From Adineta vaga (Eukaryota > Animalia > Rotifera): a DNA stretch of 64,000 nt. Position 1 is the first letter of the stretch. Each line of letters begins with the position of its first letter. The position numbers were made by a program, and so were the translations under genes. Below, in pieces: positions 1-64,000 of the stretch. The stretch covers positions 10,788,001 through 10,852,000 of the forward strand of contig CP075495.1 in NCBI GenBank assembly GCA_021613535.1, written 5' to 3'. The notes under the pieces were generated by a model, which was not told the DNA's origin, did no database searches, and worked only from the letters and a program-made list of their open reading frames with translations.

Positions 1-2675
1 ACAAAATATCTTGTTGTTTGTTTTTTTCTTCTGTGTTTAATTGTTATTTGTTAACTGAAACAAAATATATGTGAAAAAAGAATAAAACTACATCGACACT
101 ATGTAGTTTAGATAAAATTCTCACGTTCTAAACCAACGATACGAATGTGTGAAGCAAAAATGATTTAACAACTTCTATCACTTTATAGTAATCTATTAAT
201 CAACTATAAAATAATGTTTGATATATCCTACAACTATTTTCAACAATTCAATAGATCAATAAACATAAAAAATCCATTAAAAATTATGACGATCCATTGA
301 TTTCATTCATTCTCTTTATTAGCTTTTTATTAACATTCAGAAAATAGTCTGCTCATTATACTTGGCTTTATCCGGAAAATCTTTTTATTTTTCTTATCAA
401 TTAATCTGTCATAATACATACTAATAAAAAAGGAATTCTCATTAATCGTTCTCAATCTGTCTCCTTCGGTTATCAAATAAAGTATGATTTGTAGGGAAAA
501 AAATAGTCGAATTGAATAAGATAATTTTCAGATGAAATCGATCGAAATGATTGTGTTCTTGTCTTTTTCTATTTAATAGACATGCACATTTAACATTAAT
601 CAGATAGGTTAAACATAAACATGAATATTATTTATATAGAACAGAATTTCATCGAGGAGTTGTCAATTGAGTATTCTGTTGATCGAAATATGGAGAATCT
701 CTTCGAATTTTTCTTATCAGAAAAATGTACGTCAACAACAGAAAAAGAAATCTTATAATCGGAAGCCAACTGCGACTTTCACTTCATAATATGAATTCGC
801 ATGTAGTAAGTAGGATTTCATCATGTGTATGTGTGTGCCACAGTATGAAGTCATATTGATCTACCGTCGAAGTAGATTGTTAGAGAAGAGGGAAACAGAG
901 AGAAAAGAAGAAGGAAACGTAATTCGATCAAGTCAGCATATGCAGTCGTGATTCTTCTATTCAAGTAGTAATCGTAAGAACAAAAAACCGAAATAGAAAG
1001 AGAGCGAGTGAAAAGAAGTTGTTGATTGTCAAGAAGATAGTTCAGAACTTTTTTTTTCTTCTTTCTTTTCAATATTAGGTTCATATCATGCTATCTTTTT
1101 CTTTTAATCTAACATCGACATTTTCATTGAAAGACGTTCAGAGTGCAGTATCAAGTAATGTTTTCTCTTATTTCATAAATATTTTCTATCATATCTTGTT
1201 ATTATAAATGATTGCATACGGAAAGATTTCTTCGAATGACAACAGATCGTCGATTTTCATTATTTTTCTGTTTGATATTAATGATTAAAAGAGTACGAAT
1301 GCTAAACTTTGAAGTCATCTATGCGTATTATTTTGCTCTTCGATCGAACTAAATCTGGTTAATGTTAACTATTATGCTAATCGGAAAATTAAACTTTTCT
1401 CGTGTTTCTTTCTGATAAATGTCGATTTTTTTTACTTGTTCGCTTTCATCGTTGACATCAACATAAGACAGTCATCGTCGTTGATTGCTGTCATCATTAT
1501 CATCTGTAAACACTAGATGATTTTAGACAATAGAGACAAAAAAAACGACGAGTTTCCTCGTCGCTTTGTTTTTTCTTCTCTCTTAATTAGGAGGTCGATA
1601 TTGATAGAAAGAAAAAAGATCTTCGATAGGATGGATAAACAAAGAAAATATTCATGTGGAAGATGGAAAGTCAGGACAATGTCGCTTGAATCTGCCCATT
1701 CAAACAAGCATAGAAACAAAAAGAGAGAGAGAGAGAGAAACGAAGAGGAAGTGTGTTGAGTCGTCATTAAAATGTTTTTCCTTCAAATTTTTTTGTCGGC
1801 ACTCTTATTGGTGTCAGCGTTACATCTGACAGAATGCATTGCTTTGTCTTTTCTTCTCATTTTTTTATATGCCTTTTTTTTTCTATATCGTTCTTTTGTC
1901 GGTTAAACCTTCTCATCAAATTGCGTGAACAATCGTCTTTTGTATTAGAAAGCATCAGCGCGTGTGTCAGAACACATTGTGGTCGTCTGTTGTTGTTGTT
2001 GTAACGTTGATGATGGCATTGTATTTGTTTTTCATATTTCTCTTTTTTTCGTAAGGTCGTATTCACGTATATCCACAACATCTTTATTGAGTAAACTGAT
2101 CTTACTTCTTTATTTTTTTCTTTACGAACATCTAAGATTTCAATGCCGTTCGTCTTTCTCATTGAGTTGACAATGATAATGAAGACTATTGAATGAGATT
2201 TGAAAGAAAGTGAAAGAAAGAAATTGAAGTTTTTCTTTTCTCTTAATTCACCCTTTCGCTTTCATAACGATGTCGTTTCCATTATCATTCCATTCAACAA
2301 CAAAAAAAAGAAGAAGAAAACTACATATTTTTCTCGTCATCATTCCTTGATGCTGCTCATTCATTCACATACATTTCATCATGATTATCATTGAGTGTTT
2401 GCATCGTTTTTTCTCTTCACTCCATACTAGTTTACAAAATATTCTATGAGATTTTTTTCTCTATTTTAGCATTCATCTATTTATTAATTGATGAAATAGA
2501 TCAATGGTTGACAAGTACTGCTCATGATAAAATGTTTATTCTAAATTAATACGATTTCTGTTGTTGTCTCTTATCGGCGAATCTTATTATTGTTAAGATC
2601 AATTATATCATTCTTCGATTCAATCTTTCTTCTTACATATGAGCATCAATTGAAAACAAAAAGAGAAAACCTATC

Positions 2676-13647
<10,972 letters not shown>

Positions 13648-15067
13648 ATAATTCAATGAAAAAATTAAAAAACAAAAAACAGACAATAAAGCCAAAATTT
13701 CCTTCTTTCTTTCAATGATTATATCTTCTATTTTTCATGTTTAATAAACGCCTAGATGTGCGTACTTTATTTTCGACTTCTATTACTATAGCTGTATGTT
13801 TTGTTTTTTACAGCAATATATATTTTTTTTCGTTTTCTTATTCATTTTCATGTTCTCTTTCAATGTATTGATCTGTATTGGCAAGTCTCGTTTTGTTTCT
13901 CTCTTTTCTTTAATTTTACCTCTCTTCTCTATCATCCTAATATCCTGTGAGTTTTTTCGACTGATTTGATTTTGTGCTGTTGTTCTCGGTGTTGTTGTTA
14001 TCATGTCATTTGCATATAAGATTCTATGTGTTATTGTCTGTATTTCTTCTAACTAATGTTTTTTTGATTTGCGAAAAGAAAAACATTCAGTCGTTCCTTT
14101 CTCTTTTATTTTCTCTTTCTCTCTCTCTTTTTTTCTCGATTTTTTTGATTGATTTTAAATTTATCGAAAAAAAGAAACAATTTATTTGATTTATAGATTG
14201 ACAAAAAAGACGTATTAATGTGAGATTTCATCTATTAATGATCATGACAGATCAGTCATAAGTTGAACTTTTTGTAATCGTTATTCTTGTACATCATACC
14301 TTGATATGTCTAATATCATTTTTTGTAAAAACTAACATGCTGACGCTGTAGAGGATAATAAATATTTATATTACTGTCGCGAGATCCCAAGGCATAGGAA
14401 GATCTGAATCTATTTTGAATTCAAGGACTACCAGTTCATGGAAATTAAGCTCGATCTATTCTTTTGAGTTAATAAACTGAAGCGTAAAATAAAGCTGCAC
14501 GTTTCGTTCGAAGAATATAAAAACAAATGCGAGCATAAAGAAAAAATTTAGATTTCCTTTATGAATATTTAACATACGTCAAACAGTATAGACACAAAAT
14601 GAACACTCTATTTTGATTATATAACATTACAATTGAATTTTTCTTACATAAATACAGATATTAAATCCAATGAAAATTAAACGATCATTGAGAGAATAGA
14701 TAGATATACGTATATCATATTCTCTGAGGTACTATAAATTTTTCTTGCCGATAGTACGAAGGTGATACGATGATTTGTGAAGAAGATATTGCACAATTCT
14801 CTTGATTTTTAAACTATACCTTAGAAATTACATATGATAAGACTTGTGTCTAAAATAAGTAATTCTGCGCACATATAATTCCAGTTCGTTTTCAAATCAT
14901 TGCTACTGACAAAAGAGACGTATTCTACGGACATCTATGTTACGTTTAAATTACCAGCATTTTCGACTAATCATAAGAGACTATTTTTTTCTGATGATTC
15001 GCCTGACAGATTCTTTTTGTTGTGTATTTTTTAATTCGGAAATAGTTTTCTAACGAAGTTGTCATTT

Positions 15068-16161
15068 ATGTCTTCATCAACTATTTTTCTACATGATTTT
15101 CTGGTTCCCAATGATGGTTCTCAAGGACCATTTGAAGTAAATCAATTTACCGTATTTTCTATCATTGTTTATAGAGATATTTTATTTTATCATAGTTAAC
15201 AAGTGTTCCTGGTCAACGAATTAATTTTCGACGTGAACGAAGTCCATCTCTTGTAAGTTATTTTAAAAATCTTTTCCACTAATCATATTCTTTGATATTT
15301 GTTTTTTTTTCTAGGAAGATAATGAATCAATGTTTAAATCAGCACGTACAGATTATCAATCAGTATGTTTATTCAAATCTATTAGTCTTCATTTGATTCA
15401 TTTTTGTTCTAGGATTTGATTTCTGATCCTCCACTTCCTCGTCGACGTGTTGCAAAAAAGACTACAATAAGTAAATCTATTCCAACAACGACTATCAATA
15501 AAAATCCTATTAATCAACAACAACGTACACGACGAGTAACTGCTGATGATAATTATGATGAAATAAGTCATTATACTTCACCAACACGACAATCGTCTCA
15601 ATCTATGATTACTGCGAATAATAATGAAGTAAAGAACGGAAATTTTTTAAATTCAACATTTTCAATGGTTTTCCTCTCTTTTGTGTTTAGGAAATAGGGC
15701 TTAGTCGAATACCTGATCAACCATTATTACCAACATTTAGTGATAAAGTTCAACATGAACTTCTTATGGGTATATTAACAAAAGATTTGATTCAATTTGA
15801 TTTGAAATCTGTTTTGAATTTATTCTAGGTAATCCGGAATCAATAATGAATGAATTAATACGAGAAGCAGCGGATTTCTATATGAATGTATATCCACAAT
15901 TAACTCATGGAGTTGAATATAAAAAGATTGGTATTGCATTGATTAATGAATATCCTTGTTTAGCATGTGAAGATACAATTAATCCTCATGTATGTTCTCT
16001 TTGTGTCAATAGAAAATAATGATATTAATTTAAATTTGTTTCTTTTTTAAATACTTTTCTAGGGTTTAATTACATCTCGATTATCAGCTCGAATACGAAA
16101 TGTTCGCCGAAAAATGCGTACAAGAGAACAAAAATGTCAAATGCGTGGAACCATCTATTAG
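15068..16161 (+). CDS. Uncharacterised multi-exon protein with a SAMD3-like C-terminal helical domain
   Basis: Exons with GT-AG introns give MSSSTIFLHDFLVP... and end LPTFSDKVQHELLMGNPE...EYKKIGIALINEYPCLACED...SRLSARIRNVRRK...GTIY*. Domain similarity is from memory of SAMD3-like proteins. Confidence 0.6.
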
Positions 16162-16835
16162 AAACATATTCAATTGATTCATTGTTCTTGTATAGAAAAA
16201 TATCTTATCATTGTGTTTATAGTAATAAACAGAAAAGAAAATCGTACATTACATTCATTTAGAATTGTTGAAATCAAATAAGTTTTTATTTTCATGTCAT
16301 TTGAAACATCGTATCGGTATTCTTTGAATTTCATTACAAAAAAATTACAAGAGAATTTGGTGAAAAGAATAGAAATTGTGATTAATTTGTTTTGTTATTA
16401 AATATGCATTCATCAAAACACTATCCAGATGTGCACGGTAGTATTGAAAACACAATCAAATATTATCTTATTATTATAGATAAGATGAATATCAATTCAG
16501 ATTTGTTCAAAGATCGATTACATAGATAACTCTGATTTATTTTCTCATAGATAGAAGATAGATTTTCATAGACACTCAGCAAAATCAAAAAAAAGATGAA
16601 TATTTTGTATACAACAAGAATAAGTATGATAATCATAAAGAAAAATATGGATATGTGTATATATATATGTGCGCATGTAATCGACAAATGTAGCAGTGTA
16701 TTTCTTGGTTTTTTTTGGATAAAAGAATATACGTAAAAAGAAGCATAGACACTGGGATTAGTATGGATTCATTTGCGATAGAGTAATAAAAGAGAGCAAG
16801 AGAGAAACATAAATAAGTGTCTAACAAAAGAAGTT

Positions 16836-18816
16836 TTATTGCCATAGGAGATCTGATGATGCTGGCATGTATTCTGTAACTGGACGGGTTGGCATTCCAG
16901 ATATTATAGCAGATGCTGATGCATTCGTTTTTGAATTTGCAAATGGAACGAACTGAGAAAATTGATTAGTTAACTAAAACGAGTAAAACAAACAAAGAAT
17001 TGACAAATCTGACAATAATAAATTGTTTACTTGATCATTTGTAAATGTTGATGGAGCATTTTGAAGTGTAGGTGTACTCATATTATTAGAATTATTATGA
17101 TTCATATTGGGTATTCCAGTTGCTGGTGGAAATTGATGACCTTGCTAAAAAGAAAATATTGAAATAATATATGAAGGAAGCAGCTGATTCAATGGTAAAG
17201 ATTTACTTGAGATTGAAATCCTGGATGAGTTCCACTATTAAATGTTTGTTGATAAAGATTACTGCCAAATGATGCAGATTTCTGATGAGAATGGAAATGA
17301 TGTGGTTGAGCTTGTGAATGAGGAAAACCAGGTGTATTCACTGAATAAAAATGTGTCATTTATTGAAATGTTTTCTTTAATCAATTATCACAGAAAAAGA
17401 GTTAAAAATGACATACTTTGAGGTAATTGTATCGTTGGTGGACGAATATTTGCACCTGATATCGTGCCAATAGATGTTGAAGGTGTATTGAATAATGCCA
17501 GAATTTTGTCATTACTCAGAACACCACTTGTATTTGTTGAAGAACTGATTTCATTCGAAGATAAAAATGCACTGTGTAAATCCTGATCCAAATTTGTTGT
17601 CGCTACATTAACTACGTTCACAGTTGTCGATGGTACTGATGAAAATATATCATGTAAAGGATCAATAATGTCAGTTGAAGAAGGTTTGGTTGAGGTAATT
17701 GTATTCATTGAAGAAGTCGATGTTATTGGTAATGATGGCTCATCTAGGAATAAATTCATATTAGCATATCATTTTATTGAATAGAATTTTATTCTACCTA
17801 AACCTAATAAATTCAAATGATTTTCTACAACTACAGGTTGAATTGGTGTTGAAATCGATGCTGTCGAAGATGATGGAGTCGTTGATGTTGGACGATCATT
17901 ACCTGCTTGTCGTACTGGATTAGTTGCTGTCGCTGGTGCTACGAATGCTTTTATTTTTGGAATGTTATTGTTAACAGTTTTCTCTGTCTAAAATTTTATT
18001 TTATATATATAATTCATTTTGAGAAGAAAAGTAAGCCACTCTTTACTTGTCCTGATTCCACTGTTGGTTCTACACGTCGTTGATTTGTTTCTGATTCAAT
18101 CAACTAAATAAAAATAGAAAACTATGTTTATAAATCTTATAGAATACAATCTTTGTATGTTTCAATGTTAGAAAAGAAAAACAAAAGACAAGACAACACT
18201 GACATCACTAGACACCGTTATTTCTGGTGGGATCCATTCTTTGGCAATCCATTTCCGTTGTTCATATTTAGCGCGAATAAATGATTCCAACGCACTATTG
18301 AATTCAATAGAAGAAATCATTAAAATAAGATAAGAATCCTTTTCTCTACATACGAATCAGCCTGAGGTCGTCGAAAGCCAGGAGGTAGATTAGCTTCATA
18401 TACGGCGCGTGCACGATTATTCCCCATTGCTTGCATGGACTAATTGATTAGAAAGAAAGCAATGTAAAATAAAAACGAACGAAAGACATCGTTTTTAAAA
18501 AAATTTCATACCGCAATTTGTTCAGCTGTCCATGAATCTAAATTAACTGATTTCACTTTCGATATGTGTACACCTAAATTCCGATGAAATCCAGCACAAC
18601 GAATACAAATAAAAATACCAAGATTCCAACTAGCCCATCGAGGACCTGAGAGGTAAGAAATAATACAACATTCATTGAATTGATAATTGTTGTATTCCTA
18701 CTTTTTGTATCACAATCAACACAAAATCGATTGTCATCTTCTTTGAGCATTTGTGCTAATATCATTTGATATTTTTCTTGCATTTTCGATTTTTCACGTT
18801 CTGAACGTATCGACAT
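16836..18816 (-). CDS. SMAP1: Stromal membrane-associated protein (SMAP1/2-like ArfGAP)
   Basis: N-terminal ArfGAP zinc finger [63 protein letters not shown] motif, C-terminus DLLWQ*. Confidence 0.92.
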
Positions 18817-20134
18817 ATTGATTGAATATCAAACAATATTATAGTCAATATTCTATAAATGAATACAGAAAAAAATAAAGGATAAAATTCATTGTCATAA
18901 AAATTCTTCACAAAGAAAAGTATTAAAATAATAAATTTCCTAAATACACACGACATCATATCATCATCATCATCGACATCAAAATATTTTCTTATTGGTA
19001 GAAAGCAATGTACCAATAAGAAAACTTTGCCAAAGAGTGTCACTTTATGCAGGATAAGAGAAATATCTGCAGTTCTTCACATACACAATTCATATTGTAC
19101 TAACATTTAATTCACTGGTCTTTCAAATAAAGTCTATTCTATCATAGTGATATTATACAGACCAAACGATAAATATAATAAAACGGAAGTTACTTCGTTT
19201 TCAAAAGTCAATAGAGTTATAGGATATACTATCTCTCTCTCTTTAAGCATCGATATAAATCAATCCTAATTGTTGTTGGACTTCAAGTATATACGTACAA
19301 GTAAATACTATAATAGTCTAATAAAATAGCCATTTGAAAGAAATCAAGCAGTTTTGTAATGTATAACTATGTGAGGCATTTTAACCTTTTGTATAAAAGA
19401 TGATTTTCTCCAAATTATCATCACAAAGCAAATCTTGCATAGTTATTAGTTATATATGTTTTCACTAAAAGTAATTATACAAAACAAGTTAACCATTTTT
19501 ACTTCCTTCGAGAATGTCAACATACATATTTCCGACATATGTATCAGATAAGATTATTAACTTTACAACAAACTTTTCGAAGAGAGTATATGAAAATCAA
19601 AGAACCGTTAATATTTCAATACTTAACATCATTTTCAATTATTAAAATTTTGTTCAAACTGATATTCAATTAATTGAAATCATGTGACTATCTTCTCATT
19701 ACTTACTGCAGATTATTAATAAAGGAGAAAAAAAGGAGAAAATTCTACATGTACTCGAGGGTATTGATTTACTTAATGAAGACCAAGACAGGTGTCTATT
19801 GTTTGTAGGTCATTTCTCACTAGGAGGCTGACATTTTCATTTGTCATCACTAGTTTATATTTCCTCATTTCTTTCTTCGTCGCTTTCATTTGTTTTTGTA
19901 TTTCTTCTTAAGAAATCAAATTCATGATAAAGTTCGACTATTTGATTAACATTCTTTCTTGATCAGATCTAACAAGATATTATTGATTTTTTTCTCTCTA
20001 AGTTCGATACGTGCCTTTTCTCTTCCGTTAAATAATTGAGAAAATTAATCGAGCAGAAGAAGAAATCATTTGTAATCTATCATCTGTCTTTTAGTTTCTT
20101 TTCTATTCATTCGAATACGTGACACAATTTTCTA

Positions 20135-23100
20135 ATGTATTATTTTTCCAGACCAACAAGGTAAGAAATGATTAATTGTTGCTTTTATGGATTTACTAAT
20201 CGATTAATAATTCGATTAATTATTATACATGAACAACTGTCAGATCTGTTTTTTTTTCTCCCACATGTCTTATTACTTTTTTTTCCGACTATAATTGATC
20301 TATTAGAAAATGACCCTATAAAAGAAGAAACTATATCGACAGATTAAATACATAACAACAGCGGATGGCGTTAATATTCTACAATGCCATTAATAATCTC
20401 TCTCATATGTTACAACGAGAAGCGAGGTAAAAAATGATTACAAAATTTGAATTTACTCATTACAAATATCCGTTCTTTGATGTTAGAGAACGAAGTTTAT
20501 TCTCGAGTATTTATTTTTCTTTAAGGCATAAATCACTAGCACGATATCAACAAGACTAATTGACAGCTGTCTATTTGCACTAGTGCAAACTCATCACTAA
20601 CACGAATGACACTGACAACAACATTAATGTATATCGACACGATAGTTGCACAAATGCCGATCTCCGAGGTTTTCTTTACGTGGGCATCTGTCGTGGATGT
20701 CTGCTTTGAAAGTGTACAGTCAACTGACACTTATCTATATCTATGTCTATATCTGTATCTATATCTATATATATATGTATATACAGATAGAAGTATATGA
20801 ATGTATATTGTATATATTTGTATAAAGAAGTAGATTTTCAGTTATACTCGATTGTAACAAACTTTCATCGAAGCACTATGTTTTATAAAAAATAATTCAT
20901 AGTCTGCTTTGATTTGTTAAATAACATATTGTATTCTCTTATTTTTCTCTCTCTCTCTCTTTCTATCCACACATCTTTTCTTAATATATACAATATTTTC
21001 GACACATACATACACATATATATTTGATTATTTAATCATTATATTGTCATTAAATGTCGCTTCTTTACTATCGTGTTTTCAACGATATATTTGATCTATT
21101 TCGTCGACGTAGTGCAGTGAGGTAAGAAAAAAAAACTCTATTTCATAACACATACGTGCACCGAACAAAGAACAATGCATCGGTAACCTTACTCTTTTTT
21201 CCTACTTTCTCTCACAGCTTTTTTAATTTTAAATATAAATACTAGATATTATCCATATGTTTTCTTTTCGTTTTACAACATAAATAAGTAACAATTAGAT
21301 TTATGAATACGTACTTCGAGATGACAGACATTTATAATGCTTAAATAAACAGAAATATTGATTGTTTTCATATGTATCTTAGAGAGAACAGGTAAATTGT
21401 AATTGACATTTTATTCATTTCTTCTTGAATTTATTTATATTTGTTCAGCAACGTAGAAGTCGAAAGTTTTCATCGATGATGAATGACATGCTAGTTTTGA
21501 ATGTTTTCTATATTAGAAGTAGCGTATTCGTTCTTTCAATAAATCTTAATTAGAATCTATATTCAAATAAGATGATAGAATTTCCATACAAACGAGAATC
21601 TTTTTCTTCTCTTCTGAACTTGTTTTGAATAATTCATATTATTCACATTGGATTATAATAATACTATTCTTCTTATCAAATTACAAAGATCAGTTCATAC
21701 TTTCTAAGAAATTATCAATATTGTATAAGTTTAATCTTACTTATAATATTCCCTATTCGATTTATTTCATTTGTAATCATATCACATCCATCGATATTTT
21801 CATACTGCATCGAATTTCAAGAGAAAATTCATGTAAGTACTCGTTCATATTTTTATCTTTGCATATTCTCTTATAAGATAATAATTGATATTGTTGAGTG
21901 CTATGCATTTCTAAACGAGTACACACCAATGAACTAGTAATTCTTAGCACATGTCATACGATCAAGAGTGGTGACAATTCAAAGAAACGATTCGAATAGT
22001 AATAGGCAAAAAAGCCAAAAGAAAGTGGAGAAAAGTTATATTAGTGTACGCACACATCTCTCTCTCTCTATATATATATATTTATAAGAATAACGAGAAC
22101 TACTTATATCTCTATCTCTTTCCAAAAGAAAACATATTAGTTATAGTTCAACTATTGGATTAAACCAAAATTGATAACAACAATTGAAAATAAGACGACA
22201 ACAAATGAAGGTATTATTTTATTCTAGTGAATTATTTTAATATATAATATAAGGTTCAGTTATAATTTGTTAGTGATATAGTCTAATTATAATAAATAAT
22301 GATATCATTAATTATTAGATTTATCTCTCTATTCATTTGACAAGAATAGTTATCTGAAGATTTTTTTATTCATACTTTTCTATTTCAACTATGTCAATTA
22401 TGAATAGGTAATCTGTTCTAACATTGAGTTAGTTTGAAGTTTAATTGTATAGTACCAAGATGTCAATCAATTTATCAGTCAAATATTTTCTTTCATTTGT
22501 ATTCTTAAATGAATCAATAGCAATAATCATTATTCGATCTATTGATATATAAATATATTAAACAGGTGTATCCATCTTATAGAGAAGACCTTTTGTCCAT
22601 GAATAGTAACTAGTTGATTTGTATAGAAAATCTAACCTAGAGGTTAGATAAACTCTGATTAGAAACCTTGATGATACTGTTGAGACATTCAGGGTTACAC
22701 TTCTTTTTCTTATTTTATACATCATCTCTCTCTCTCTCTCTCTCTCTTTTCGTTTTTTTTATGACTTCCATTCTCGCTTTTCTTCTTAGATATTATTCTG
22801 GGTACTATCATTCTTTTGCTCGATTAGTAATAATAAATGTCTAAGAAAAGAAAACCCAAAGAATTTCTCGATATTTATTCGTATATATGTGTTAAACAAT
22901 CAAACAAATAGGAATTGTCTTATAATTAGACAATACATATTAAGAATATCAAGCGAACGCAGAAAAAAGAGGATATTACTAAAGTATGCTAATACGAGTT
23001 TTTTTTCTTGCATATAACATTGCCTTCAATAATACGACGACAGCTAGAAAAAAAAAGCAATCGTTTGACGAGCACTAGTGATAACTGTAGTCACTGACCT

Positions 23101-23323
23101 AATGGCAAAGATAAACGATAATATTGAGAGTAGAATAGAAATAATTCGAATTGTACTTGAGTAAAAAAAGATAAACTAGAATGTTATTCGATGCAAAAAA
23201 TCGACATTATCATGGATCATTGTCACATTTATTCAATAATAGTAATACTAACTGTTCTTCAAGTAATGGAAGTCTATATGATAATCTTGCATTATTATCA
23301 ACAACAATAAATGGAGATCTTCC
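20135..23323 (+). CDS. Array of candidate alternative first coding exons of the K2P channel (20135-20160, 20365-20426, 21054-21121, 21175-21182, 21372-21391, 22391-22407, 23181-23323)
   Basis: Each is an ATG-initiated open frame ending at a GT donor in phase 2, matching the acceptor ttttttcgtcttggcag|g at 24116/24117. Confidence 0.7.
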
Positions 23324-24116
23324 GTGAGTACAATATATAGAAAATATAAATAAACTAATCAAAGAACCTATTGATCTAATTATTTCGACTATAATTTATA
23401 TCATATGAAGATAAGTATCTGAATAGAAGAAAACATTCACGTTTTATCTATCGAGATATTGGAATCTGATAAATGTCATTAATGATACAACAGATCATGT
23501 TTCAGATCAATGTTAGGATGTTTTTCTTCGTTCGTTTGTCCGTTCGTCAGTTAGTTAGTTAGTTCGTTAGTCATTCTGAGTATAGATCGCTTATGATTTC
23601 TGCAAGAAAAGACATTTACACTTCTTTTCTCTTTTCAACCTCCTAGTGATAAAAACACATGTTAAGTCGATTACCGAATATCTCTATTCTTTAATTTGTC
23701 TATTTTGTTAATACATATGAGTGTATATAGTTCTCATGTAGCAGACAAAGATTGAATGATTGGTTTGTATCCTCGCGTCGTTGTTTTCCTCTTGTTCTTT
23801 TTCTTTCTTGTCGATTCTTTGTCATCATTAGAACCGATCAGAGATATCAAGTAAACAGATTCTGTTGTTCTTCTAATTCTATCGATTGGATGAATCAATC
23901 ACTCTCATTCTCTCGTTGTTCTTCTCCTTCTCAGTTTTGGTACTGACTCGAATGCTTACTAGTGTTAATCATCGAGTATCGTTCTATTCTATCTGGATCG
24001 TCGTCTTCATTGATTAACGAAACTTTTGTTTTCCCTAATTTCCGCATCAAATAAATCGTTCCATATTCAAATTTACTCAATCATTTTGCGAATATGTTCT
24101 TTTTTCGTCTTGGCAG

Positions 24117-25781
24117 GAAACAACGAAGAGATGAATTACTTCAAGAACAACAGAGACGTTCTACTGCTCATCAATTCGCACAAGGTAGTATTCAAATGCA
24201 AAGAATGGAACGTTGCAAAAATTGTTGTAAATCATTTACAACATTCATTTTTTCACGTGTTGGTCTTTGTTTACTTGTTGTTGCTTATGCATTTGGTGGT
24301 GGTATAGTATTTCAATCTCTTGAAGCCAATGCAGAAAATGCAAAAACAAACAAAGTTCAACAACATCTTGATATAACGGTGGAAAAATTATTTCTATATA
24401 GTATGAATTCAACAGTTTTATATCCAAGTAAATGGATGGATGAAGCGAAATTAATACTTGAACAATATCAAATAGGTATTGTTCAACAAACCAAACGTGG
24501 TTCTCAAGGTGAACGTATGACTGATGATGCAAAACAATGGACTTTTCCCGAAGCTATTCTTTATGCAATTACAGTTATTACAACAATTGGTATGCGGAGC
24601 AAAAAGAAATTTTTTGTTTTTAAAATCTTATTGAATTCATTCATTTGTTTGCTTCTCTTTTTATTTTAGGCTATGGACATATTACTTGGTATGTATTCAC
24701 AAAGGATTCAGTATAGGTTAATCAATTGAGTAAGAAGTATAGTTATTATCCTTGACTTGAGTAGATTTCCAGATTGAATTGATTAGTTCATAGACAATAA
24801 CAATAATAACTTAATGTCCATCTATTGATGACAGAATTATGTTTGTAATTGACATTAAGATGAGTTATATAAACATAAAACTGATTCTTTTGACATACAG
24901 CTGTTGAAAATGAACTTGACAAAGATATCTTGATTAGTTTGAATGACAGATGATGAATGATAAGTTCTCTTTTTTTTTCAATGAAAAAAAAACGAGAGGA
25001 AAAATTCAATTCTAGTAGGAAAAAAACGCATCACATATCATATTCTTTTCTAGTCAAACACCCTATGGGAAAATTATGACAATGATCTATGCAATCTTTG
25101 GTATACCTTTGATGCTCTTATGTTTGGCTAATATTGGTTCGACGATGGCGGATGCATTTCGTTTTATTTATTGCAACATATGCTGTTCATACTGTAATAT
25201 GGTAAAGAAACGTCGAAATTTACGTGCATTACAATCTGTCGAATTATCACATAATACAACCTCATCATCTTCAATTGGACCAACAAATAATCCAAATTCT
25301 CTTCAATCACCTTCAAGTCATCTTGAACAACCAGCAGCAACTAATGTTGTAGAATTCGTTGATAATTTAAGTATCGATTATCGTAAAGTTACCATACCGA
25401 TCAGTGTCACACTCTCGTTACTCTCATCCTATTTGATACTTGGCGCTGTACTTTTTAGCGAATGGGAAAATTGGAATTTTTTGGACGGTGCTTATTTTTG
25501 TTTTGTTACACTGGCAACGATCGGTTTAGGTAAAATATAGTTAAATAATCAAAAATTTTAATTTCTTTCTTTCTCTTTTTTTTTCTATAGGTGATCTTGT
25601 TCCAGGTAAATCTATTACATCAACTCAAGTCGAAGGTAAATTGATTATATGCGCTCTCTATGTTTTACTTGGTTTATCATTAATGGCTATGTGTTTTAAT
25701 TTGATGCAAGAAGAAGTTCGAGCCAAATTTCGACGTTTAGGAAATAAACTTGGAATTATTGATGATCCAAATTATTGGTAG
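24117..25781 (+). CDS. Two-pore-domain potassium channel (TWiK/TWK family), shared body
   Basis: 4 TM segments and two pore loops: WTFPEAILYAITVITTIGYGHIT and [25 protein letters not shown]. Stop TAG at 25779-25781. Confidence 0.95.
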
Positions 25782-25990
25782 TCGATTATAAAAAAAATTT
25801 AGTTCGATATCTTTTCATTAGATATTTTTTTCTCTCGTTTTGTTCAAAAAAATAACAATCACTATTGCTATTTGTTGTGTATTGCTTTATTTGTTGTTAT
25901 TTTATAGATTGAACTATTCTTTTCACATCTTTGTTGTTATTGAATTTTTGCTTTTTATTTCTGTCTCCTCACACTTTCTTCTTTTCATAA

Positions 25991-27384
25991 ATGTTTGAAG
26001 AACAAACGGATCAGTATCTAATTCATTCTGATGTATTCTCATCTAAAGAAGACAAATCCAACAATGATACATTGGTGAAAAGTTCTCTACAATTTCTTAT
26101 ATTATCAAATAATACGAATGAAAATATCAAATTTGATGATGATGGCGATCTTGATATAAATCGTCCAGAACGTCTGGATATTATCTTAGGTATTCATTTC
26201 GTTTATTTCAAGATATCCACAAACATTTACTTTGTATTTGTAAAATGTTAAACAAGATGATATCATTTTATAGAATAGATAAATCAAAACGAGAACGAGG
26301 AGTGTCAGTTGTTATCTTAGACATTGGAATAAAGATTGCTTTGTAATAACCTCGATGTGTCTTCTACTTTTAATTCATTTATCTTTTGTCAATAGTGTAG
26401 AAGAATAGATTTTTGATGAAGTTACGTATCATTTTTTTCTCTACCAATCAAACTTTATCGATACGCATGAGTGCCATCATAAGAACTGTTCATTGAATAG
26501 ACATTTATTTTCTGTATTAATAAAAATTCTTCGTTCTCTATTTCTGTTTAGTTCATCGTAATGAAACAAATATTGCTCAATGTGGATTCAGCTATGGAAT
26601 GGTGCATTACTTCTTTGCGATTTTTTATTAACAAATTCAAGTCGATTTTTAAATCGAATTATTTTTGAATTAGGTGCTGGAATTGGTCTTTGTACAATTG
26701 TTGCGAGTCGATTTGCATCAAGAATAATCTCTACTGGTATGTAAAAACGAATTTTGATTCATTCGTAATTAATATTCTTCATTTACAGATTATGATTCTG
26801 ATTTACTTGAAATTATTCGAGAAAATATGGAACTCAATGATGATATATGTCAAAAAGAAAAGATCGAAATAAAAAAATTTGATTGGAAACAATGTGATTG
26901 TGATAAAGTTGATGATAGAATTGAAATAATCATAGCAGCTGATGGTATGAAGGATTGATTTGTTTTTTTTTCTTTCTTAAGAATATCTTTCCTTTCGATT
27001 CATATGATTTAGTTGTGTACGATGATGATTTGACTGATGCATTATTTGATGTATTTATAAAATTATTTCAAACAAAATCTAATCTTCAATCCATTTATAT
27101 AACTATTGAAAAACGAATTAATTTCTATACGGAAACACTTTCAATTCAATGTCCAGCTTATGAATATTTTCTTGAAAAATTAACTGAATTGAAGAACAAA
27201 TATTCTCTGCTAATATTTGAAGAATTAAATACCGATTTACAATCAATTCAACAATGTACAACAATATATAATCGAACAAAAGAATTAGTAGGATTTTCTT
27301 TCGTTGAATATTTATTTTGAATTTGAAATTTATCTGTAATAGGTTCTTTGGCATATTTATCATTTGGAAAGATATTCAATATGA
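25991..27384 (+). pseudogene. METTL22: METTL22-like lysine methyltransferase, with a 1-nt frameshift at ~26587 as assembled
   Basis: Motifs HSDV, DDDGDLD, QLWNGALLLCDF, ELGAGIGL, IIAADVVYDDDLTDA and IEKRINF. The reading frame breaks at tgtgga-tt-cagctatgg. Confidence 0.8.
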
Positions 27385-27388
27385 ATTA

Positions 27389-27859
27389 TTAAGTATGATT
27401 ATTTATGAGATATGATGATGAACTTTTTAATCGACTTGGTTTTGTTAATTTAAGACGTTGTAATAAAGGATCATCATCATCATCATCATCATCGGATTCT
27501 TCATTTCTATTTGTTGAATATCGTTCTATTGATATCAATGGTGACATTGTCGAATGATCACCATGATCATATACACAATTGGTTGAATCATTTTTCCTAA
27601 TAGAAATATTTCTTCTATCTTCTACTAGAATTAATAATTGATTAATATAATTGATTAAATTTTCTAATTCATCTTGTTTTTGAATAGTTATTGAATGTAA
27701 CATTTGATAACGACGATCATAATGTTCGTATTCATTTCGAAGACGATGATATCGTTGAATTGTTGTTATGAAAAATATGATACTAGTTGAGAATGTAATC
27801 CAAGAAAATTTATTTCTGTATAGAATTTGTTTAACAAGAGAAAATAAATAGGACAACAT
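27389..27859 (-). CDS. Orphan protein: one predicted TM helix, a coiled-coil and a poly-Asp tract
   Basis: Single-exon ORF MLSYLFSLVKQ...WITFSTSIIFFITTIQ...QKQDELENLINYINQL...DDDDDDD. No family recognised. Confidence 0.55.
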   Translation of the reverse strand: MLSYLFSLVKQILYRNKFSWITFSTSIIFFITTIQRYHRLRNEYEHYDRRYQMLHSITIQKQDELENLINYINQLLILVEDRRNISIRKNDSTNCVYDHGDHSTMSPLISIERYSTNRNEESDDDDDDDDPLLQRLKLTKPSRLKSSSSYLINNHT

Positions 27860-27915
27860 CCATTTATTTATGTTACGTTTAAGCGAAATAATGCGCCTTT
27901 TTTCTTCTTTTTTAG

Positions 27916-30300
27916 ATGAAATTTTCAAAGAATTGGACTTGGCTTTTCTACTGTTTCATAACTTGTATCGATGGAAGAGATTGGCTTATTGATAAAATTA
28001 CTAATGTAACAACATTGACTACTACACCATTAGGTACATTACTTCTCTCGAATACTTTAATTAGTCGAGAATTTCTTCTTGAACCTGATTTTGCAACTAT
28101 TGATTTTCGTGATTTACATACTACCGATTCAAGTCTATTGCGATGCGTTAAACCTGAAGCTGTTATATCATTAGATGCTATTGAATATAATATCGGCGGT
28201 GTCAAACCAAATACTCAATGTGCTTATTTTAATCGAACTGATTTTTGGAAAAATAAACAATTGGATATTAAAGCATTCCATTTTTCAAACTATGAAGTTG
28301 GAATACCGAAAGCTCCATTTGCATATACACCAAAACGATTTGCTCCGAGTGATATACAGTGGCCACCAAAAGGTATTCATTTGAGTGTCTATTTCAAAGC
28401 TCCATATTATGCACCATTATCACATAAATATGTTACTGTGGTTGTTAATTATGAAATGTATGATGGTATACCATTACTCGTTAAATGGCTTGATGTTATT
28501 GATACAAGTGGTCGAGGTGATATTGATCTTTCATTTATTTCTGTAGAAATTCTAGCTGTTAATCAGCCATGGTAAGATATATTTTTTCATATCCATTGAT
28601 TAAACAGATACCACGAATTGCTCTTTAGGTCACCATTTGGTCATTCATGGTTATATGTTGAAGATAATCAAGCACCTGGACATGGTACTAATATTTTATG
28701 GACATATGATACTGAAATAGATACAATTCCAGGATCATTTCCACCATCAGTTAATTGTACATATCAGACTGATCATCGATTAATTGTCCCACTTGTAACA
28801 CAATTATCATCATTTCGTGTACATGAACTTGTGATTGGTTCATCCGATGTTGAACGTGTTGCACTCTCGAAACATCGTCTTTTTCGTTTATTAGCACCAC
28901 ATACACAAGAAAATCCAATCTTTTTCCATATGACTAATGGAAGTTCACCAGCATTTCGAGCAGCTATTGATCAAATGGCTGAAGTTGGTTTTGAAATGTT
29001 AATCTATTCGTTTGGTTCAGGTTTTGATATGGAATCAAATAATGAAAAATACCTTGAACAAATTACGAGTGATATTGCTTATGCAAAAAGTAAAAATATT
29101 GAAGTTGGTGGTTATGATTTGATTGCATTGACACGAGAAGTTCAACCATCATGGATGGCAATCGATCCGAATACGGGTAAACCACGTGATAGTGCATGTT
29201 TTGCATCTGGATGGTATGATTACTTATTAAATCGTACATTATCATTCATGGATCGTACTGGTTTAATTATGGTTGAAACAGATGGTCCATATGGTGGATA
29301 TTCATGTGCATCAACAACTCATACTCATCATCGAAATAATGATGATAGTATCTATCAACAAAATATCTTACAAGGAAATTATTATCGAATACTTCGAGAA
29401 CGTTCAGTTTATATTAATCAACCAGATGGTTATTTCTATGAAGGTGGTTCAAAAACTGGTATGGGATACAATGAAGAACAATATTCATTACCACGATGGA
29501 TGGATATAAGTGTTTCTAGGTAAGAATTTCAGCGGTTTCTATAAAACAAAAATCAGATTTTGAATCTCATTTAACTTTAGACAAGGAATGTTTGATGATA
29601 CATATCAACGAATACCCACAGTAGGTTGGATGTTTGTTCCATTAACTGTTTATCATGGCGGTGGTGCAGCTGCACAATTTGAACCACTTGTTGCACATCA
29701 AATCGAATATCAATGGGCATTAGCACAATATTTAGGTAAGATTGTGAAATTTTCATCATTATAGCTGAAAATTTGTTCGATAATAATCTTAGGTGCGGGT
29801 GTTGCTGCTTGTTATCGAGGATATCGTTTATACGATACTAATGAAACTAAAGCATTAGTAACAAAATGGGTTAATTTTTACAAAAAATATCGACCTATTC
29901 TTATTCGTGATATTATTCATGTAAGATAAAAACTATATTGTTGACTATTTCTTATTGACATTATTAATATGATAGGTTCGTCGAGCTGATATGCAATCCA
30001 TTGATAGTTATATGCATGTTGATCCATATTCTAATGATATTAAAGGTAGATTGGTTTCTTTTTAATTCATATATGAAATATAAAAATATTGAAATAGGCT
30101 TAGCCATGGTATTTAACCCTACATCAGATACAATAGATACAAATTTAGTTGTACCACTCTACTATACAGGTTTAACAGATATAGCACAAGTATCTGAACA
30201 AGAAAAAGCTTGGAAAAATTATACATTAGCTCGCGATTATCATATCGATCTACCTATATCTCTTCCAGCTCTTGGAATAACATGGTTTCTTATTAAATAA
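27916..30300 (+). CDS. Secreted glycoside-hydrolase-like protein (alpha-galactosidase-like, TIM-barrel type)
   Basis: Signal peptide; motifs DWLI, LSNTLISREF, TQENPIFFH, AIDQMAEVGFEMLIYSFGSGF, ETDGPYGG, GMGYNEEQYSLPR, GWMFVPLTVYHGGG, CYRGYRLYD, PLYYTGL; 5 short introns. Confidence 0.8.
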
Positions 30301-31000
30301 AAAGAAACGAATAATTCTAATAATCTGTATTTTTAATTTGAATAGTTACCTTTCTTTTTATTCATCACATATGATAAATCGTGACTTTGTACTGTGATAT
30401 TTATATTTTGATTTTGTAATTTGAAATTCACATTTTCTTTTGTCGTTCATATTTGAAATAAAATTCTTTAGTATTCTACTTCTTCGAATGACTAAAACTT
30501 TCCCTCTCTTATGTTATATATCAAGAACTAAATCAGCGTATGTTTTTTCTTAAACAATCATTAACACTAATCAATGAAGTAGAAGCGATGCATCATGCAT
30601 TCATAATTGAGATATTATATATATATATATATATTTATCTGTTTGTTTTATTTAACTTATAGTTTGCACATTAATACATAAACATTCAATGATAAAGGAC
30701 AAAAAAAAATAATAATATTAATACACATCAAAAAAAGAAAAAAAGGGGGAGAACAGAAAACTGGTGACAACAAACGATGTCATATGAATAGTCATGGCGA
30801 TTTTGAACTTCAACAAAAAATATAAATAGAAGAACGTGATTTGACATTAATTCACATTTATCAAAAGTAAAAACATAGTGAATAACTAACGTAGATCATT
30901 TCAAAATTCAAGCACTCGTTCATGGATTGACCTGTTATCTTTAACTGATTTTGTTTTTAATTTGAGTTATATATACAATTAAATGCTAATACTTCATAAT

Positions 31001-32606
31001 TTAGGCCAAATAAACTCTATTAATAGAAATGATTGTTGCTCGACATATGGGACCTAGAAAAAGAAAATATCGGATCACATTTTCAATGTCAATCTTGGAA
31101 ATAATATTTTCTCAACTTACATTGTCTTGTTCCACGTTGATGTAATTCATCTGCACATGAATAACATAAACAAATATGTCCACATGGAATAAGTACTGTA
31201 TCTCGGATTCGATCAAGACATACTGTACAATCATGACTTAATTTGGATTCAATTTCATTTTTAATATTACTACTCTGACTATCATTAATATTCTTATCTG
31301 TTAAAGATAAGTCTTGATTTTTTATGGATAAATTATTTGTCTGATATAGAGCTTGACATTTTTGAAGAGTTTTTAAATAACCCATTGAACGTACGGCAAC
31401 AATATCACCTTTGAAAACAAGAAATGGATAATAGATTAATGTTGGATCAACATGAATGAAATCTTTTAATTTTGAACCATTATGTGAATATTCAATAATA
31501 CCATTCTGATTATATGTAAATAAAAATTCATCATTACGATCGATAGTTGTTTTATTACTTAATTTGAAATCTTGTATAATCCAAAATTCTGAACGATGAT
31601 TGATTTGTTCGACATCTAATGGAATATTTCTTGTACGTAATAAATCTTTAATCATACAGTTTGTTAAACCGAATTGTAGATGTGATGATAAGGAATTCGA
31701 TGCTGATGCAGTTGTTGGTCGTAGACGAGTTTGATTCGAAGAAACAATACTTAGTATTTGTATGACTAAACCAGTATTTTCTGTTAATGGTTCGGAAAAA
31801 AAGACAAGACCTTCCGTATTTTTTGTATTATCAAATAAAACGATCGATTGATTTGGTTGTGTATTTGATTGTGAGGGAAAATATGTAACTGATGAATTAT
31901 GTACAGTTAGAAATGTCACTGGTAAAAGATCATTACGCATCTCTTTGAAATATGTTGTAGTGACTGCTGTATTGATATTTTGTAGTTGATCATTAAGTGG
32001 AACTGAACGCTGTTGAGGATCAGCAACTAGTTCAATACTTATACAATTTCCATAGATATCCAATAGACCCCATAGAGGTTCTTGCACGAATATTCCTTTA
32101 GAAAAAAAAGTAAAATTTTTTAATAAGAATCGATTTGAAAAGTATACTAACCTGTCAATAGAGAAATCTCACCAGTTGGTGTATTTAGAAATAATTCACC
32201 GTTTTCATCGACATAAAAATATGTTAATTTATTTGTAACATCAAAACAATTTTCCGGTACACATTTAGCCCAATAACCTTTGAAAACCAAAAGAAAGCTT
32301 TAAGAATCTTTTACGTTAAAGATATATACCAGGTCGACAAGTTAAATCTGGACACGCATGACGTGGCAATGATGTTGATGTTCGATGTGTATTTGGATCG
32401 CATGTTGTAACACCAAGACGAAGAAAACCTGTCCATTGAACACTTTTATTTAGCAGACGTACATAGATTTTTTCACGTATTTGGATTGTTCTATTACTGA
32501 AACAGATGCCTTTACAGAAACTATCTACACGCTTTGCTATTGTATTGCTTCGTGATAATTTTATATGTTCACCATGAACTAGATGAAATTGAATGGGTGA
32601 AATCAT
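31001..32606 (-). CDS. neur: Neuralized-like E3 ubiquitin ligase (NHR-NHR-RING)
   Basis: NHR1 FHLVHGEHIKL...FCKGICFSNR...LRLGVTTCDP...LWGLLDIYG; second NHR; C3HC4 RING CTVC...PCGHICLCYSC...CPICR. Confidence 0.9.
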
Positions 32607-33583
32607 TTTGCATTAAATTGATAGAAATAATAATGCGTAGTGAAAAATTTATGAAGGAATAAGAAGTAATAAGAAAAAAAACAACAAGTTACTGAATTGT
32701 CGTAAGAGCAACTAATGATCATGTTTACTGTCTTCTAAGGAAAGAAAAAGAGCTATTATTGATCGAAAGTTCACAATAGATGGCGTAAGACCACAATATG
32801 TGTTGATAGAATCAATTATAGATAACAGATTCAATTGTGATAATCCACTTCTTGTATAATATACATGAATAGATTAGATTTGTGTAAAATATGTGTCATG
32901 TTTGCATTTCATATGATTAAAATAGGATACTCTAGGAGAACGATTGAAACTTGATCATCATTACAGAAATCATCATATAAGACTTTTGCTCTTATCAAAA
33001 CAATAATGCATGAGTATTTCTGTGATCTAGGATTTTAACAAAGAATCGAATAGAATTCTTATTTGCAAAGTTTAAAATATCCTTACCTTGCCAAATACAT
33101 TTACTTTGCTTGACAGTCCCATTATGAATGACTATACAAATCCAAACTATAGTATAGTTCAGTTTAGTTTATCATTTTTCAAAACTTTCATATAAAATCT
33201 TTTTCAATCGATAAATTAGACTTCCTTTGCAATTATACGAAGTAATATTTATCGTTTATAGTATAAAACAAAAAACAAATGGATTGTACTGCACTCAGTG
33301 AGGTCGTACGTTGACATGAATATATAAAATCGATCAATTTGTTAACATTCCACGAAGATTTTTGTCAAACTCTATTCTACTTGCAAAAAAAAGAATTTAT
33401 TTATTTTTCTATTCATGAAGTTAATTCGAACATTTCTGACTGGACAATTCAAATGACCCATTGTAAAAAATAGTTTTGTTTATTTGTACCAAAATATTGC
33501 ACGTCTCTATTGACATAGTAAACTGTTGACATCTTGGAAGAAATCAATCGATATAGTTAGTCTTCACTTTGACATCTAGATTG

Positions 33584-34921
33584 ATGGCTTCAAATAATCA
33601 TTCTCAATTAACTATTGTTGAACCATTACGTTTTCATAAAGTTCATGGTGATCAAATAAGATTAAGTGAGAATAATACACGTGCAACTCGCGATCGTTTA
33701 AACAATACATTATTATTTACAAATCGACCTATTTTATCTCATGAAGTAGTACAGTTTTATATTGAAGAATTAACCAAAGATTATCATGGACTTATTCGAT
33801 TTGGCTTGACAACAATTGATCCAAATTCATTTACACAAGAAACCTTACCAAGATTAATGCCAGCTAATGATGCTCGTGATTGGTTTGTACCAACACTACA
33901 TAAATTACCAACTATCGAAAAGAATAAATGTATTCGTTTGAAATATACAGCTGAAGGTGATGTAAGTATTATGTTTTTGTTTTATCTATTGATATATTTG
34001 TAAATATGTTTTCTTATTCAGATCTATATTAATTTTGATCAAACAGATTTTGTTAAATGTTTAACTATATCTCCAATAACGAAAGATGTGTGGTGTACAC
34101 TTGATTTAAATGGAAGTGTTTCTCAAATTCGTCTTGTTCAAACGGAAGCACGTGTATTAGCTAATCCAGTTGAACGAGCACGATCACGTTATCTTCAATA
34201 TACAAATAATCGACAACAAGAAAATTCTTCCATATATTATAGTGGAGAATTATCGTCAGGTTTATTGATAATGAAAAATTGTGATGAACATTGTGAATTA
34301 TCAGATAATATTGCTGTTAAAAAATCTTCCACATCATCAGTTATTATTGATGAAAATCTTAAACGATGTATGTATATTGTTATGCAAATTCTTGATATGG
34401 ATCATACATTATCGACATATTTTACAATACGTTGTTTAACTGATGAAACATCATCGTCGGAACATACGAAATCAATTGATTCAACATTTGATCATATAAC
34501 ATTAGGTGATGAAATTGGTATTCGTGTACAACCAGAAGGACTTGTAACATTTTCATGTGATAATCGAAATGTTAAACCTTTATTTAATATCAATCTAAGT
34601 GTTAATGACAATCCTCAAGTTCAACAAACATCTTATCAATTAGAATTTATTCTGAATGGACGTGTTACTGGCCTTCGATTAGTTGGATTATATCGACCAA
34701 CTGACGCCGAAGCACGAACACTTCCACCAGCTATCGGTGGTGGATGTCTAGCAACCGTTTTAAACAAAGTATGTCCAAATGGTTTATCTGGTCTATTATT
34801 ACCATGTAGACATTTATGTGTTTGTTTCGATTGTGGACAGGCACTTATCAATAGACATACATGTCCAAATCTTAAATGTCGTAAACAGGTCGTTGGATGT
34901 ATAAAAGTATTTAAAGATTGA
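33584..34921 (+). CDS. Divergent neuralized paralogue (NHR, degenerate NHR, atypical RING)
   Basis: PLRFHKVHGDQIRLSENNTRATR...FTNRPI...IRFGLTTIDP...WCTLDLNG; C-terminal PCRHLCVCFDC...CPNLKCR; one intron at ~33962-34021. Confidence 0.85.
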
Positions 34922-35590
34922 GAAGTATTTCTTTCTTTTTGCATTGTTCAATAAATACTATTTTTTACACTATTTGTCTTTTCGTGATAATTGCTTGTGT
35001 GTCTGTGTGTGTGTGCATGTGTGTTTAAACGTCATATGGACGATAATTTAATAAAGGACAGTTTACTTGTTAAATAAAGTTAGAAAAAGCTCGTATTATT
35101 ATTATTAAGGCTAACACATCGTATTTAAGACGTATCAAAGTTTTCATTTGTTGCCTACACGGATAAAAGATTTCCCCTATATACGATTTACAGTCTTTCA
35201 TTTTGTCTGATGAAACAACAGTTTCAATTAATAAATGCTGAATCTCGTATATTTTCTTCGAACATGTAGAGTTATTTGAGTTGTATATCTCAATCGTATT
35301 TAACATTATATTATTTTCTAATAAAAAGAAGTCTCTTCTATGTCATTTCTGAATAGCAGTCACAAAGTCATATTATATCAACATGACTTCAATAGAGAAA
35401 GATAAAATCGGAAATGTTGTGATTTTCTAGCTGATAGAACTTACTTCGAAACAAATCTTCATTCTCTCTGAATATGCATACTCTTGGCAAGAAAGATTCA
35501 TTAATATGATAAACAATGAAAAAATCTCCTCTTTTCAAAGTTTGGAGATATTTTGGCCACAACCTATTCGATTTTGGAGTTTTACTTCTC

Positions 35591-35868
35591 TTCAATATTT
35601 CATGGTATTTAGATTTTATTCAACATGATCCTGTATGGCCTGAAACATCAGCTTGCTATCTTGTTTGGTAACCATGTAGGCATACATATGAATATAGATT
35701 GCCAGTATGTACTGCAGTACCGTGTCATCTCTTTCATCAAATTCTTGGACTTTGGAAAATCAGAATACATGGATGTTTATATACAATAATCATCGCTGTA
35801 TTTAGTATTGTACTTCCAATTCGTTGTAATTTAGTATACGTAAACGTCGACTCAATCAAGGAATTCAA
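35591..35868 (+). pseudogene. Probable rhodopsin-type GPCR pseudogene fragment
   Basis: FNISWYLDFIQHDPVWPETSACYLVW* PCRHTYEYRLPVCTAVPCH...LGLW..IHGCLYTIIIAVFSIVL, then a shifted KRRLNQGIQ. Resembles the TM2-ECL1 and ECL2-TM5-ICL3 parts of invertebrate GPCRs; has an in-frame stop, an apparent internal deletion and no start. Confidence 0.5.
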
Positions 35869-36310
35869 AGAATAGAATTCGAAGATTAGTACCCAGACAG
35901 ACAACACCAAGCAACAGTTGTTCTTCTATCTAGATGTGATGCGATACTTCCAACAATTCATTAACAAAACAAAACAAACGAAAACATATGATTATTCCAT
36001 GTATTTAATCTATCCATTTGTATGATTTACAAGCACTTCGTACACTAAATATTCTCAACAGAGTATATATTTTTTCTTTATCAAATACAAAAAAATTCAT
36101 TTCTAACAAAGTATGTATGTTCTTGCTAATACATTCTATTGAATTATTTTTCAATCTCACCTTATAAGGTATCTTTTACATCATGAATAACAGTTATTTA
36201 TATGTATATATATATATATATACATAATGTACTTGAAACAATCGACGAGAAGAAAAAAACACAATAACGAACATACTACTGTTAATAACTTTCATATTTG
36301 AAAGTTGAAA

Positions 36311-38730
36311 ATGCAACGATATCAATTCTATTACTATTGTATTTTAATCCTTATTGTAAGTACTATACATGATCCTATACATTGATGTTGTTCATTTTTG
36401 TTAATAGTCATTACTATTTACAAACACTTATTCATTAATACTGACAGATTTATGTCCTAATACTTCGTGCAATTGTATTCTAACTGATTATCGAGATTTA
36501 GTTATTCTTTGTGATTCAACTCGAAATCTTACTGAACTTCCTACACTTGCCAATAGAACATTACAACAAAACGTGAATCAATTACGTCTTAGTTCATCCA
36601 TAGATGGTATTCGTGGTTGTCTTGTAACAATTCCGACAAATATTTCAATACTCTATCCAAATATTGCTTCTCTAGATTTATCATTTAATATGATCAAAGG
36701 TTTTTTAAATACAACTAAACTTGCAGGTTTAGGTTCAAATTTATTAAATATTGATTTATCGAATAATTTCATAGATGATATCGAAATGAATTTTTTTCAA
36801 GGAAATCGAAAACTACAATCGATTAATTTATCACAAAATAATTTAACAAAAATGCCAATGATTGATGGTGAAACTTTCATTTATTTTCCATCGGAAATTA
36901 CAAATTTAAATTTTAGTTTAAATCAAATTCTTAATCTTGATCTTTGGCCATTATTTGTTAAAACTCGTTCGTATATATTGATTTTTTTTCATTGAAATAT
37001 TAAATTTGATTTTCTTTTTATTTAGAAAAGACAATGATAATCGATATGAGTCATAATTTAATTGAATATTATACAAATCAAATTCCCATATCTCTCCAGC
37101 AATCTATTGGAACACCTGATCCACGTTATTTCTATGTAAATGATAATCGTCTCCAACGTTTATCAGATCTTTTACTTGAACAATATGGTGCATGTTCAAC
37201 GTTGACTAATTCAGAAAGTATAGCTTACTTTATTGTTGGAATATCCAATATGTTATTAACAAATAATCCATTAGTATGTGATTGTGAATCATATAATTTA
37301 ATTAAATTTATTCAAGAAAATATCAATGATTTCCCTCAAATTTTCAATCGGTCAGCTTTATTAACAGAAGCGATATGTAGATCACCTGCATCGATGGATG
37401 GACAAAAATATCTATTTTCAAATATTACAGAACTAAATTTTTGTTCAGAATATCAATTACCAAATCGTTCAGATATTTTTTGTTCGATTTATCCAAATGA
37501 AACAAGACCCACTCTAACACCACCAAACTATTTATCGAGTACAACAATAACAATACAAACAACAGTTTCTAATGGAAATGATACAACAACTAAATCATCA
37601 ACCAATGAATCTGACGGTACAAAAGTAAGTTTAATTTTATTATGATAATTTATTAATCTTTATTGTTACTTAAAGAATGAAATGAATGACACATCAAAAT
37701 CGACTTCACCATCATGGTATATTATATTAGGCATTGTTCTTGGCCTTATATTAATAATAGTTTTAATCGTTCTTGGTGTGCTCTTATGTAAAGATCGATT
37801 ATTATCACATAAATGTCGTACATTGCTACGAACTGATCGTCAAACTCCTAATAATTCCTTTGTACCAATCATTCATAGTAGTGGACTTTCATCACATATA
37901 ATATTTCCATCGAATGAAAATAATAGAGTATTAATATGAATTCTGTATAGATATGAATACGTATTTATTCATTGTCTCCTTTCTTTTTCGTTTCTAGAGT
38001 AATCATAGTATAGATCCAAAATATACAACATCCAATAATTTTCCTCGTAAGTTTTACAATTATTAAGATAATTTCAGAAGACTTTTATATCTGATTTTTC
38101 TATTTTATAGGTTGGTTAAATAAAAACTATCCCGAACAAGAAACTCAAACAAGTGTACAAATTATTCGTTCAAAAACATTACATGAATCATTGCGTCCTC
38201 CTCAACAAAATACCCTTCTAACTTCACCTCCAACACATCTTTTATCATCAACACATTCCAGTCCCACTACTACAAATATTATTAAAGGTATTCCACTTGC
38301 AGTAATTCAATCAAAATCGAATACAGATAAATTTGAATTTAATGTTACATCCATTTCTTTAACACCATCAAAACGCGCTCAATTTTTACCACAGATCAAA
38401 AGTGGAAGTTATGTTAATTCAAAAAATCAGAATTTATTAAATACATCAGCTGGAATCTTAGTTACAAATGAACGAAACCGACGTCGAAATGCAATGTTAT
38501 TACGAAAACAATATCAAAATCGTATGACACCGTCACCGACTCGATCACAATCAATGACGACACAAATGAGCACTTATAATCATGAAAATTTTACTGATGA
38601 CGAAGAAGAAATATCTATTCCAACAATGGAAAGTTCAACGGACAAATCATCGAAATCTGTACGAACTTTACCCATGCTCAACACAGCTGGTTTTCCGTCT
38701 TGGATTGATGATGATATCAATCAACAATGA
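36311..38730 (+). CDS. Single-pass LRR transmembrane protein
   Basis: Signal peptide, LRRNT (CPNTSCNC), LRRs (LDLSFNMI, IDLSNNFI, INLSQNNL), LRRCT (NPLVCDC), Thr-rich stalk, TM WYIILGIVLGLILIIVLIVLGVLLC, disordered tail without a TIR domain. Confidence 0.88.
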
Positions 38731-39525
38731 ATAAAGATTTTCTTTGTACGAAAAATGCAAAGAAAATGAATGTTATCAAACATCTTGAGATAGGTATTCG
38801 AGACTTTACATTAATAACTTTTGTCTGTAAGATACAATGTTGATGATCAGTATATTCGTGTTCGTGTTGTTTTCATCTGAATGATAAAAGCATAGAAATT
38901 TCGTTGCAAATTAAAGCATAAAACAGTCTGCCCTTTTTTTCTTCTGAACCGTTATATATATTTTTTTTCTATTTAATTATCTTTTATTTCAAATATTTTT
39001 CATTTATAACGTCTGTCTCTTTCTTACTCATTGTCATGCATGACAAACTCAAATCATAATCCAATCGAATATTTCTGACTAATTCTTAGCATGAAATTGA
39101 AATAAAATCACGGATATTATTCGCAAATGAAAGTTAATTGTATCGTTACCACAAAAAATGCACCACAGTTAATTTTTATTGATAACCGACGTTTAGGTTT
39201 TTTTTTATTACCACAACAAGTGTAAAACCATATTGAAGTTAACGACAAAAGAAAGACAAATAATATCCAATTTTTGGTAGTTCTTTCTTGTTTATTCTCC
39301 ATTGTATAAAAGTAAGAAAAAAAATGACGAATCGACTTTCAAGAAAAAAAATGTGAAATAGAAAAGGGAGGAAAAGAAAAAAAATGATTTACGTTTAGAA
39401 TGAAGGATACATTGAAAATTAATACACAGAAATAGGACAATCACAAGAACTATTCTAGGACGGATGACAAAATATGAAAAGTGTCTATATAGAATATATA
39501 ATTGAATGAAGAACAAAATCGTTAT

Positions 39526-42085
39526 TTAAGCAAAGTTTGATGCTGATTCACCAAGATCATCTCCACCTTGAGGAGTGTCATCAGCGAATGTTTGACCAAA
39601 ATTTGAAGCATTTCCAATACTGCCTCGAGGATAAAAAGTATTTCCAACACTATTTCTATGAGTAGAAGCATTTCCAATGCTGTTGCGCGCGGCTGAACCA
39701 TTGCTAACACTATTACGTGGAAGTGAACCAGCTCTAATACTGTTTCTTTGAACTGAACCTTGTCCAATACTATTTCTGGGATTGGATCCATTTGCAAAAC
39801 TATTTCGATATGCTGAACCATTTGCGACACTACCTCTCTGACTACCATTTGCGCCATAACCTGATTGTGATCGACCACTAGGAGGTAAAAGACCGGGTGT
39901 GGCCCATTGGCGAAATTCTTCTCGACTAATTACACCATCATGATTAGCATCGGCTTGATTGAAAATTGCTTTGGCAACATCGAATTTTCGTGGATTTGAA
40001 CCATTAGCACCACCACTAAGACTAGTTCTAGCCGCACCACTAACACTAACTCTAGCAGTACCACTGACACTTCCTCGAGGACCGCCACTAACACTGACTC
40101 GCGGTTCGCCATTATAACTAGCTGTCTGTCCACCACTAACACTACCTCTGGGAGCACCACTGTAACTAGCTCGTGGTTCACCAGTAAAGCTAGCTCTTGG
40201 TTCACCAGTAAAGCTAGCTCTTGGTTCACCAGTGAAGCTAGCTCTTGGTTCGCCGCTGAAACTAGCTCTTTGTTCGCCACTGAAACTAGCTCTTTGTTCG
40301 CCACTGAAACTAGCTCTTGGTTCACCGGTAAAGCTAGCTCGTGGTTGTCCACTGAAACTGGCACGTGGTTCACCACTGAAACTGGCACGTGGTTCGCCAC
40401 TGAAACTGGCGCGTGGTTCGCCAGTAAAGCTAGCTCGTGGTTGTCCACTGAAACTAGCTCTTGGTTCACCGGTAAAGCTAGCTCGTGGTTCGCCACTGTA
40501 ACTAGCTCGTGGTTCGCCGCTGAAACTGGCACGTCACCGCTGAAACTAGCTCTCTGTTCGCCACTAAAACTGGCGCGTGGTTCGCCACTAAAACTAGCTC
40601 TCTGTTCACCGCTGAAACTAGCTCTTGGCTCACCAGTAAAGCTAGCTCTTGGTTCACCACTGAAACTGGCTCTTTGTTCACCACTAAAACTGGGTCGTGG
40701 GTCACCACTAACGCTCGCTCTCTGTTCACCACTAACACTACCTCTGGGATAACCGCTGAAACTGGCTCTCGGTTCACCACTGACACTATATCGATTACCA
40801 CCAGTGTAGCTACCTTGAGGAGCGCCACTGACACTACCTCTAGCAGTACCACTGAAACTTCCTCGAGGAGCACCACTGATACTGACTCGTGCGGCTTCAT
40901 TAGCAGTGCCGTTGCCAGCACCATTCGTACTACCACTAGACGGACTACCAAAGATACTTCCTGATGCATCATCAGCATTTAAATCAACAGATGATCGCAT
41001 AGCAGTATTATATGCTTCCACTGCTCCATAATCAATATTGATAGGAGCTTCATTGAGTGCATTAGCATTAGCTTCGTTAAAAACGGAATGTTGGGTGGGA
41101 GTTTGAGTTCTTGATCTTAAAATAAATTAGAATAAAAATTCGTTTATACATTTGAATCTTTCTATAGAGATTTACGGAATTTGGCCTCCTGGAGTTGAAT
41201 TTCTTGGTCTTAAAATCAAAAAAATGATATTAAAAATCTGAATGAATCAAGATAAACACTATTACGGTAGTTGTCCTGATAAACTTTGCGATCTTGATCT
41301 AAAAACAAGACAAATTTCTATGATAAGAAAAACGATATTAGAATTGTAATTAAAGTTACCCTGCTCGTCCTGTCGAAACGAATGATCGTGATCTACAGTA
41401 AAAGAACAAAATATTTTCATTGAATATATTTAAATTTAGAAGAAAAGACTCACCGTTGTGCTTGTGAACCTTCATATCCTTGAGGATATACAATTCCTGG
41501 TTCTGCCCATTGTCGAAATTCATCTCGATTAATCAAACCATCATGATCAGTATCAGCTTGATAAAATATAGCTTTTGCAACATCAAAATAAGGTTTTCGT
41601 CGAGAGGAAACACTGCCTCGTTTTAATGAGGAACCAAGTGTTGATGCTGTACTTGTGCCTAAGAGAGGAGAAATCTTTAAAAGTTTCTTGTATAGAAACA
41701 TTTATTTACTATGAGTATTGGGTTGAGTTTGAGCTAGAGCTTGACCTTCTTGTTGTTGAGACACACTTGTAATAGCTGTTACAGGTGAATCACTTGTAAT
41801 ACCACTTTTTTTTGAGGTAACACTAAATGCATCGTATGGGACTCCAGCACCAGGAACTGCTGATATTTGACTTTGTGCTGGTGAATTACTTCGTTCAATT
41901 TCGTTGTCAATACTATTAATACGTTCAACAGGGTTCATGATTGAGCCTTGACGATTACTACGATGACTTCGATGACTTCGTAAAGTTTGTCTATCTTCTG
42001 ATGTTATACTAGCACCACGAAGACGTATTTGATTTTCTTCAAGTTCTGATGCTCTCGGAGAGCCGCCGACATTTGATGATGCCAT
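39526..42085 (-). CDS. Disordered Gly/Ser/Arg-rich protein with two isolated EF-hands and tandem R-x-S repeats (4-nt frameshift at ~40534 as assembled)
   Basis: EF loops DTDHDGLINRDE (~41510-41560) and DANHDGVISREE (~39915-39950), in the duplicated context F(D)VAKAIF.QAD...EFRQWA; 8-aa and 10-aa repeats; GT-AG introns. Confidence 0.8.
40150..40870 (-). repeat. Coding minisatellite, 24-nt unit (GEPRASFS/GEQRASFT), roughly 30 copies
   Basis: Repeated ctgaaactagctc(g/t)tggttc(a/g)cca on the + strand. Confidence 0.95.
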
Positions 42086-43186
42086 GAATGATTTTTACAA
42101 TTATTTAAAACTGCAAATTCGTCCTTGTCGCGTTAACTCAAGGCTGAGACAAAGTGTCAATGCTGTGAAGTATCTATTGTAAGAGAGACTGTAAACGGAA
42201 GAGAAATGAGAAAGCAACTGAAGTTTATAGTTACTGTGAATCGATCGAGCGTATCAAGCAATAAGGACGAGAGTAGAGAAAATATTGAGAAAAAGTAGAG
42301 ACACCACGGGTATGTTTATCAATCAATATATGGATATACATCTCAAATTAAATATTATTTTCCGTCACCTGTTTCAATTATGACACAGCAATTCAAAAGT
42401 CATCTTCAAAACATCAGTTATCTTTATTTCATTTAGAAATTGATTTGACACCGTATAATAATCGAAAATGATGTGCACGTTCATCAACAGAAAAATATAC
42501 ACTGAGAATCGATAGATGTCATGAACGTCCAATTTTTTATTGTTATTACATCAGATAAAATGTATTATAGTCTGTATACTGATACTATTATGTCTGTTTG
42601 TTGGTTAAAGATATACATATAAATATTGTTTTGTATCCTATATAATCAAGTTTCTTATGGTTCCATCTTTCACCGTTTTTCATCCATAATATTACTGACG
42701 TGTGTTAATATTATACTCATCAGAGTTGCTGAGTAATAGACTAGTGTATATTATGTGTACTTAAGCAGACATTCAAGCGTTGTTCTCTTCTTTTTTATTA
42801 TAGTTGTTAGATGAATACGCATGTCGTTTTCTATTCTTTTATTATCTCGCACGAGAATACAACAACAACAACAACAGCAGCAGCAAAAACTGCTACCATA
42901 GACTATTGACATTCTGTCAATGACGCATTTCTCTCATATTAACTCATTCCTAAAATTGTTATTACACTAGTCAGACAATAGAAGATATTCTGACATATTC
43001 TCGATCGTTTCTAGTTTTTCTTCTTTTCTTTTGACTTCTATTCGGTACAAAATATTGGACAAAAAAGGTCGACCATCGTTCTATTTCATTTCGTAGTTCA
43101 TTTTAAAATGTTATTTGTTTTGTTTTTGATTAGCATTAAAATTACTTCTACTTTTAGATCGTTATCAATTAATCATATAACCAAAA

Positions 43187-44127
43187 ATGAAAAGACAATT
43201 CGTACTAATCGGCCTATTCGCCATCATTTTCCTAGGTAAAAAAATTAGATTTTTAATAACTGTGGAAATTAATATATTTGTATCTAATACACCGTGTTAA
43301 ATTGTGAACAAGCATGCGATCCTTTTCGATTGAATCTCGTCTCGTTTGTTCCATCTAACTAACCACATATTTGTATTTTCCTATAGTTATAGCATCATAT
43401 GGTCAGGATTTACCTGGCAATTACCCTACGATAGACGATTATGATGATTCTTTAGTCACAGAGACAACTACTGTCTCAAAAATCAATGATGACCCTAGTA
43501 GCAGTACTAGTACTACTATAACTACTACTATTAGCGCAATAACATCATCAACAAGTAAAGAGATGCTCAAAGCTTTGTTTGCGGTTAATTAAATCTGTCT
43601 TTTATTGAATTAATTGCTTGATTGTTTGGTCTATTATTTTAAAATTTTCTGACCACATTCTATACTTTTATTTATTTAGCTTCAATACCAACAACAACTG
43701 CCGACGTTTCTAATACAACAACAACAGCAACAACAACAACAGAAAGTACTTCTACAATATCATCTTTAAGCACATCATCACCAACAATAGTTTCGACAAC
43801 AACTACTAGTATCAGTACTACTAGTACTAATAGTCCTACGAGCACTACCGAAACAACTACAAGTACAACTAAAACAACGACAACGACAACGCCGACGACT
43901 ACTACAACCACAACAACACAAGCACCAACAACTACAGCTCCAGGTTTGAACAGATTACTTGAGTCGATTTTATATTGTAAAATAAAAACATTTCTTTAGG
44001 TCGAAAATTTGATGGTCTTTCATTTATGGGTGGAATGATTCTTGTTGTTGGTCTTGGTGCATTGATTTATCTTGTTGTTCGTTATCTACGTCGTAGTAAT
44101 CGTTTACCATATTCAAATCTACGTTAA
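43187..44127 (+). CDS. CD164/porimin (TMEM123)-like sialomucin
   Basis: Signal peptide MKRQFVLIGLFAIIFL, Thr/Ser-rich mucin domain, juxtamembrane KFDGLSFMGGMILVVG, TM, cytoplasmic YSNL (YxxPhi) sorting motif. Confidence 0.88.
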
Positions 44128-47100
44128 ACAATCATTTCATATATTTACAATAGTATTGAACAACAATTCGTTATATTCTCCTTTAGTTAAGAACATTTTT
44201 CTATTTGTTTGTTTGTTTGTTTGTTTGTCTGTTGTGTTTTTTTCTCTTCTCTTTTTTTCATTTCTTTATATATTTATTCACAAAAAATATGTCAAATTGC
44301 TGTTGTGAACTTGTTTGCATTGCTTTCTTGTTGATTATTTTTTTGTTATTCAAGAGACAAAAAACAAGCACCTATTCTTTTGAAATTGCTTACATAAAAT
44401 ACGTATGCATGGAATCGATAATAATTACATGGGTTTTTTTTTCTCTTTCTTTCCTGGTTAAACGGTAAATGAAGAAAAAACAAAAAATATTTTTACGTAT
44501 ATATTTTTGATAACTATGTCATATAACATCCTTGTTTCACTTTTCCACTCATTTTCTATTAGTCATACTGATATTTTGTATATTGACAGTTGTCGCCGTT
44601 GAAAAAGAAAAGAGAACGACCAGAGAGTGCTTTTTTTTCATAGATATTACTTTTTCTTGTGAATATAACCATTAAAATAAAAATAGAAAAGAAAAATAAT
44701 ATTATGTATATCATGACTAAATGTTCATTTTCAAATAATTATATTTTATTTACTATCCTTGAAAAGAAGTAATACAGTTTACTGATATCCTTGAATTGAT
44801 CGTTTCAGTCTATAGATTTAATATCAATAGAATATATTTGAATGATCGGATAAAATCAACAAATATCATGCATTTGAAAGGTTTGATCTCAGCTTGAGTT
44901 TGCGTCTTTATCAATATATATTTCTTGTCCTTGATTGATGATATTCACGTGTGATCAAATGCCGACAAACTGAAAATGAAGCTAATTTATCGAAAATCGT
45001 TGAACAATTTAATAATTATTATTTAACATGCGTAGGAGAGAATAAAGTTGAGTGAAACTACGTGTTAACTGGTGAAGAAGAGAAAAGCTATTAAAATTAG
45101 ATATTGTCTATGAAGGAATAAGTGTTAAAAAAAGGAAAAGAAATTGACATTGTCCCTAAAGACGAAGACGAAATGAATATGCAGTTCATCTGTGTATTAC
45201 GGTTCATTTATTGTATATCTTGTTCACACATGGAATTAAATAAGACATTAGGAAAATACATTCTCAAGGACTAAAAACTCATATATTCTATTGAAAATGT
45301 TTTCAATGATATAAATTAGTATATATGTAAGTTGATGTCAAAGTGACAGTCGACTTATATCATACTGCTTCATTTTTTTTCATTCTGACTTTCAATATTA
45401 ATTGTACATTTAGCAGCAATGCTTTACAAACAAGTCTATTAATTATTCTTTTTTTCTTTTCTTGATCATTTCTTTGACACACTTGACAAACAACTCAAGT
45501 GTATATGTTCGATTCAATATCAGAAGAAAGCTGCTGCTGCTGCTGATGATGACACAAAATAATTTGTCGTTTGTTAGATTGTTCTCTTCTTTTTTCATCT
45601 CGACAATTCATGTCAAATGCGTGTACTCTCTCGATTAAGTACAATGAATGAACAACACACTTCTATCAAGTTTGATCTCTGTTGGAACTCATGTCACTGT
45701 CGATATGCGCATCATTCGTTCATTGAAGGTGTCCGCATGTCATCACATGTCGGCATGATGAACACGTATTTAGAATCGAAAAGAAAATTAAACTAATTTA
45801 TTATCAGATTTCTTCATTTTTCGAAGGTGCTGATTTGAAATAAATATTGTTTAGTGTCAAATAAAGAATAAGATTGTCTCCAGAGACTATTGAAACATGG
45901 ATATGTTGTTCATTTGTACATCACGCTTCATTATACTCATATATTAGTTACTAATTAAAAGGATATTTCTCTATCTAAATGAGATTATTTAAACAACTAA
46001 ACTCAAGTCAGTGTTTGTTTGGTCTATCGATTAGAAATGAAAGCAATAGAACTGTTTTATATCTCATCAATCTTATTGATTATGCAAACTAATCGATATT
46101 TGTCGCATCATCTGATCAACATACACCTGCATGTATACATTTCACATAATAGACATCAGTTGAATGTATTGAAACATTCCACATTGATCTGATTTTCTAA
46201 TCGTTGAACAAATAAAATTCTTTTTCTCTTCATTATTATTCGAAACGAGACGATCATAATCATCATTTGTATTCGTTCATCTATGGCATGTGTCAAATAG
46301 AATGAATAAAAAGTCATCGATTTCCCACTGTGCTAGAACTCACGACAACACAGTTAAAGTAAAGAAATGAGAAAGTTAGGAACAAATGTTTGATGAGCAT
46401 TCAATTGACTACGGTAGACCTTCACATCTGTGCATTTCATAGAGACATTGAAAAAAGACACTTGTCTGCTTTGGAGGCAACAGCCGTATTCACTAATAAG
46501 CTAACATTTTGTTTAACGTTTTGTAAATATTGATGGATGAGAAAATCTCAATTATAGATTGGAAGATTAATTGTCGACTGGGATCATTGTTTAACAATAT
46601 TTCTAAACATGGATCTCTTTCTGATTTGATAGCAATTTAATCTTTTATGAAAAATTGTGTTAACTACATCATATTCATATTCATGTAATTGATCTACACA
46701 TTGTTAAATGAAATTCTAAAACTAAATGAATTGTTTCATTAAAGCAACTTTCACTAGAAAATAATTCATTTCGTTTTTAGACGAAGACAATAGGACAAGT
46801 CTTTTTTTGTGTGTTGACTTCAGATTAAAATGAAGTCTTTGAGTTATTTATTTCTTGAAATCTCAAATAGAGACCACCCGATGCTCAATGTATGTCTAAA
46901 TCAAGAAGAAAAAAGTGTCACATCAGTCTTCTGATCAATGGTGTGTTCTGCTATATTGTCGAGCATGTGTGATAGTAATCGGAGATTTCAATACATAGTC
47001 TCATGTTTCGTTTAATGATTGTCAATTGAACATGAACGGCATTTCTCGTTTATTCATTGTTCAACGTGATGACGAAAGGAAACAGAGTTGTTCAATTTCT

Positions 47101-47332
47101 TTTCTCTTCTCTCTTGTTTCAAATCTTGCCAATATGATTGGACTATTCCATGATTGGATGTTAAAATGATTGGTTCATTCCGGAGAGAGTGAAAGTGAAT
47201 AGAAATTAACAAATACGGAAGAAAATATGTTGACAGATTGTGAACGGATTTCGATCTGACATTCCATTTTTTTTCTCTCTCTTCATTCAGTCGTAAAAGA
47301 ACATCACGATATACGGTTTAAACTTGAACAAC

Positions 47333-48082
47333 ATGGCATCAAGCAGTGAAGATGATCATGAACTTAACGTTTGTGATGATGATCAAATGACAGAAAATGA
47401 TATGAAAACTGAAAGCTCAACAAGAATTTATGATCGTCATAATAAAGAAAATCATCAGGAAATCTCGTCAATTTTTCCAACATTAACATATCCACTTATT
47501 CTTCCCTTTGTACAACCATCAATGAAATCGAATGGATTATTTCTTCCAAATTTATTTCCTTATTCATCACCAACACCATCAACAACTGATATACTATCAT
47601 CCTCATCATCTTCATCAACAACAACAACAAATCGACGACGACGTCGTACTTCATCGACGACTGTCAGTGAACATGTTGGCATAGGTGATGATTTAACAGA
47701 TTTACGTTTAAAAATTAATTCACGTGAACGTAAACGTATGCATGATTTAAACTCCGCTTTGGATAGTTTGCGTGAAGTTATTCCCTATGCACGAAATCCA
47801 TCTGTACGTAAATTATCTAAGATGGCAACATTATTATTAGCAAGAAATTATATTGTAATGTTAACAAAATCTCTTGATGACATGAGACAACATGTTGCCA
47901 ATTGTTATCAACATAAGTCTGATCAAGAAAAACTACCAACAATTTGTCCAAAAGCTCAACTTAATTTACCATGTTTTTGTTCGATTTGTTTAACATCAAA
48001 TATTAAATTTGAACAAGAACGTCAACAAACATTTCCATCTATCGTATCATTTGTTCCCACATCATCAAAAACCAAAAACTAA
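47333..48082 (+). CDS. olig: Olig-family bHLH transcription factor (single exon)
   Basis: [54 protein letters not shown] and a C-terminal PCFCSIC motif, as in Olig2/3. Confidence 0.93.
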
Positions 48083-48340
48083 TATTAATGTTTTCTTTTT
48101 CCATTGTTTTCTTGTCATCTTTATTATAGATATAGAGAAGAAAAAAAATACATAGCATTCATTCGACTAGCAACTGAAGTTAGAAAGGAAGAAAAAAAAA
48201 ACATAAGAATTGATTTTTGAAGTTTGTGTGAATTTGAATACAAGAAAATACAAGTTATCATCTGTACAATAGAATGAAAAAGAAAAAGTTTCATGTCTTC
48301 TCAGGATTATATGTATCTGACAGAAAAATAAATTGTTTGT

Positions 48341-51300
48341 TTACCAATTGAGAGGAGGAACATTGAAACGTGAGATAACACGATTTTGATCGGTAAGATC
48401 TTTTTGAACCTTACGACGCATATAAAATATGGAACAATCACGACTGAAGAGAAAAAGAAGCAAGAGAATGAATGAATCAAAATCATGTCTTTGGAAAATC
48501 TTACTTAGAGCAAAGAACATCTTCCAATCTTGCACCTTGACATCGTTGACATTCAGTCCAAAGACGAGTAAATTTTTCTTCTAATTCTTGTAAATATTCG
48601 ATTTCTTTCTGATAATAATCCCCTTCTTTTCCTTTACAATACGAACAAAGAGCAGTACCTAATTAGAATCAAAAAGATTCACAGCATATCAAATAAGTTA
48701 TGTATTTCTCTATGAATCATACCTTGTTCTTGCAATACAGTTTTACATCCGATACATTTATCTTTTTTCGTAATAAAACCTGCTAAACCTCCAACTTTTG
48801 ATGTAACTACTGTTTTTACCGATGTATGTTCACCATCTAAAAGCATCAAATGTGATTTTAGTTTCATGAAATCAATTCAATCAAATTTCCATACGTAAAA
48901 GTATTGATTCGGCTTTTGCATCACCAAGAATAGGTTCAAATATACGTAATAATGGTTTAGATATTTGTTGTTCAAGATAATATTTTGTATCTATGGGAAT
49001 ATTATTATCTAAGACATAGACTGGATCCTGAAATATATCATACATAATTAGATAAGAATTATATGTATAAAAATCAAATAATTTACTTCTGCTCGTTCAT
49101 AAGCTGCCTGATTTTTAGTTCCTGGTATAATAACATATGGAACACGATCACCTAAATTTGGTGCACTGCCAGGATCACGTTTACGCATCTTATTTGCTAA
49201 TTCTACATGTGGTTGTTTATTAGCATATTCTCCATCTGTTTTCGTTAATTCTTTACTAATAACTAATTGTGAAATATCGATTCGATTACATAATAAATCT
49301 GAAATGACATTTTTCACATATTCCACAGCACCATTTGGATCCCTGAAAAAATATCAAATTAAATAAAAGATAATGTTATAAATCGTCTCTTTAAACCTTT
49401 CAATTAATAATTTTTTTAAACATGTATTAATTAAACTTGCAACTAATTCACAATTATCACGTCGAACAGTTTCAATACCTTTACAATCCATTTTATCATA
49501 TTTATCAGGACGTGTAAAATAGAGACCAGCATAACGTTTCTTATTAATTAATAAATATGGATAATAACATTTTTCAAATTCCAGTTTAATCGGTGAAATA
49601 AAATTTGCTGAAACTGTTGTAGCAGCTAAACGTCCAAGTTTCATAGCTTCTTCTAATGTTTTTACACCGAATTTAATCATTACTGAATCTGTATCACCAT
49701 AAATAACTTTTGCATCATATTCATAACCTTTATTAATAGTAAATTCACTTTCAATTAATGCTTTCGTTTTCTCAATCATTTCACGACCAAATGATGTTAC
49801 TGATTGAGAAATTTCTAAGCATGGTAATTTACCAACTTGAGCACCGGTAAAACCATAGACTGAATTAGCAGATATTTTCAAAGCATTTTGACGACCATCG
49901 AGAACTTTTTTACGAAATTCATCCGTTTCTTCTTTCATCATCTAAAGAATTTCATATAAAATCATTGAATTGATATTAAGAAATAGAATATACTTGTTTC
50001 GCTCGTTTACGAGCACTAAGTAAATTTTCAAGAATTTCTGGTAATAATCCACGACGAACTTTCGCTGTAACGAAACAGTTACCAGTCGGCGTAGTTATAT
50101 ATTCATCTTCGGAGAGACTAAAATATGATTGTTAATTCGTATGAATAGTAAGAAACAATATTGCTTACGTTTGCTTAATTCTTCCATCATTAATTAATGT
50201 TGAATAACATAAATTATGTGCTTGCATAATCGATGGATACAGTGATGAAAAATCCAATGTTGTAATTGGCGTATCGTAATAACCACGACTTGGTTCAATA
50301 ACAGTTGCACCCGTAAAATCATCTCCATTATCAGTAATTTTTAATGCTGGAATTAATAGATTTTTTTCTTTACATTTTCGTAAAATTTGTGAAATAACTT
50401 TGATTTGTTGACCACGTTGAAGTAAATAATTCATTGGTACACCTGTTACACGTGCCATTTCCATATAATTAATTAAGGACATTAATTTTTCTAATAAACG
50501 TAATGGCAAATAAGCATCTTTAAGACAATACACAGCAAGACGATGACGTGTTTGTGCATTACCATTCTATGTTGTATGAAGTAAAAAGAAAACGTTTGTT
50601 TTTTTCTTGAATTTATTAATGATAATATTTACCTGTAAATCAGATATGATCGAATGTTGAACATCTTCTTTTTGTTGTTGAAGAAAATGAAAACTAACGG
50701 CATTAAGTGTATATGAACGAAGTTTGTATTCACGAAGGAGTACCTTGATAAAAGAAATAGAATTCATATCGATTTTGTATCAAGAAATCAATGATTTCAA
50801 ATATATATTTATAGGGTAGAGAAATGATGCTACTATATTTCGAATTGTTCTCATCAATTTTTTGATATATCAACTTTGAGTAAATTCATTTACCAATAAG
50901 AGATCGAATAAAACTCGTCCTTCTAAATTAATCTGTTTATTTTCACGTCTTCCCAATTGTTTTGATTGAAGAACTGTTGTACGTGCTGTTGTTTTGACAT
51001 CCTAAAACGAGATTTATACATGATAATTTGCTTTATTTCGGAAAAAAGCTCCTTTTTTCCATACTTTTAAACGACCAAGATATGAAAATGTGCCAATGTT
51101 CGTTGTTTAGCACGAGCAAGAAGATAGGAAAAATCAAAATTTTGAATATTATATCCTGTAATAATATCCGGATCGACTTCACGCAAGAAATCTGCCCATC
51201 TCTAAATAATACACGAATATATATTTCAATAAAATTAAAATATTTCAAACCTCAAGTAATTCATGTTCAGTTTTACATTCGATTACTCCAACGCCGGCTA

Positions 51301-52770
51301 TATTTGCACATGTACCCAATGTAAAGACAGTTTTAATAAATTCTTCTTTTTCACCTTGACGTATAACCATGCTAGCAATTTGAATAACTGGATCATGCTC
51401 AGGTTCAGGAAAAATTCCTAAAATCATTCAATTATTTATAACAAATTGTTCCGATCAAATTAATCTTCTCAAACCTTTTCGTCCAGCACATTCAATATCA
51501 TAACTCATGATACGTAAAGGTGCAATACGTTGCCATTCACCTTCCGCTGGATACGAAATAATATCATGTGCCCAAATATCCAATTCAATTTGACATCTAC
51601 ATATAGAAAAAAAAGCAACTATTGATGAGTTCGATCTATTATTTTAAACCTTGATTGTAATTTTAATTGATGACCAATGCCACGTGTAACTTCATGTCGT
51701 ATAGAATATTTTCCCGCCGGAATTTCGATCCAATTGCAACCGACAATATTTAAATCAGCCATGAGACTAAAATACTTTTATGTTTAGTTTTACATTATTC
51801 CAATGAATTAGTATACCGAATTTCAAAATCTATATTTGTTTCAAAGGTTTTATAACCATCTATTTGAGTTTTATTTCCTGTCCATGAAAAGCCACCTTCA
51901 AGAATACGTCGTGATGTTGCAATAAATCTTGGTAATAGTAAACATATTTTCAGGACTTGACTCTTTTTTGTCTCTGGTTGAAAACCGTAAATACTAATCT
52001 TATGTTCTAATTCAACACTTAGAACTAAATCAGCAGCAATTACATCTTTGCCACGCATTTCACTACGCAATGCAGCATGAAAATTTTGCTAAAGAAAAAG
52101 AATTTTATTCAATTATCAAAAATTTCTTCGTTTCTTATATTTTTACTTTAAAACGTTCACAATCAGCTGCAGTAAATGTATCCGATGGTACAGATGCATA
52201 AAAATATGGAATATAACCATGTAAATGTGCCATTACTGAATATCCTTCATCAGTCACACCATAAAGACGTATAACAGTATTAGGACCACGTACATGTGGT
52301 CGACTTTTGTCAAGCACATTCGGTATACCTTCAGTATCTGTGTATGTATCTAGATCAATTTGTTGAAAATAAAGTTTATCTGTTGAAGGATTTATCGATG
52401 GAATATCTGGTCGTGACCATTTAACATTTGTTGCTTCATAAGCTGGACCTTGACCTATTGAATAGAATAGAAAACATTGAAATATTTGAAAATGCTTTTT
52501 TTGTTTCGTTGTTTTCATTACCAAGTTCAACAGCATTTTCTTTATTTTCTTGATCAGCATCATCAAAAGCAGGATCATCCATAAAATCTTCCTCATCATC
52601 ATCATTTGTTCTATGATTATAAAATAATAGTTCTATTCTTCAGGAAAAACAAATATATATATATATATATTCTACCGTTTTGGTCGTTTAATTTGTGTTC
52701 CATTCGATGGTGTTGCTGATGAATTGTGACCGGCAAAGGTTTTTCGTTTGAAATTATTTGTTACACTCAT
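48341..52770 (-). CDS. POLD1: DNA polymerase delta catalytic subunit
   Basis: Exonuclease SYDIEC and GYNI motifs; polymerase [27 protein letters not shown] and YGDTDS; CysA/CysB metal sites; multiple short introns. Confidence 0.97.
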
Positions 52771-52872
52771 CTAATATAATCGAAGAAAGAAGAAAAAAGA
52801 AGAATTACAAAAATCTAAAACAAAAGAAAAACAATCATATCGGACTTGAAAAATATCTCTGATCATAAATGA

Positions 52873-53780
52873 CTAGCAACAATCTGGAGGAGTATATAAA
52901 CAACAAAGAATATATCTCTCACGTCTATCAATTGAATACGAACGATGAGAATAATGTTTCAGTACAGCTTTTTCTGCAGCTGATGGATTAATCCATTTCG
53001 CTTGACAAAGTGGACAATTTGTTTCTTTGCCCTTAACACGTTTCCATTCTTTCATACAATTTTTGTGCATTGATTTACCACAGGAATGGAAACAAGTGAC
53101 TAGTTTTTTATCTTTCATTAGTAAACGTTCGAAACATATTGGACAAATATCATGATAATCAATTGATTGACGTTTTAAACTTAACGGTAATTTTTCATTT
53201 TTCTTTTCTTCTATCAGTGGTGTCGAAATTGGACAAAGACGACGAATTTGTCCTTGAAATATCTGTTCTAAATCATGACTTGTAAATTGACGATAGAGCA
53301 TTATTGCCAAACGAAGATCAAGTGAATAAAGATTTACATTAAATATACGTTTAAGTACAAAAAGAAAATGTTTACAAACATGATTTCGTCGAAATTCTCG
53401 ACATGAACAAGATGATTTATAACTAATGATAATTTTATATTGATGACGATTATATGTATAGATCCATCCTTCAAAGTGATCATATGATAAAAATTGATGA
53501 TGTACTAAATAATAGTGTCGTGTCAACATTTGACCAAGTGCTTTATCAAATATAATTTGTCGTTGATTAAGTAATTGATGGTCTGACGATAATGATGATG
53601 AGGAGGAGGGCTAAACAATCTTCTTCTATTTCAGAAATCTCTTTTTTGATTTATTTAGAGTAGTCTTACAAGTATCTTTAATTGATCATCATCATCATCA
53701 TCATCATCTATTGATGAAGGATAAACATTCTCATGTGTTTCACTACCTTCTACTTGTATCACCGGAGTTGTAGAAGACAT
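52873..53780 (-). CDS. SWIM zinc finger + RING-H2-type protein (ZSWIM2/MEKK1-N-terminal-like E3)
   Basis: SWIM CSC...CKHFLFV; RING CPICFE...CFHSCGKSMHKNC...CPLC; acidic exon 1 from ATG 53780, one intron. Confidence 0.85.
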
Positions 53781-53896
53781 CGATATCTGAAGTAGAAAAA
53801 GTTTATTTAACTTTCTCTAACAAAAAAACAAAGGTGAAAAATCAAAATCTAATCGTTTTTTTTTATTAAACTAGAAAACACACACACACACACACA

Positions 53897-55487
53897 TCAC
53901 AACTTCACTTGGACATTATCATTCTGATGATCTAATACTTGGAGTGCATTTGTAAATCGTTTCCGTACAATATTCGAACCAAAAAACGTCGCTATTTCAT
54001 GAACAGGTGGTCCTTGTAAACATCCACATAGAACTAATCTCCAGATACGAAAAATTTGTTTACTCGTAATTTTCTTTGGTTGATAATTTTTTACGAAATT
54101 CTTCGCATCATCAGGTGTAAAATGGATCTGATCAAGATTTGTTAATGTTTGTTGAATAATAAATCGAAATTGATCACTATTATCAATAAAATCTTGTTTA
54201 ATTTCAGGTTCTTTCCATAAATATTCATATAAATTATTTGTAAATAATTCTTCTAATAAATTAATACGAAAATCAATCATATTTAAACATCTTTCTAAAT
54301 AATCATTTTGTAATTGAATAGATGTTTGAAGATCTTTTTCTGGGTAATATTTTCGAACTTTTTCACGAAGTTCATCAATAACTTTTTGTCGACTTTCAGT
54401 GGAATTTTCATATTCACGTTTGAAATGAGCACGTTGACAGAGAGATAATTTTTTGAAATCAACAATAGCTGCATGTCTACTAAAGAATTGAATATTAAAT
54501 AAAGATACCATTTCATCAAGAGTTTTGCCAACAATTGAATCAGTATCAGTAAATCCACCACCACCACACAGAGCAATAAAATTTAATATTGCATTCGGAT
54601 AATAATCTTTTTGACGATAATATTCAATTTCAATCGGATTAATCGCATTTTCTTTATCACGTTTCGATAGTTTTCTTCCACGTTCACGTTCAAGTAATGG
54701 TAAATGACCATAACTCGGTGCTGACCAATTGAAAGCTTTATAAAGAAGAAGATGTTTCGATGTTGATGTTTGCCATTCATGACCACGTAGAACATGTGTA
54801 ATATTCATTAGATGATCGTCAATAACATTAGCTAAATGATATGTCGGATAACCATCAGATTTTAAAAGAATAAAATCACCCTCATTTGTATAGGGATTAT
54901 GTTCATGATGACCATAGACAAGATCATCATATTTCTGAATTCCTTGTTCATCCGTTGGTAAAGAAAAACGAACAACATATGGAAGACCTTGTTGAAGATA
55001 TTCATCTAAAGAATTCAATGATATTATTGTTTTTTTTTGTTCTTATAAATATCGAGAAAATATTACTTTGTTGTTTTTCTGTTAATTGCTTACATCGTCC
55101 ATCGTATCTATATGGTTGTGAACGTCGTTTACAATCATGTCTTAAAAGCATCAATCGATCCGTCGTACAAAAACATCGATAGATATGTGGTTGATTTTGG
55201 TGATTTAATTTTCCAAATAATTTATGTAAATATTTTCGATATATTTCGACACGTTCTGATTGTATAATAGGTGGTTCATCAGGTTGAACACGTGTCCATT
55301 GAAGAATTGATTGTATCTGTTCTTTGGCACCAGGTATTGTACGTTCTCGATCTGTATCTTCAATACGTAAAAGAAATTTTCCATTAAATGATTTAGCATA
55401 AAGATAGTTATAAAGAGCTGTACGAAGACCACCAAAATGAAGTTGTCCAGTAGGTGAAGGAGCGAAACGAACACGAATAAAAGACAT
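53897..55487 (-). CDS. EARS2: Mitochondrial-type glutamyl-tRNA synthetase
   Basis: [14 protein letters not shown]-like [36 protein letters not shown]; one intron at ~55006-55067. Confidence 0.93.
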
Positions 55488-55492
55488 AAAAT

Positions 55493-55759
55493 TTATTGTT
55501 TAGTTGAAGTTGATGTTGGCGAAACAATACGTTGAACTTTTTGCATACAATGACGAAATTCTTGCATTTCCTTTGCACAATGACGCCAATCTTTCTTCTC
55601 AATATAACATTCTTGTAATTTTTCGTGAAATGGATAACAACCGGTTTTACGAATTGCTAATGTTACGTGATCTTCGTCGTCGTTATTATCACCTGTAGCT
55701 GATGTTTGATTTTCTGTTGTTTTATCTTTCGATGGTGGATCAAGAACAATAGTTGGCAT
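55493..55759 (-). CDS. COA4: Twin CX9C mitochondrial IMS protein, cytochrome c oxidase assembly factor 4-like
   Basis: DDEDHV..AIRKTGC-X9[12 protein letters not shown]9-CM pattern. Confidence 0.85.
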
Positions 55760-56545
55760 GGGAAATTTTCGTCTATTCTATTTTAGTAGAACAATCGAAC
55801 TATTATTTATATAAAATAAATGGAAACGAAAACTATCTCAGACTTTCTATTCGTTAAAATAAGTTTTTCAAAACAATCATCAGTATATATGAAATATGCT
55901 ATAGTTTCAACACTATTTATTAATAATTTAATTTTTCCTACCATTTATTTATTTTTCATGCAACTAAGATGTCGCTAACAATCGTTTAATATTTACAATA
56001 CTAAGAAAAAATGAATTCCTTGATCTGTAATCAAAGATTGAATAAAGAACTATTATGATCAATGTAAAATGAATAACTCTTTGAAACAGAAAGCAATTGA
56101 CCTTCTAGTATCGAAGGTTTAACTTAAATGTTCAAAGGAAGAGACAAATCAGTCAACTTTTATGAACTTTGTAAATTCAAAATCCTACGTTACAGTTTTG
56201 ATGAATGTAAAGGAGAACGACTAATTTTAGTTTTACTTTGATTTTTCTAAAAAAATAACGAAAATTTACTCGATAAACTATTATTAATCATATTGAAGAA
56301 AATATGTGATTATCTAATTTTCTTAACAGAAATTATTATTAGATTTAAAGAAATCTCCTTTATCAAGAACTCAATAATTCTCAATGAATGCTTCATTGAA
56401 CAAATGAATGTCGACGCAAATGATATTAGAATTATCCTTGATAAGTCGATGATGTTTTTTTTTTCTTCTCCCCAAACAGCTCTATAGTTTTATTTTATCA
56501 CTGTAGAAAATAAGACATGAAAAAAGAGAAAGAAAATAAAACCTA

Positions 56546-59516
56546 TCAACATCGACTAGTAATGAACAAAAGAACTATTAATAATAAAAACGATGTTGAC
56601 AATTGAAATGCTTGGTTTGTCTGAGCATTTATTCCCGTTACCACTGTATTCGATTTATATAAATTTTGAATATGACGTTCAGCTGTAAAAGTAGAAGTTT
56701 ACATTGATATGTCGAGGTATAGAACTATATGAACTTACATGATTTATCATTATTTATTATTCCAGATGATAAAGTTGTAGTAGCTATAGAGGGTGTTGTT
56801 GAAGGTCGATTTTCAGTGATATGTTTCAGATGTTTAGTCGATTGGACTAATTCTAAAAACAACTCATCCATTAGAAAGAAAATCATTAGATAAAACCGAT
56901 CTATTCTAACCTTTAAGAATAAATTCAGCATGAGAAACTCCAACAGAATTCTTCGCTCGACATACATATGGTCCAAAGAATGATGAATCACTGAACTATT
57001 AACATTCGATTCAAATTTATAAGAAAGAAAAAAACTTGTAGTTTTTTTTTTAAATAAATGTCTTACATATATTGTAATAGTCAATTGTCGACATGTTTGA
57101 TTAACAAACTCATCGAATTTATCTTTTATTCCATGTTCTATAGGATTTGTATGTTTTGGGCGAAAAAAATCAAATTTTATCGGTGACGGTACTGAACAAG
57201 CACGACATGTAATGGTTGTTGAATCGTACAAACGAAAATACGAAAGATGAAATGGAACAGTAACGGTAGGTTTATCTGAAATTTTAATTTCAAAGATCAT
57301 TTGAAAAAGACACAAAATATCGAACTTACATTTAACATGTAGAAGAAATTGTCGATTAACCGTACTCAATGTATTAGTCGCTGAACAATCCACACGACCC
57401 GAATCAAATCGTGAAACATTACGTAAAATAAGAATACTTTCATTAGTACCCGCAACTAGAATACAAATAGAGATGTGACCGGATATTCAGCTTCTGGTGT
57501 CTTTTTTTCTTCTTTTCTTTTGAAAATAGAACATACTCGTTGTAATCAATGCTGGCCTAGATAATCCATTGACTTGCCAAACAATAATGGGTGTTGGTCG
57601 ACCGGATGCTGTGCAAGAGAATCGAGCATCTCGACCTTCACGAACGGTCAAACCCATGTCTTCTGGTGAATGTGAAATAATTCTTGGTGGTACTAAAATA
57701 GATAAGTAGATAGATAGTAAATTATGACTAGAAAGACATTATTGAACGTGTCTGATAAAAATCCTCTCTCGAGATGGTGTTCATTGACAAACTAATGTGA
57801 TGAACGTGACATCAAACTAATGTTGATTCATCGATGTTATTATCGACTATACAACATATCTATGCATACGTATTGATGATCAAACATATACATAGAGAGA
57901 TATTCATTTTCTTTTTGACTCGTCGATCACATTAATTTCTTTGTTACGTTTATTATTGTCTAGAGCACGATCTAATAGACTTTTTCATTTAATGCTTCAT
58001 CAAATGATCATTTGTTTTTCTTTGTTTTTATGTTTGAAGGTGTGTATGTCATACTTGAAAAACAATTAGCTGATCCACAGCTGCCTTTGTATGTTCTTCT
58101 AGTGTACGTGTAAGCCTTTTTTTCCTTCTATCACGCTCATTGACATCGTTTAAGAATAGAAACGTACGTCTATTGAAGAAAAGAAGAAAGAATAGATTCA
58201 ATGGAGTGGACAATCACCCAGAAGATAGATTACTAATAACGAACAGAACAATGCGTAGTCGATTCACAAAAAAAACTAATTTGTATACCTGCAAGGCAAG
58301 CCGTACCATTTATTTTAAAGTAATTGAAGTGAAGGTTGCTATTCTGTCTGCTAACACTATTTAAATGACTTCCTACGGATTTTTTATTGGAGAAATAGAA
58401 ATAATCATCAATAAGCGGAAGTTATACATCGAGAATTCTTTCTTTATTCATATTCCGGATATCGTGCGTCTCTTCAAAAAGGTGTTAGTTGATGTCATAA
58501 TGTCAAATACATTTCTTTTATATTTATATATATATATTAAATGTATACGTATGAGAATGTGTATGCCCGGTAAGACTCTCTCTTTCTCTCTCTTGTACAT
58601 AAGAAGGAGGGATGACATACAGACGAAAAGATCCAAATGTAAACCTAAGAGGCGGATTGTTTTTGTCGCTTCATACATTTATATACATATATAGCGATGT
58701 ATCAACAACATCCAAAATGAGAGAAGGTCAGTCAACATACGCACATACACCTCGACCATATGTTTGCATTGTCAAAATGAACCTCGAATGACGATCAAAA
58801 CAAGGATATGATAGAGTACAAACATACATGTGCACTAGAAGGTTTTCATATGTATATATGGATGAATTCGTCTATTGACTTAAGAAGACAAAAAAATATA
58901 CTTACTGAGTACATCAAGAAGAATTTCATTTAATGTAATATCTCCACGGACACAACGATATAAACCATGATCTTGTTCTTCTATGTTAGTAATACGTAGA
59001 ACACGTTCTTCTCGATCCATACTAGTCCTTGTTTGAATACTTAATCGACGATCTCGTACTGTTATAACCGAATCAAGGCTGACAATATCTGCTCGATCAT
59101 CGCGGATCCAGATGATCTAAATAAATGTCGATTGAAATAAATGATATAGATAAGAAACAATTAAAAAAAAGGAAAATTTCGTGCTGAGTAACTATTAATG
59201 AATATGTATACACGTTCACCAGCTGTGTATTGCTCATGATGTCATCGTTATTGTATACCCCCTGGAAACTGCTTTCATTCTTTCTTCTCTTTGAACAATA
59301 CTATACCATACCAACAATAACAAACTGTATTCAAACATACAAATATATGTCCCTCGAAGCACATACCTTTGCAGGATTTGTTGGTTCAATATTTTGACTG
59401 ACTGAACACGGTAATTCAACAGTACTAGCTAAAGCTGCTTCAATGGTTTCCAATTGATAAGTTTGATAAGGTTGATAAATTAATAGAATAGAAATGATAA
59501 TGACAATAGACAACAT
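56546..59516 (-). CDS. Three-Ig-domain, probably GPI-anchored adhesion protein (IgLON/lachesin/DIP-like)
   Basis: Signal peptide; Ig1 VELPC...IIW...DHGLYRC; Ig2 PPRI...ARFSCTASGRPTPIIVW...DSGRVDCSATN; Ig3 TITC...GPYVCRAKNSVG; C-terminal hydrophobic tail FLLLIVLLFITSRC*. Confidence 0.88.
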
Positions 59517-61447
59517 TCGATAGGCATCGACGATTGATTAGATAATAGATTAAAATAAAATTTATAATTGTGTACGTTTTGTCTTAGATACGATTATTGC
59601 ATATCTAAGTTCGCTTTGAATTAATGTCTTCAAAGAACTAAAATCGAGATATAATAGTGATGGCCAACATTAAATACGCAAGTTCTTTCTCGTTTTTCTA
59701 TGAGAAGTCGACTTTCTTTTTTTTAGGATGTGTATAGTAACGTGAAAGAGGGAAAGGAAGAGAAAGGAAGAGAGAGAGAGAAATGCAAGAAGAAATCAAG
59801 TTGATTTGTTTCAAGTAAAGAGGATAACTTTTGCTTTTCTCTCTTCTCTTGTCCTTCTTATTTCTGACAGTCAAAGAGAAGAGAGAGAGAGAGGGTAAGA
59901 GAAAGGAAGCGAAACAAAGAGAAACATTTTCTTCTTCTTCTTTTCCTTTTCTTCATATACTTTTTTTGAGTGACAGCATCATAGACCAGCGGTCACCCAT
60001 CCATTCACCTTCTGTCATTCATCACATTTCTCCTTCATATCTTAAGTAGGTTTATATACACATATTGCAAATGATCCGCCCTGCTCACTCACACTTTAAA
60101 AAAGCTCGTTAGGAGCACGTGAAACATTACATGTCAAATGATGATCGATTCAATGATACATCTCCAAAGATAAACATATTTTGCACGTTTGATGACTTCA
60201 TTAGAAGCAGAAGGAAAAGTGAGAGAGAGAGAGATAGAAAAATGCGAAATTTCCATTTTTTCCCTTCTCTTTAAGATATGTCTGTATGCTGTTTTCAATT
60301 GACTGACTAATGAGGCTTGTATTCATTTCATTTCGTGTATTTCATGATAAGTATCTTACAAGACTTTCTATATTTCACAATATGTTAAAAGAAATAAAAC
60401 GCGTTCACGGACAGTTTAACACAATGTTTTGTTTGACTTGGTTGAGCTCAACATTCTCTATTTCGATATGTACATGAGTAATTGATTTTCAAAGTTTCTC
60501 TTCTTCTCTTATGTCTTGTCGTACATACATACACACCATTTCAATTTGTAATATGTATATGTATTTATAAATGTATGATGATGGCGGCGACGACTAGGAC
60601 GGAAACTAAATGCAAATAGTGATAGCGTTGGAGACGAGCTAATGAGAACTTGCACAGACGGAGAAAAAAAAGACTATCTTATTCAAATGGACTTAACGAG
60701 AAAAAAGAAATTGACAAATAAAGCAGAGGAAAAAAAACGAAAGAAAAAGCAAAGATATTATAAGAATGAATTTCTCAAGAAGTTCAATGAGATACAAAGT
60801 AACCATCTGGATGAATGTATGTTCATGCTTTAGATATCGATACAGAACAGCCGTCAGTGTTTGTACATTGTTGAATATCGATAGCTTAGTAAAATAGAAA
60901 CAACAATAGTAGTAGCAGCCGCTTTCAATGCTTACGTCATCATTAGACACAGCATGTCATCAGATCATGTATAGATGTACACGCACGGATGGTCCTTTCT
61001 AAATGAAGTTAGAAAGAATCAATTTAGTACATGTCTATTGTGAATACGTTTGTCGTTGAGCTGATCGATGATCCTTGTTGATGAACAGGAGGAAAAGAAG
61101 AAGAAGAAGAAATGCTCTCCTATATGAAATGAACCGTTGATGAAGGAAGATTGATATAGAATAAAACGCATGCCAAGACAATCTTAAGCTGACGTAATAT
61201 ATTAACTGGCAAATTAACGCTTATTAATGATAGAAGCAGATTTTCTTGATTATTTCCTAACCTTGAAAGTAAGGAGACAAGGAATCATTTAATATCGATC
61301 GTTGTCTTATCTTTCTATGTCGGTATAATTCGTGTGAACAACATCTGTCAGTGTGTGCATACACACATCTCTATATGCATATATATATATATACACATTG
61401 GTTTGGCTTCATCTAATGTGTCCCGACGGATTAGACTTGAACCTGTT

Positions 61448-61471
61448 CACACACACACACACACACACACA
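61448..61471. repeat. (CA)n microsatellite
   Basis: Run of cacacaca. Similar short (CA)n, (GA)n and (TA)n tracts occur at ~53878, ~22725, ~30616 and ~36206. Confidence 0.9.
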
Positions 61472-64000
61472 ACCTGTTTCATTTTCAATCAGACTAAGGT
61501 GTCTGGATGTCACGCGAAAGAAATGAACAATCGAAAGAAGCAAATTTTCTTTTGCTAATACGAATGGAAATAGTTTTTTATGCAATGTATGCTCGTTGTT
61601 TCATCTAACCAATCTCGTAATGATTCACGTTTGATTAAACTCGTGCAATGTGTTAATTTAATTCGTCACATTACTGTATATTTGGTCTCGTTCTATCTTT
61701 GCACATGCGTAGATCTTCTTCCATTGTGCTTCGATAAATTCACGGATGTGCTTTCTTACTCTCCTGCTGATTTGATGGATTTTCTTTAACTTAGTGAGCC
61801 AAAAAGAAAAATGAGTCAATTTGAATCGATCGACGTATGACATACGATAAGTGTCCACTCAAGTGAAAAAAGAAATTGTATTGTTCATGGAATGAAACTG
61901 ATATGATACCTTGAAAATGCTTATTCTACTATTGTGCACACAAGTTGATGCTCATTTTCTCCTTCTTCTTCTTTTTTCTCTTTTCTAACGCGCTTTTTGT
62001 CGACTTCCTTCTTCAAGTACTAATTAAAGGAAAGAAGAATTGCCTATATGTGTATATGACTCAGGCGGAGAATCCTTCAAGATGGAATGCCGGTTGACGG
62101 AAACAACGCCTAGAGAATAAATAATTGAAGATGTTGCTAACAACCATCATCGCTATCATTGCGGTTGTTTGCTTCAATGCTTATCAACAAATGAATAAAA
62201 CGTATATTTAGAAGAGTAGTTCTATTCTTTTTCAATAAATATAATTGAACAACTACTTTCTATTTCAATACCAATGAAGAAACAAGACGTTTTAAATTTC
62301 TACTCTCATTCTCTCGTGTTTTTTTCACTATACTTATTTAATTTCAACACAATCAAATCACTGTTGCATATTTCTAAAACAAAGATATGTATTTAATTTC
62401 ACTTACGAGACAATCTCATTTCATTTTTGTTTTGTTAAATATTCGTCTCATATTACATTAATCATTTGTCAAAGAATGATGAAATAATCAAGAAGATTGA
62501 TTTAATATTCTCAACTAGATTTCGTGATAGATATAATTTGAATTAATTTATTCCAAGGAAATGTTCTTTTATTAATCAGATTAAGTCTTTTCTAACGTAA
62601 AATATTTTCCTGTTATTAAACGGAAGTTTATAAAGAAAAGTCCTTCTCTGATTATTCCAAGCAAATAAGGAAGTTATTCATCAAGAAAATAAAGTACTTC
62701 AGATGTCACTCATCGTTCGTTTTTTGTTCTATTGATGAAATTATGACAAAAAATGTATGTTGAAGTATATTATGATTAACTTGTTCAGTTTAAAATAGGA
62801 GACAAAAGTAATTCAGAATGTGTCACTCGTTTAATTAAATAGTTTAACATAAAAATGGTGAGAATATGCTAAGAAAATTCTTGAATAGAATATTTGATTT
62901 ATTATTATGGTAGATAGCGATTGATTATATTAGGTTTTAATATAACTTCCTCGAGGAAACTATCACATGAAAAACATAAATTGCATTGAAATCTCTTCAT
63001 CTATATCGACAAGACGGATCTGAATGATTTTGTACTTGAAAATTGTTTACATTAGATTCATCGATAGCTATTCTATATAACATTGAACTTATCTGATGTC
63101 TGGTTATAGATTTTCATGGTTTATCATAAGTAAAATCAATTTTATAATTATACTACTTTAAACTTCCATACTGTATTATCGATGTAAACTATTGAAATAT
63201 GTCAATAACTTCAGAAAGTTCTAAATAAGATGTAACACTTAACTTAGTTTCGAAATATTAGTCGTGTCAAATACACTAACAATGTTCTTAACCGTTTATT
63301 ATGGTTTTAACTTTGACAAGCAATTAAATCATTGTGTTTACATATTGTAACTTTGCTTCTGAAATCATATTACTGATTACAATGATGTATGCAATTCTAT
63401 TCAAATAGAATAGATGTTTATTTAACCTAGTAAATATACAATACCTTTGATATTTCATTGAAAATGCTTTACATCTATAATAATAAATTACTTATTCTTG
63501 ACAACGGTTGAAAAGATAAAAAAAAACAACAGTAATAATATTGGTTTCATTTTTCCATAGAAAATTGGTTGATAACAACAACATATGTATACAGTTGCAT
63601 TGAATGGTCGAAAGATATTTGAATATTTAGTTTGTAATTGTTGAATTGAAAAAATTTATTTTATATTCGTAGATTGAAATGAGACATCTGACAGTAAAGA
63701 AAACCAACAAAGTTGTTGATCATCATATGTTAACATTTTATCAAAAGTCTTATATATCGAAATGATAGTTTCTTCAAATCATCTTCATATGATGTATTAT
63801 TAGCTTAGAATAAATGAATGATATGTAGATTCTCTAAAATTAGTATTCATGAAAAATTGAGATTTTCGTTGACTGCGAAATTTATTGAAAAGTGTTACAC
63901 AAGAAAAAGTTTTTTTTCATAAATGAACGAAACATTTTTTTTTTGAAAAAATACTGTCATTTGGAAAACGATTGTCTTTATTTATTTACCACATTTACAT

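Follow-up and report, generated by a model that had tools for sequence, protein, structure and literature searches.

The potassium channel gene examined here, from the bdelloid rotifer Adineta vaga, very probably has an ordered set of some six alternative 5′ starts (five coding), all feeding one splice acceptor at 24116/24117 (coordinates are positions in the window, the whole 64,000-nt stretch analysed, CP075495.1: 10,788,001–10,852,000, forward strand). Four upstream coding first exons (c1, c2, 1a, and 1c), each with its own ATG and a phase-2 end, would be spliced to 24117; transcription from downstream of 1c, with nothing spliced, would cause the polypyrimidine tract of the acceptor to be read as a fifth coding start, MFFFRLG-R; and a sixth 5′ exon, 1b, ending at 22210, would have a leader role. 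One channel body (a basic KQRRDELL segment, four membrane helices, and two pore loops) would in this way receive one of five short N-termini. The 4.3 kb of alternative starts is flanked on one side by an ArfGAP gene in divergent orientation and on the other by exon 2 of the channel gene (Table 1). An earlier note on this DNA had proposed a variable-first-exon cassette, and the layout, the 1a junction, and conservation bear this out; its argument from phase fails and its member list is partly wrong, in that leader exon 1b was missed, the proximal ATG at 24094 was dismissed, and three members are chance.

Public annotation of A. vaga represents the gene as model I4U23_009124 (408 aa), and the gene's predicted product is a two-pore-domain (K2P/KCNK) potassium channel in which both defining features are present. 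Two pore-loop domains occur in one subunit (PF07885 on exon 2, partial, 5.7e-4, and on exon 4, 2.3e-13), with selectivity filters TIGYG (exons 2/3) and TIGLG (exons 4/5). Exon 2, which has a Pfam Ion_trans_2 match, is identical to the A. vaga protein P0204, a full-length model that also contains PF07885. Exon 4 matches K2P chains in the PDB (KCNK9, KCNK3, KCNK2, KCNK10, KCNK1, and KCNK6, E 3e-9 to 8e-4), and the best non-rotifer relatives are by name TWiK family 7/18-like (twk-7/twk-18) or KCNK18-like. Our RNA data are assembled contigs from four whole-animal A. vaga runs in three studies (X1, X2, X15, and X18); contigs lose rare variants and cannot reveal true 5′ ends, and missing joints are weak evidence. 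All four runs contain the joint 24589|24670, and a loose RNA end past 24688 carries the first bases of exon 4, fitting 25054 onwards; exon 4 also agrees with P0204. Exon 5 aligns with the C-termini of P0204 and of P0005, a full-length relative.

Table 1. Features of the K2P locus, in window coordinates
Feature	Start	End	Strand	Description
Conserved non-coding block upstream of c1	19754	20134	+	Candidate promoter or 5′ UTR
c1 (candidate 1)	20135	20160	+	MYYFSRPT + AG, 8 aa, phase 2, donor AAG/GTAAGA
c2 (candidate 2)	20365	20426	+	20 codons + AG, phase 2, donor GAG/GTAAAA
1a (candidate 3)	20472	21121	+	CDS 21054–21121, 22 codons + AG, donor GAG/GTAAGA
Leader exon 1b	21863	22210	+	Donor AAG/GTAT; only a short phase-0 mini-ORF (ATG 22205)
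Conserved non-coding block upstream of 1c	22627	23180	+	Candidate promoter or 5′ UTR
1c (candidate 7)	23181	23323	+	47 codons + CC, phase 2, donor TCC/GTGAGT
Conserved non-coding block upstream of proximal start	23423	24093	+	Candidate proximal promoter, 5′ UTR, or conserved intron
Proximal start MFFFRLG	24094	24116	+	7 codons + AG; also the polypyrimidine tract + AG of the shared acceptor
Common exon 2	24117	24589	+	Basic segment at the N-terminus, M1, first pore helix (TTIG); joined in RNA on both sides
Exon 3	24670	24688	+	GYGHIT of first selectivity filter
Exon 4	25054	25529	+	M2, cytoplasmic loop, M3, second pore helix
Exon 5	25591	25781	+	Second filter GD, M4, C-terminus, stop 25779–25781

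The acceptor itself had been claimed in the earlier note, and RNA confirms it: the cis joint 21121|24117, with GT..AG ends, occurs in contigs of all four runs and all three studies, and is already part of I4U23_009124. A second joint, 22210|24117 (also GT..AG), was found in X15 only, in a 370-nt contig of depth 9. More than one 5′ exon is joined to the shared acceptor in A. vaga RNA (1a and 1b), 1a being the only coding one among them; the check for RNA joints donor by donor succeeded for 21121, and the contigs of the four runs contain no joint to 24117 from 20160, 20426, or 23323. One might suppose that 24117 is mainly a spliced-leader trans-splice site to which the upstream exons are irrelevant, trans-splicing being known in bdelloids. 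We consider this extremely improbable, given the cis joints, the absence of any foreign 5′ loose end at 24115–24117 in the four runs, and a first AUG after 24117 (at 24131) that is out of frame.

RNA from X15 also passes unspliced across the acceptor, in that contigs 22776–23375 and 23372–24144 continue into exon 2. This signal is neither DNA nor general pre-mRNA, because gaps of zero depth (21150–21349, 21550–21749, and 22350–22749) separate the covered blocks, which begin near 20472, 21863, and 22776 (as contig starts, not true 5′ ends). The presence of 1b and of the unspliced form in X15 but not in X1, X2, or X18 hints at sample dependence of start use.

Seven mini-exon strings had been listed upstream of the acceptor, and every one is present at its position with an ATG, an open frame, and a phase-2 GT donor. 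The claim that chance would rarely produce this many phase-concordant hits does not survive counting. Among ATG-open-donor candidates in 19000–24093, phases 0/1/2 number 37/34/37 at a donor score of at least 5, 9/9/11 at 6 or above, and 1/2/3 at 7 or above; the minus strand is equally rich (13/11/14 at 6 or above). A phase-2 excess is absent, and phases 0 and 1 are equally frequent, an outcome that the earlier note had itself named as refuting. Candidates 4, 5, and 6 (21175–21182, 21372–21391, and 22391–22407) align to seven related loci no better than shuffled sequence and are ascribed to chance, while candidates 1, 2, 3, and 7 (c1, c2, 1a, and 1c) are conserved units; four of the seven proposed first exons stand, and the suggested check of conservation in homeologs and relatives comes out positive for these four and negative for the other three. 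It could be argued from the same counts, and from the chance nature of candidates 4, 5, and 6, that 1a is the sole real first exon and that the other upstream ATG-to-donor strings are chance in AT-rich intergenic or intronic DNA; 1a is moreover the single coding junction in RNA and the single public A. vaga isoform. We nevertheless judge this very improbable, since many loci keep c1, c2, and 1c, bounded exactly by ATG and donor, with third-position-biased change, in-frame indels, and constant phase, and since models of other species begin with the c2 and 1c types and both a second junction (1b) and unspliced read-through are present.

Conservation was assessed in about 20 related bdelloid loci, drawn from a second copy in the A. 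vaga genome, metagenome contigs, and other assemblies (by source, 17 metagenome and 5 further). An exon-2 tree separates clade A, with the window gene, from clade B, with the own-genome C5 copy (support 100/99); with 57–77% identity and two clades, the loci are not assembly duplicates of one sequence. Candidates 1, 2, 3, and 7 retain ATG, open frame, phase-2 donor, order, and spacing in relatives (order and spacing are the same in 5/5 clade-A loci that reach c1), and in up to 16 loci their own ATGs and conserved donors fit one shared acceptor. Most changes hit third codon positions, indels preserve the frame, and the flanks have diverged. The four exons and the proximal start are conserved across two anciently separated copies and many bdelloid taxa, and the codon-level pattern in these alignments shows c1, c2, 1a, and 1c to be under protein-level purifying selection. 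A frame test took the ATG-open-donor units of the window that are 5 aa or longer and conserved in at least three of five clade-A loci (60% identity cut-off). All of them lie inside 1a, 1c, or c1, save one, a short uORF conserved within the leader 1b; at that cut-off c2 reaches 2/5, its conservation resting on alignments.

The c1 peptide is identical in L018, L032, L033, and L034/35, with three variable columns, all at third codon positions, and L036 lacks 3 nt in frame; the exon together with its donor is 91% identical, compared with 20–50% for the 30-nt flanks. Exon c2 keeps its ATG, length, phase, and AG/GTAAA donor in clade A (L018, L032, L033, and L036), in clade B (L021 and L023–26), and in the unplaced L031. 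It is intact in seven distinct loci of both clades and shortened in an eighth, L034, where ACG replaces the ancestral ATG and a 17-codon frame runs from an internal ATG. Variable columns of c2 by codon position number 14/7/16. In the own-genome C5 copy, c2 is interrupted by an insertion of 1 nt and by a stop codon; members of the set are thus not all kept in every locus. Exon 1a, conserved in 15/15 loci reaching that far (variable columns 11/7/16 in seven loci), is identical to the N-terminus of P0204 and has 75% DNA identity to the second A. vaga copy, the similarity being bounded by ATG and donor; its 5′ extent is uncertain, with contigs to 21014 (X1 and X2), 20817 (X18), and possibly 20472 (X15). 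Exon 1c is conserved in all 16 spanning loci of both clades, the own-genome copy L008 included, with an MLFD start, an invariant YDN, an NG[DN]-type end, phase 2, and a GTGAGT or GTAAGT donor; its length varies from 42 to 55 codons by in-frame indels only.

Starts in other species are known to us as predicted gene models: a Rotaria sordida model (P0211) begins with the c2 type joined to RKQRR, an A. steineri model (P0213) with the 1c type, and P0209 (Rotaria sp.), like P0204 of A. vaga, with 1a; public A. vaga annotation holds only the 1a isoform. The variable parts are peptides of 7–47 aa with no complete functional domain per exon, and no Pfam family was found in the 1c peptide. Among 884 ATG-initiated window peptides, c2 is the best match to 1a (score 37, next 31), a likeness to be read against scores of 35–39 that unrelated-looking peptides reach in other loci. 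Between c1, 1c, and the proximal start there is no similarity beyond an aromatic-rich beginning.

A different account of these conserved mini-ORFs would make them uORFs or control elements in leaders or promoters, with donors unused or serving leader-only splicing. X15 RNA runs across the 1c donor unspliced, at a depth equal to that of the exon (∼10–11), which would make 1c a 48-codon uORF ending at the TGA within GTGAGT; 1b holds a conserved short ORF unable to join the channel frame; and non-coding blocks near the exons show almost the same degree of conservation as the exons themselves. We think this account unlikely, as all units in all loci end at a conserved consensus donor in the phase that the acceptor requires, which is of no other use to the exon-2 frame and is held despite the length changes of 1c, whereas a uORF would not need it. 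In addition, c1, c2, and 1a end in AG, giving an Arg junction codon that stays Arg even in related loci where the first base of exon 2 goes from G to A. On the preferred reading of c1, c2, and 1c as coding first exons, they would also be spliced to 24117 in A. vaga itself.

MFFFRLG had been taken as really an acceptor; the acceptor is real, and the ATG in it is a conserved start too, being kept in 19/19 loci compared while the sequence immediately upstream diverges. About 50 bdelloid ORF-type database proteins begin MF[FY][FY] seven codons ahead of RKQRR, and six annotated rotifer proteins begin at the proximal ATG (P0207, P0208, P0210, P0212, P0214, and P0216). Two things partly confound this conservation: the polypyrimidine tract is itself under constraint, and ORF callers take the first ATG. 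A transcript from ∼22776 or 23372 would hold 13–23 upstream ATGs ahead of 24094; therefore, either the proximal start site lies nearer 24094 or such RNAs are poorly translated.

Exon 1b is a leader with no ATG in the K2P frame: its mini-ORF, continued into exon 2, reaches a stop (TGA 24132–24134). L015, L016, L032, and L034 retain its 3′ end and donor, and L015, L021, L033, and L036 its 5′ part. Each first exon presumably has its own promoter, and conserved non-coding blocks lie upstream. The block before c1 matches L018, L032, L033, and L034 by blastn (70–73% over 270–620 nt) and L036 (89% over 98 nt); tblastx gives stops in every frame, and no RNA contig covers it in the four runs. The block before 1c is 66–71% identical over 500–700 nt to L014, L015, L016, L032, L033, and L034, with a core (22885–22934) at 88% even in clade-B L020, and is transcribed from ∼22776 in X15 (contigs X15 22776–23375 and X1 22821–23005). 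The block before the proximal start is 71–73% identical over 400–600 nt to L015, L016, L027, L032, and L033, with unspliced coverage in X15 (23372–24144) and X18 (23906–24056).

Start choice may be cell- or condition-specific, and the N-termini may alter trafficking, membrane association, or gating. All five begin aromatic/hydrophobic (MYYF, MALIFY, MSLLYY, MLF, and MFFF); these starts may be tethered via the shared, strongly basic RKQRRDELLQEQQRR segment, and their composition may recall the “ball and chain” inactivation peptides of Kv channels and their DPP6a or KChIP subunits, and the N-termini by which these anchor to the membrane. That the five are functional modules, as opposed to passive variation, is a speculative proposal that we rate as unlikely; were it true, promoter choice would let cells' K2P leak channels differ in gating, inactivation, or surface delivery. 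The conserved 1b mini-ORF, ending just past the out-of-frame AUG, may steer re-initiation to a conserved internal Met, in which case an N-truncated channel would result, as with TREK-1 alternative initiation.

Loci of the variable-first-exon type are already known, and the A. vaga K2P locus is a new, unusually rich case. At UGT1A and in the protocadherin clusters, variable first exons stand in a row and are joined by splicing to a common set of downstream exons; these variable exons are clear tandem paralogues, each encoding a whole domain, with dedicated promoter-choice machinery. The analogy drawn in the earlier note holds for the exon layout (a row of variable first exons, a promoter presumed for each, and shared downstream exons) and not beyond it: at the A. 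vaga K2P locus, signs of paralogy are weak and confined to c2 and 1a, the peptides encoded by the exons are short, and the members include a non-coding one and an unspliced exon extension. Within the K2P family, TREK-2 has three N-terminal variants, which reportedly differ by alternative first exons. Splice variants of TREK-2 (KCNK10) are documented (Gu et al. 2002, as cited in PMC3293133), and TREK-1 (KCNK2) and TREK-2 lose the N-terminus through alternative translation initiation, with altered selectivity or conductance (PMC3293133). The A. vaga channel shares with both a varied cytoplasmic N-terminus; fewer variants are known for TREK-2, and by the names of its best non-rotifer matches the A. 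vaga channel is nearest to invertebrate twk-7/twk-18 or KCNK18-like proteins, not to TREK. The Kv4 auxiliary subunits DPP6/DPP10 and KChIP1-4 have alternative first exons with their own promoters, giving variable cytoplasmic N-termini on a common core; these exons are evolutionarily conserved, some being common to duplicated genes and older than the duplication, and the N-termini determine membrane association, trafficking, and gating (PMC3973911). Compared by sequence and exon layout, the A. vaga gene likewise has conserved alternative first exons, N-termini that vary, and a shared core; unlike those vertebrate auxiliary subunits, it encodes a pore-forming rotifer K2P subunit, and its exons are much shorter (8–47 aa).

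The gene at 24094-25781 (+) encodes a two-pore-domain (K2P) potassium channel: Pfam Ion_trans_2 matches fall in exons 2 and 4, exon 4 is similar to the solved K2P chains KCNK9, 3, 2, 10, 1, and 6, and a profile search retrieved P0204 ("hypothetical protein I4U23_009124 [Adineta vaga]", 408 aa), every residue of which is accounted for by the window exons (see the table). Exons were searched singly or as separate alignment rows, and frames across junctions were obtained by arithmetic. In Logan contigs (not raw reads) from four RNA runs of three studies, mapped to 18950-24940, each of the four runs has a GT..AG junction from 21121 to 24117 and splices 24589 to 24670. The first of these junctions validates both the acceptor proposed in the earlier note (24116/24117) and, as a first coding exon, the third of the seven upstream mini-exons listed there, our exon 1a. 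Since P0204 begins with 1a, this junction was already public. Spliced-leader trans-splicing at 24117 is argued against, as the contigs of the four runs show no foreign 5′ sequence or loose end there.

Features of the K2P gene, its 5′ array, and the neighboring gene, in window coordinates
Feature	Position	Strand	Distance to acceptor	Remarks
ArfGAP-type zinc-finger gene	18179-18816	-		upstream neighbor of the K2P gene; start near 18816
Conserved non-coding block	19754-20134
First exon c1 (candidate 1)	20135-20160		~3.8-4.0 kb
First exon c2 (candidate 2)	20365-20426		~3.6-3.8 kb	c2-type start in R. sordida P0211
Conserved non-coding block	20511-20744
First exon 1a (candidate 3; CDS)	21054-21121		~3.0-3.2 kb	start of A. 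vaga P0204 and Rotaria sp. P0209
Candidate 4	21175-21182
Candidate 5	21372-21391
Conserved non-coding block	21693-21987
Leader exon 1b	21863-22210
Candidate 6	22391-22407
Conserved non-coding block	22627-23180
First exon 1c (candidate 7)	23181-23323		~0.85-0.95 kb	1c-type start in A. steineri P0213
Conserved non-coding block	23423-24017
Proximal start (ATG)	24094			start of P0207, P0208, P0210, P0212, P0214, P0216
Exon 2	24117-24589	+		gene model
Exon 3	24670-24688	+		gene model
Exon 4	25054-25529	+		gene model
Exon 5	25591-25781	+		gene model

For comparison we used the second copy of the gene in the A. vaga genome (on contig C5), 17 related loci from a scan of metagenome contigs, and six further loci reached through database ORFs with at most 10 kb of upstream DNA each (L014 and L032-L036). 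Related proteins bear only bdelloid organism names (Rotaria, Didymodactylos, and Adineta). The C5 copy is 65% identical to the window gene in exon 2, and a tree of that exon separates the window gene and its orthologues (clade A) from the C5 copy and its orthologues (clade B) with support of 100/99.

The earlier note held that so many ATG-initiated open frames ending in phase 2 at good donors were unlikely by chance. All seven are present as written (ATG, open frame, GT donor, phase 2), but such strings are equally common in the three phases across 19000-24093: for phases 0/1/2, the lowest donor quality found acceptable in the note gives 37/34/37, raising the threshold by one step leaves 9/9/11, and a further step leaves 1/2/3; the minus strand has 13/11/14 at the middle threshold. 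This refutes the statistical claim by the criterion that the note itself set. The real sequence exceeds dinucleotide shuffles in every phase alike, with no phase-2 excess; phase counting in a single sequence is therefore unfit to pick out real exons, and it is frame-aware conservation across species that tells them from chance strings. Against seven related loci, candidates 4, 5, and 6 align no better than their own shuffled versions, and no BLAST block covers them among the related loci compared; by these comparisons they are chance strings, whereas c1, c2, 1a, and 1c are conserved. When window units of this type of at least 5 aa were screened in frame for conservation in at least three of five clade-A loci (60% identity cut-off), all that passed lay inside c1, 1a, or 1c, except one short upstream ORF in the 1b leader. 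At that identity c2 is found in only two of the five loci, and its conservation is seen in alignments instead.

Every one of the 15 loci with enough upstream sequence, from either clade, keeps exon 1a; conservation sets in at the ATG and ends just past the donor, and variable columns number 11/7/16 at the three codon positions. Exon 1c is kept in all 16 loci that span it, the C5 copy included; it always ends in phase 2, at a GTGAGT or GTAAGT donor, and its peptide opens with an MLFD-type motif, holds an invariant YDN, and closes with an NG[DN] type, while its length ranges from 28 to 55 codons through in-frame indels only. Seven distinct loci from both clades retain c2 (ATG, 20 codons, phase 2, AG|GTAAA donor; variable columns 14/7/16), everywhere ~400-600 nt 5′ of 1a. 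In L034 and L035, ACG replaces its ancestral ATG and an internal ATG opens a shorter, 17-codon frame; in the C5 copy (L008 6520-6581) ATG and donor are kept and a 1-nt insertion leads to a stop, but an internal ATG still opens a frame of 12 codons that ends in phase 2; this c2 is either a decaying or a shortened exon. The c1 peptide, MYYFSRPT, is identical in four more clade-A loci, with only three variable columns, all synonymous third positions; in a fifth locus, L036, 3 nt are deleted without loss of frame. Exon c1 and its donor show 91% identity, compared with 20-50% (random level) in the flanks. The five clade-A loci whose sequence extends as far as c1 agree in exon order and in spacing, with the distances to the acceptor given in the table. 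Both ancient copies of the gene retain the array, as do different bdelloid genera, so it has long been under selection. A scan of paralogous K2P genes in this genome (L009 and L011-L013) for 1a-like exons gave two coding-strand scores of 35-39, for ATG-initiated peptides upstream of two more distantly related paralogues, L013 ((-), ~7921) and L011 ((+), ~9025), matched to the 1a and c2 peptides; other members of the family may thus have N-terminal exons homologous to these.

Public gene models carry one annotated isoform per species, and the isoform differs among species, so that annotations understate channel diversity and orthologues falsely appear to have unrelated N-termini. Searches for other A. 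vaga isoforms as proteins (with exon 2 alone, or with a profile and exons as separate rows) found only the 1a model on record, and no description of the array as such was found in the literature searched. From conservation and the models predicted in other species, we infer putative c1, c2, and 1c isoforms in A. vaga.

The contigs of the four runs hold no joint from 20160, 20426, 21182, 21391, 22407, or 23323. One run, X15, has an additional GT..AG joint, 22210|24117, on a contig that spans exon 1b, which was absent from the earlier list. Two further X15 contigs, 22776-23375 and 23372-24144, are unspliced across the 1c donor and the acceptor, respectively, at a depth of ~10-11, compared with 46 for exon 2. 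The coverage of X15 suggests separate 5′ units, and not DNA or general pre-mRNA, because its three covered blocks are divided by stretches of zero coverage (21150-21349, 21550-21749, and 22350-22749). TA/TG and TC microsatellites at 20723-20792, 20932-20974, 22044-22096, and 22723-22760 break the RNA contigs, which for that reason do not reveal where exons 1a and 1c truly begin.

The earlier note took the ORF start MFFFRLG to be really an acceptor. It is one, its seven codons doubling as the polypyrimidine tract of the shared acceptor, but its ATG is also conserved as a start: all 19 loci compared have it, whereas the bases immediately upstream diverge. Splicing would, however, constrain the tract anyway. 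Some 50 bdelloid ORF-type proteins begin MF[FY][FY]..., exactly seven codons ahead of RKQRR; all ORF-type entries start at this ATG, as ORF callers, which prefer the first ATG, would have it. Given this conservation, its use in six annotated rotifer proteins, and the unspliced X15 contig, we consider it a probable fifth coding start. Exon 1b offers no start codon in frame with the channel; four clade-A loci share its conserved 3′ end and AAG|GTAT donor. It carries a short phase-0 ORF, seven codons long in relatives; in the window the ATG of this ORF sits 15 nt more downstream, without a change of frame. Read on into exon 2 (22205-22210 + 24117-24134), the ORF would stop at a TGA (24132-24134) that overlaps an out-of-frame ATG at 24131; the layout is the same in L015, L016, L032, and L034. 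The next AUG downstream of the stop is the conserved in-frame Met before ERCKNCC, and we speculate that the ORF might act as a uORF device steering re-initiation to this Met, giving an N-truncated channel. The 1b leader also holds a 7-codon upstream ORF, MSYDQEW (21951-21972), conserved in three of five clade-A loci.

Conserved non-coding blocks lie ahead of each exon. Upstream of 1c, and inside an X15-transcribed block, lies a candidate enhancer or promoter element: a very strongly conserved core (22885-22935; 88% identity even in L020 of clade B) with AACAAT/TAAACA-like motifs and, around TAATTA, an AT-rich inverted repeat, which are reminiscent of homeodomain, Sox, and Fox sites. The ~600-nt "intron" block between 1c and exon 2 (23423-24017) is 71-73% identical in five clade-A loci, equaling coding exon 2; neither a conserved reading frame nor an Rfam family was found in it, and it may serve the proximal isoform as promoter or leader. 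No known RNA family accounts for the conserved intron blocks, since scans of 19000-24200 returned no tRNA and only a sub-threshold Rfam match to mir-297 at 20735-20801 (30.8 bits against a 90-bit cut-off), which lies on a TA/TG repeat and is taken as chance.

The locus most likely works through alternative promoters, each of which would give a transcript with its own first exon spliced to 24117, while that from the most proximal promoter would run straight into exon 2. The products would be the same protein from the junction Arg to the C-terminus, preceded by 7-47 variable residues; each of the five N-termini opens with an aromatic or hydrophobic cluster, which leads into the common basic segment. 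The locus packs five proven or predicted coding starts and a leader exon into 4.3 kb, in a genome (100.8 Mb in six contigs) that is itself very compact; the window is AT-rich, with a G+C of ~29%. It offers a small, testable system for the role of K2P N-termini. The array fills the divergent intergenic space between the ArfGAP and K2P genes, whose order and orientation are the same in metagenome contig L018; in L032 and L034 an AIG1-domain gene lies still further upstream.

Varying the cytoplasmic N-terminus by alternative first exons is a known route to diverse ion-channel complexes. The closest known systems are the DPP6/DPP10 and KChIP genes, with sets of alternative first exons that give N-terminal variants (PMC3973911), and mammalian TREK channels, with N-terminal variants of TREK-1/2 (PMC3293133); by analogy, the N-termini described here may tune trafficking, membrane association, or gating. 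The UGT1A and protocadherin loci, also among the closest systems, have the layout alone in common with the K2P array, which is a rich further example of a known arrangement rather than a new mechanism.
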